Source: Squalus acanthias
Taxonomy: Eukaryota
Direction: 5' to 3'
Assembly (NCBI GenBank): GCA_030390025.1
Contig: CM059432.1
Location: forward strand, 35,776,001 to 35,840,000
DNA: 64,000 nt
Part shown: piece after piece, positions 1 to 64,000 of the stretch
Layout: every line of letters starts with the position of its first letter
How positions within the stretch are numbered: the stretch's first letter is position 1
Made by a program: the position numbers and the translations under genes
Notes under the pieces: generated by a model
What the model was told of the DNA's origin: nothing
The model's input: the letters and a program-made list of their open reading frames with translations, nothing else
Database searches by the model: none

Positions 1-2400
1 TTTCCTGATCCATTCTCATATATCCCCTGACATCCAAGGTTCCCTGCGGTTTTTGGAACCACCCTTGACCTTTACGGGAACATGCTGCCATTGTATGATC
101 ACAATCTCCCTTCTGAAAGAATCCCATTGCTCCGATGCGGATTTTCCTACAAGCAGCTGATCCCAGTCCATTTTGGCCAGATCCTGCCTTATCCTATTAA
201 AATCGGCCTTCCCCCAATTTAGAACCTTTATTTCCGGCCCATCCCTGTCCTTTTCCATGACCACCTTAAATCTCACCGTATTATGGTCACTGTCACCAAA
301 GTGCTCACCTACTAGCACTTCTTCCACTTGGCCGGCCACATTCCCTAGAATTAGGTCCAGTACCACCCCCTCTCTTGTAGGACTTTCTACATGCTGGCTC
401 AAAAAGCTCTCCTGGATGCACTTTAAGAATTCCGCACCCTCTAAGCCTTTCACACTCTGACTATCCCAGTTAATATTGGGGAAGTTGAAATCCCCCATTA
501 TTATTACCCTATTATTTGCACATTTCTCTGAGATTTGCCTACATATCTGTTCCTCTATCTCCCCCTGACTGTTTGGGGGCCTATAGTACGCTCCCAGCAA
601 AGTGCTTGCCCCCTTTTTGTTTTTAACCTCCACCCATATAGCCTCATTGGAGGAACCTGCTAATATATCATCCCTCCTTATGGCAGTAATTGATTCGTTA
701 ATTAATATTGCGACACCCCCTCCTCTTATACCTCCCCCTCTGTCTCGCCTCAAGATTCTGTACCCCGGAATATTGAGCTGCCAGTCTTGCCCCTCCCTCA
801 ACCATGTCTCCGTGATAGCAACAATATCATACTCCCATGTGTTTATCAACACCTTCAGTTCATCCACCTTATTCGCTAGACTCCTTGCATTAAAATAGAT
901 GCCTTCCAGCCTTGCTCTTACATGTTTGCCCTGTCTTCCAAGCGGACTTGTTTTTTTCTCTATATTTGACTGTACATCACCCCCTATTGTAGCTCCACTC
1001 TGAATCCCATCCCCCTGCCAAGTTAGTTTAAACCCCCTCCCAACAGTGCTAGCAAACCTCCCCGCAAGGATATTTGTCTCGCTCTGGTTCAGGTGCAAAC
1101 CGTCCGACTTGTACAAGTCCCACCTTCCCCAGAAGCAGGCCCAGTGATCCAGGAAACTAAAACCCTCCCTCCTGCACCAACTCTTTAGCCACGCATTCAT
1201 CTGTTCTATCCTCCTATTCCTATACTCACTAGCACGTGGCACTGGGAGTAATCCAGAGATTACAACCTTTGAGGTCCTGCTCTTTAATCTGCTGCCTAGC
1301 TCCCTAAATTCTTGATGCAGGACCTCATCCCCCTTCCTACCTATGTCGTTGGTCCCAATGTGAACCACGACCTCTGCCTGCTCACCCTCCCCCTTAAGAA
1401 TGCCCTGTAGCCGCTCAGTGACATCCATGACCCTGGCCCCAGGGAGGCAACAAACCATCCTGGAGTCACTTTTACGGCCACAGAAACGCCTATCTGTTCC
1501 CCTTACGATAGAATCCCCTACCACTATTGCTCTCCCACTCTTTTTCCTCCCTTTCTGAGCAGCAGAAGCAACCCTGGTGCCAGGAAGTTGGCTGCTGCCG
1601 CTCTCCCCTGGTGAGTCATCCCCCTCAACAGTATCCAAATCGGTATACCTGTTTGAAAGGGGGATGACCGCAGGGGTTCCCTGTACTCCCTGCCTGCCTC
1701 TGCTGCTCCGCCTGATGGTCACCCATTTCCCTTCTGCCTGTGCAGCCCTACCCTGCGGCGTGACCAACTCGTTAAACGTGCTATCCACGACCCTCTCAGC
1801 ATCGCGTATGCTCCAAAACTCATCCACCCGCAGCTCAAGCGCCGCAATGCGGTCTACAAGTAGCTGCAACTCGATGCATTTCTCGCACACGTGGTCCCCA
1901 GGGACACTGGCAGCGTCCCTGAATTCCCACATGGAGCAAGAGGAGCATAACACGGGGCTGATCTCACCTGTCATGACCTACTCCCTTAATTAAATTTAAA
2001 ATGTATTCAATACCCCAGTTACAGATATACTCTAGGGCGCTTTATTTACCAACTGTCCCCACTACACCACAGAGACCCTAGAAATTTAACACCACAGAAT
2101 TTAAGCTTAAAAAGAGAGAAATACTCACCAACCAATCACTTACCTGTTTTTTGGTGACGTCACACTTCGATTATTTTTCCCTCCGAGTTCGGAGACTGGT
2201 ACGCCTTACCTGGTCTCTGGAGCCTTTTATAGGCCCACTGCCGCCGCTGAAACTCCCGCCGACGCTCTGAGGCCTTACCTGGTCTCTGGAGCCTTTTATA
2301 GGCCCACTGCCGCCGCTGAAACTCCCACCGACGCTCTGAGGCCTTACCTGGTCTCTGGAGCCTTTTATAGGCCCACTGCCGCCGCTGAAACTCCCGCCGC
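1..2400 (-). mobile_element. CR1 LINE with complete 5' end; ORF1 (Zn finger, coiled coil, SGNH esterase) fused in frame to the ORF2 APE endonuclease
   Basis: ORF 16..1974 has CxxC...CxxC, the GDS..., HIGTND and DGLHL esterase motifs, then NARS, ITETWL, GDFN and SDH endonuclease motifs. The TGA at 16..18 is followed by EWIRK, so it is probably a CGA>TGA decay. The element runs off the window. Confidence 0.93.
2203..2400 (-). repeat. About 2.9 copies of a 69-bp monomer at the CR1 5' end
   Basis: gccttacctggtctctggagcc recurs at 2203, 2272 and 2341; copies are near-identical. Confidence 0.95.
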
Positions 2401-2815
2401 CGGGTTGTTTTCTTTGGAACAGAGGAGGCTGATGGGAGACTTAATTGAGGTGCATAAAATTATGAGGGGCCTAGATAGAGTGGATAGGAAGGACCTATTT
2501 CCTTTAGCAGAGAGGTTAATAACCAGGGGGCACAGATTTAAAGTAATTGGTCGGAGGATTAGAGGGCAGTTGAGGAGAAATTTTTCACCCAGAGGGTGAT
2601 GGGGGTCTGGAACTCACTGCCTGAAAGGGTGATAGAGGCAGAAACGCTCATCACATTAAAAAAGTACTTGGATGTGCACTTGAAGTACCATGGCCTACAG
2701 GGCTATGGACCAAAAGCTGGAAAGTGGGATTAGGCTGGATAGCTTTTTTTCGGCTGGCACTGACACAATGGGCTGAATAGCCGCCTTCTGTGCTGTAAAC
2801 TTCTATGATTCTACA
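2401..2815 (+). mobile_element. CR1 LINE 3' fragment
   Basis: FSLEQRRLMGDLIEVHKIM ORF2 C-terminus and a ttctatgattcta tail. Confidence 0.85.
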
Positions 2816-3373
2816 GCACCATCTTGTCAAGTAATTCAAGTGAATGTTAAAGATCTCATGCCACGATTTGAAGAAGAGCACACAGTTTGTCCAGTGTCAG
2901 GGCCAACATTCCTTCTTCAACTTTATAGCCAATGAATTATTTTTCAAGTGTAGTTGCTGTCGTTTTATAGGCAAACACAGAAACCAAATTGCGTGCAGGA
3001 AGGTCCCACAAACAGCAATGAGATAAATGACCAGTTAATCTGTTTTTGATGGTGTTGCTTGAGGGATAAATGAATATTAGCTATGACATTAGGAGCACTT
3101 CCCTCCTCTTCAGATAGTGCCATGGAATCTTTGGCATTCACTAAGGGGGTAGACGGGGCCTCAAGTCTCTGGATTGATGGTTGAACTCGCAGCCTTCTGA
3201 CTCAGAGGCGGGAAAACTACCACTGAGCCAAGGCAGACACTTGTATACAAAAAATGTAAAGTGTTTAATTTTTCTCGCACTGATATCCCATTCACAAAAC
3301 TTTATTATAAATAAGAGTGTGCCATTGCATAGTATCTTTTTAATCCGTCCTAATGTCCTTTGTGTTCTTTCAG

Positions 3374-3521
3374 TCCGAAGGACAGGTGATGCGAGAGGCT
3401 ATGTACATCAACAAGTCACTCTCCTTCCTTGAACAGACCATCATCGCTCTTGCCGATCCCAAGAGAGAGCATATTCCATTCAGGCAGAGCAAACTCACAC
3501 ATGCACTGAAGGACTCCATAG
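3374..3521 (+). CDS. KIF9: KIF9 coding exon A (motor domain)
   Basis: ttctttcag acceptor and gtaagt donor. Translates SEGQVMREAMYINKSLSFLEQTIIALADPKREHIPFRQSKLTHALKDSI(G), with kinesin INKSL and HIPFR.SKLT..L.DS motifs matching vertebrate KIF9 as I recall it. 148 nt, ends in phase 1. Confidence 0.95.
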
Positions 3522-3624
3522 GTAAGTAAGTAGAAGAAGAGGAGGAGAGTGCGTGGAAGAAGCGTTAGAGAATAAAGGAGTGAAATAAGAGGATGAGACC
3601 AGCATTAACAGAAAGGTTTACACT

Positions 3625-4020
3625 AATGTAGTGGCTATGTTACTGGACTGGTAATCCAGAGGCTTGGACTAATAATCCAGCGAACGTGAGTTCAAATCCC
3701 ATCATGGCAGTTTTAAATTTAAATTCAGTGTTTTAAAAAAAATTGGAAATAAAAACCTGGTTGGATTGTCATTAAGAACTCAACTAGTTTACTAATGTCC
3801 TTTTAAGAAAGAAAATCTGCCATCCTTACACCGTCTGGCCTATAGGTGATTCCAGTCCCACACGAATGTGGTTGACTCTTAACTGCCCTCTGAAGTGACC
3901 TAGCAAGCCACTCAGTTGTATCAAACCACTACAAATAAGAAGGTGGCCCACCACTACCTTCTCCAGGGGCAAGTAGAGTTGGGTAATAAGTGCTGGCTCA
4001 CATTCTGAAATGAATAAAAA
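3625..4020 (+). mobile_element. SINE-like element with a LINE-derived tail (related copy at ~12350..12950)
   Basis: B-box-like gagttcaaatccc. The tail aagaaggtggcccaccac..cttctc resembles the 3' end of the CR1/L2-group LINE at ~28320..28410. Confidence 0.6.
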
Positions 4021-4635
4021 GAGTTCGGCCTGGATTTACCTCTGCCATTGCTGTAGTGGATCAGAGAAAATGGGTTGGGGAGGCCTACTGCCGGCTCCCT
4101 GCCCCTTAACTGTTTTCCTTCCTCATCCAACCGGGCCCTCAGCTGTCCCCCACTCAAAAATGGGGTAGTGTGGATAAGAAAACCAGCTGATATTTTCCTG
4201 CTATAGCTGCACTTACACTGTAGTACTACCGACCCCAGGGAAGAACAGAAGAAGGGTGGAGGTACTGAACGTGCAGTGATGGGAAGATTGCTCTTCCCAT
4301 TGAAGCAGGAAGACCTGGGTGTGGCCACCTCTCCCTCTCTCTTGCCCCAAGCCAGAAAATGAGACGGGGGCTATTTTAAACATTTTACCTGTATGTCTTC
4401 ATGGAGGGCCCTAACCCCTTCGGGTGTGAGCAGCGAGTACCGAGCCGCAGCACTGATGAATTTTCCCAGCTGGCAGTAACAGACTCCTGCTATAGAGTGG
4501 AGATTCCTTTGGGAGACCGCCCTGCACGCCCAGGAAAACAGGTCAGGCTCAGGGCAGTCCGGCCCCAACCCAAATCTGGCGGCCATGCTCTATCTGTCAC
4601 CCAAAGGGTTATAGCGTTGTGAAATTGTGAAAAGT

Positions 4636-5100
4636 GTCAGCTGTGGCTCAGTGGGTAGCACACTCGCCTCTGAGTCAGTAGGTTGTGGGTTCAAGTCCCA
4701 CTCCAGGGACTTGAGCACAAAGAGCTAGGCTGACACTCCAGTGCAGTGCTGAGGGAGTGCTGCACTGTCGGAGGTGCCGTCTTTCGGATGAGACGTTAAA
4801 CCGAGGCCCCGTCTGCTCTCTCAGGTGGACGTAAAAGATCCCACGGCACTATTTCGAAGAAGAGCAGGGGAGTTATCCCTGGGGTCCTGGCCAATATTTA
4901 TCCCTCAATCAACATAACAAATACAGTTTATCTGGTCATTATCACATTGCTGCTTGTGGGAGCTTGCTGTATGCAAATTGGCTGCCGCGTTTCCCACATT
5001 ACAACAGTGACTACACTCCAAAAGTACTTCATTGGCTGTAAAGTGCTTTGGGACGTCCGGTGGTCGTGAAAGGCGCTATATAAATCCAAGTCTTTCTTTT
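4636..5100 (+). mobile_element. tRNA-headed SINE, full length (probably Deu-domain/SacSINE1-like)
   Basis: A box tggctcagtgg, B box ggttcaagtcc and a tctttc tail. Further + copies at ~21140-21485, 50150-50600, 51886-52320, 52639-52797 with 57098-57395, and 62200-62510. Older - copies at ~2900-3240, 13700-15520 and 40220-40480. Confidence 0.85.
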
Positions 5101-5454
5101 CTGAAATGTTACCAGGGAAGGTCACTGAAGCAGACAGTATGAAATAAGTTCAAGAGACAGTTAATTGTGTTTCTTAAGAGAGCAGGATTTGGGAGGAAGA
5201 TTTTCTCTGTACGCTATGTGTAGTGACATGGAAACAAACTTATAAAGAGCATCCTAAGATTTCATTACACGTAGCACACAGAGGAAATCTGTTTCCTAGG
5301 TGAGAAGGCAAATGGGAGGGGTTGACGTCTGTCCAAAAGGGACGAGCTTGTTGGCCCCAATAGCTATCAAGCGCTTTGGGACATCCTGAAGATGTGAAAA
5401 CACTTTTCCTGTTCCTAAAAATAAATCGTACGTTGTTATATAATTGTGAGTTCG

Positions 5455-7260
5455 TAGGCTAAAATTAGCCCTTCTTTGGGACATGGTGCATTTTTTTCCC
5501 ACTTCTCACTACATTGTTTGTCATTTAGGAGCAGGCTGAGGTCTTTGCTGTATACCCAACGTTCTTTCGCTCCCAGTGAGCATCATAACATAGGATTCAC
5601 TGAATCAGATAGCAGAAATACATCTGTCACAAGCAAATTAATGCAGTACAGATTGTGGGGAAAGAATTGCCCCAGTCACTATGCTTATGGAGGGAGTCAC
5701 AGCACGCAGGGAGATTCTCTTCCCTTCCCATGGGCAGAAGAGACCTCCCCAGGAGATCAACGCAGTCTGGTTGCACATTGCACAGGAGGACACAAGCAGG
5801 GATGTCGTCAGGAGTCCCTGGCTGCAGTGGCGCAAACCTTTCAATGATCTCAGTAGATCACGAAACGTTACTGCAAAGCCACATTCAAACTCACCCTGCT
5901 GTGCCACTCATCACATCCCCATCACTCTGCCTTCCCTACCCTACTCCTGCACATCCTTACTCACACCAACTTACCTTGCACTTCCACCCATCCCTCTCTA
6001 GCTACATTATCACTTCCCCATCTCACTAGCCAGCCCTCACACTCGCTCTCATCCTACTGCAAGCATACCAACTAACAACACACAAGGGTAGGCACTTGAG
6101 TGGTTTAGCCAATGTTCATGTGAAGTTTCTGTTAATGTGTTGCCAAATATTGAAATCTAGTTTCAACACTTCACCTTATTGAACAGATCTGTGCGACCTT
6201 GAGAAGTGTGTTAGTGAGTTCCAGTGAATGTTGAGACATAACTCCCCCCTGCTATTGTGATGAGTGTGAAAGGAATTTCTTGGACATTATAGGGATGCTT
6301 TATGGTGCTGGTGTGGGATGGTGTCAACCTGCCGCATCATGTGGCAGCCAGGGTGTACAGCATGAAGTGAAGTAAATCTGGCCATGGTGATGCCATCGCT
6401 GGCCTCCTGGGCAGCAATGTTGTCAGGGGCTGATGCCCTGTGTCCTGTGCAGCATCAGGTGATGGCGGAGAAGGTTGGTGATGTTGGTGTTGGGGCTGAT
6501 CGTGGAAGGATTCAGAGGACCAAGGTGAGATTTTTTCAAGGGCGCCGATGTTGCTGGAATAGATGGCAGTTGCAGTTGAGATGACAGAAGCGAACTGTCA
6601 CTGGTGAGAGAGGTTGTTCCAATGAGGTTGCTACTTTTAGCGCTCCGAAAAAATTGGCATCCCCGCAGCCGAAATTCACCGGTGGCGCTACTGGAAGCGC
6701 CCCGCCTCCCTCTTGGGGTGCTGCAAGTGAATATCGCGGCGCTATGTGCCGCAGCGCCACGCTCTGCGGCACATCGTGCCGCGGTACTGCCAGCCTTCCT
6801 CCCCTTATTAAAGGGGAAGGGCCTAGTGCAGCATGACTCGGGGCCCAGCTGGGCCACCAGGGATCGGAGGGCCAGCAAAAGAGCCCGGCACTCAAGAAGT
6901 GCTGGGCTCACAGAGCGCAGCTGGCACCCCGCGGGGGGGGCTGCAGAAGAGGCCGGGGATGGCAGAGGGGGCAGGTGCTGGCAGGCGGCCAGCAACAAAA
7001 ATGGCCGCCCGGCACCTCCCCTTTAATTTGCGTCGCCCCGGCCGCAGGTAGGCCCCCCTGACCCTGTCGGACATAGCGTCCGGCGGTAAGTCAGGGGGCG
7101 CTACCGAAGATCGCGGCTGGGGCGCTGCGTCGTGGGGCGCTAACGGTTACCGCCGCCGCTAACCTCCAGCTGAATTTTGCAGGAGGCGTTGGCGGCACTG
7201 CGCCCAGGCGCTAGTTGCTTTGCGCCCCGTTAGCGCAAAGCAACCGAATTTTTAAGCCTA
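5455..7260. mobile_element. Decayed PIF/Harbinger-related transposon region with a Myb/SANT-like remnant and a GC-rich MITE segment
   Basis: AVWLHIAQE...W.QWRKPFNDL (ORF 5681..6001) is a Myb/SANT-like motif of the kind paired with Harbinger transposases. 6645..7257 is homologous to the MITE at 32920..33613. Boundaries approximate. Confidence 0.6.
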
Positions 7261-7786
7261 TATGTCCTACAAATGCAGTAACCAACAGTTTCTGAGCTCT
7301 GAAACTGAACAGTTGCAACATGGTATCCTTTACACAACTTCTGCAACTGTCAGGTTATCGGGTAAGTCAAAGCAGACTCAACTCACGACAGGGTGAGCTG
7401 GCATGTTCCCCGAGCAGCGGGTAACCCGTGGGGGAGCACGTAAAATTACACGGTAGGCTCAAAATAACATTAAATTGGCTGTTAACAAGCTATTTAATGA
7501 TCTAAATTGTCTCCCCCGCCGCTTGATGTTGGGTCAGTTCTGTGCAGACAGACCTGACACATGGGAGACTTGCGTGGAGGCAGGTTGACAGCGAGTTTCC
7601 TACCCGCTGTCAATCTTTGTTATTTTGACAGCGACCCGCCTCCAAACCCGCACTCTGAGCGCCGGCAAAATTCAGCCCTTAGTGTGTGAACTCTTGGACA
7701 TAATTCGCTGATCAACTTCAGGAATTCCATTTTCAGTTTTAAAGTGCTGTGATTAAAGCAGCCAATCTGCTGTCAACTTTCTTTAG

Positions 7787-7851
7787 GTGGAACCTGCAAC
7801 ACCATCTTAGTGGCAAATATCTACGGAGAGGCTGCTCAAATCGAGGAAACG
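7787..7851 (+). CDS. KIF9: KIF9 coding exon B
   Basis: ctttctttag / gtaagg. (G)GTCNTILVANIYGEAAQIEET. 65 nt, phase 1 to 0, fits exon A. Confidence 0.95.
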
Positions 7852-8049
7852 GTAAGGACCTTAGAGAGACGTTGATGTGTGTTTGTCCCTGAGGGGCTTG
7901 TGTATGTGGTTTTTTTCATTCATTCTCTGAATATGGATGTTATTGGCACGGTCAGCATTTATTGACCATCTCTAGTTGCCCTTGAGAAGATGGTGGTGAG
8001 CCTTTATCTGGAACCGCTGCAGTCCATGTACCTGCTGCCCTTGTCCTTC

Positions 8050-8224
8050 TATAGTCCAACAGCTTTATTTGAAATCACAAGCTTTCGGAGCGCTGCTCCT
8101 TCATCAGGTGAAGGAGCAGCGCTCCAAAAGCTTGTGATTTCAAATAAAGCTGTTGGACTATAACCTGGTGTTGTGCGACTTCTCACATTTGTCCACCCCA
8201 GTCCAACACCGGCATCTCCACATC
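8050..8224. mobile_element. Tiny fold-back Penelope-like insertion containing a hammerhead
   Basis: Arms 8050..8103 and 8109..8162 are reverse complements around a tcagg loop. Same sequence as the termini of 34854..35956. Flanked by ttgtccttcta / ttatccttcta inside an older LINE. Confidence 0.88.
8075..8111 (-). ncRNA. Minimal type I hammerhead ribozyme (PLE family A), intact
   Basis: UCAC-CUGAUGA-A-GGAGC agc GCUCC-GAAA-GCUU-GUGA: core, stem II, palindromic AGCU stem III and stem I UCAC/GUGA. Confidence 0.8.
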
Positions 8225-8457
8225 TTATCCTTCTAGGCGGTGGAGGTGTTGGAGGTGCTGCCGAACAAGCCTTGGCGAGTTGCTGCAGTGCATCCTGTAA
8301 ATAGTACACACAGCAGCCACGGTATGCTGGTGGTGGAGTGAGTGGATGCTTAAGCTGGTGGGTGAAGTGCCGATCAAGCAGACTGCTTTGTCTGAGATAT
8401 GGGGTGGTGGGTGGGGAGAGAAGGGGTGTGTGTGTGTGTGTGTCTGGACAGCATGCT

Positions 8458-11400
8458 TACATACATAGATACATAGAAGATAGGAGCAGGAGTAGGCCAT
8501 CCGGCCCTTCGAGCCTGCTCCGCCATTTAATGAGATCATGGCTGATCCTCCAATTCAGTATCCCGTCCCCGCCTTCTCTCCGTAACCCTTAACCCCTTTT
8601 GCCTGTAGAAATATATCTAATTCCCTCTTAAATATATTTAATGAGCTGGCGTACACTGCCCTCTGTGGCAATGAGTTCCACAGGTTCACCACCCTCTGAG
8701 TGAAGAAATTCCCCCTCATTTCTGTCCTAAATGGTTTAGCCCTTATCCTTAAATTATGTCCTCTAGTTCTGTTCTCACCCGCCAAGGGAAACATTCCTTC
8801 TGCATCTAGTCTGTCTAGACCTGTCAGAATTTTATACACTTCTATGAGGTCCCCTCTCAATCTTCTAAACTCCAGTGTGTACATCCCTAAACTACATAGT
8901 CTCTCCTCATAGGTCAATCCCGCCATTCCTGGTATCAGCCTGGTGAATCGCCGCTGCACCCCCTCCATGGCAAGAACATCTTTCCTCAGATGAGGCGACC
9001 AAAACTGTACACAGTACTCGAGGTGTGGTCTCACCAGTGCCCTGTACAGCTGCAGCAAGGTATCCCTGTTCCTGTATTCCAACCCTTTTGCTATGAAGGC
9101 CAGCATACCGTTTGCCTTCTTGATCGCCTGTTGCACCTGCATGCTCGCCTTCAGTGACTGGTGTACAAGAACACCCAGGTCTCTCTGTACTTCCCCCTCT
9201 CCCAATTTATTGCCATTTAAATAATAATTTGCCCTCCCGTTCCTGCACCCAAGGTGGATAACTTCGCACTTGTCCACATTATAGTTCATCTGCCATTTAT
9301 CCGCCCAATCACCCAGTCTGTCCAAATCGCTCTGGAGCTTCCTGGTCTCCTCCTCTGAGCCCACCCCCCTCCTAGTTTAGTGTCGTCTGCAAATTTGGAA
9401 ATGCTGCATCCGACTCCCTGATCCAGGTCATTAATGTAAATTGTGAACAGCTGGGGACCCAGGACAGATCCCTGTGGTACCCCACTTGTTACTGCCTGCC
9501 ATTCAGAAAATGAGCCGTTTATTCCAACTCTCTGTTTTCTATCTGACAGCCAGTTCTCTATCCACGTCAATACTTTCCCCTTTATCCCATGAGCTTCAAT
9601 TTTCCCTGCTAATCTTTTATGTGGGACCTTATCGAAGGCCTTTTGGAAGTCCAGGTACACCACATCTACTGGCTCTCCCCCATCTATTTTACCAGTTACT
9701 TCCTCAAAAAATTCCAATAGATTAGTCAAGCACGATTTACCCTTTGTAAATCCATGTTGACTCTGTCCTATCCTGTCCCCATTTGCTAAGTGCTCCGCTA
9801 TTTCATCCTTAATGATGGACTCCAGCATTTTGCCCACAACTGATGTAAGGCTTACAGGTCTGTAATTACCTGCTTTTTCCCTACCCCCCTTTTTGAATAG
9901 TGGGGTAACGTTAGCTACCCTCCAATCCATGGGCACTGTTCCCGAGTCTAATGAATTCTGAAAAATCATACTTAGTGCATCCGCTATCTCTAGGGCCACC
10001 TCCTTCAGCACCCTAGGATGCATGTTATCAGGCCCTGGGGATTTGTCCGCCTTCAATCCCTTTAGCTTCCTTAACACCATATCCTTAGAGATATTGACTT
10101 GCGTCAGTTCCTCCTTTGCAAATGTCCCTATTTTTCCCGATATCCCAGGGAGGTTTTTTGTGTCTTCCTTCGTAAAGACTGACCCAAAGTATGCATTTAG
10201 TTGGTCTGCCATTTCCTTATTTCCCGTTATATATTCCCCCGTATCTGACTGCAATGGGCCAACTTTGGTTTTCACCAGTCTTTTCCTCTTGATATACTTA
10301 TAAAAGCTTTTGGAGTTAGTTTTTATATTTTCCGCCAGCTTGCTTTCGTAAGCTATTTTGCCCCTCTTGATTAAGCCCTTTGTCCTCCTTTGCTCTATCT
10401 TAAACTGTTCCCAATCTTCCGCTCTGGCGCTTTTTTTGGCTATTTTATACGCCCTATCTTTGGATTTTATGCTGTCTCTAATTTCCCCTGTTATCCACGG
10501 TTGAGTCACCTTTTTAGATTTCCTTTTATGCCAGATTGGTATAAACAATTTTTGCAATTTTGTCATTCTATCTTTAAATGCTTGCCATTGTTTATCTACC
10601 TCCAGTCCTCCCAGGAACGTTGTCCAATCAGACCTACTCAGTTCCCGTCTAATGGCATCATAATTCCCCTTGTTTAAATTCAGGACCTTAGTATCTGAGT
10701 CAATTTCTTCGCTCTCCATTTCGAGTGAGAAATCGATCATGTTATGATCGCTCTGACCCAAGGGTCCCCGTACAACAAGATTACTAATTAGTCCCTTCTC
10801 ATTGCACAGTACCCAGTCCAATATAGCCTGTTCCCGAGTTGGTTCCTCGACATATTGATCCAGATAACCATCCCTTAAACACTCAAGGAATTCCTCCTCC
10901 TCATTATTTTTACTGATTAGGCTATTCCAATCTATATGTAAGTTAAAGTCACCTATGATGACAGCTGTGCTCTTATTGCACGCTTCTCTAATTTCCCTCG
11001 TGATGCCCTCCCCAACCTCTATTTTACTATTTGGAGGCCTATATACCACTCCTATTAATGTTTTTCGCCCCTTGCTATTTCTTAGCTCCACCCATATAGA
11101 TTCTGTATTAACTGAGTTAATATCCTTCCTTTCAATTGCATTTATCCCTTCTTTTACCAGCAATGCTACCCCTCCTCCCTTTCTTTTTTGTCGATCCTTC
11201 CTAAATACTGAATACCCCTGTATGTTAAGCTCCCAGCCCTGCTCACCCTGCAACCATGTTTCCGTAATCCCAATTAGATCATAATTATTAACCTCTATTT
11301 CCACAGCTAATTCATCTACCTTGTTCCTGATGCTTCTCGCGTTAAGGTATAAAACCCTCAGGCTTTTTTTATGCTCACATTTTTTATGAATTAGTTTGGC

Positions 11401-11590
11401 CCTTTGTTTTTTGTTCCTCACCCTTTTACCATTTATTTCTGTCTGCCTTTCACTTTCCTCTATTTCACTACATAGGTTTCTAGCCCCCTGCCATACTAGT
11501 TTAAATGCTCCCGAACTGCTTTATCAAAAATTACCCCGAGAACATCAGTTCCATCTTTGCACAGGTGTAGACCGTCCCTTTTGTATAGGT
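8458..11590 (-). mobile_element. Young CR1 LINE with near-intact ORF2 (APE + RT), 5'-truncated within ORF1
   Basis: ORFs 9286..11421 ([19 protein letters not shown]) and 8555..9364 are separated by one frameshift in a G run near 9365. ORF1 ends AVREHLN* at 11496. Simple-repeat tail near 8460. Confidence 0.95.
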
Positions 11591-13447
11591 GTGTGATGGG
11601 TGCCACTGAAAATGACATATAGCAGTGGCTAGGGGGACACACCAGATACTGCTGGTCAAAACACTTGGATTTGTCCATATTGTCCTGGCAACAGGGGATT
11701 GAGGATTCCCATAGTCCATCTGATCATCAGATCTGACACTGCTGCTGTGCATCATTACTCCTCTTATCTTTCTTCGCATTCGCCCCACCTGTACTGAAGG
11801 CACTGACTCTTGTTGGTGCACAGTCCAGTGGGTGCCAGCATTCCTCATGCATGAGCATTGATGAGCGATTCAGCTATGCGGGGCATCATGGCTGAGCCTG
11901 ACCCTGTCCCCATAAATAAGCTCTTTCCAGCAGGGTCATCGGATAGCATTCAAGGAACCTTGGCGGGGTTTGCTGCTTCCCTAGCCCTGGGGTGCTGAGG
12001 CCAATTATAATGCCCTTATTGCTGCCCAACACAGATGGGGATCAAACCTTGGTCCTTCCTGGTTGGTATGGCTCATGCAACTTGGTGCTTTTATCCAATT
12101 GTAGTACTGGGAGAGGTCCTTAGCAACTTCGTTAGTGACTGGTGATCTGTTTGATATTGTTTGTGTGTCTACGAGTCTGTACATGTGTATTTCTTTTCAT
12201 GTGTTTGCATGCATTTGATCTTGTCTGTGTTTCTGTCCATGTTGGTATGTTTGTGGCCTTGTGTCTTTTTAACATTTTTAAACCGCCTGTAGATTTAGGG
12301 ACCATCTCTGTACTGGTGACGATTCTCATTGTCGTATACTCAAAAAAAAATATTTCTGGATGTCAGGCGAGAACAGGATCAGGTCTGACAGTGGTGACCT
12401 CAAACAGCCTGCCTACACTCGCTGTCTGGGGCCACACATTAGGAGTAGCCACTTGGGCAAGGTACTAATGGGCAACTAGTGCCTGTGGAATTGCAGCTCA
12501 GCAAGGGGCTCAATACCTTTGGGATAGGAGGGAGGGGATAAAATTAGAGAAGTAATCATTTGTGATGCCAAATTGATGATCCCACCATGGCAGTTTGAGA
12601 ATGTTAATTCAGGTTTTTTTAAAATCTGGAAATAAAAAGCTGGTACCAGTAAAAGTGGCCATGAAGCTGTCAGATTTCGTAACATACCAACTGGTTCACT
12701 AATGTCCTGTGGGGAAGGAAACTTGCCGTCCTCACCTGGTCTGGCCTATGTATGACTCCAGTCCCACACCAGCGTGGTTGATTCTTCACTGCCCTGTGAA
12801 GTGGCCGAGCAAACCACTCCGTTGTATCAAACCATTACCAGCGGTTCAAGAAGAAAGCCCATTACCACCTTCTCTGGGCAACTAGGGATGGGGAATAAAT
12901 GACACCCTTGCCAGAGACACCCACATCCCAAGAATGGGAAAAAAAAATTAATCATGCACTATTGATATGCCTCCCATTGCGCACAAGTAATCCAGAGAAA
13001 AAAATGGTTTTAACACCATGGCGCTCCTCACTTAGTTTTTTTGGTAAATGCACTGCCTAGTGTGGAACTGAGACATACAGATTAAGAAGGTGTCATGTTT
13101 GATCTCTGGTCTGTGTTGAGTCGGGGCAGTAGAAGAAGGCATGCTTTAATTGGCGAGACAGAGAAAGAAAATCAGTAAGGGATCTACTCCTGATCACTGT
13201 TCCAGTTCTAGAATGTGCGTAAATGAGGACATCTGGTGAGTACAGGATTGGGCTTAGTTGTGCAGCCCTCGTGGTCCAATAGCCCACCGACACTTACTCA
13301 TCGAGCTCGCACGTTAATAACGATGACTTGAGCAAGCTATCAGAGGAGGGCTGTGAAACCGAGTCAGCCCCTTCAGGGGAAGAGGGGAAGGAAATAAAAG
13401 GAAGTGAACTCCTTTACCTGATCATGTCATTCTTTCTCTTGTTTCAG

Positions 13448-13525
13448 CTGTCCACTCTCCGGTTTGCATCAAGGATGAAGTGTATACCAGCTGAGCCAGC
13501 CCCTAATGTGTACAGTGACCCCACC
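13448..13525 (+). CDS. KIF9: KIF9 coding exon C (end of motor domain)
   Basis: tgtttcag / gtgagt. LSTLRFASRMKCIPAEPAPNVYSDPT completes the kinesin ET.STLRFA.R motif. 78 nt. Confidence 0.95.
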
Positions 13526-13989
13526 GTGAGTGTAGAGCGCATTGATTTTGTTTTGAAGCTTTTTCCAAGTCAAATAAGCACCCACGCTCCACCCTTTCAC
13601 CTCAAAAGCAGGTTATCGATGTAGCATTCTATGACCTCCATCCTGATTTGATTGACAGAATAAAGTGGCTTGGACTTCTTTAACACATTCTTGCATCTCT
13701 CTGAAGGTTTCCAAGCACATCACATAGCTCATTCTTAAAGTGCAATAACTATTGTTAAATAGGCAAACCATTTTTCACACACCATGAATAGCAGTTAGAT
13801 GAATGACCAGCTAATGTTTATTGGTGGTACTGGTTGAGGGAGGAGTATAGGTCAGGACATTGGGAGCACTCCCTGCTGTTCTTCGAATACTGCCATTGGA
13901 TCTTTAGCCTCCGCTGATCCAGAGCAGGGGGTAGGTGTGGGACCTTGATTTACTATTTCCTATGAAGGACAGTACCTCTGGCAATGCAG

Positions 13990-15450
13990 TGAAGGGATAA
14001 TTACGAGTCCTAGCCCTTTTTGGGCTACTCCGGATCAGGCGTATTCCCCAGACGTTCACCTTCAACTAAAGTTAGAGATAGCCGAATCCTATAAGACGCT
14101 TAATTGGGTCTAAAGGTCCAGACTATCTCTCCCTAAAGGAAAGGAACAACTTGAAGATGTTACCGTCCTCCAGATAGCACTTTTAATAAGTTTAACTAGA
14201 CTGTAACCTTCCGGATATTATGAGGGTCCGGAAAACTCCCCCAGAATTCTGCAACTCCTCACCAAAGAGTGTACAGAGATTGAGTTTGCGAGTTTGATAC
14301 AGAAATACTATTTGAGACAGTTCTAAAAATATATAGATTTATTAAAGAACCGACATGCAGTTAACAGCTGGTGAGTCAATCGCAACTTTAACAGTTCAAA
14401 ATACAAATAGCTTACAATTCTTCTCACAGATCCTTATTCTCAAATCTTAACTTCGTTACATTTTTAGATTTCTACTTATTTCTAATCCAGGATATCCACC
14501 AAAATCAAATAAAAGTACCTTTTTGATCCCCGAGACTCAAAGAGTTAAAAACTTACAGAGCCTGCCTCTGAAGAATGAGAATCGCTTTGCCCCTTTCAGT
14601 GACTTCTGACTTCCTATCTGAAAGCTCTATATTTTATACCCTTTCTCAGTGGTATATTTTTTTGAAGTTTTCTGCTGATGTAAGCTAATTATCTCGAGTC
14701 ATATTTCTGTTGACTTCTTTCTATTCTTACTGTCAATTCAGCTGTTAACTTGCAGACTTGTGTCTGCTGTGTAGGTGTTCATAACTTATCATAAAAAATG
14801 GTTATAACAGATGTATCTACTTGATGCCATTTTTACAAAGGTCTTCTATTGAATTCTTAAATCACCTCAGCTGGTTGTAAGCCAGACTTCGCGTCTCCTA
14901 ACTGTTCCAAGTTCAATACAAAAACCATGTGATTGCTTGGTGCATCTATTGATGTCATATTTACAAAGTCTTTTGTTTGTATCTTTTACAACATGTAAAT
15001 TTAAACCCACTTCAACCGAGTACATGATTGTTTTCCTAGCTACTTCAATTGGTTGTATTACAGACTTATGTCTCCTGTCTTTCATTTGATTTCATATTTA
15101 TGAAGGCATATGTTTCTTTAATGTTCTGTGTTTCTGTTCGAAGTGTTAGTTTATAACACTTTAAACTGGGTATAGCTATTGTGTTCTTTCCAAACTGCAG
15201 ACTCCTTGGAAACTCCAACCCTTTGCTTCAATAGGGCCATTGTCTCAGTGTCAACAACCAATTCCCATTTCAAAAGCTTGTATGGTGTTTACAGCTTTGT
15301 GACTCATCTTATCTCAGAAGCCTGTATTTACAGCTTTGTGTCGTTGAGGCTTTTAGATTTTTAAACCCAGTTTGTCATATTTTAATAAAGTCAAAATTCT
15401 GTTCATAGGATGGTGTATTTTTCTGAATAGGTATGGCTCATTCCTTTACA
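13990..15450 (-). mobile_element. Solo LTR (ERV/LTR retrotransposon)
   Basis: TG...CA ends and a 4-bp TSD gcag/gcag inside a SINE. The minus strand has TATAAAA near 14635 and AATAAA near 14340. Homologous to 60517..61668. Confidence 0.8.
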
Positions 15451-15524
15451 GCAGCACTTCCTCAGTGGGCTGGACTGGCATCTTAAACTATGAATTGAGA
15501 CTCCTGGTGTGGGGCTCAGATTCT

Positions 15525-16276
15525 TGGCGTTGATATTAAGCCCCCGGGCGGGAGAGGGTCAGGGGAGAATGGGGGTGGATTTTAAATCGCGAAACGCAAC
15601 CCCAACCTGCCGCGAACATGTATGCTGCCATTTATACGGCGCGGGTTGCATGACATGCCTATCCTGCTCTTGAGAGGCGGGATACTTCATTACAATATTT
15701 AAATCAGACTCCCACAGTGCAATTAGGAGCCTGATTGAAATTTAATGGTTGTCGGCCAGGTTTTCCAGGACTCGGGAAACCCGGCAGCAAAATGGAGACA
15801 TTACTTGTGAGCTAGGAGGAGCAGGAGTGCTTCCCCATGCCCCTCAAGCAAACCTTCTGCCAACCGCGACTTCTCCTCGCTGCCGTGATTGGCTGACTCC
15901 CTCTCCTCCTTTGTCCTGCGATCTGCCGACACCACCCCACCCCACAAACTTCTGATTTCACCCCCACTTCTGCCCCACGATCTTCTGACTCCACCTCCCC
16001 ACCACCCCCCCCACCCCACCACAACTCCCCGCACCGCAATCTTTCCCAATTGCCGGAGACCATCCCCAACGGTCTTTCTACCGCTGGCTTGCATGCCTGG
16101 CAGCCGGCCAACCTGTCAATCTGACCAGCTGCTGGGCAGGATGCGGAATAAAGAAATGATAATGAGGTCCTGCCATTAAATTCACCAGGACCTCCACGTT
16201 CCCGGGAATTCCGGATTTCCCGCCGGCAACCACCCTCCCCTGCTCCCTCCCCACCTCCCCATAAATATTGTGGCCC
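15525..16276. mobile_element. Probable non-autonomous Harbinger-type DNA transposon
   Basis: GC-rich block with imperfect inverted ends (ggcgttgatatt / aatattgtggccc) and subterminal motifs like the other MITEs here. Confidence 0.45.
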
Positions 16277-16415
16277 TGGTGTGGGAAGTGAAAGTGCTGC
16301 TAATTGAGGCAAATTGCTTGGTGATAAGAGAGGTAATGTGTTATGGGGATGAACTTCAGTGGCAAGAATATCAACATCCTATCCATAACTCTCTTTGTTA
16401 TGTTTCTTTTTCTAG

Positions 16416-16484
16416 AAAATGATTCAGAAGCTTCAGAAAGAGATCCAGCTACTGCAGGATGAACTGGCTATGCACAACATACTG
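16416..16484 (+). CDS. KIF9: KIF9 coding exon D (neck coiled coil)
   Basis: tttctttttctag / gtgaga. KMIQKLQKEIQLLQDELAMHNIL. 69 nt, phase 0. Confidence 0.92.
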
Positions 16485-16825
16485 GTGAGATATATCACAT
16501 TTTATCCTTCAAATATTTGCCATATCTTCTGATGGCACAAGTGATAGTAAAGAAGGTTAGAGTGTGATTGAGAGATTTGCTATGATTTTTGCAGTTAAAT
16601 AATGACAGTGTCTGGCAGTAGAGTGTTTATGGTCAGTTTATTTTATTCTGCTGGTCGCAACTCACTGCAACACAAACATTTTTAGCAGTGTGATGACCCT
16701 TTCTCATCAATTTTTTTTCAAACGTTTCAATGTTATGCCAGGATATCCAGTGATATGTAATCTCTCAGAATATCAAGTGATTATATTCCAGTAATTCTGT
16801 CAGGATATCCAGTAATTATATTCCA

Positions 16826-19350
16826 TAGAATCATAGAAGTTCACGGCACAGAAGGAGGCCATTCGGCCCATCGTGTCTGTGCTGGCTGAAAAAGAGCTAT
16901 CCAGCCTAATCCTACTTTCCAGCTCTTGATCCGTAGCCTTGCAGGCCACGGCACTTCAAGTGCACATCCAAGCACTTTTTAAATATGATGAGGGTTTCTG
17001 CCTCTACCACCCTTTCAGGCAGTGAGTTCCAGACTCCCACCACCCTCTGCGTGAAGATTTCTCCTCAACTCCCCTCTAATCCTTCTACCAATTACTTTAA
17101 ATCTATGCCCCCTGGTTATTGACCTCTCTGCCAAGGGAAATAGGTCCCTTCCTATCCACTCTATCTATGCCCCTCTCAATTTTATACACCTGAATTAAAT
17201 CTCCCCTCAGCCTCCTCTGTTCCAAAGAAAACAACCTCAGCCTATCCAATCTTTCCTCCATAGCTAAAATTCTCCAGTCCTGGCAACATTCTCATAAACC
17301 TCTTCTGTAGCCTCTCTAGTGCAATCACAACTTTCCTGTAATGTGGTGACCAGAACTGTACACAGTACTCCAGCTGTGGCCTAACTGGTGTTTTATACAG
17401 TTCAAGCATAACCTCCCTGCTCTTATAAGAACATAAGAAATAGGAGCAGGAGTAGGCCAATTGGCCCCTCGAGCCTGCTCCGCCATTCAATAAGATCATG
17501 GCTGATCTGATCCTAAGCTCAAATCTAAAGAACACAAGAAGTAGGAGCAGGACCCGGCCACTCAGCCCCTGGGCCCGCTCCGCCACCCACAGGGCCCTGA
17601 CCGATCCGAACTCAGCCTCATGTCCAATTTCCTGCCCGCTCACCGTAACCCCTAATTCCCTTTTACCTCTAGGAAACTATCTATTTCTGTTTTAAATTTA
17701 TTTAATGATGTAGCTTCCACAGCTTCCTGGGGCAGCAAATTCCACAGACCTACTACCCTCTGAGTGAAGAAGTTTCTCCTCATCTCAGTTTTGAAAGAGC
17801 AGCCCCTTATTCTAAGATTATGCCCCCTAGTTCTAGTTTCACCCATCCTTGGGAACATCCTTACCGCATCCACCCGATCAAGCCCCTTCACAATCTTATA
17901 TGTTTCAATAAGATCGCCTCTCATTCTTCTGAACTCCAATGAGTAGAGTCCCAATCTACTCAACCTCTCCTCATATGTCCACCCCCTCATCCCCGGGATT
18001 AACCGAGTGAACCTTCTTTGTACTGGCTCGAGAGCAAGTATGTCTTTTCTTAAGTATGGACACCAAAACTGTATGCAGTATTCCAGGTGCGGTCTCACCA
18101 ATACCTTATATAACTGCAGCAATACCTCCCTGTTTTTATAATCTATCCCCCTAGCAATAAAAGCCAACATTCCGTTGGCCTTCTTGATCACCTGCTGCAC
18201 CTGCATACTAACTTTTTGATTTTCTTGCACTAGGACCCCCAGATCCCTTTTGTACTGCAGTACTTTCCAGTTTCTCGCCATTAAGATAATAACTTGCTCT
18301 CTGATTTTTCCTGCCAAAGTGCATAACCTCACATTTTCCAATATTGTATTGCATCTGCCAAATCTCCGCCCACTCACCCAGCCTGTCTATACATTCTAAG
18401 CCACAGCTAAAAAAGGAAAGTATCCCGTATGCCTTCTTAACTAACGTATGTACATCTCCTGCTACTTTCAGAGATCTGTGGACATGCACTCCAAGGTCCC
18501 TCTGTTCCTCTACACTTCTCAGTATCCTACCATTTATTGTGTATTCCCTTGCCATGTTAGCCCTCTCCAAATGCATTACCTCACAATTCTGCGGATTGAA
18601 TTCCATTTGCCACTTTTCTGCCCACCTGACCAGTCCAATGTTATCCTCCTGCAGTCTGCAGCTTTCTTCCTCACTATCAACCATGCAGCCAATTTTAGTA
18701 TCATCTGCACACTTTTTAATCATGTCCCCTTTTTTTAAGTCTAAATCAAAAAGCAAGGGACCTAGTACTGAGCCCTGTGGAATCCCACTGGAAACTGCCT
18801 TCGAGTCACAAAAACACCCGTAAACCATTACCCTTTGCTTCCTGCCACAGCCAATTTTGGATCCAACTTGCCACTTTCCCTTGGATCCCATGGGCTTTTA
18901 CTTTTCTGATCAGTCTGCCATGTGGGACCTTGTCAAAAGCCTTGCTAAAATCCATGTAGACTACATTGAATGCGTTACTCTCATCGACCCTCTTTGTTAC
19001 TTCCTCAAAAAATTCAATCACGTTAGTCAGACATGACCTTCTTTTAACAAATCCATGCTGAAACGTCCTTGATTAGTCCTTCCCTTTCTAAATGATGATT
19101 AATACTGTCCCTCAAAATTTTTTCCAATAATTTTCCTACCACCAAGGTTAAGCTGACTGGCTTGTAATTATTCGGTCTATCCCTTTCTCCTTTTTAAACA
19201 ATGGTACACGTTCGCAGTCCTTCAATCCTCCGGCTCCATACCTGTAGCCAGAGAGGATTGGAAAATGATGATCAGAGCCTCTGTTATTTCCTCCCTTGCT
19301 TCTCTTAACAGCCTGGGATGCATTTCATCCAGGCCTGGCAATTTATCTAG
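16826..19350 (-). mobile_element. Decayed CR1 RT/3' region with a second CR1 3' fragment nested at ~17426..18388
   Basis: RT-motif ORFs 18208..18891, 18806..19021 and 17652..18377. Two different tails (atagaatcatagaa; aagaacataagaa). Inserted into the 34-bp satellite. Confidence 0.9.
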
Positions 19351-20817
19351 TACATCTGTCAGGTTATCCACTGATTATATTCCAGTTCATTCCTCAGGAT
19401 ATTCAGTGATATATTCCAGTTAATCCCTCAGGATAGCCAGTGATATATTCCAGTTAATCCCTCAGGATATCCAGTGATTATAGTCCAGTAATTTTCTCTG
19501 GATATCCCAAGATATATAATCCAGTAATGCTGTTAGGATATTCAATTATACATTCCAGTAAATCCTTCAGCACATCTAGTGATTTTATTGAATTAATTCC
19601 CTCAGAATATCAGGTGAATATATTCCAGTAAATCTGTCAAGTTATCCAATGATTATATTCTAGTAATTGTATCTAACAATTCCAGTAAATCTCAGGATAT
19701 TCAGTGATTATATCCTAGTAATCCTCCAGAATATTCGGTTATTCTGTTTCAGTAAATTTCTCATGATCACCAGGGAGATATTCCTTTAAATCTCAGGATA
19801 TCCAGTGATATATTCCAGTAATTCTCTCAGGATATCCAGTGATATATTCCAGTAATTCTCTCTGGATATCCAGTGATATATTCCAGTAATTCTCTCAGGA
19901 TATCCAGTGATATATTCCAGTAATTCTCTCTGGATATCCAGTGATATATTCCAGTAATTCTCTCTGGATATCCAGTGATATATTCCAGTAATTCTCTCAG
20001 GATATCCAGTGATATATTCCAGTAATTCTCTCTGGATATCCAGTGATAGATTCTAGCACAAAAGCAAAATACTGCGGAGGCTAGAAATCTGAAGTAAAAA
20101 TAGAAAATGCCGGAAATACTCTGCAGGTCAGGCAGCATCTGTGGAGAGAGAAACAGAGTTAACGTTTCAGGTCGATGACATTTCATCAGAACTGGAAAAT
20201 GTTACAGATGTAACCGGTTTTAAGCAAGTACAGAGGCAGGGAAAGGGAAGATGGGAAGAAAGAACAAAAGGGAAGGCCAGAGAGATTGAATGACGAAAGG
20301 GATGATGGTGCAATGCAAAAGGAGGTGGTAATGGGACAAGTAAAGAAACAAAAGATGGGTCTGGAAGAGGTGTAAATGGGAATCGCTGAATCAGCACCTC
20401 TTGTCCGAAAAAACGGGGGCCGAGGTTATGATCTGAAATTGTTGAACTCAATGTTGAATCTGGAAGGCTGTAAAGTGCCCAATCGATAGATGAGTTGCTG
20501 TTCCTCGAGGATGTTGAGTCTGGAAGGCTGTTACATAAATTCCAGTAATTCTCTCTGGCTATCGAATGATGTATTCCAGTAATTCTCTCTGGCTATCGAA
20601 TGATGTATTCCAGTCATTCTCTCTGGATATCAAGTGATATATTCCTGTAATTCTCGCTGGATATCGAGTGATATATTCCTGTAATTCTCGCTGGATATCG
20701 AGTGATATATTCCTGTAATTCTCGCTGGATATCGAGTGATATATTCCTGTAATTCTCGCTGGATATCGAGTGATATATTCCTGTAATTCTCGCTGGATAT
20801 CGAGTGATATATTCCTG
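19350..20817. repeat. 34-bp minisatellite (ggatatccagtgatatattccagtaattctctc(a/t)), split by a PLE fragment
   Basis: Degenerate copies at 16735..16825 and 19350..19790. Near-perfect copies at 19795..20050. Variant array ggatatcgagtgatatattcctgtaattctcgct at ~20625..20817. Confidence 0.95.
20055..20532 (-). mobile_element. Penelope-like 3' fragment (family B) with a hammerhead at 20157..20193
   Basis: Minus strand reads AGUU-CUGAUGA-A-AUGUCaucGACCU-GAAA-CGUU-AACU, followed by the same tail as 34376..34510. Confidence 0.8.
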
Positions 20818-20829
20818 TTTTCTATGTAG

Positions 20830-20934
20830 GCTAACCGCCGACAGGTCAGCTACGAAACCTTGACTGCAAATCAAATCCGAGAGATTAAGGCTCAAGTTTG
20901 CAGATACCTGGACGGGACGTTGGATGAAATTAGT
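20830..20934 (+). CDS. KIF9: KIF9 coding exon E
   Basis: ttttctatgtag / gtgagt. ANRRQVSYETLTANQIREIKAQVCRYLDGTLDEIS, resembling KIF9 QVRRYLEGTLDEI. 105 nt. Confidence 0.92.
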
Positions 20935-21579
20935 GTGAGTGACTGAATGATTCAAATAATGTATATTTGGAGAAATAGACCAATCCCACATTCCTATTGG
21001 GGAGCCATGCTTCACTGCAGAACAGGTTGAAGATAGGGCTACTACACGAGTGCCGATTCTCCAACCCAAGCTCCCTTCGAATGCAGCTCCTGCTGAGTTC
21101 AGTGAGTTTACCCTATTATGTGATGTATATTGGACTCGTACTGTCACAGTGGTAGCACTCTTGCCTCTGAGTCAGATGGTTGTGGGTTCAAGTCCTACTT
21201 CAGGGACTTGAGCACAAAATCTAGGCTGACACTCCAGTGCAGTACTGAGGGAGTGCTGCACTGTCGGAGGTGCCGTCTTTCAGATGAGACGTTAAACCGA
21301 GGCTTCGCCTCTCGGGTAGATGTAAAAGATCCCATGGTACTATTTCGAAGAAAAGCAGAGCAATTTTCCCTGGTGTCTTGGCCAATATTTATCCCTCAAC
21401 CATCACTAAAAACAGTTTATCTGGTCGTTATCACATTGCTGTGCTGGCTGCCGCGTTTCCCTACAACAGTGACAATGACTGCACTATCTTTCAGAATTAT
21501 TCTGGTTGCATCTCACAAGGATGGGTATAGATGGCTTGTAACATTCATCCAATTGTGTACCCTGATAGACTTACGCTGT

Positions 21580-22125
21580 CATAGGAACATTAGGAACAGG
21601 CGTAGGCCACTTCAGCCCCTTGAGCCATTCAGTTAGATCATAGCTGATCTGCACTTCAACTCCATTTCGCCACCTTTGCACAATATCCCTTGATACCCTT
21701 GCCGAACAAAAATCTCTCGATTTCATTCTTGAAAGTGCTAATTATCCTAGCAGCCACAGCCTTTTGGGGGAGAAAATTTCAGATTTCTACTTCCCTTTGT
21801 GTGGTCAGCTCTAATTTTAAGATTATGACCCCCCTCATTCATCTTTCCCCTTCCAGAGGAAGTCGTTTCTCTGCATCTACCCTCAATCAGATCACCCCTC
21901 AATTTTCTATACTCGAGGGAATACAAACTAAGTTTATACAACCTGTCCTCATAATCTAACCGCTTAAGCCACGATATAATTCTGATGAATCTGCGCTGCA
22001 ACCTCTCAAAGGCCAATACATCCTCACTGAGGAACGGTGCAAAACTGCTGAAGGCAGTATTTCAGATGGGGTCTGACCAAGGTTCTATAAAACTGCAGCT
22101 TAACTTCCTCCCCTTTGTATTCCAG
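21580..22125 (-). mobile_element. Decayed CR1 3' fragment
   Basis: ERLQRRFIRII...YEDRL..L.LYSLEYRKLRGDLIE. Confidence 0.8.
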
Positions 22126-22345
22126 GGGTCGTTGACCGTGCTATTGGGTGGCACTTACTCACCAATAACCTGCTTACCGATGCTCAGTTGGGTTCCGGCA
22201 GGACCACTTAGCTCCAGACCTCATTACAGCCTTGGTCCAAACATGGACAAAAGAGCTGAATTTCAGAGGAGAGGTGAGAGTGACTGCCCTTGACATCAAG
22301 GCAGCATTTGACTGAGTGTGTCATCAAGGAGCCCTAGTAAAATTG

Positions 22346-25300
22346 CTCCTCCCCACTGCGAGCAGTCGAGGGGGAGCGGACCTAGCCGGGAACCAGAGCA
22401 GAGGCCAGTAAATAAAGAGCGTGGTCGGAGAGGGGCCTGAACACGCTGTGAGCAGCCGAGGAGGAGTGGACCTAGCCAGGAACCGGAGCAGAGGCCAGTA
22501 AATAAAGAGCACAGTCGGAGAGGGGCCTGAACTCACTGCGAAGGGCCGAGGGGGAGTGGACCTAGCCGGGAACCGGAGCAGAGAGGAAAAAAATCCAGAA
22601 GTCCAAAAAAACAAGGTGTGACGTCACAGGACAGGAGGTAGGTGATTGGTTGGTGAGTATTAACCTTTTTTTCTCTCTAACCTAGGACAGTGGTTTAAAC
22701 TAGGAGCGGGAAACTACAGAATACTGTATTAAATTTATAGCTTAACTAGTTAAACTAATTAATATAACTACAAATAATCATTGATTAAAGACTTTAACTA
22801 ATTAAATAAATAAAATAAGTCTAGACTTATTTGGGAGGAGCCAGCGGAGCTGGGTGAGACCAGAGTGGGAGCAGAGCGAGAGAGGCAGCAATTCAACAGA
22901 GGCAGAATTCGAGAGTGATGTCAGAGTAGAAAAAGTGACGTCGGCACAAGGGAAGGAGTTGATTGGTGAGTAGCTGGTGAGTGTTTTTTGTTAAGTTTTA
23001 AGTTTATTTCTGCTAAGTTAGTTCGTAGTCTGTTAAATAGAGGCATGGCAGGGCAGCTCAGTCCCGTGGAGTGCACATCCTGTGCCATGTGAGAAGTCCT
23101 GGATGACCACATCTGCGGGAAGTGTCGCCAGCTACAGCAATTTGAGCTCCGGGTTTCGGAGCTTGAGCATCGGCTGGAGTCACTGCGGTGCATCCACGAG
23201 GCTGAGAGTTACGTTTCTAGAGGTGGTCACCCCGCAGCTTAAGAGTGTGCAGGCAGAGAGGGAATGGGTGACCGCCAGACAGAAGAGGAGAACCAGGCAG
23301 CTAGTGCAGGAGTCCCTGGAGTGCATCGCGCTCTCCAACCAGAATTCTGTTCTGAGTACTGGTGAGGGCGAAGGTTCCTCTGGGGAGTGCAGCCAGAGTC
23401 AAGTCCACGGCACCACGGGTGGCTCAGCTGCACAGGGGGGGGGAGAAAAAAGAGTGGAAGAGCAATAGTGCTGGGGAGTCGGTAGTTTGGGGAGCAGACG
23501 GGTGTTTCTGCGGCTGCAGACTTGACTCCAGGATGGTATGTTGCCTCCCTGGTGTCACTGAGCGGCTGCAGGACACTCTGAGGGGGGAGGGTGAACAGCC
23601 AGAGGTCGTTGTCCATATCGGTACCAACGACATAGGCAGAAAGAGGGATGAGGTCCTGCAGGCAGAGTTTAGGAAGCTAGGAGAGAGATTAAAAAGCAGG
23701 ATCTCAAAGGTAGTAATCTCCGGATTACTCCCGGTGCCACGTGCTAGTGAGTACAGGAATAGGAGGATAGAATAGATGAATGCGTGGCTGGAGAGTTGGT
23801 GCAGGAGGGAGGGCTTTAGATTCCTGAGGCATTGGGACCGTTTCTGGGGAAGAGAGTCGGAATAAATGGGTCATTTTCAGGTTGGCAAACTGTAACTAGT
23901 GGGTTGCCATAGGGATCAGTGCTGGGGCCTCAACTATTTACAATCTATATTAATGACTTGGATGAAGGGACCGAGTGTACTGTTGCCAAATTTGCTGACG
24001 ATACAAAGATAGGTGGGAAAGCAAGTTGTGAGGAGTACACAAAGAGTCTGCAAAGGATATAGATAGGTTAAGTGAGTGGGCAAAAATTTGGCAGATGGAG
24101 TATACATAGAACATAGAACATAGAACAGTACAGCACAGTACAGGCCCTTCGGCCCTCGATGTTGTGCCGAGCATTGTCCGAGACCAAGATCAAGCTATCA
24201 CACTCCCTATCACTCTGGTGTGCTCCATGTGCTTATCCAATAACCGCTTGAAAGTTCCTAAAGTGTCCGACTCCACTATCACAGCAGGCAGTCCATTCCA
24301 CACCCCAACCACTCTCTGAGTAAAGAATCTACCTCGGACATCCCTTCTATATCTCCCCCCATGCACCTTATAGTTATGCCCCCTTGTAACAGCTGCCTCT
24401 ACCCGAGGAAATAGTCTCTGAACATCCACTCTATCTATCCCCCTCATCATCTTATAAACCTCTATTAAGTCGCCTCTCATCCTCCTCCGCTCTAAAGAGA
24501 AAAGCCCCAACTCCCTCAATCTTTCCTCATAAGACCTCCCCCCCCAAACCAGGCAGCATCCTGGTAAATCTCCTTTGCACTCTTTCCAATGCTTCCACGT
24601 CCTTCCTATAGTGAGGTGACCAGAACTGCACACAATATTCCAAATGTGGTCTCACCAAGGTCCTGTACAGTTGCAGCATAACCTCACGGTTCTTAAACTC
24701 AAACCCTCTGTTAATAAACGCCAACACACCATAGGCCTTCTTTACTGCTCTATCCACTTGAGTGGCAACCTTCAGAGATCTGTGGATATGAACCCCCAGA
24801 TCCCTCTGCTCCTCCACGTTCCTCAGAACCCTGCCGTTGACCCTGTAATCCTTATTCACATTTGCCCTACCAAAATGAATCACCTCGCACTTATCAGGGT
24901 TAAATTCCATCTGCCATTTTTCGGCCCAGCTCTGCATCCTATCAATGTCTCTTTGCAGCCTACAACTGCCCTCCACCTCATCCACTACTCCACCAATCTT
25001 GGTGTCATCAGCAAATTTACTGATCCACCCTTCAGTCCCCTCCTCCAAGTCATTGATAAAAATCACAAACAGCAGAGGACCCAGCACCGACCCCTGTGGC
25101 ACACCGCTGGTAACTGGTCTCCAGTCCGAAAATGTTCCATCCACCACCACCCTCTGCCTTCTATGAGATAGCCAGTTACTTATCCAATCGGCCAAATTTC
25201 CCTCTATCCCACAACTCCTTACTTTCTTCATGAGACGACCATGGGGAACCTTATCAAACGCCTTACTAAAATCCATGTATACGACATGAACTGCTCTACC

Positions 25301-26895
25301 TTCATCTACACACTTAGTTACCTCCTCAAAGAATTCAACCAAATATCGATTGGGATAATGTGGGAAAATGTGAGGTTATCCACTTTGGTAGGAAGGATAA
25401 AAAAGCAAAATATTATTTAAATGGAGAGAAACTACAGAATGCTGTAGAGGGATCTGAATGTCCTCGTACATGAAACACAAAAAGTTAGCATGCAGGTACA
25501 GCAAGTAATTAGGAAGGCAAATGGAATATTGGCCTTTATTGCAAGGGGGATGGAGTATAAAAGTAGGGAAGTCTTGCTACAACTGTACAGAGCGTTGGTG
25601 AGACCACACCTGGAGTACTGTGTACAGTTTTGGTCTCCTTATTTAAGGAAGGATATACTTGCATTGGAGGCAGTTCAGAGAAGGTTCACTAGGTTGATTT
25701 CTGAGTTGAAGGGGTTGTCTTATGAGGAAAGGTTGAGCAGGTTGGGCCTATACTCATTGGAGTTTAGAAGAATGAGAGGTGATCTTATTGAAACATATAA
25801 AATTCTGAGGGGGCTTGACAGGGTAGATACAGGGAGGATGTTTCCCCTCGTGGGGGAATCTAGAACTAGTGAGCATAGTTTCAGAATAAGGGGCCGCCCA
25901 TTTAAAACGGAGATGAGGAGGAATTTCTTCTCTGAGGGTCGTGAATCTTTGGAATTCTCTACCCCAGAGAGCTGTGGAGGCTGAGTCGTTGAATATATTC
26001 AAGGCGGATATAGCCAGATTTTTGAAAAACAGGGGAATCAAGGGTTATGGGGAGCGGGCAGGAAAGTGGAGTTGAGGCCAAGATCAGGTCAGCCATGATC
26101 TTATTGAATGGTGGAGCAGGCTTGAGGGGCCGAATGGCCTATTCCTGCTCCTATTTCTTAAGGTGGGACCTGTACAAGCCGGATGGGTTACATCTCAACA
26201 GAGCCGGGACCAATATCCTTGCGGGGAGGTTTGTTAGTGCTGTTGGGGAGGGTTTAAACTAGCTTGGCAGGGGGGTGGGCACCAGCATATAGGAGTAGAA
26301 AAGGAATAAGGTGCATAAAAGGGTGATTGTGTTGGATAGTACTAGAGAAGATAGTACAAGAGGCGGTAGTAGTACCATATTAGATAAGAGCAGACTAAGA
26401 AAGACTACAAAAAATTCAAAAATGGGTTTAGAATGCATGTACATAAACGCACAAAGTGTGGTGAATAAGGTTGGTGAGCTACAAGCACAATAAGCTGTGT
26501 GGCAATATGATGCTGTGGCAATAACGGAAATGTGGCTTAAAACCGTTGAGGACTGGGCACTTAATATTCAAGGGTACAAGGTGTTCAGAAAAGATAGGGA
26601 AGGAAAAAAGGGAGGTGGGGTGGCAGTGTTGATTAAGGGAGACATTGTAGTGTTGGAAAAGGAGGATGTTCTTGGGGGGACAAGGACATAATCCATTTAG
26701 TTAGAGTTGAGGAGCAAAAAGGGTATGATCACGCTATTGGGGGTATTCTATAGGCCTCCAAATAGTGAGAGGGAGGTAGAGGAGCAAATCTGCAGGGAAA
26801 TCGCAGAGATATGCAAGAGCTATAAAGTGGTGATATTGGGGGACTTTAATTACCCAAATATCGATTGGGATAATGCTAGGGTAAAGGGAAAGGAG
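22346..26895 (+). mobile_element. CR1 LINE 5' half: 90-bp monomers, 5'UTR, decayed ORF1 from ATG 23046, start of APE; interrupted at 23853..26158
   Basis: Monomers at 22381, 22471 and 22561. ORF1 esterase motifs (VHIGTND, DGLHLN). ttctggggaag | aaggtgggacc rejoins across the insert. ORF1 ends VGEGLN* at 26262. Confidence 0.9.
23853..26158 (+). mobile_element. CR1 RT/3' fragment carrying an inverted younger CR1 fragment (~24104..25345, -)
   Basis: ORF 25490..25984 (+) and ORFs 24527..25342 and 24190..24633 (-). (catagaa)n tail near 24105..24127. Confidence 0.9.
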
Positions 26896-27316
26896 AGGTG
26901 CCGGGCTCATGGAGCGCAGCCGGCACTCCGCGGGGGGGGGCGGTCAGGAGGCCAGGGACGGGAGCGGAGGCAGGTGCTGACAGGTGGCCAGCAACAAAAA
27001 TGGCCGCCTTGCACCTTGCCTTTAAATAGCGCCGCCCCGGCTGCAGGTAGGCCCCCCTGACCCTGTCGGACATAGCGTCCGGCGGTAAGTCAGGGGGGCT
27101 ACCGAAGATCGCGGCCGGCGCACTGCACACGGTGATGACGACATCGCCGGCGGCGCAGCGCCACAGGACGCTAACGGTTAGCGCCGTCGCTCACCTCCCG
27201 CTGAATTTCGTGGGAGGCGTTGGTGGCACCGTGCCCGGGCGCTAGTTGCTTTGCGCCCCGTTAACGCCCTCTTAGAGCGCTAACAGGAGGCGCAAATCTA
27301 CCGAATTTTTCCCCCT
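26890..27316. mobile_element. Partial GC-rich MITE of the 32920..33613 family
   Basis: Homologous to 6890..7257 and ends in the TIR gaattttttcccc. Confidence 0.8.
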
Positions 27317-28744
27317 ATGACTCTATGAAGTAAATGGGAATCGGGGAAAACTCTCCACTGGCTGGAGTCATACCTAGCACAAAGGAAGATGGTTGTGGTG
27401 GTTGGAGGCCAATCATCTCAGTCCCAGGACATCGCTGCAGGAGTTCCTCAGGGCAGTGTCCTAGGCCCAACCATCTTCAGCTGCTTCATCAATGGCCTTC
27501 CCTCCATCATAAGGTCAGAAGTGGGGATGTTCGCTGATGATTGCACAGTGATTCGCAACTGCTCAGATAATGAAGCAGTCCGTGCCCGCATGCAGCAATA
27601 ACTGGACGACATCCAGGCTTGGGCTGTTAAGTGGCAACTAACACTCGCGCATACAAGTGCCAGGTAATGACTATCTCCAACAAGAGAGAGTCCAACCACC
27701 TCGCCTTGACATTCAATGGCATTACCATCGCCGAATCCCCCACCATCAAAATCCTGGGGGGTCACCATTGATCAGAAACTTAGCTGGACCAGCCACATCA
27801 ACACCGTGTCTACAAGAGTAGGTCAGAGGGTGTGTATTTTGCAGCGAGTGTCTCCCCTCCTGACTCCACAAAGCCTTTCCACCATCTACAAGGCAGAAGT
27901 CAGGAGTGTGATGAAATACTCTGCACTTGCCTGGATGAGTACAGCTCCAACAACACTTAAGAAGCTCGACACCATCCAGGACAAAGCAGCCCGCTTGATT
28001 GGCACCCCATCCACCACCTTAAACATTCACTCCCTGCTGCTTCGGCACACCGTGGCTGCAGTGTGTACCATCTACAAGATGCATTGCAGCAACTCGCCAA
28101 AGCCTCTTCGGCAGCACCTCGCAAACCCACAACCTCTAGCAAATGGAAGGATAAGGGCAGCAGGCACATGGGACACCTCCAAGTTCCCCTCCAAGTCACA
28201 CACCATCCTGACTTGGAAATATATCGCCGTTCCTTCATCGTCACTGGGTCAAAGTCCTGGAACTACCTCCCTAACAGCACTGTGGGAGTACCTTCACCAC
28301 AAGGACTGCAGCGGTTTAAGAAGGCGGCTCACCACCACCTTCTCAAGGGCAATTAGGGATGGGCATTAAATGCTGGCCTTGCCAGCAACACCCACATCCC
28401 AGGAATGAATAAAAACATTTTTTTTAAATCCACCACCTTCAACATTCACTCCCTCCACCACCGGCACACCGTGGCTGCAGTGTTTACCATCTAAAAGATG
28501 TGCTGCAGCAATTCGCCAAGGCTTCTTCGGCAGCACCTCCCAAATCCGCGACCTCTACCACCTAGAAGGACAAGGGCAGCAGACACATGGGAACACCACC
28601 TTCTGCAAGTTCCCCTCCAAGTCACACACCATCCTGTCCTATGTTCCCTGGAATTTTTTTTGGTCCAGCACGGCCCCTTTATTTGTGTCGGCATTCCATC
28701 TGAACAACAATGCTGCCAGGAAAGAACTGAACATATCCTTCTGC

Positions 28745-29570
28745 GGAAGGCAACTTACCCATGAACCCCAGCCACAATACCTGGGCATCACCCTGGGCAG
28801 GACTCTCACCTCTCGGCTTCATCTCACAAACACCGGCTAAAAAGTAAAAAGCTGGGGGAACCTGGTCCGGAAACTCCCTGGATCATCATGGGGGAGCACA
28901 GCCAGAACACTTCACACCGCAACAGTGGCTCTAGTCTACTCTGGTGCCGAATACTGCTCTGCCTCATGGTCCTGCAGCCAAAGATCGTGAACGTGCAGCT
29001 AAACGCCGCCATGAGAACGGTGTCAGGGACGCTTACGTCCACTCCAACTGAGTGGCTCTCCGGTGCTGCCCCACATTGCTCCGCTTGTCATTTGCCACAA
29101 CACTACCGTGCTCCATGAGTTGGAAAAAATCATGACCTTCCCATTAACGAAAGCTCTAAAAACCCACCATGAAAGCACTTAAAAACACACCGGCCATTCT
29201 GGGAAACAGCAGCCAATATTCATGCAGCTGATGTCAACCCACTATCCAAATGGACAGAATCGTGGGACACTTGCAACATAAAGAACCAGCACTTCATTAC
29301 TGACCCAACAGCAGAAATCCCTGGTTTCGGCCGCCCTCAAAAATGGTGAACAGCGCTCAACCAAATCTACACAGGGCATGGACGATGCAGCCACCTGCTC
29401 CACAAGTGGAAGATGAGAGACGACCCGAAGTGCGACTGCGGCCATGAGTCCATGGTACACATCACATCAACCTGCCCACTAAGATCTGTTGCGGGATGCA
29501 CCTCATTTCTCCACTTGGCATCTCGGGAGGCGATCGATTGGATAGCCAAACTAGACATCCCATTATAAGC
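28745..29570 (+). mobile_element. 3' fragment of a non-CR1 LINE (Ingi/Vingi- or RTEX-like)
   Basis: Frameshifted peptides QYLGITL, ALVYSGAEYC, QLNAAMRTVSGTLTSTPTEWL and TGHGRC...KW...PKCDCG...HITSTCP (C-terminal Cys/His motif). Clade assignment is from memory. Confidence 0.65.
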
Positions 29571-29689
29571 TTTTCACGTCCTACAAAAGTAGTAACTAGT
29601 ATTGAACTTCTTGCAGCACTGCACCCAGGTCCTCGGGACTTGACTCCTGGCATTGAATGCCACGGATATCTGCTCCCACTGCCTTCTGA

Positions 29690-31760
29690 GCATGTGGCTA
29701 GCGGGCCACCTGGCACCCTACGGATACAGCACATCTCGCCTCCTTTCCAACTCCTCCACCAAGGCCTCCAGTGCAGCGTCGGAAAACCTTGGAGCACGCT
29801 CTCTCCCATGTTGTGCCATTATTGTGTTTCCCAGGTTAGAATCAGTTGTAAAACAACTTCCAGCACCTGCTTCAGCCACAATGCACCTCCGCTTTAAGAG
29901 GTGCAGGCTAGCTTTAAGTAGTGCTAGCCTCTGATGATTTTTGGCCCACTGTTGATGCATGCAGTCAATCAACAGCGTGGTTAGCGCTTTCTGCACAGTG
30001 CAATCAGATTAATCAGCAGGCAGCACGAAGTTGGCGTGCTGCCTGCATTACATTAAACAGGCGCGGGTTAATCGCGCATCGCAATCCCCGCGCCGGTGTT
30101 TAGGGGCTATTGAATTTAGGCCCCCCTCAGCTTTGGCCTTACACCGTGTCACTGATGTGCACCAAGCTGCTCTCCAGCAGAGTGGTAGAAGGGAAGTGCA
30201 GCTGGCCCATGAGAGGGATGATGGCGAAAGAGGACATGGAAGTGGGAACACCACTCAAAGCACTCTCACTTCTCACCCGTTGCACACCCCCATCCCCCTC
30301 AGTCAGTATCCAACTTGCTGCCTTCTCTCCTGATGGCTGAGTCTGCCCCTGCACAGGTGCAAGTGGAACAATCTTTGGCAGAGCCCTCACGGGCTTCAAC
30401 ACCCAGAGGTTGTCAGCCAAGAGCATCTCAACAGTCAGAGCAGGAATCCGAGTAGCCTGCCTCTACCTCTGCTCAAGCCACAGGGTTTGCACCACATAGG
30501 AGCGGTAGGAAAAGGAAGAGTAAAACTTTGTAGTTGCACAAGTGTATGAACATGGGTGTATGAGAAAATGTTAAATTTCCGTTGTTTAGTAGAATCACAT
30601 AAAATTTATTCCTTTGCACCACTTTCCGGTGTTGCTCATTCTTGGTTGCTGGGTGGCAACTCGCCTTTTCAGAAGCTTGTTGATGAACGGGAAGACATGA
30701 ATTGACGGAGACCAATGGGGGGATGCGCAATGGGTCGTTGGTTGGTTATAGGACTGCTTTGTGTCAGTGGGATTGGGGGCGGGTGGGAGGAGAGTGGCTG
30801 CTGGATGTGATTTTTGCATTGGTCTAGCGATAAGGGAATCCCGGGCAGCAATGTGAGCGGCTGGTGCTGCGTTGAGATTGCCGTCTTCCTCTTCCTCTTC
30901 CTTGGATACATCCACAGACGATGTGTGTTCAGTGCCTTGTTCCTTCTTCAGCTCTAATCCTCGCTGCTGCGCAATGTTGTGGAGAGCACAGCACACTACT
31001 ATCATTTTGGAGACCCTGGCTGGCGAGTACTAAAGGGTGCCTCCAAATCTGTCCAGGCACCCAAAGCGCATCTTGAGCATGCCAGTCGCTTGCTCAATAA
31101 CACATCTGGTTGTCATATGGCTTTCACTGTACCGCTCTTGGGCTTCATTGGTTGGGTTTCTCATGGGTGTCATTAGCCAAGTTTGAAGGGGGTATCCTTA
31201 GTCTCCTACAGCCACCCCTTAAGTCTGCTTGCAGATCCAAAGAGGTTGGGAAGCTTGGACTGTCACAGGATGAAAGCATCATGGCAGCTCCCAGGGAATC
31301 TGGCGCACATATGCATAAACCGTTTTTTGTGGTTGCACACCAGCTGAACATTGATGGAATGGATCCCCTTGTGGTTTACGAATACTCCTGGTTGGTCTGG
31401 GGATGTGCGGATTTCCACATGTTTACAGTTGATGACGCCCTGCACCTGTGGAAAGGAAGATCCGGAAGCAAAAAAGTTGAGGGCAGTGGTGACTTGCACA
31501 GTCACCAGATCCAGCAGGGAACAGGTCTTCTTCTAGGAGGCTACAGATGTCTGGCACCACCCGACGTAACAACCTCAGCCTCCAGAAGCACTGCTCTTCC
31601 GAGTGGTCAAGGAAGCCGAGCCTCTGCCTGCATAGCCTGTTACATGGGTAGTGCTTCTTGCGAGCTCGACCCCTCTGCTGCTCCCCTCTTTGCTGGTCTC
31701 TCCACAGCAGGATGCTGCTGCTGGTGCTCCCCTCTCTGCTGGCCACCTGCAGGGAATTAG
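29690..31760 (-). mobile_element. Decayed PIF/Harbinger transposase and Myb/SANT-like remnants
   Basis: TTALNFFASGS, FPQVQGVINCKH, NHKGIHSINVQLVC, FPGSCHDAFIL and CCALHNIA are HARBI1-type DDE motifs. RAPRFSDAALEALVEE at ~29720..29820 is Myb/SANT-like. Possibly more than one element. Confidence 0.85.
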
Positions 31761-32208
31761 ATGTGTCTCACTTGAATATGGTATTCTGTCTCACTAGGTT
31801 GTTTTTCCTATCCACCTTCAGTAAAAAGAGAACATGTATGGTGGCAAGTGCAAGATCATGGTACCCAGTACAGTCCATGCAATAAGTGGTCTGCGCACTG
31901 GATCATAGGGTCAGAAGACCTGCTCGCAGGAGCGACCACTGGTACTGAACCTGAGAAATTATCCAATCCAGACCCATGAAATTTCCAATATGGGTCACTG
32001 ACTTGCATGAATATGGTAGTGTTGTGGTTATGTTACTGGACTAATAATCCAGACCACCATGGCAATTTGAGAATTTGAATTTAGTTTTTTTTTTAAATGT
32101 AAAAAACCTTTAGGGCAGGAAATTAAGTTGTAACATTAATAATTTACTGCAGTGTTTGTGTACGCTGATTATCTTCAAACTAACCATTTGTCCAATTTGT
32201 TTTTAAAG

Positions 32209-32264
32209 ATCACAAACCTCAGGCAACTCCACGAGTCCTTTGCACAGTTCAAGATCATTTTGCA
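32209..32264 (+). CDS. KIF9: KIF9 coding exon F
   Basis: ttgtttttaaag / gtaagt. ITNLRQLHESFAQFKIIL(Q). 56 nt, ends in phase 2. Confidence 0.88.
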
Positions 32265-32919
32265 GTAAGTACTGATGTATGCTCTTTTTAGAATCATAGA
32301 ATAGTACAGCACAGAAGGAGGCCATTTGGCCCATCGAGTCTGCACTAGCTCTTTCGAAGAGCAGTCCAGTTAATTGACTCCCCTGCTCTTTCCCTATATC
32401 CCTGTAATTTTTTCTCCTTCAAGTAATTATCCAATTCCCTTTTGAAGGCTACTATTGAAACTGTATCCACCACCCTATCAGGCAGTGCATTTCAAATCCT
32501 AACCACACATTGCGTAAAAAGTTTTTACCCATGTCTGGTTCTTTTGCCAATCACCTTAAATCTGTGGCTTCTCGTTATTGACCCTTCAGTCGTTGGAAAC
32601 AGTTTCTCCTTATTTACTGTATCTAAATCCTTCATGATTTTAAACACCTCTATCAAATCTCCTCTTAGTCTTCTCAACTCGAAGGAGAACAACCCCAGCT
32701 TCTCTAGTCTATCCACGTAACGGTATTCCCTCATCCCTGGAACCATTCTAGTAAATCTCTTCTGTACCCTCTCCAAAGCCTTCACGTCTTTCCTAAAGTG
32801 TGGTGCCTAGAATTGGATACAATACTCCAGCTGGGGCCAAACTAGTGTTGTATATAGGTTTAGCACAACTTCCTGGCTCTTGTATTCTATGCCTCTATTT
32901 ATAAAGCCCAGGATCCCAT

Positions 32920-33613
32920 GGGGGAAAAATTCAGTTGCTTTGCGCCTCCCGTTAACGCCCCAAGGGGCGCCTAGCACCCGGGCGCGGTGCCACTAACGCC
33001 TCCCGCGAAATTCAGCGGGAGGTTAGCAGCGGCGGTAGCCGGTAGTGCCCCGTGGCGCTGCGCCTCCAGCTAGGACATCATCACCGTGCGCAGTGCCCCG
33101 GCTGCTAACTTGGCTCATGCCCCCTGACATACCGCTGGACGCTATGTTTGACAGGGTCAGGGTGCCGTGTTTGCAGCCGGGGCAGCGCAGATTAAAGGGC
33201 AGGTGCTGGGCGGCCAATTCTTTTTGGGGCCGCCTGCCAGCACCTGCCCCCTCTCGCCGCCTCCTGCGGGGTGCCGGCCGCGATCGGTCAGCCCGGCACT
33301 CCTCTTCAGTGCCGGGCTCTTTTGCTGGCACCCCGCTCCCCGGTGGTCCAGCAGGGGCCCGGTGCGTGCTGCGCTAGGCACCTCCCCTTTAATCAGGGGA
33401 GGGGGGCCTGTAATACCACAGCGTTACGTGGCGCCGCGATATTCAATGGGAGCGCCCCAAGAGAGAGGGGGAGCGCTTCCAGAAGCGCCCCGTTCCTGCT
33501 TGGGGCGCTACCATTCAATTTCGGGCGCGGGGGCGCTAACTTTTTCAGGACACTAAAAGTAGCGCCCCAGCGAAGTTAGCACCCCAAAGGGGGCGCGACC
33601 CAATTTTTCCCCC
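32920..33613. mobile_element. GC-rich MITE, Harbinger-type
   Basis: TIRs gggggaaaaattcagttgc / gcgacccaatttttccccc. 3-bp TSD cat/cat restores the host CR1 sequence ggatcccatatgc. Confidence 0.9.
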
Positions 33614-34107
33614 CATATGCTTTATTAGCTGCTTTGTTAACCTGTCCAGCCACCTTCAAAGATTTGTGCACAAGCACCCCAAGGTGTCTCTGTTCTTGCA
33701 CACCCTTTAATATTGTACCATTTAGTGTGTGTGCTCTCTCCTCATTCTTCCTACCAAAATGTATCAACTCACACTTCTCTCTGTTGAATTTCATATGCCA
33801 TGTGTCCACCCATTCCACCAGCCTGTCTGTCTTTTTTGAAGTCTATTACTATCTTCCTCACTGTTTACTACACTTCCAAGTTTTCTGTCATCTGCACATT
33901 TTGAAATTGTGCCCTGTACCCCCAAGTCCAAGTCATTATATCAGTGCTCCTAGTACTGAACCTTGGGGAACGCCACTGTATACTCCCTCCAGTCTGAAAA
34001 ACAGCCATTCACCACAACTCTGTTTTCTATCCCTTAGCCAATTTTGTATCCATGCTGCTACTGCCCCTTTTATCCCATGGGCTTCAATTTTGCTAACAAG
34101 CCTAGTA

Positions 34108-34512
34108 TCTTCACGGATGCTGCCTGGCCTGCTGAGTTTTTCCAGCGTTTTCTGTTGTTATTTCGGGTTTCCAGCATCCGCAGTATTTTGCTATTGTATT
34201 AGTGTTTGGTTCACTGCCACCTCTCTTCTAGGAATGCCCACCTTGAAGAAGTTCTGCTCTTCTCTTCGACGGAATTTATCCTATTACTGACCTTCCCTTT
34301 TGTTCTTTCATCCCCTCCCCCTTTTTCCAGCCCCTAAACTTGCTTTAAAATCTATTCCATTTCCTGCTTTTTTCCAGTTCTGACGAAAGGTCTTCGACCT
34401 GAAACGTTAACTCTGTTTCTCTCTCCATGGATGCTGCCTGGCCTGCTGAGTTATTCCAGCATTTTCTGTTGTTATTTTGGATTTCCAGCATCTGCAGTAT
34501 TTTGCTATTGTA
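34108..34512 (+). mobile_element. Penelope-like fragment (family B) with a directly repeated tail
   Basis: Tail 34115..34200 is repeated at 34428..34512. Flanked by ctagtat/ctagtat. Confidence 0.8.
34376..34412 (+). ncRNA. Minimal type I hammerhead ribozyme (PLE family B), intact, sense to KIF9
   Basis: AGUU-CUGACGA-A-AGGUCuucGACCU-GAAA-CGUU-AACU. Confidence 0.8.
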
Positions 34513-34853
34513 CTAGTATGTGGTACGTTATCAAACGCCTTTTGAAGTCCATATACGCAACATCAACTGCACTGCCCTCATCCACCCTCTCTGTTACCTC
34601 ATCAAAAAACTCAATCAAGTTAGTCAAACACAATTTGCCCTTAACAAATCCATGCTGGCTCTCCTTTATTAGTCCATGCTTGTCCAAGTGGCTGTTAATT
34701 TTCTCTCAGATTATTGTTTCTAAAAGCTTCCCCACCACTGACATTAAACTGACTGGCCTTTAATTGCCAGGTTTATCCTTCTCTCCTTTTTTGAACAAGG
34801 GTATAACATTTGCAATCCTCCAGTCCTTTAGCACCACCCCCATATCTAAGGAG

Positions 34854-35956
34854 AAATGTGAGAAGTCACACAACACCAGGTTATAGTCCAACAGCTTTAT
34901 TTGAAATCACAAGCTTTTGGAGCGCTGCTCCTTCGTCAGGTGAAGTGAAGAGATGCATATAGGCACAGCATATATAGACAGAGAACACTGCCAGATGATT
35001 ACAGTTAATCTTTCCAACTGCCCTTTATCACACCTCGACAGAGAGATAATCACGGCAATCAAAGGTGTGGATGGTGTCCAAACAGGTCAGTCAGCAAAAC
35101 ATTACATCAAAGACAATGTGGCAGATGCTGGGGTCTGTATGGAAAACAAAAAACTTTTTTTGCTGGAAACCACAGCAGGTCCGGCCGCATCTGTGTAGAG
35201 AGAACAAGCCAACGACGACTCGAGTCTGGATGACTCTACGTCAGGTGGGGTTACATGTAGCGTGACATGAACCCAAGATCCCGGTTGAGGCCATCCTCAT
35301 GGGTGCGGAACTTGGCTATCAGTTTCTGCTTAACGATTTTGCGTTGTCGTGTGTCTCGAAGGCCGCCTTGGAGGACGCTTACCCGAAGATCGGAGGCTGA
35401 ATGTCCTTGACTGCTGAAGTGTTCCCCGACTGGGAGGGAACACTCCTGCCTGGCGATTGTTGCGCGGTGTCCGTTCATACGTTGTCGCAGTGTCTGCATG
35501 GTCTCGCCGATTCACGCTACATGTAACCCCACCTGACGTAGAGTCATCCAGACTCGAGTCGTCGTTGGCTTGTTCTCTCTACACAGATGCGGCCGGACCT
35601 GCTGTGATTTCCAGCAAAAAAAGTTTTTTGTTTTCCATACAGACCCCAGCATCTGCCACATTGTCTTTGATGTAATGTTTTGCTGACTGACCTGTTTGGA
35701 CACCATCCACACCTTTGATTGCCGTGATTATCTCTCTGCCGAGGTGTGATAAAGGGCAGTTGGAAAGATTAACTGTAATCATCTGGCAGTGTTCTCTGAC
35801 TATATATGCTGTGCCTATATGCATCTCTTCACTTCACCTGATGAAGGAGCAGCGCTCCGAAAGCTTGTAATTTCAAATAAAGCTGTTGGACTATAACCTG
35901 GTGTTGTGCGACTTCTCACATTTGTCCACCCCAGTCCAACACCGGCATCTCCACAT
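34854..35956 (-). mobile_element. Penelope-like element: GIY-YIG C-terminus between inverted pseudo-LTRs
   Basis: ORF 35251..35499 reads LRQRMNGHR...GEHF...H...GLN. Inverted arms 34854..35265 and 35512..35923. 13-bp duplication catatctaaggag at 34841 and 35957. Hammerhead motifs at 35834..35870 (+) and 34907..34943 (-, GAAA>AAAA). Confidence 0.92.
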
Positions 35957-37597
35957 CATATCTAAGGAGGATTGGAAGATTGTGGCCAGCACCTCCGCAA
36001 TTTCTACCCTTACTTCCTTCAGTAACCTAGGATGCATCCCATCCGGACCGGGTGACTTATCCACTTTAATTACCGCCAGCCTGTCCAGTACCTCCTCTTT
36101 ATCTATTTTTATCTCATCCAGTATCCCAGCAACCTCCTCGTTTACCATAGCTTTGGCAAAGTCCTCTTCCTTGGTAAACACCAATGCAAAATACTCATTT
36201 AGTACCTCAGCCATGCCTTTTGCCTAAACCAATAGATCTCCATTTTGGTCCCTAATCGGCCTCACTGCTCCTCTGACAACCCTTTTACTGTTAATATGCC
36301 TATAGAAGACCTTTGGATTCCATTTTGTTAGCTGCCAATCTGTTCTCGCACTGTCTCTTTGCCCCTCTTATTTCCTTTTTCACTTCTCCTCTGTACTTTT
36401 TATATTCAGCCTGATTCTCTCTTGTATTATCGAACTGACATCTGTCATATGCCCCCTTTTTCTGCTTCACCTACTCTCCAACTCCTTCGTCATCCAGGGA
36501 GCTCTGGTTTTGGTTGCCCTCCTATTTCCCCCTTGTAGGAATGTACGTAGACTGTACCCGAACCATCTCTCTTTAAAGGCCGCCCATTGCTCCATTAAAT
36601 TTTTGCATGCCAGTCTTTGACTCCAATTTATCTAGGCCAGATCCCTCCTCAATTTGCTGAAATTAGCCCTCCTCCAGTTATGTATTTTTATTCTAGATTG
36701 CTCCTTGTCCTTCTCCATAACTAATCTAAACCTTACGATACTATGATCACTATTCCCAAGATGCTCTCCAACTGTGATATTCTCCACTTGACCCACTTCA
36801 TTCCTAAATCTAGCAATGCCTCCTTCCTCGTTGGGCAGGAAACATACTGATCAAGAAAATTCTCCTGAACACACTTCAGAATTTCCTCCCCTTCTCTGCC
36901 CTTAACACAATCAATATTGGAGTAATTAAAGTCTCCCATTATCACTGCTCTATAGTTCTTGCACTTCTCAGTAATTTCTCTGCAAATCTGCTCCTCTATC
37001 TCCTTCCCACTATTTGGTGGCCTATAAAATACACCAAGTAATGTAGTAGCTGCTTTATTGTTTCTCAACTCCAACCAAATAGATTCTGTCTTTGATCCCT
37101 CAAGGACATTCTCTCTTTCTAGCACTGTAATATTTTCCTTAATCAAAACTGCTACCCCTCCTCCTTTTTTTCCTGTCCCTATCTTTCCTGAATACCTTGT
37201 ATGTAGGAATATTAAGAATCCAATCCTTGCCTTTTTTGAGCCAGGTTTCAGTTATCGCCACTACGTCATATTCTCACGTGGCTATTTGCGCCTGCAGCTC
37301 ACCAACCTTATTAACCACACTTTGTGCATTTACGCACACTCCAAACCTAACTTAGACCTCTTTGTATTTTCTATGATCCCACCTAATTCTGTATTATTTC
37401 TACCTCTAACTGTCTTTCCTAGTCCTCTGTGCACCTTGTTTCTACTTTTTAATACTACATCCTGGTGCCTAACCCCCTTGCGAATTTAGCTTAAACCCAC
37501 CCCCACAGCACATAGCTAACCTGCCCACAAGGATATTGGTCCCAGCTCTGTTCAGATGCAACACGTCCATCTTGAACAGGTCCCTCCTGCCACAGAA

Positions 37598-37702
37598 ATA
37601 ACAACAGAAAATGCTGGAAACACTCAGCAGGTCAGGCAGCATCCGTGGAGAGAGAAACAGAGTTAACGTTTCAGATCTGTGACCCTTCATCAGAACTGGC
37701 TG
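37598..37702 (-). mobile_element. ~105-bp Penelope-like fragment with a hammerhead at 37661..37697
   Basis: 15-bp duplication cctcctgccacagaa at 37583 and 37703. Minus strand reads AGUU-CUGAUGA-A-GGGUCacaGAUCU-GAAA-CGUU-AACU. Confidence 0.85.
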
Positions 37703-38934
37703 CCTCCTGCCACAGAACTGGTCCCAGGAATCTGAAGCCCTCCCTCCTGCACCATGTCTCTAGCCACGCATTAACCTGCTATATCTTCCTATTTCTACTC
37801 TCACTAGCACGTGGCACTGGGAGTAATCTAGAGATTACTACCTTTTGAGGTCCTGCTTTTTAACTTCCTCCCTAGCTCCTTAAGCTCTGAGTGCAGGACC
37901 TCAACCCTCTTCCTCCCTATGTCGTTGGTTCCGACATAGACCACGACATCTGGCTCTTACCCTTCCCCCACAGAATGTTCTGAACCCTCTCCGTGATGTC
38001 CCTTACCCTGGCACCAGTGAGGCAACATACTCGGGTCTCACATCGACAGTAGCAGAACTGCCTGTGTGTCCACCTGACTATCAAATCTCCAATTATTACT
38101 GCATTCCTACACTTTGCTGTAGTCCCCTGTGCAGTCGTTTGCCTCATGGTGCCAGGCTCACGACTGCACTCCTTTGAGGTGTTGTCACCCTCAACGGTAT
38201 GCAGTGCTGAATATCTGTTTGAGAGTACCACACTCCCGTAGAATTCCTGCACTGGCTGCCTCTTCCTACCCTTCCGGGTGGCCACCCACTTGTTATTTTG
38301 AACTTTATCTGGCTGTGGGGTGACCTGGAACATACAATCCAGGACACACTCAGCCACCTATATGCCCTGCAGTGAATCCAGCTGCCCCTCAAGCTCAGAA
38401 ACCCTCGGTGTGAGTTCGAGCAGCTGGAGGCACTTCCTGCAAACATGGGCCTCCAGGATATATGAAGCATCCTGAATGGCGCAGCAATTGCAGGCTACAG
38501 GTCGTAGCTGTCCCGCCATTCAAAATAGAAACTTAAAATAAACTACTTAGGTACAAGGTGATTTATATAATTGGTGTTAACTAGGTCTAAACAACACTGC
38601 AATTTTTCTATTTGCGCCTCAAAGCAAACTACCCAAAGACTAAATTATTTACTCAAGCTTAACAAGATCCACTGAGATACTAAATACAAAGAGCCTAAAT
38701 ATTAGATACTTAACTTGGAATCCTCTGGTTTTGTGGCTCCACTCCTTCTTTTGAGTTGGACGTGAGAAACCGCCTTCCTCCTCTCCACCGAATTCCTACT
38801 ATCACCAAATTCTCAGCTTTCACTTTGTTTGCGATCCACTCAGATTGCGATTCACTCAGCTCTGTTTCCAACCTCTGTGCTCAAGCTCATGTCCTAATAA
38901 TTATATATTCATTGCGCTGCGATGATTCCTCGGG

Positions 38935-39580
38935 TATCGAACACTCCCAGGGCAGATACAGCACAGGGTAGAAACAGAGGAAAGCTTCCTCTACATTGTC
39001 CCATCACACACTCCCTGGTCATGTACAGCATGGGTCAGATACAGAGTAATGCTTCCTGTACACTGTCCCATCAAACACTTGCAGGGCAGGTACAGCACGG
39101 GTAAGCTCCATCTACACTGCCCCATCAAGCACTCCTAAATCAGGTGGAACATGGTTAGATATATTGTAAAGTTTCCTCCACACTGTCCAACCAAACACTC
39201 CCATGTCAGGAACAGTACAAGTTAGGTACAGAGTAAAGCTCCCGCTATACTGTCCAAACAAGCACTTTCAGCTCCGGTACTCCCTTTGTCTACATTACAT
39301 CAGTGACTACATTTTAAAAGTACTTCATTGGTTGTAAAACGCTTTAGGGCCTCCTGAGATCAAGAAAATCGCAATAGAGATCCAAGTTTACTCTTTCTTT
39401 CTTTGTCCTAATCAACCCAAACACTCTTAGGTCAGGTATAGCATGGGCTAGAAACAGACTAAGGCTCCCTGTACACTGTCCCTTCAAATACTCTCAGTGC
39501 AGGAACAGCACCGATTAGATACAGAGTAAAGCTCCCTCTACACTGTCCCACCAAATGCTTTCAGCTCAGGTACTCCCTTT
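38935..39580. repeat. Degenerate ~67-bp tandem repeat (cccatcaaacactccc...gatacagagtaaagctccctctacactgt)
   Basis: acactgtcc and tacagagtaaagctcc recur, interrupted by a SINE tail at ~39290..39405. Confidence 0.85.
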
Positions 39581-39810
39581 GTCTCTGTCTCTGCCGCAGC
39601 CTGTGCCTCTACTGCTGTCTCTGTCTCTGCCTCTACTGCTGTCTCTGCCTCTACTGCTGTCTCTGCCTCTATCTCCGCCTCCGCCTCCATCCCTACTGCT
39701 GCCTCTGTCTCTACTACTGTTACTGCCGCCTGTGTCACTACTGCTGTTTCTGCCTCTGTTGCTGTTTCTGCCTCTGTTGCTGTTTCTGTGCCTGCTGCTG
39801 CCTTTGCCTT
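39580..39810. repeat. 18-bp/6-bp low-complexity repeat (gcctctactgctgtctct)
   Basis: Visible periodicity, giving repetitive peptides in several frames. Confidence 0.9.
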
Positions 39811-40067
39811 TCTTTTTAACCAACTGAAGTGAAAAGTGGCTTTGAATCTATCTGTTGGCCTGCCTCCTTCCCTGTGGAGAAACACTCAACTTTTAGTCAG
39901 CACCTTCCCTCAGTGAGATAAGGAACGCGCCACACAAGGAACTGCAGGAATATATCGACATTGGGTGCATACACCCCTGGGCTATGAACATTTTTACAGT
40001 TCTTGGCAAAATTCAGTTCATGGTCAAAATCCCAACCTCTGATTTATTTTTTCTCTTTCACCCTAAG

Positions 40068-40158
40068 GCAACAAGAGCAGGAAATAGAGACTGCATTACG
40101 GAAGAAGTACATCCTAATTGATAAAATGAATAAAGCAACCAGCTATACTCCCGAGCCG
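40068..40158 (+). CDS. KIF9: KIF9 coding exon G
   Basis: Pyrimidine tract ending ccctaag / gtgagt. (Q)QQEQEIETALRKKYILIDKMNKATSYTPEP, resembling KIF9 QQEQEVESTLRRKYTLID. 91 nt, phase 2 to 0. Confidence 0.92.
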
Positions 40159-40803
40159 GTGAGTGAGAGAAAGCCTGGGTGGGCAGGGCTGGTGTTTGGA
40201 CGCAATTTAAAAAAGAAAAATTTACATTTTTTTATAGTGCCTTATCACACGTCTCAAAACATTAATCATGCTATCAATTGCTTTGAAGTATAGTTTGTTA
40301 TGTAGGTGAATGGTCAATTAATCTGGTGGTATTGGTTGAATACAGAATGTTGGCCAAAAGACCCTCTCCCTGTCCCTCTTCAAATATTACTGTGGGATTT
40401 TAATTTCAACCAGAACAGGTAGATGGGGCCTCAGTTTAACTTCTCACCAAAAGGGCAATCCCTCTGACAACAGAGCACTCACAAGATGGACACAAGGTGA
40501 GGGAGACCATCCACCCAGAAGTACCTACAGTCTACCAGTCATAGCATCCAATTGTTTTTTAAATGAGGGTTTATTTTATTTTGTCTTCACAACACTAACT
40601 GGGATGTCTGCCTGTGTCCCATTCACCAGAACTCAACGAGTTATGATGATCTGGAATGCACTGCCTGAAAGGGTGGTGGAAGCAGACTCAATAGTAACTT
40701 TCAGAAGGGACTTGGAAAGGAAAAATTTGCTGGGCTATGGGGAAAGAGCAGGGGGAGTGGGACTAATTGGACAGCTCTTTCAAAGAGCCGGCACAGACAC
40801 AAT

Positions 40804-41611
40804 GGCTGCGATTTTTCCTATCGATGCAGCTTGGGGGCGGGACAGCTGCCTTCCGGGTTCCAGTCCCGCCCCCACGACATCAGACGCACAGACACGATTT
40901 TGCGTCAATTGGCCTTGTTAAGCCCGCCCTGCCGTCATCTGCCGGTTTTCTTAAAGGGGCCACACAATTTTTTTTGACAGCTGATTTTTCAGTGTTTGAC
41001 AGCATTGAGGTGCTGCAAACACTGACAATCACTGTACAAAGGTGAGCTCTTGAGCCCAGGCTCTCCAGTGACTCCCTCCTTAGGCTAGAACAGATGGCAG
41101 CTGCAGGTGAGGTTACAGAAGCGATCTGTCACTGGTGAGCGAGGTTCTCCCAATGAGGTGGGACTACACAAACAATTCAAAACTTGTCACCCACAGAAAA
41201 GTGTAAATACATTAAAAATGGTTTTCCCAACATTTTCTTACCTCTGAAACTCACCAGTGTACCATTGGATCTTTCACACCACTTCTGCAGCTGTCATCAA
41301 TGCAGAAACATTACAGCAGACTCCCAACACGCCACACTTACCTGGCATGGTGTCCGGACATCGGGAAGCCCGCAGTAGACCTGTCAAAATTGCAAAAAGC
41401 CTCTTAACTGCCTGTTAACAAGCAGTTAAGTGCCTATAATCCTCTTCCCACCGCTAGGTATCGGGTCCATGCGCAAATTGGGGACCCGACACCTGGGAAG
41501 ATTGATTGGAGGGGGGTTGACGGCGGGTTTCCAACCCGCTATCAATCTTTGCGATTTTGCCGGATGTCGCGCCTCCAAACCCGCCCCCTGAGCGCTGGCA
41601 AAATTCCAGCC
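40804..41611. mobile_element. Non-autonomous Harbinger-type transposon inside a CR1 3' end
   Basis: TIRs ggctgcgatttt / aaaattccagcc. 3-bp TSD aat/aat restores gacacaatggg.tgaatgg of the host (40630..41650). Confidence 0.8.
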
Positions 41612-41879
41612 AATGGGTTGAATGGCCTCCTCTGTGCTGTATGATTCTATAAGTACACAAGTGTGGAATGACCAGAACTTGAGCATGACTCCTCTGACTT
41701 GTACATTACTGTTTTGACTATCTAGTTCAGTATTCTACTTGTTTTGTTGGTTGCTGCTCCTCATTAATGGAATACTCCCTGAAGAGGGGCTTGAACCTAC
41801 AGCCTTCTGATTCAGAGGTAACGAAAATTAGACTCAAACAAAAATACTTTTACAAATGAATCAAAATAACTCCCCAGGA

Positions 41880-43445
41880 GAACAGGGATTGATACCAGGC
41901 TCAGCTATAGGCAGCAAAAGGTGCCATTAGGGTAGCCAAAAGGTTAGTTGAAAAAAAGATTGGGGATAACTGTGGTTGCAATTTTAGGATTCAGAAGGCA
42001 ATAAAAGACACTGCAGGGTAAACTCTAGTCAACTCCCTGGACATAGCAAAGGTTTTAAATGGCTACATTCCATCAGTCTTCACTCCAGTAGACAATGTTC
42101 AGTTACCATTACTACAAAGTACAGTTAATACTAAAGTGGACAATATCAAAGTGAATGCACATATAATCCAGGAAAGAATAACGTGTCTCAAATCTTAGGG
42201 CTACTGGGCTTGACGGCATTTATCCTGGGGAGCTCAAAGCAATCGGGACATGTTAACTGAGCTCCAGGCTTATATATTTATTTGGTCACTAGGGACAGGG
42301 ATTGTTCCCATGGATTGGAGGGAGTATCAATATTTAAAAAGGCAGCAAGTCAGAAGCTGGAAATTACAGGCCTATTCGCCTAATGTCAGTTATTGTAAAG
42401 GTGTTAGAAGGGATCATTTGAGAGACCCTATATGACCACCTGGACACAGAAGAGGTTATTAGAGACTCTCAACAAAGCTTCTCACAAACCTGGCTGAATT
42501 TATTGAGATGATAACTCGGTTGGTAGATGAGGATAGCCCTGTTGACATTATTTGGACTTTCAGAAAGCTTTCAACAAGGTGTCGCGCAATAGGTTACGTT
42601 GTAAGATAAGAGTCTTTAGGGATAGGAGGGCAGATCCTGGATTGGATAGAGGGTTGTTAGTAATGGAAGTGGTCCTGTGTGGAGACCAGTTACTAGTGGA
42701 GTCCTGCAGGGATCGGTGTGGGACCACTGCTCTTTACGATCTACGTTAACAATCTAGACAAAGGTGTCGTGGGTACTGTCTGCAAGTTCTCAAACAACAC
42801 AAAGATCTGTGCTAGTGTTCGAACCCTAGATGAGAGAAAAAGCCTACAATCTGATCCAGATCCAAGCGGGGAATGGGCTCACATCCGGCAAATATCATTT
42901 AATGCAGCTAAATGTACTGTCATGCATGTGGGTAGGGTTAATGCCAACCATGTATGTACAATAATTGGTATAGAATTGAAGTCTGTTAAGAAGGAAAGGG
43001 ACCCAGGCGTTAACAGTACATGAGTCTCAAGGTGCACTACCAGTGCTGCGAGGCTATTGCAAATGCAAATAGAATACATGGGTGTACAGGAAGGACAATT
43101 CAGTATAAAATTAAAATAACTGATGTCCTTGTACAAGATTTTAGATGAGCCTCATCTGGAAAACTGTGTCCAGTTTTGATCACTCTCACATAGTGAGTGA
43201 GAATGGTTCAAAGGAAGGCCATTAGATTGAGCCCTGGGTTTAAAAGCCCTCATCACGATAGGCTTAGAGCACTAGGTCTTTTTACTCTAGAAAAGTGTAG
43301 ACTTCAGGAAGATTTAATTGAAGTGTTTAAAATGTTGATGGGACTAGACTGTGACTGTGTGGATAAACTAGGTTAGGAAAAATGAAGGGTCATGCATATA
43401 AGCTACGCAAGCATAGAACTAGGTTAAATGTTTAGGAGGTTTTGC
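41880..43445 (+). mobile_element. Old CR1 RT remnant
   Basis: DFQKAFNKV, GPLLFTIYVNNLD and FN..KCTVMH.GR, with many disruptions. Confidence 0.8.
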
Positions 43446-43509
43446 TTAACGTGGAGCGTTGTTGGCACTTGAAACAAGTGACCAGCATGTGTGGTGAGTG
43501 CAGAATCAT

Positions 43510-46500
43510 TGGCCTCGATTTCAAACACTTCCCCTCAGCCCTCCCTCCCCCCACCCCGACAGGCAGTAAGGTGTCAGGCAAGGAGTTAAAATCCTGGAAA
43601 TTATGATCTCTCCCCAAACCCGCTGAGTTACCAGCCATTGCTATATTAACGGCGACGAGTATCGTGTTTGACGAGTCTCCCTCTGTAGAGAGGCGCGATG
43701 CTCATGAATATATGTAAATCTGGGTCCTATGATGTAATTAGGACCCCGATGTGATTTTAGCAAGTGCAGCACAGGTCGGCAAGGTCACCAGGGAGACCCT
43801 GGTGGGACTGATTAGTGTGCTGAAAGTAAAGGATCCACGATCTGAATAAAGCTGCAACGCTCACAGGTTCACTTCATTGTGAGCTGTGATTCTGTAGTCA
43901 CTGTTTGCTTCGGATTGTATTTTTGAGAGTCTGGAGAAAAAAATGATAAGCTGATTATGGGTACTTCTCTAGCTGCACTCTATTAGGGTGAAGAGAAGGA
44001 GAAGAAGAGGAGCAGCAGCAGCAAGGACATACTGAAGAAGGAGATGCTGGGCCACAGAGAAAGCAGCAAGAGGGGGGAGCATGTGTGTAGAAGGCCTTGC
44101 CCACCTCACAGGGTCTACAGACAGAGGCTCAGCTTCCTTGACCTGTCTGAAGAGCAGTGCATCAGCAGGCACAGATTGTCAAGGTCGCAGAACTCTGCAG
44201 CCTCCTGGAAGAAGACCTTCTGCCTGCTGGACCTGGCGGCCATGCCATGCTAGTGGCAGTGAAAGTGACCACCGCCTTCAACTTTCATGCCTCTGGATCC
44301 GTCCAGGCAACCACAGGTGACATATTGTGGGTGTCGCAGTCAGCCACCCACAAATAAACAGCCAGGTGACTGATGCATTTTGCCAGGGCCAGTCGATATA
44401 GCTCCTTCTCAACTGATGACAACAGTCAGACCAAGAGAGCGTTGGGGTTTGCAGCTCTGGCTGGCTTTTCACAAGTGCAGGGTGCCATAGACTGCACACA
44501 TGTAGCAATCAGGACACTCCCGACCAAGTGGTTGTTTCCCCTGGCTGGAGAGTCTAGAACTAGGGAGCATAGTCTCAGGATAAGGGGTAGGCCATTTAAG
44601 ACTGAGATGAGGATGAATTTCTTCACTCAGAGGGTTGTGAATCTTTGGAATTCTCTATCCCAAAGGGTTGTGGACGCTGAGTCATTGAGTATATTCAAGG
44701 CTGAGATAGATAGATTTTTGGACTCTAGGGGAATCAACGGATATGGGGATCGGGCAGGAAAGTGGAGTCGAGATCGAAGATCAGCCATGATTTTATTGAA
44801 TGGCGGAGCAGGCTCGAGGGGCCATATGGCCTACTCCTGCTCCTAATTCTTATGTTCTTATGACCAGCCACGAGCCTTTGTTAACTGCAAGGGCTTCCAT
44901 TCCATTAATGTACAACTCTTGTGTAACTACAAGAAGAGGTTCAGACAGGTATGTGCCTGATACCCAGGGAACTGCCATGATGCCTTCATCTCACAGCAGT
45001 CTAATTAGCCACCACCACCCAATGTTTCGTCCTGTAACCAGTCTTATAGGATGGCTGCTTGGGGACAAGGGATACCCACTTCTACCATGGCTAATGACAC
45101 CTCTTCAGAACCCCACCACTCCACAGCAGAACAAGTACAAAAGTAGCTACATCACCACAAGGTGTGCCATAGAGCAGGCCATTGTGATACTTAAGTTAAG
45201 TTTCAGGTGCCTTGACAGGTCTGGAGGCTCCCTGCAAAAATCACCAGCCAGAGTATCCAGAATAATGTGGCATAATAATTGTTGAACAAAAACAACTGGA
45301 GGTACAGGAGGAAGAAGGCCTGCAGAACTCATCATCTAATGAGGAAGAGGATGGTGAGAAAAAAGATGGATATCATGACGCACGGCGTGCGGATCACCTT
45401 GCGATCAGAGATGCAAGGGATGCTCTCATAGCTCAGCGATTCACCGAGACATCTGCCACTTCTACTGCTTATGTGACCACTTATGTGCACTAACAGTCCT
45501 GCAAACTTCACTCCATTACTTTGCAAGCCTCCAATTTGTCACCTTGAAAACATTGAACCGACTTCTACACCTATGACATAAAAAGCAGATACAGAAATTG
45601 CCTTGAAAGCAGAGTGACGAGTGAAATTGGATTTAATGTGCAGCAAAAATCAAATACTAACAAATCAATTAGTGCAACGCCCAAGTGTGAACCATAAATG
45701 CTCTTTTTATCCGATTGCTTCCTAATCCTACTACTTCTACGAGGTGCTACCCCAGTGGCTTGAGTAGAGATGGTTGTAGGCTGCTGTGCATCTTTCTCAG
45801 ACTCCTGAGATGCTCGCAACTGACGACCTCTGGGTCCTCGAGGCTGTGAGGGCCGTACAACTGACTGCTGCCCCTGGACTTTTGTCGGGACTGTCTGGGC
45901 TAGTTGGGGTTCAGGCACCATGATGGGTATTGGTTGGGGAGTGGCATTGGATATGAGACATGCTAACATAATGCGTCCACTCCGCCAAACTTTCTCCCTT
46001 GGGGCAACGTAATATTAGTCCTGCTGGTCCACAGGAGGGCAGACTGGAGGAGGTGAGTGATGCTTTGGAAGCCCCAATCTGCTTTGGAAGCCCCAATCTA
46101 CTCTGTCCACCAACTTCTTTGAGGTGGAACAGACGTTGGAGCCCAGAGTCTGCATTGCAGTCGTACGAGCCCCTAGGAAGGCTACAAAGGCTGGTAAAAC
46201 TGACTCCTGCTGTTCGGCTGCAGTATCCCTGGAGGTGGCCACACATTCCAGTGTAGATTGCAGAGTGGCAAACCCCTGTGAAAGCACCCCACAGATAGTG
46301 GAATTGGACTCCGCCTACTTCCCTGCCATAGTGGACAGAGTGCCTGGCAAGACTGCCAATAACTCTCACATTTGTTCCTCCAGTATTCTCCTTTTCATGG
46401 CGGCCCCTGGAGTTCTTTCTCTTAACTGCTGAGCAGAGTTTGGAAAGCACGGTGTCCTTTGGCACGTATTCTCCTCGCCTGTCCCTGCCACCACTATCTA

Positions 46501-46940
46501 CTCCTGCTCACTTGTACTGTAAGACTCACCAGGTGCCAGCCTTTCTATCTGACTAACACGCCCACTCGATGTGCCAGTATCTGTGCTGGTGCCCGCAACG
46601 CATGTAGCGTATGACGGTGCGTTCTCAGGATGGATAAATTCCTCCGACGAGTCTTCTTCCTCTGTGGGCAGGGGCTCTGTTCTTTCTGTGAGGGCTCTGA
46701 AGGAAAGAAGAAAGAGTGAAGATTTAGTGATGGTACTTAGAAGATGTTAATGTGCACATGAAGCACTTGACCATACTTGTTGATGTGTTGCAGTTGGCTG
46801 AAGGTGCAGTTGGTTGTGGGAGATGAAAGGGTGTTATGGTTAAATCAGTCACTCTGTTCTGCTGATCTGTCAACCTCACAATCACCAATGCTCAGGTTGC
46901 AAGAGGTCCCTCTTATCTCCAGTGCCTTCTCCTCCGAGGG
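43510..46940 (+). mobile_element. Decayed autonomous-type PIF/Harbinger element; transposase at ~43960..45445, split by a CR1 3' fragment (44528..44841)
   Basis: GFSQVQGAIDCTHVAI, KGFHSINVQL, GWLLGDKGYPLLPWLMTP and RCAIEQAI...FRCLD. A convergent minus-strand ORF remnant at 45571..46290 is the probable second gene. Confidence 0.85.
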
Positions 46941-46944
46941 GTCT

Positions 46945-47680
46945 GTTACTCAGATTGGAAAAAGGTGGCAAATGGTGTTCCACTGGGACCACTGTTGTTC
47001 ACCATTTACAGAAATGATTTGGACTCAGGAATTGGAAATACAATTTCAAAATTTGCGGATGACACCAAATTGGGGGGTGTAGTTAATACAGAGGAAGAGT
47101 GCGACAAAATACAGGAAGACATTAATAACCTTGCAGAATGGGCGTGTAATTGGCAAATTAACCTCAATATAGATAAGTGTAACGTGGTATATTTTGGAAG
47201 GAAGAATAAGGAGGCCATGTACTCCTTGGAAAATAAGTGTCTAAATGGAGTAGAGGAACAGAGGAATGTGGGGGTACAGATCACGAAAAGTAGCAATGCA
47301 GGTTAATAAGGCCATAAAAAAGCAAAGCACTGAAGTTCATTTCCAGTAGGATAGAATTAAAAACCAGAGAAGTTATGTTAAACTTGTATAGAACCTTGGT
47401 TAGACCACACTTGGAAACTGTGAACAGTTCTGGTCTCCATATTACAAAAAGGATATGGAGGCACTGGAGAAGGGGCAAAAAAGATTTATGAGAATGATGC
47501 CAGAACTAAGAGGTTATACCTATCACGAAAAAATGAACAGGCTGGGGCCCTTTTCCCTAGAAAAGAGAAGACTGAGGGGTGACCTGATGGAGGTCTTTAA
47601 GATTATGAAAGGGTAGACATAGAGAAGATATTTCCACTTAGGGCAAGATCAGAACTAGGGGCCATTAATATAAGATAGTA
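46945..47680 (+). mobile_element. CR1 RT fragment
   Basis: LGPLLFTIY.NDLD...[12 protein letters not shown]. Confidence 0.85.
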
Positions 47681-48834
47681 AAACTGAAGTCAATGGGGAT
47701 CTCCAAAAAGAAAACTCTTAAGTGTCTGGAGTTTTACCTAGCGCAAAAGAAAATGGTTATAGTTGCTGGAGGCAAATCATCTCCACCCCAGGACATCACT
47801 GCAGGAGCTCCTCGGGATAATTTTTTATTCATTTATGGGATGTGGGCATCGCTGGCAAGACCAGCATTTATTGCCCATCCCTAATTGCCCTTGAGAAGGT
47901 GGTGGTGAGCTGCATTGTTGAACCACTGCAGTCCTTGTGGTGATGGTACTCCCACAGTGCTGTTAGGGAGGGAATTCCAGGATTTTGACCCAGCGACGAT
48001 GAAGGATCGGCGATATACTTCCAAGTCAGGATGGTGTGTGACTTGGAGGGGAACTTGGAGGTGGTGGTGTTCCTATGCGCCTGCTGCCCTTGTCCTTCTA
48101 GGTCGTAGAGGTAGCGGGTTTGGGAGATGCTGCTGAAGAAGTCTTGGCGAGTTGCTGCAGTGCATCTTGTAGATGGTACACACTGTAGCCACGGTATGCC
48201 AGTGGTGGAGGGAGTGAATGTTTGAGGTGGTGGATGGGGTGCCAATCAAGCGGGCTACTTTGTCCTGGATGGTGTTGAGCTTCTTGAGTATTGTTGGAGC
48301 TGTACTCATCCAGGCAAGTGGAGAGTATTCCATCACACTCCTTACTTGTGCGTTGTAGATGGTGGAAAGGCTTTGGGGAGTCAGAAGCTGAGACACTCGC
48401 CGCAGAATACCCAGCCTCTGACCTGCTCTTGTTGCCACAGTATTTATGCGGCTGTTCCAGTTAAGTTTTTGGTCAATGGTGACCCCAGAATGTTGATGGT
48501 GGGGGATTCGGCAATGGTAATGCTGTTGAATGTCAAGGGGCAGTGGTTAGACTCTCGCTTGTTGGAGATAGTCATTGCCTGGCACTTCTGTGGCGCGAAT
48601 GTTACTTATCAGCCCAAGCCTGAACGTTGTCCAGGTCTTGTTGCATGCGGGCATGGACTGCTTCGTTATCTGAGGAGTTGTGAATGGCACTGAACACTGT
48701 GCAGTCATCAGCGAACATCCCCACTCCTGACCTTATGTTGGAGGGAAGGTTGTCCTTCTAGCTGGTAGAGATCGTGAGTTTGGGAGGTGCTGTTGAAGAA
48801 GCCTTGACGAGTTGCTGCCGTGCATCTTGTAGAT

Positions 48835-49571
48835 CAGTGGTTCTCAAACTGGGGTCTACGGACTCCTGGGGGTGCGTAGAGACTTTCTAGGGGGTCCGCA
48901 AAATAATGTGAAAGTGCTTACCGAGCAGGGGATTTATCCAAACGGCAATTTTTAATCGGGCTGGCCCGGAGGATTGGCAGCTTGGATCCCCTGCAGTAGG
49001 TCGACAGACTCCTGCAACCAACGTTAAACAAAGATTTCACCCATTTCCGCTCGTGTACTAATCCCAGCCTTCCCAAGGATCGAAGTATTCGAGAATTCTG
49101 ATCGTACTTTAAACAAGGTGGCTCTGCGCAAATGTATTAGGGACTTGGGAATGGTTTGCTGATAGATACTGAACAAAAGCAAACTCCGTGCTCGGGTTGC
49201 TTCAGATGTGTGATGTCAAACTACTTCATGTCATTGGTAATCTGATCTGAACACTTATACTCAGTACGAAAGTCCCTGACTCCCGTAAAGCAAAAGGTGA
49301 GAAATAACGATCTCTGAATTCTCATAAATTCATTGAAATGTGCAATATAACAATGATCATACATCACTTCCAAAGGCAGCAAGGCTATGAAGAAAGGCTT
49401 AAAATATTAGGGCACTTCTACTGGAACAGAGAAGATTAAGTGGTGGGGGGTGGAATCTAACAGAGGTTTTGAGTATTATATAGTATTATAATTTAGATTG
49501 GGGGGAGGTGTCTGTGATTAATAATCCATTTGAAAAGTGGTCCTTCAACCAAAAAAGTTTGAGAACCACGG
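48835..49571. mobile_element. hAT (Charlie-like) non-autonomous transposon
   Basis: TIRs cagtggttctcaaact / agtttgagaaccacgg. Degenerate 8-bp TSD ttgtagat / cagtagac within a LINE. Confidence 0.8.
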
Positions 49572-51111
49572 CAGTAGACGGTACACACTGCAGACACGGT
49601 GCTCCAATGGTGGAGGGAGTGAATGTTTAAGTTGGTGGATGGGGTGCCAATCAAGTGGGCTGCTTTGTCCTGGATGGTGTCAAGCTTCTTGAGTGTTGTT
49701 GGAGCTGCACTCATCCAGGTAAGTGGAGAGTATTTCATCAAACTTCTGACTTGTGCCTTGTAGAAGATGGAAAGGCTTTGGGGAGTCAAGAGGTGAGTCA
49801 CTCGCTGCAGAGTACTCAGCTTCTGACCTGCTCTTGTAGCCACAGTATTTATGTGGCTGGTCCAGTTAAGTTTCTGGTCGATGATGACCCCACGATGTTG
49901 ATGGTGGGGGATTCGATTATGATAATGCTGTAGAATGTTAAGAGGAGGTGGTTAGACTTTCTCTTGTTGGAGATGGTCATTGCCTGGCACTTGTGTGGCG
50001 CGATAGTTACCTGCCACTTATCAGCTCAAGCCTGAATGTTGTCCAGCTCTTGCTGCATGTGGGCACAGACTGCTTAATTATCTGAGGAGTTGCAAATGGA
50101 ACTCGGCACTATGCAATCATCAGCGAACATTAGTGTATAACTTTTATTGTTAGCCTTGGCTCAGTGGTAGCACTTTCATCTCTGGGTCAGAAGGTTGTGG
50201 GTTCAAGTTCCACTCCAGGTACATGAGCACATAATCTAGGTTAACACTTTAATGCAGTACTGAGGGAGTGCTGCACTGTCGAAGGTCCCGTCTTTCAGAT
50301 GAGACGATAAAATGAGGACCAGTCTGACCTCTCAGGTGGACGTAAAAGATCCCATGGTACTATTTCGATGAAAAGCAGGGGTGTCCTGGCCAATATTTAT
50401 GCCTCAACCAACATCTAAAAACAGATTATTTGGTCATTATCCCATTGCTGTTTGTGGGACCTTGCTATGCACAAATTGGTGGTGCGTTTCCTACATTACA
50501 ACAGTAACTACACTTCAAAAGTACTTAATTGGCTGTAAATTGCTTTGGGACACCCCAAGGTCGTGAAAGGCGCTATATAAATGCAAGTCTTCCTTCATTT
50601 TCCTTTTTTATTATTTTTCTTTTGAGGAATTAGATAAAATTTCCGCAGTAAATATATATATGTATTATATTGCTATTATTTTATTCATTGTTTTTTATAT
50701 ATTCGTTTAACTGTTTATACGTAAAATGAGGTCCAATGTGGTACTGTACTGCTTTCGAAGGCAAGAGAAGAGTCTTGTGGAAGCACAAGATAATTGCCAT
50801 TAGGTAAGGTAATTAACAGAAAAGATTTTATGCTTGTTATCCTGGACATGTTATCGTAAGCATACTTGAAAATTCAGGCTAGTGAAGACCTTTTCAAAGG
50901 CAAGGAGTTGGAACTCACCTTTGAGAAGCTGCAAATCTAGATAACCATTATTTTTTATATATAAAAGAATTCCAAATACCCTTCAGTCATTCCCAGACAT
51001 CAGTTATAAGAAAAGATTACAGTGGGCTCAACATCTGCTAAGGTTTTCTGTCATTTTTATTACTTGTGTTAATAGTTTTTTCAGTACCTTGTCATCTTTT
51101 GGTGCTTACAG

Positions 51112-51239
51112 ATTGGGATTGAGCCAGTTGAAGAAACGCAGGTTGGAGAAGTTAGCAGAGAAGGATTTGGAATTGGAGTGGCTCCCACATCAGCTAAAGC
51201 CAAGAAGTTAAAAACTAAAAAGAGCAAAGACGCAGCTGG
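51112..51239 (+). CDS. KIF9: KIF9 coding exon H
   Basis: gcttacag / gttagt. IGIEPVEETQVGEVSREGFGIGVAPTSAKAKKLKTKKSKDAA(G), with the KIF9-like VGE...FG.GVAP motif. 128 nt, ends in phase 2. Confidence 0.88.
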
Positions 51240-54200
51240 GTTAGTGGCTTTAAGTTTTTTGTTGGATTTATCTCTGTCTCCTCCATCAGCTCTGGCCTCT
51301 GTGCAGCCTGCTTGATCAAAATTTCTGGACAATGTTATTGTGATGGCACAGCCTTCTTATTGTGTCAATCAGTCATCATAGAATGATACAGCACAGAATG
51401 AGGCCGTTCGGCCCATTGTGGCTGTGCCGGCTCTTCAAAAGAGCTACCAAATTAGCCCCACTACCCCACTCTTTCCCCATAGCCTTGCAAATTTTATTGG
51501 GCCAGATTTTGCTGCAGCACGGCATCTAACCGCATCTGTCATTAGTTAGACTTGCCCCTGCACCCTTCAGCTCAAAGATTTTTCCCACTAAGTTGCTGAA
51601 AGTGCGAGCTGATAACAGTGCAATGAGGGAAACAGGGCATCTCGGACCTGAATGAACAGGGCAACCAACTGTGTATCTCCTTAACCAATCAGATTGAAAG
51701 ATTAAGAAATAAATAGCGGCAGGACTGAAAAGAAAGTGTAAATTAGAGATGGGGAATTCACTGTCAAATCAGGTAGAATCATAGAATAATGAAGCACAGA
51801 AGGAGGCCATTCGGTCCATCATGCCTGTGACAACTCTTTGATAGAGCTATCCAATTAGTCCTATTCTCCTGCTCTTTCCCATAGGGTCAGCTGTGGCTTA
51901 GTTGGTAGCACACTCGCCTCTGAGTCAGAAGGTTGTGGGTTCAAGTCTCACTCCAGGGACTTGAGCACATAAAGCTAAGCTGACACTGCAGTGCAGTGCT
52001 GAGGGAATGCTGCACTGTCGGAGGTGCCGTCTTTCGGATGCGACGTTAAACCGAGGCCCCGTCTGCAACGTTAAACCGAGGGCCCGTCTGCTCTATCAGG
52101 TGGGAGTTATCCCCGGTGTCCTGGCCAATATTTATCACTCAACCAACATAACAAAATCAAATTATCTGGTCATCTGATTATCTGTGTGCAAATTGGCTGC
52201 CGCGTTTCCCACATTACAACAGTGACTACACTCCAAAAGTATTTCATTGGCGTTTTGAGATGTCCGGTGGTTGTGAAAGGCGCTATATAAATGCAAGTCT
52301 GTCTTTCTTTCTTTCTTAGCCCTTTAATCTTTTTTCCTTCAAGTATATATCCAATTCCCTTTTGAAAATTACGATTGAATCTTCTTCCACCACCCTTCCA
52401 GGCAGTGCATTCCAGATCACAACAACTCAATGCGTACATTTTTTTCCCCTCATGTCGCCTCTGTTTTTTTTGCCAATCACCTTAAATCTGTGTCCTCTCG
52501 TTACTGACCCTTCTGCCACTGGAAACAGTTTCTCCTTATTTACTCATCAAAACCCTTCATGATTTTGAACACCTCTATTAAATCTCCCCTTAACCTTCTC
52601 TGCTCTAAGGGGAATAACCTCAGCTTCTCTAGTCTCAGTGTCAGCTGTGGCTCAGTTGGTGGCACCCTCACCTCTTGTGTCAGAAGGTTGTAGGTTCAAG
52701 TCCTGCTCGAGACATAAGCACAAAAATCTAGACTGACACTCCAGTGTAGTATTGAGGGAGTGCTGTGCTGTCGGAGGTGCCGTCTTTCAGATGAGATAAG
52801 AACATAAGAACATAAGACATAGGAGCAGGAGTAGGCCATTCGGCCCCTCGAGTCTGCTCCACCATTCAATAAGATCATGGCTGATCTTCTACCTCAACTC
52901 CACCTTCCTGCCCGATCCCCATACCCCTTGATTCCCTTAATATCCAAAAAATCGATCTTTGTCTTGAATATACTCAAGGACTGAGCCTCCACAGCCCTCT
53001 GGGGTAGAGAATTCCAAAGATTCACCACCCTCTGAGTGAAGAAATTTCTCCTCATCTCAGCCCTAAATGGCCGACCCCTTATTCTGAGACTGTGACCCCT
53101 GGTTCTAGACTCCCCAGCCAGGTGAAACATCCTCCCTGCATCTACCTTTTCAGGCCCTGTAAGAATTTTGTATGTTTCAATGAGAGCACCTCTCATTCTT
53201 CTAAACTCTAGAGAATATAGGCCTAGCCTACTCAATCTCTCCTCATAGGACAATCCCCCCATCCCAGGAATCAGTCTGGTGAACTTTTGTTGCACTCCCT
53301 CTCTGGCAAGTAAGGAGACCAAAACTGTACACAATACTCCAGGTGTGGTGTCGCCAGGGCCCCATATAATTGCAGTAACATCTTTACTCTTGTACTCAAA
53401 TCCTCTTGTAATAAAGGCCAACATACCATTTGCTTTCTTAAGTGCTTGTTGTCCCTGCATGTTAACTTTCAGTGATTCGTGTACAAGGATACCCAGGTCC
53501 CTCTGAACACCAACATTTCCTAAACTCTCACCATTTAAAAAATACTCTGCTTTTCTATTTTTCCTACCAAAGTAGATAACTTCACATTTCTCCACATTAT
53601 ATTCCATTTGCCATGTTCTTGCCCACTCACTTAGCCTGCCTATATCCCCTTGAAGCCTCTTTGCATCCTCCTCACAACTTACATTCCCACCTAGCTTTGT
53701 TTCATCAGCAAAATTGGATATATTACATTTGGTCCCCTCATCCACATCATTGATATAGATTGTGAATAGCTGAGGCCCAAAGACACCACTAGTTACAGCC
53801 TGCCAACCCGAAAATGACCCGCTTATTCCCACTCTCTGTTTTCTGCCCGTCAACCAATCCTCAATCCATGCTAGTATATTACCCCCAATCCCGTGAGCCC
53901 TAATTGTGTTTAATAACCTCTTGTGTGTCACCTTATCGAATGCCTTCTGAAAATCCAAATACACCACATCTACTGGTTCCCCCTTATCTATTCTGCTAGT
54001 TACAACCTTAAAAAAACTTGTAACAGATTCATCAAACATAATTTCTTTTTTATAAATCAGTGTTGACTCTGCCCAATCCTATTATTATTTTCTAAGTGCC
54101 CTGTTACCACGTCCTTAATAATAGATTCTAGCATTTTCCCTACTACTGATGTCAGGCTAACTGGTCTGTAGTTCCCCGTTTTCTCTCTCCCTCCTTTCTT

Positions 54201-54490
54201 AAATAGTGGGGTTACATTTGCTACCTTCCAATCCGCGGGAACCGTTCTAGAATCTATGGCATTTTAGAAGATGACAACCAATGCATCCACTATCTCTATA
54301 GCCACCTCTTTCAAAACCCTAGGACATAGGCCATCAGGTCCCGGGGATTTATCAGCTTTCATCCCATTAATTTCTCCAGTACTATTTTTTTAATAATAAT
54401 TTCTTTCAGTTCCTCATTCTCACTAGACCCTTGGTTCTCCACTATTTCCGGGAGGTTTATTGTGTCTTCTTCCGTGAAGACAGACACAAA

Positions 54491-55560
54491 GGGCTGGATT
54501 TTCATTGACCCGTGGAGGCGGGTTTGGAGGCGTGTGGGGGGTTAAAATTGCGAAAACTGGCGGGCGGGCGGGCACAAGTCCGCCTCCATGCAATTTTCAT
54601 TAAATCGTGTCTGCTGGTCCCGACTCCGTCCCACCTTTACGAAGCGGGATAGGCTGTTAAGGCCATTAACAAGCACTAAATTGGCTCTATAATGCCATTT
54701 TGAAAGGTCTTTGTGATTTTAACCCTTGTTCTACGTGAAGTACACCTGTTCTGAAACACGATTGTGAAACCTGGCGGGAGCACATTTTGAAAGCTGACTA
54801 TCAGCTGCAGGTCCACTATTACAATGGAGAAGTAGTGCAGGAAACTCTTGTTTAACCGGCACCTAAATATCCGGAATTCTCTCTTAACCGGCAAAAATCA
54901 TCCTCCGAAAACTCCTCTCAAATAACCGGCAATGTTGCCGAGTCGCAGTCCGAGTCTCCCGCGAACGGCGAGTACTCCGAAAACTCCTCTCAAATAACCG
55001 GCAATGTTTCTGAGTCCGAGCCCGAGCCCGCGAACGCCGAGTTAGTCAGTGGGGGTAGTACTGTACTTAATCAAGCATCTTCCACCATCCATTTAACACA
55101 ACATTCTGTAGGTGAATACCCAAATACTGTATACTGCACATTTCTTGATTTTTTTATTTTTCTTTGTTAAAAATAGCCTCGGTAGATATAACTCTCCATT
55201 ATCCGGAACTTTCGATCAACCGGCACCATGCCGGTCCCGTCGGTGCCGGATACCAAAGAGTTTCCTGTAGTAGGAAAAATATCTGGGAGCAGACCTAGGG
55301 CTGCTGCTGCTCATCCAGGTCCTCTCACAGCAAAGGCCAGGCAGTCTTTGCAGACCTTCAATGCAGCAGCAATGATGACATCATCAGAGGCGACTTTCAG
55401 ACTGAAAACACTAATTGGGTCATGGGTTCCCACTTGCTGGAACTCAATTGCCCAATTAGGTGAAAATCGCATCAATCTCCCACATCCAATTGCAGTCGGG
55501 TGGATAACACGAAAAGTGGATAACACGACCCCAACCCGCCCCAGTATCAAAATCCAGCCC
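54491..55560. mobile_element. Harbinger-type non-autonomous transposon
   Basis: Perfect 12-bp TIRs gggctggatttt / aaaatccagccc. 3-bp TSD aaa restores the CR1 sequence gacacaaagtattt. Confidence 0.88.
54838..55267. mobile_element. Tc1/mariner (pogo/Tigger-like) MITE nested in the previous element
   Basis: TIRs caggaaactcttgtttaaccggcacc / ggtgccggataccaaagagtttcctg with tg / ta flanks. Internal ~73-bp direct repeat. Confidence 0.7.
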
Positions 55561-57399
55561 AAAGTATTTATTTAATTTCCCTGCCATTTCCTTATTCCCC
55601 AGTATAATTTCTCCTGTCTCAGCCTGTAAGGGACCCACATTTACTTTTGCTAATCTTTTCCTTTTTACATACCTATAGAAGCTTTTACAGTCTTTTTATG
55701 TCTGTCGCTAGTTTACTCTCGTATTCTATTTTCCCTTTCTTTATCAATTTCTTGGTCCTCCTTTGCGAAATTCTAGAATCCTCCCAATCCTCAGGCTTAC
55801 TACTCTTTTTGGCAACATTATAAGCATCTTCCTTTGATCTAATACTATCTTTAACTTCTCTTGTTAGCCACGGTTGGACCACATTTCCTGTGGGGGGTTT
55901 AGTGCCTAAAAGGAATGTATATTTGGAATAAATTATTTATTAATTCTTTAAATGCTAGCCATTGCTTGTCTACCATCATATCTTTTAATGTTGTTTCCCA
56001 ATCTACCTTAGCCAACTCGCCCCTCATACCTACATAGTTTGCTTTGTTTAGATTTAAGACCCTAGTTTTGGATTTAACTAAATCACTTTCGAACTTAATA
56101 TAAAATTCCATCATATTATGGTCACTCTTCCCTAAAGGCCCCTTTACTGCAAGATTGTTAATTAACCCTTTCTCATTGCACAATACTAGATCTAAAATGG
56201 CCTGTTCCCTAGTTGGTTCCTCAGCATACTGATCTAGAAAATTATCTTGTATACATTCCATGAATTCGTCCTCCACACTATTACTGCAAATTTGGTTTGC
56301 CCAGTCTATATGTAGATTAAAGTTCCCCCATGATTACTTTATTACCCTTGTTACATGAGCCTCTAATTTCCTGATTTATACTCTGCCCTACATTACAACT
56401 ACTGTTTGGGGGCCACTCTCACCAATATTTTCTGCCCTTTTCTGTTTCTTAGCTCCATCCAAACTGATTCTACTTCTTGATTTTCGGAGCTAAGATCCTT
56501 TCTCTCTACGTCTTTAGCCCATCCTTTAATATCAGGGCTACCCCTCCTCCTTTTCCATTTTGCCTATCTCTTCTAAAAGTTAAGTATCCTGGAATATTTA
56601 GTTCCCAACCTTGGTCACTTTGCAACCATGTCTCCGTAATGGCTCTTAGATCAAACCTATTAATTTCTATCTGAGCTATTAATTCATCTCTTTTGTTGCG
56701 AATGCTTCGCGCATTCAGATATAGTGCCTTTAGCTTTGACTTTTTTTCTATTTTTCCCTGATATCACCTTAGTCACTAATGCCCTATTACCTTTGTTACT
56801 CTCTCTGTCCTTTTCTGACCCACTCTGCTTATTTTTACCCAAAACTCTGCTCTGCTTTGGAGACTTGACATTTCTCTTGCTGCTTTTAAATTTACTCTTT
56901 CCTGAATCCTCCCACCGCCCCCTCCCCCCCACCCCCCGTCATTAGTTTAAAGCCCTGTCCACTGCCCTAGTTATTCAATTCGCCAGGACACTGGTTCCAG
57001 CCCAGTTTAAGTGGAGCCCGTCCCAACGGAACAGCTCCTTCTTTCCACAGTACTGGTGCCAGTGCCCCATGAAGCAAAACCCCTGCCTCCCACACCAAGG
57101 CCCCGTCTGCTCTTTCAGATGGACGTAAAAGATCCCATGGCACTATTTCGAAGAAGAGCAGGGGAGTTATCCCCGGTATCCTGGCCAATATTTATCCCTC
57201 AATCAACATCACTAAAACAGATTATCTGGTCATTATCACATTGCTGTTTGTGGAAGCTTGCTGTGCACAAATTGGCTGCCGCGTTTCCTACGTTACAACA
57301 GTGATTACACTTCAAAAGTACTTCATTGGCTGTAAAGCACTTTGGGACGTCCGGTGGTCGTGAATGACGCTATATAAATGCAAGTCTTTCTTTCACATA

Positions 57400-59340
57400 A
57401 TTGAAGTCCCCCAGCCCTGGTACCATTCCAGTGAATCTCCTCTGCATGCTCTCTAAGGCCTTGGCATCCTTCCTAAAGTGTGATGCCCAGAAGTGGCCAC
57501 ACTACTCCAACTGAGGCCTAACCAGTGATTTATAAAGGTTCAGCAGAACTTCCTTGCTTTCGTACTCTATACCTCTGTTTATAAAGCCAAGGATACCGTA
57601 TGCTTTTTTAACAGCCTTCTCAACGTGTCCTGCCACCTTCAAAGATTTGTGTACGTACACCCCCAGGCCTCTCTGTTCCTGCACCCTTTTTAAAATTGTA
57701 GCATTTAGTTTATATTGCCTTTCCTCATTCGTCCTACCAAAATGTATCACTTCACACTTTTCTGCATTAAATGTCATCTGCCATGTGTCTGCCCATTTCA
57801 CCAGTCTATGTCTGTTACTACCCACTGTTTATTACGTTTCTGAATTTTGTGTCATCTGCAAACTTTGAAATTATTTCCTGTATACCCAAGTCCAGGTCAT
57901 TAATATTTATCAAAAACAACAGTGTTCCTAATACCGAGCATTTATTGCCCGTGCCTAGTTGCCCTTGAGAAGCTGGTGGTGAGCCGCCTTCTTGAGCCGC
58001 TGCAGTCCGTGTGGTGAAGGTACCCCCACAGTGCTGTTAGGGAGGGAGTTCCAGGATATTGACCCAGCGATGATGAAGGAACGGCGATATACTTCCAAGT
58101 CAGGATGGTGTGTGACTTGGAGAGGAACTTGGAGGTGGTGGTTTTTCCATGCGCCTGCTGCCCTTGTCCTTCTAGGTGGTAGAGGTCGCGGGTTTGGGAG
58201 GTGCTGCCGAAGAAGCCTTGGCGAGTTGCTGCAGTGCATCTTGTAGATGGTACACACTGCAGCCACGGTACGCCGGTGGTGGAGGGAGTGAATGTTTAAG
58301 GTGGTGGATGGGGTGTCAATCAAGCGGGCTGCTTTTTCCTGGATGGTGTCGAGCTTCTAGTGTGTTGTTGGAGCTGCATTCATCCAGGCAAGTGGAGAAT
58401 ATTCCATCACACTCCTTACTTGTGCCTTGTAGATGATGGAAAGGCTTTGGGGAGTCAGGAGGTGAGACACTCGCCGCAGAATACCCAGCCTCTGACCTGC
58501 TCTTGATGCCACAATATTTATGTGGCTGGTCCAGTTAAGTTTCTAGTCAATGGTGACCCCCAGAATGTTAATAGTGGGGGATTCGGCGATGGTAATGCCG
58601 TTGAATGTCAAGAGGCGGTGATTAGACTCTCGCTTGTTGGAGATAGTCATTGCCTGGCACTTGTGTGGCGCGAATGTTACCTGCCACTTATCAGCCCAAG
58701 CCTGAATGTCGTCCAGGTCTTGTTGCATGCGGGCATAGACTGCTTCGTTATCTGAGGAGTTGTGAATGGCACTGAACACTGTGCAGTCATCAGCAAACAT
58801 CCCCATTTCTGACCTTATGTTGGAGGGAAGGCCATTGATGAAGCAGCTGAAGATGGTTGGGCCTAGGACACTGTCCTGAGGAACTCCTGCAGTGATGTCC
58901 TGGGGCTGTGATGATTGACCTTCAACCACCACAACCATCTTCCTTTGTGCTCGGTATGACTTCAGCCAGTGGAGAGTTTTCCCCCTGATTCCCACTGACT
59001 TCAGTTTTACTAGGGCTCCTTGATGCCACACTCAGTCAAATGCTGTCTTGATGTCAAGGGTAGTCACTCTCACCTCACCTCTGAAATTCAGCTCCTTTGT
59101 CCATGTTTGGACCAAGGCTGTAAAGAGGTCTGGAGCCAAGTGGTCCTGGCGGAACCCAAACTGGCCTTGGAGGATTCGAAGATTGTGGCCAGAGCCTCCG
59201 TTATTGCCACCCTTACTTCCCTCCCCAACCTTAAAAGCATCCCATTCAGACTGGGTGACTTTTCTACTTTGAACACTGCCAAACTTTCAAGTATCTCCTC
59301 TTTATCTATTTTCATCCTATTAATTTCTCTACTGCCTCCA
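57400..59340 (-). mobile_element. CR1 fragments (57400..57935, 59165..59340) flanking a CR1/L2-group LINE (57937..59165)
   Basis: RT-motif ORFs 57502..57825, 58543..59031 and 59088..59462. Confidence 0.85.
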
Positions 59341-59544
59341 CACTTGTTATAGTTAATTTTCAGTGCCAGAGAGGTTGATTCGCAGTAATTAACAATGATC
59401 ACGTCATTAAAAGGGTACTTACGCTTGTAATGACAAGACTTAACTTTCTGTGGCGAGTTCATTTAGTATCTACCGCATAAATACAGCAACTTCACGACAT
59501 TTAATGCATGTCAGTGGTGAGGCAGACAGCAAAATGCCGTTTTT

Positions 59545-59700
59545 CTCTATGGGACAGACAGAACCCTATGGGTCAGTGATGAGACAGGCAAAACCTTATG
59601 GGTCAATACCTGTTTCTCATGGGACTGATGGAACCCTATGGGTCAGTACCTGTCAGTAATTGGGCAGGCAGAACCCTATGAGTCAGTACCTGTCAGTGAT
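59545..59700. repeat. Short degenerate tandem repeat (..cagaaccctatgggtcagtacctgtcagt..)
   Basis: aaccctatgggtcagt or a close variant occurs four times. Confidence 0.8.
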
Positions 59701-59857
59701 ATTACTTTGCTGTAGAGTTATTTTTACATTTCCGATCTGCTAGTAGGCGGGATTCTGGATAACTGTCTTTAAATCTGAACTGTCTAGATTAAATCTGAAT
59801 GTTTAGTGAGAGTGCCTGTTTCCTGTTAAGTTGATGTTTATTTTCTGTTTACACTAG

Positions 59858-60034
59858 CATTACCAAGAAGGAACGCGCTTCCATCTCTGGAAAAGATGCA
59901 GAATTGGTTTTCCAGGTGAAAGAACCTGTTCGTGTTGTTCCTCCAAAAGATCCAGCACAGAGAGAGCAAGAGGTACTGAGTGCTGAATCTGTGCGGTCAG
60001 AATCGGCTGTCAAATTGGAAGAGGCTAGGTCCAG
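59858..60034 (+). CDS. KIF9: KIF9 coding exon I (poorly conserved linker)
   Basis: ttttctgtttacactag / gtaagc. Open in phase 2-2: (G)ITKKERASISGKDAELVFQ...KLEEARS(R). Position and phase fit the RKE...GKD linker of KIF9. The gene continues beyond the window. Confidence 0.8.
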
Positions 60035-60516
60035 GTAAGCAGAGGCGTTTCAGGGAAGACTTGCGTGTGGGAAGCAGAAGTCAAGGGCTCAGAGATCAGT
60101 AGAACTTACAGTATAACTCTCCTCTTGTAGTGATGTTTGTCACTGATTGGATTGGTTTGGGAAGGGGAACAGTGGTGGTCTGGTGAGGACAGTATAAATG
60201 CGTTCGAAATGTATCTTTGGAAAGAAAAGGTAATTGAGGGATATGGTGAAAAGGCAAGAGATCTATTAAGAAAAGGTAGAAAGCTTATTAGGCCCAATGG
60301 CCTTTTCTATTCTTAAGTTTTGTTCTGTCCTTTGAAGGATTGTTGTGGTGCCTTTTGGGATAGGAAGTGATTCCAGAAGGGAAGACCATTGTATCAGCAA
60401 TAATGGTAATGGCCTGAGGAAAACGGTGAGGGCAGACATTTAACACACAGCTGTGCGTTTTGTGACTAAAAAACAGACGGCCAGGAGTCAAAAATCGTTC
60501 GGGATGAGGGCACCGC

Positions 60517-61668
60517 TGAAGGGTTATTTATTAGTCCTAGCCCCTTTGGGGCTATCCCGGATCAGGCGTATTTCTCAGACGTTCACTTTCAACTAAAGTT
60601 TGAGGTAGCCGAATCCTAAAGACGCTTAACTGGGTCTAAAGTCCGGGCTATCTCTCCCTAAAGGAAAGGAACAACCCGAGAATGTTACCACCCTCCAGAT
60701 AGCGCTTTTAATAAGTTTAGCTAGACGGTAACGTCCCGGATATTATGAGGGTCCGGAGAACTCCTTCAGAATTATGTAACTCTTCACCAAAGAGTGTACA
60801 GAGATTGAGTTTGCGAGTTATTGATACAGAAGACTTATGTGAGACAATTCTAAAAATATATAGAGATTTATTAAAGAACCGACATGCAATTTACAGTTGG
60901 TGAATCAGTCAATCACAACGTTAACAGTTCTAAAAAGAGAAAAAATACGATCTTTTTAACAGAGAATCTTACTTTTAAATCTTAACTTCGCTACAGTATT
61001 ACAGTTCTTAAAGTTTTCTATACAGGATATGCATCAATATCAAATACCTTTGATCCCCGAGGTACAAAGAGTGGTAGACCACAGAGCCGCCTCTGTAGCC
61101 GAGAATCGCTTTGCCCGATTAAAGCGACTCTGATATCCCATTTGAGAGTTCAATATTTATACCCTTTTTGAGTGGTGTTTCCTTTAAAGTTTTCTGCTGA
61201 TGCAAGTTAATTATCCCTATTCATCTTTCTTCCGACCTCTGCAATTCTTTACTGCTACATCAGCTTGTAATATTCCAGAATCTTGTATTTCTCCAGGTGT
61301 TCTGGGTTAACCATATAAAATGGTGTGAAGGGCAGGTGTTCCTTATTTTGTGTCATCTTTACGAGGGCAGATGTTCCTTATTTTATGTGCCATCTTTACA
61401 AAGTTTAAATTAAAACACCTTATCCAGGGTGAACCATTGTTTTTGTTCCCAAAAGTCTGCCTGCCGGAGCCATGCACCTTCTGTTTCAATAAGGTTATTT
61501 ATTCAGGGTCAACAACTGTCTTATCTCAATAGCCAGAATTCTTTCATAGCTATTTCATAGTTAGGTTTCTAAATTTCCAAACCCAGTTTGTCATGTTTTA
61601 ATAAGGCCAGAATTCTTTCATAAGATAGTGTATTTTTCTGAATAGGTTATATAGCTTATTCCTTCACA
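60517..61668 (-). mobile_element. Solo LTR related to 13990..15450
   Basis: Same termini (tgaaggg... / ...attccttcaca). TSD ccgc/cctc with one mismatch. Minus-strand TATAAATA near 61158 and AATAAA near 60870. Confidence 0.8.
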
Positions 61669-62609
61669 CCTCAGTCGCCTTATTGATGCCATATTCAGGC
61701 GAGCTTCTAAATGGGTGAGCAACCCTATTTGAAACATGTGTGAGGCTGCTTCACTGTGCAAATCGGAGCCCTATTCCGGTTATAGGACTCTGGTGCAAAA
61801 TTTAGGTACAAATAGGCAGAACTTGTGCCATGCAAGTTCCGTCTAGTTTGTACCAGGTCTGGAACAACCTGACCGCCGGAGTTCGTTCAAAAAAGGCGGC
61901 CACAAAACTTTTTGTCTTATTTTTGTGGAACCAGAGGAGCAGGAGTACTTCTCCTGCCTCCCCAAAAAGAATGTAGGCAGTTGATCAATGATTAAGTGTA
62001 AAGAATTTTTTAATATGCTCAGTTTATCTTGTGCTTTCTCAGTTTGAAACAGTTTGGGCCCTCAAGATTTTGCAGAAAATACCTCTCCACATTAATCTTT
62101 TTACATTTAGATACCTGATCACATCCTACCTCCACTTCAAACTTCATGTCCTTTCTCTGACATTGAATTTACTTTCATTAGTTATAGTTTAATTTTTTTT
62201 TGAGATGAAACGTTAAAGTGAGGCACCGTCTGGCCCTCTCAGGTAAAAGATCCCTTGGCACTGTTCAAAGAAGTGCATGGGAGTTCTCCTCAGTGTCCTG
62301 GCCAATATTTATCTCCCAATCATCATCACTAAAACAAATTACCTGGTCATTTATCTTACTGCTGTTTCTGGGACCTTGCTCTGGGCAAATTGGCTGACGT
62401 TTTCCCCTACATTTCAACATTGCCTACACTTCAAATGTACTTCATTAGCTGTGAAGCACTTTGGTATGTCTTGAGGATGTGAAAGACACTATATGAATGC
62501 AAGTTCATTTTTTCTTTAAAACCTGGAAGGGCAAATTGCTCTGGTCCCTATGTGTATTGATACTTTGAATGATTTCATAAAAGTTTCCCTTGGTCAACAC
62601 ATTCAAACA

Positions 62610-63140
62610 GAACGCATTCAGTTTTGGGCGCCAATCCTCAGGAAGGATATATTGGCCTTGAAAGGGGTGCAGCACAGATTCACCAGAATGCTACCAGGGC
62701 TTAAAGGGTTACATTATGAGGACAGGTTGCATAAACTTGGCTTGTATTCTGTTGCGTTTAGCTGGTTGAGGGGTGATCTAATTGAGATGTTTAAAATGAT
62801 AATGGGATTCGATAGGGTAGATACAGAGAAACTATTTCCTCTGGTGGGGGAAACCAGAATCCAAGAGGGCACAATTTTAAAATTAAGCCATTTGGGAGGG
62901 AATCAGGAGGCACTTTTTTTACACAAAGAATAGTGGAAATCTGGAACTCTCCCCAAAAGGCTGTGGTGCTCGGTAAATTGAAATTTTCAAGACTGAGATT
63001 TGACGGATTCTTGTTGAATAAGGGTATCAAGAGATATGAAGCTAAGGCGGGTAAGTGGAGTTGAGATACAGATCAGCCATGATCTAATTGAATAGCGGAA
63101 CAGACTTGAATGGCATGCTCCTGTTCCTATGTTTCCATGT
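62610..63140 (+). mobile_element. CR1 3' fragment
   Basis: QFWAPILRKDILAL...RFTRMLPG...RGDLIE. Confidence 0.85.
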
Positions 63141-63557
63141 AGCATGTTGACTATTTCACTGGAAGTATCAACCAAAATTCTCCATAAATGTATTTATGAT
63201 GCCATACATGGCAGCTACACCATTTCATCCTTTGTAGTGATTCTATGAATCCTATCCATTGTCTTTATTTTCAAATCCAGTGACCACGCCTCAGCAATAT
63301 CCCACGTGTCACTTCACCAATGCTAACAGCAGCTCTCTTCCCCTCCTGATGTCTCAGTAGATAAATGCATCACTTGGTGTCACACTGAGGCATAAAAATT
63401 GGGTTCCATCTGCTGTCAGTGCTGAGTTTGCGAATCTCGACCTGGACAGTAGTTGGGGTGCTATAATTGGCCTCAGTATTCCTGAGCTTGGAAGGGAAAA
63501 ATCAGCCAGGGTTCCTGCTCCTGGTCACTGTCCAGGAATCCCTGATGGAAAATGCAT

Positions 63558-64000
63558 AGGTTACATAGGATATGCAGCACAGAAACAGGCCATTCAGCCC
63601 AACCAGTCCATGCCAGCGTTTATGCTCCACTCAAGCCTCCTCCCATCTTTCCTCATCTAAATCTATCAGCATAACCCTCTATTCCCTTCTCCCTCATATG
63701 CTTGTCCAGCCTCCCCTTAAAGGCATCTATACTTTTCGCTTCAACCACTCCCTGTAGTAGCAAGTTCCACGTTCTCACCACTCTTTGGTTAAATAAGTTT
63801 CTTCTGAATTCTCTATTGGATTTCTTGGTAACTGTCTTATATTGATGGCCTCTAGTTATGCTATTCCCCACAAGTGGAAACATTCTCTCTCTATCCACTC
63901 TATCAAAACCTTTCATAATTTTAAAGACCTCTATTAGGTCACCCCTCAGCCTTTTTTCAGGAGAAAAGACACCCAGCTTATTCATCCTTTCCTGATATGT
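63558..64000 (-). mobile_element. CR1 3' fragment running off the window
   Basis: ORF 63653..63985, RLRGDLIEVFKIMKGFDRVD. Confidence 0.85.

Follow-up and report, generated by a model that had tools for sequence, protein, structure and literature searches.

A slippery heptamer abutting the ORF1 stop codon as a candidate -1 ribosomal frameshift site in esterase-type CR1-group LINEs of a shark genome

Esterase-type CR1/L2 LINEs are the dominant retrotransposons of most vertebrates, and in non-mammalian vertebrates they form the LINE group of highest abundance. The manner in which the second gene of a bicistronic LINE is translated is an open question. In human L1, the two ORFs are separated by a spacer with neither an overlap nor a slippery site, a separate ORF2p is made, and ORF2 is reportedly reached by an unconventional termination/reinitiation, an account said to go back to Alisch et al. 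2006. Excerpts of Odon et al. 2013 (PMC3708506) cite ORF2 translation in human L1 as AUG-independent and unconventional, describe a UAAUG coupling for SART1 of Bombyx, and call the mechanism of ORF2 translation in two-ORF non-LTR elements 'not clear'. With its bicistronic LINE RNA and dispensable ORF2 AUG, human L1 is comparable to the shark LINEs described here; however, L1 gives a separate ORF2p whereas an ORF1-ORF2 fusion is predicted for the shark elements. SART1 has ORF2 in the -1 frame relative to ORF1 and the junction at the ORF1 stop, as in the shark LINEs, and UAAUG or AUGA overlaps are also found in one shark lineage (B2) and in two distant relatives (L126 and L127). Unlike SART1, fourteen of the fifteen shark lineages have no AUG at the junction and carry a phased slippery heptamer there instead.

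The retroviral/LTR gag-pol and coronavirus 1a/1b junctions use the same class of heptamer and the same logic that is proposed here, namely an abundant upstream protein and a rare polymerase fusion. A pseudoknot or hairpin 5-9 nt downstream is needed at these sites, whereas none is conserved in the shark LINEs, where, unlike at the retroviral and coronavirus sites, all lineages have the 0-frame stop immediately after the heptamer. A stop codon likewise adjoins the slip site in luteoviruses and dianthoviruses. U_UUA_AAC, the heptamer of the IBV site, ranks with those on which mammalian ribosomes shift most readily (PMC5009743); the excerpted text of that source mentions non-LTR elements only for HeT-A and TART. 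The ORF2 of the Dictyostelium elements TRE5-A and TRE3-A is said, in an excerpt of PMC5911963, to require a -1 frameshift. These are APE-type LINEs with a -1 frameshift ORF2, like the proposal made here, although they belong to another LINE clade and another host kingdom, whereas the shark elements have a defined U_UUA_AAC plus stop in fifteen lineages. Frameshifting at -1 is thus known for retroelements and is seemingly undescribed for CR1-group LINEs. No report of a frameshift for CR1 ORF2 was found in the excerpted literature on CR1 and esterase-type ORF1, an early remark in Haas 1997 or Kajikawa 1997 being possible, and the words frameshift, overlap, slippery and stop codon are absent from the excerpted text of a 2026 survey of vertebrate CR1-group elements (PMC13343379).

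The window analyzed in this study is the whole stretch of 64,000 nucleotides, taken from a genome of 3.7 Gb in 3,882 contigs. The preliminary description of this window had proposed that its CR1 elements join ORF1 to an AUG-less ORF2 by a -1 frameshift on TTTAAAC, which stands immediately before a stop. A total of 21 occurrences of TTTAAAC were found in the window compared with 9.8 +/- 3.5 in shuffled sequence, and none of 100 shuffles reached 21. The elements are esterase-type LINEs of the CR1 group, where 'CR1' covers CR1/L2 and the assignment was made from domains and the 3' end. Their ORF2 matches the Pfam families Exo_endo_phos, Exo_endo_phos_2 and RVT_1, and the ORF1 of the copy at 1026 is of the esterase type (Lipase_GDSL_2); according to an excerpt of PMC13343379, vertebrate CR1 and L2 lineages have yielded no other type of ORF1. 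One copy was seen to end in an octamer tandem repeat instead of poly(A) (8461..8477, minus strand; an 8-nt unit repeated 2.1 times), and a 3' octamer repeat of the CR1 group is named in the excerpted text of PMC2612034.

This last copy, a young member of lineage C that is 5'-truncated at 11590, has the clearest reading frames across the junction. On the minus strand, a remnant of the ORF1 3' end encoding the esterase C-terminus (11506..11590) leads into the heptamer (11499..11505), which is read in the ORF1 frame as part of GAG CAT TTA AAC TAG (EHLN*), giving the phase U_UUA_AAC with ORF1 codons CAT TTA AAC. The ORF1 stop TAG (11496..11498) abuts the 3' side of the heptamer. In the -1 frame, a short window from an upstream TAA stop to the heptamer (11506..11520) reads SSSGA and contains no AUG, and the open stretch of this frame between two stops (9286-11520) measures 744 aa. 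The putative ORF2 (9286..11505) encodes an APE endonuclease (Exo_endo_phos, residues 60-259) and a reverse transcriptase (RVT_1, residues 546-714), preceded by a K/R/E-rich linker of about 54 codons counted from the heptamer F (11344..11498) that has no Met. Translation of the -1 frame bears out the earlier statement that its first Met comes only past the SDH motif. A G-tract GGCAGGGGG (11484..11492), in which a G5 run starts 11 nt past the heptamer, could be a candidate stimulator or could encode Gly residues of the linker.

TTTAAAC was verified at all four junction positions listed previously (11499-11505, 1026-1032 and 56945-56951 on the minus strand, and 26253-26259 on the plus strand), as was the TTTAAGC of a fifth, decayed copy (37489..37495, minus strand). 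The accompanying assertion that the heptamer is phased X_XXY_YYZ at these junctions holds for the copy at 11499 and for the decayed lineage-A2 copy at 26253, where ORF1 ends GEGLN* and the -1 frame reads FKLAWQGG. It does not hold at 1026, where the reported 'GLN*' end exists in the local frame only. In this near-full-length lineage-A3 copy, the G-run ahead of the heptamer (1033-1041) contains a surplus base that fuses ORF1 and ORF2 in the DNA, so that the true ORF1 frame continues unbroken and a single frame of 653 aa (16..1977, minus strand, near the window edge) runs from the Zn-finger/esterase ORF1 (Lipase_GDSL_2, residues 153-298) into the APE domain (Exo_endo_phos, residues 362-565). In the decayed lineage-B2 copy at 56945, the local frame ends ALN*, with a premature TGA nine codons upstream; a TGA comes after its stop codon, which shares bases with an AUG (UAAUGA).

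The junction was sampled genome-wide from two sides. On the ORF1 side, a degenerate pattern for the esterase motif DGLHL, in which the heptamer was not used, matched 22,884 places versus 1,275 with the reversed control, and 70 of the first 100 DGLHL places listed along contig 1 formed the sample. The exact heptamer TTTAAACTA lies about 71 nt past DGLHL in 50 of these 70 places and is present with one to three mismatches in another 12. The eight places without the junction are false matches (e.g. an RT motif in L045) or interrupted copies. Among the 50 exact copies, 39 have the X_XXY_YYZ phase relative to the DGLHL codons (37 at a distance of +71, with distances of 77 and 83 likewise in phase), and 11 are off phase through indels that lie mostly within G-runs. 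Independently of this, a pattern for the APE motif ITETWL matched 47,965 places versus 49 in the control, and 20 short stretches were chosen from motif variants that had previously been unsampled. Fifteen of the 20 loci contain the heptamer, in 13 cases in frame with the APE domain; four others are 5'-truncated and one has a mutated heptamer. The combination of heptamer and stop is confirmed as real and extends far beyond the window.

Fifteen lineages (A1, A1b, A2, A3, A4, B1-B4, C, D, E, E2, F and G) were delimited by eye from their junction and linker sequences. The least damaged copy, also picked by eye, was taken to represent each lineage; all representatives come from one genome and the lineages share ancestry. 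The translated APE regions of the five lineages compared are only 43-55% identical, which suggests that the lineages are old. The eight nucleotides TTTAAACT were found to be invariant in all fifteen lineages and the following base is A in fourteen. Mean pairwise identity around the heptamer is 0.64 in the 45 nt upstream, which belong to the ORF1 coding sequence, against 0.49 downstream. The 100-nt junction of the fifteen-lineage alignment contains no further invariant run of more than 2 nt.

The heptamer is phased X_XXY_YYZ in all fifteen representatives and is abutted by a stop codon in each, the identity of which varies between TAA, TAG and TGA (TGA in E2). Directly ahead of the slip-site Leu stands GGT, GCT, CAT or GAT, which means that the residue varies (G, A, H or D) while the T in the third position, which supplies the first X of the heptamer, is constant across the fifteen lineages. 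Synonymous variation at the Leu-Asn codons, which had been named as a sign against the frameshift, was looked for and not found, as TTA AAC is used in all fifteen lineages. In the DGLHL motif, which lies 71 nt upstream, five and four different synonymous codons encode the two Leu residues among the nine lineages with this anchor. Such signatures are those that would be expected if ribosomes entered the ORF2 frame at the heptamer; ORF1 coding alone would not yield them.

The reading frame on the other side of the junction was examined in the same representatives. Going upstream from the heptamer, the -1 frame meets a stop after 1-6 codons in fourteen lineages and after 37 codons in A4, with no AUG between, and an ORF2-frame AUG at or near the ORF1 stop is absent in fourteen of the fifteen lineages, with UAAUGA in B2 as the sole exception. 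Since ORF2 has no start codon of its own and continues one base back from the heptamer and stop, it is most likely made by a -1 slip. In the 13 representatives that have the ITETW motif in frame, the distance from the heptamer to this motif is 72, 77, 77, 79, 82, 85, 87, 91, 93, 93, 94, 96 and 115 codons. As the motif is in frame in all 13 measurable representatives, the changes in linker length between lineages have all kept the frame set by the heptamer. The linker is free of stops in ten of the fifteen representatives and contains one in three others; the remaining two (B2 and D) are decayed. A conserved in-frame AUG upstream of the APE domain, another sign that would speak against the proposal, was not found in the 13 representatives with a readable frame: five of them (A4, C, E, E2 and F) have no Met ahead of the APE domain, and in the others its position differs, the linkers of A1, A2, A3, B1, B3, B4 and G containing Met codons. 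In several young copies with an unfused G8 run, ORF2 stays open until the examined locus ends, a length of 500 aa.

Features that could stimulate a slip were looked for downstream of the heptamer. No hairpin or pseudoknot conserved among the fifteen lineages was found, including in the 5-9 nt window (RNAalifold 0.0 kcal), and the z-scores of single-sequence folds, mostly between -1.8 and +2.1 with one at -2.3, were not better than those of shuffles. A run of at least four G residues starts 8 to 11 nt past the heptamer in fourteen of the fifteen lineages. When alignment positions are numbered from the first T of the heptamer, 13-15 of the fifteen lineages have G at each of positions 18-22. The peptide encoded over this tract is clade-dependent (WQGDG versus SGGGG), and the tract might simply represent Gly codons. 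According to an excerpt of Yu et al. (NAR 2014, PMC3919603), RNA G-quadruplexes can stimulate -1 frameshifting from a G-rich tract a few nucleotides past the slip site, a position like that in the shark LINE junctions. However, the constructs in that study were engineered, whereas the two-tetrad quadruplex motif is predicted in only ten of the fifteen shark lineages, is absent in the young lineage C, and is found likewise in 6-93% of composition-matched shuffles. A G-quadruplex as general stimulator is unsupported, as the motif does not exceed such shuffles. The adjacent stop appears to be the better candidate because it is the sole feature that is fixed in place while its sequence varies. As no hairpin or pseudoknot is conserved, the likely stimulators are the stop and perhaps the G-tract 8-11 nt downstream, and this would seemingly make the junction a natural eukaryotic -1 site that works without a hairpin.

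The fused frame of the copy at 1026 was followed through the genome with its ORF1 tail. In the 150 matches scored of 76,107 candidates (94-100% identity), the commonest ORF1 open frame is 317 aa, and 19 matches have frames of 545-1290 aa, with open frames of up to 1238-1290 aa in fused copies. Seven of 30 lineage-A3 loci were found to be fused through a nine-base spacer replacing the eight-base G-run, and none has G7. Six of the seven nine-base spacers are G-runs of nine (one A-interrupted) and the seventh has an extra T before G8. Of 1,566 matches, 100 positionally listed A3 copies were counted by hand: 61 have the -1 layout (49 of them with a spacer of exactly eight bases), 21 are fused (+1) and 18 are in the third frame (+2). 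On a tree of 27 copies, which is poorly resolved with 14 of its 24 inner branches open, the seven fused copies need six changes, and 249 of 500 label shuffles were as low.

Fused copies as a separate, natively single-ORF lineage were considered and rejected, as these copies are scattered on the tree and the +1 class (21) is about as large as the +2 class (18). The fusion is recurrent homopolymer noise or assembly error and does not define a lineage. Since the fused copies are scattered on this poorly resolved tree, the frame-separated form, which would require a frameshift, is the one that appears to propagate. The lengths of G-runs can be misassembled. Lineage B1 had appeared to be a stop-readthrough variant, its first five copies having the APE domain in frame 0 behind UAA through a one-base difference in the G-run 8 nt past the heptamer. 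This was rejected by a census of 100 of its 826 matches, also counted by hand, in which 71 copies have the length of the -1 layout, 10 exceed it by one base and 7 fall one base short of it; the frame is kept in 72, with 15 at +1 and 13 at +2. The -1 layout is the native state of lineage B1.

Two raw RNA-seq runs carrying the same species label contain 373 and 612 reads on positions 11250-11650, and cover the heptamer at about 77-110x. Within 11430-11556, these 985 reads contain no indel, joint or variant at a frequency of at least 3%, so that the ORF1 and ORF2 frames of the lineage-C junction stay apart in RNA. A splice upstream of the APE domain, also named beforehand as evidence against a frameshift, would appear as a joint in these reads and none was seen. 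The RNA reads argue against splicing or transcript editing as the means of joining the frames, at least for lineage C. Coverage ends at 11590, where 149 reads continue into other sequence; these reads would thus come from longer family members, the copy in the window being 5'-truncated. The strand signal over the junction is mixed, and the transcripts need not be element-driven.

The reading that we consider probable, on comparative grounds, is a stop-adjacent -1 ribosomal frameshift on U_UUA_AAC that gives an ORF1-ORF2 fusion. In this mechanism, most ribosomes would terminate at the stop after the heptamer and release free ORF1p (317 aa in the youngest family), while a minority would slip back one base on the last two sense codons of ORF1, read CUA next, and so reach the ORF2 (APE and RT) that lacks a start codon. 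The slip could be a tandem slippage of tRNA-Leu and tRNA-Asn or a slippage of the P-site tRNA-Asn with the stop in the A site, and the adjacent stop, perhaps together with the downstream G-tract, would act as stimulator. The slipped ribosomes would make an ORF1-linker-APE-RT fusion of about 1240-1290 aa, which would work as a ratio device of the gag/gag-pol kind. From the observed anatomy and conservation of the junction we infer the slip itself, its efficiency and the fusion as the active form. The gag-pol-like fusion put forward in the preliminary description is supported by the comparative evidence, and neither of the two refutation tests that were run refuted it.

Other routes to ORF2 have to be weighed against this frameshift. 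Termination-dependent reinitiation, or coupling, in which a ribosome moves back by a few bases, restarts in the -1 frame with no AUG and makes a separate ORF2p, as compared with SART1 and L1, would account readily for the stop that lies directly at the junction in all fifteen lineages, and the 'not clear' two-ORF mechanism in the excerpted text of Odon et al. 2013 (PMC3708506), beside its account of SART1 coupling, leaves room for it. It is further favoured by the UAAUGA of lineage B2, in which the AUG is in the ORF2 frame, and by the fact that no strong frameshift stimulator was seen. A scan of metagenomes yielded seven distant CR1-like APE loci of 27-38% identity, all without the heptamer; in the two relatives with a visible upstream ORF (L126 and L127), the TGA stop and the ATG of ORF2 share bases (ATGA), the frame relation here too being -1. 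Taken with B2, these overlaps imply that the ORFs stood in a -1 relation before the heptamer arose, and they make stop-start coupling a real alternative in the wider clade. In the shark elements, however, reinitiation leaves the seven invariant and X_XXY_YYZ-phased bases 5' of the stop unexplained, together with the wobble T that is kept while its residue changes and the absence of TTA and AAC synonyms, and fourteen of the fifteen lineages have no ORF2-frame AUG at or near the stop. We therefore regard reinitiation as unlikely, if deserving of serious attention.

Slippage at the level of nucleic acid is highly improbable as the main route. Here, one-base changes in G-runs made by RNA polymerase, by reverse transcriptase or during replication would create in-frame templates that express ORF2. 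Such changes are common enough in the DNA, where the A3 spacer classes 0/+1/+2 are 61/21/18 per 100 copies, the B1 frame is kept in 72 of 100 with 15 at +1 and 13 at +2, and the open frames of fused copies reach 1238-1290 aa. However, +1 and +2 are nearly equal in A3 (21 and 18), as neutral noise predicts, the fused copies are scattered on the tree, and lineages C and G, among others, have no long homopolymer at the junction. The RNA reads over the junction of lineage C, as distinct from A3 with its G8, contain no indel at 3% or above (985 reads), and the conserved heptamer has no explanation under this scheme. It would be more improbable still that no recoding takes place at all, with ORF2 supplied in trans or translated from internal AUGs and the conserved bases serving the ORF1 C-terminus or some other RNA or DNA signal. 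The Met codons in the linkers of A1, A2, A3, B1, B3, B4 and G and the constant Leu-Asn end of ORF1 could be read in this way. However, five of the 13 representatives have no Met before the APE domain and its position is unconserved elsewhere, the first Met of lineage C lies behind the catalytic SDH motif, the linker frame is kept over 72-115 codons, and a requirement of the ORF1 protein cannot account for the conserved wobble T or the fixed choice of codons.

A -1 frameshift at this junction provides a concrete hypothesis, testable with reporters, for second-gene translation in bicistronic LINEs. The predicted ORF1-ORF2 fusion would alter models of cis-preference and RNP assembly, and annotators may note that 'AUG-less' CR1 ORF2s are not necessarily dead. 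As a tentative and rather doubtful extension, esterase-type CR1/L2 LINEs may generally express ORF2 as a fusion by a hairpin-free, stop-adjacent -1 frameshift that is helped by the stop and the G-tract. If this is general, LINE particles would assemble on gag/gag-pol logic and not on the two-protein model of L1.

Relatives outside the source genome were also looked for. A protein search returned five hits only, from two ray species and a contaminant of a bacterial assembly, all of which start at an internal Met or at a contig edge, and none of them spans the junction. In a scan of other genome contigs, the single match was a 741-nt contaminant that ends short of the junction. The stretch of the lineage-C junction also occurs in near-identical form in runs labelled as several organisms.

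The sequence immediately 5' of the heptamer TTTAAAC was found to be hypervariable in lineage A3, where a G-run directly precedes the proposed frameshift site (window 1033-1041 on the minus strand; loci L003-L032, L044, L050, L055 and L061). Among 100 copies of this lineage, the spacer before the heptamer varies from 5 to 16 bases, with G-runs reaching about 15, and therefore 39 of the copies are out of frame relative to the family layout. One-base expansions were observed twice as often as contractions in the same copies (14 versus 7). Homopolymer assembly error may account for part of this variability.

Stop-start overlaps near the ORF1/ORF2 junction were observed in two settings. The lineage B2 copies carry the heptamer together with UAAUGA (window 56936-56951 on the minus strand; loci L036, L056, L074 and L078), which supplies a frame-0 double stop and an AUG in the ORF2 frame that overlaps the first of these stops. 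The UAAUG pentanucleotide in this arrangement is identical to the coupling site of the Bombyx element SART1. An ATGA overlap was found in distant CR1-like LINEs on two metagenome contigs (L126:340-370 and L127:1540-1575), in which the APE identity is 32-33% and ORF2 has a -1 frame offset from the ORF preceding it.

For lineage C, represented in the window by a young copy, 149 RNA reads and one contig depart from the window sequence exactly at position 11590 and continue into one common sequence with an agreement of 0.97-1. This departure locates the point at which the copy is 5'-truncated, and it shows that longer members of the family are transcribed. Directly past the 3' end of the copy lie a microsatellite of nine GT units and a repeat of 22 nt (8394-8443). 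At least 71% of the 31-letter words sampled from window positions 10900-11650 are present in sequencing runs labelled with seven organisms (codes A-G), which reflects either near-identical copies common to close relatives or a recent spread of the family. From this set, run X2 of organism A was aligned to the window, alongside three runs under other labels.

Vertebrate CR1 fragments were also found in two bacterial records, namely a 741-nt genome contig catalogued under Aeromonas cavernicola (L130) and a 966-aa ‘hypothetical protein’ catalogued under Carnobacterium maltaromaticum (protein-search match P0001). In both cases, host DNA has probably contaminated sequences from fish-associated isolates.

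Finally, the window contains fragments of a second, distinct RT-bearing LINE family, at 27329-28369 on the plus strand and 58543-59031 on the minus strand, with a motif of 22 residues.
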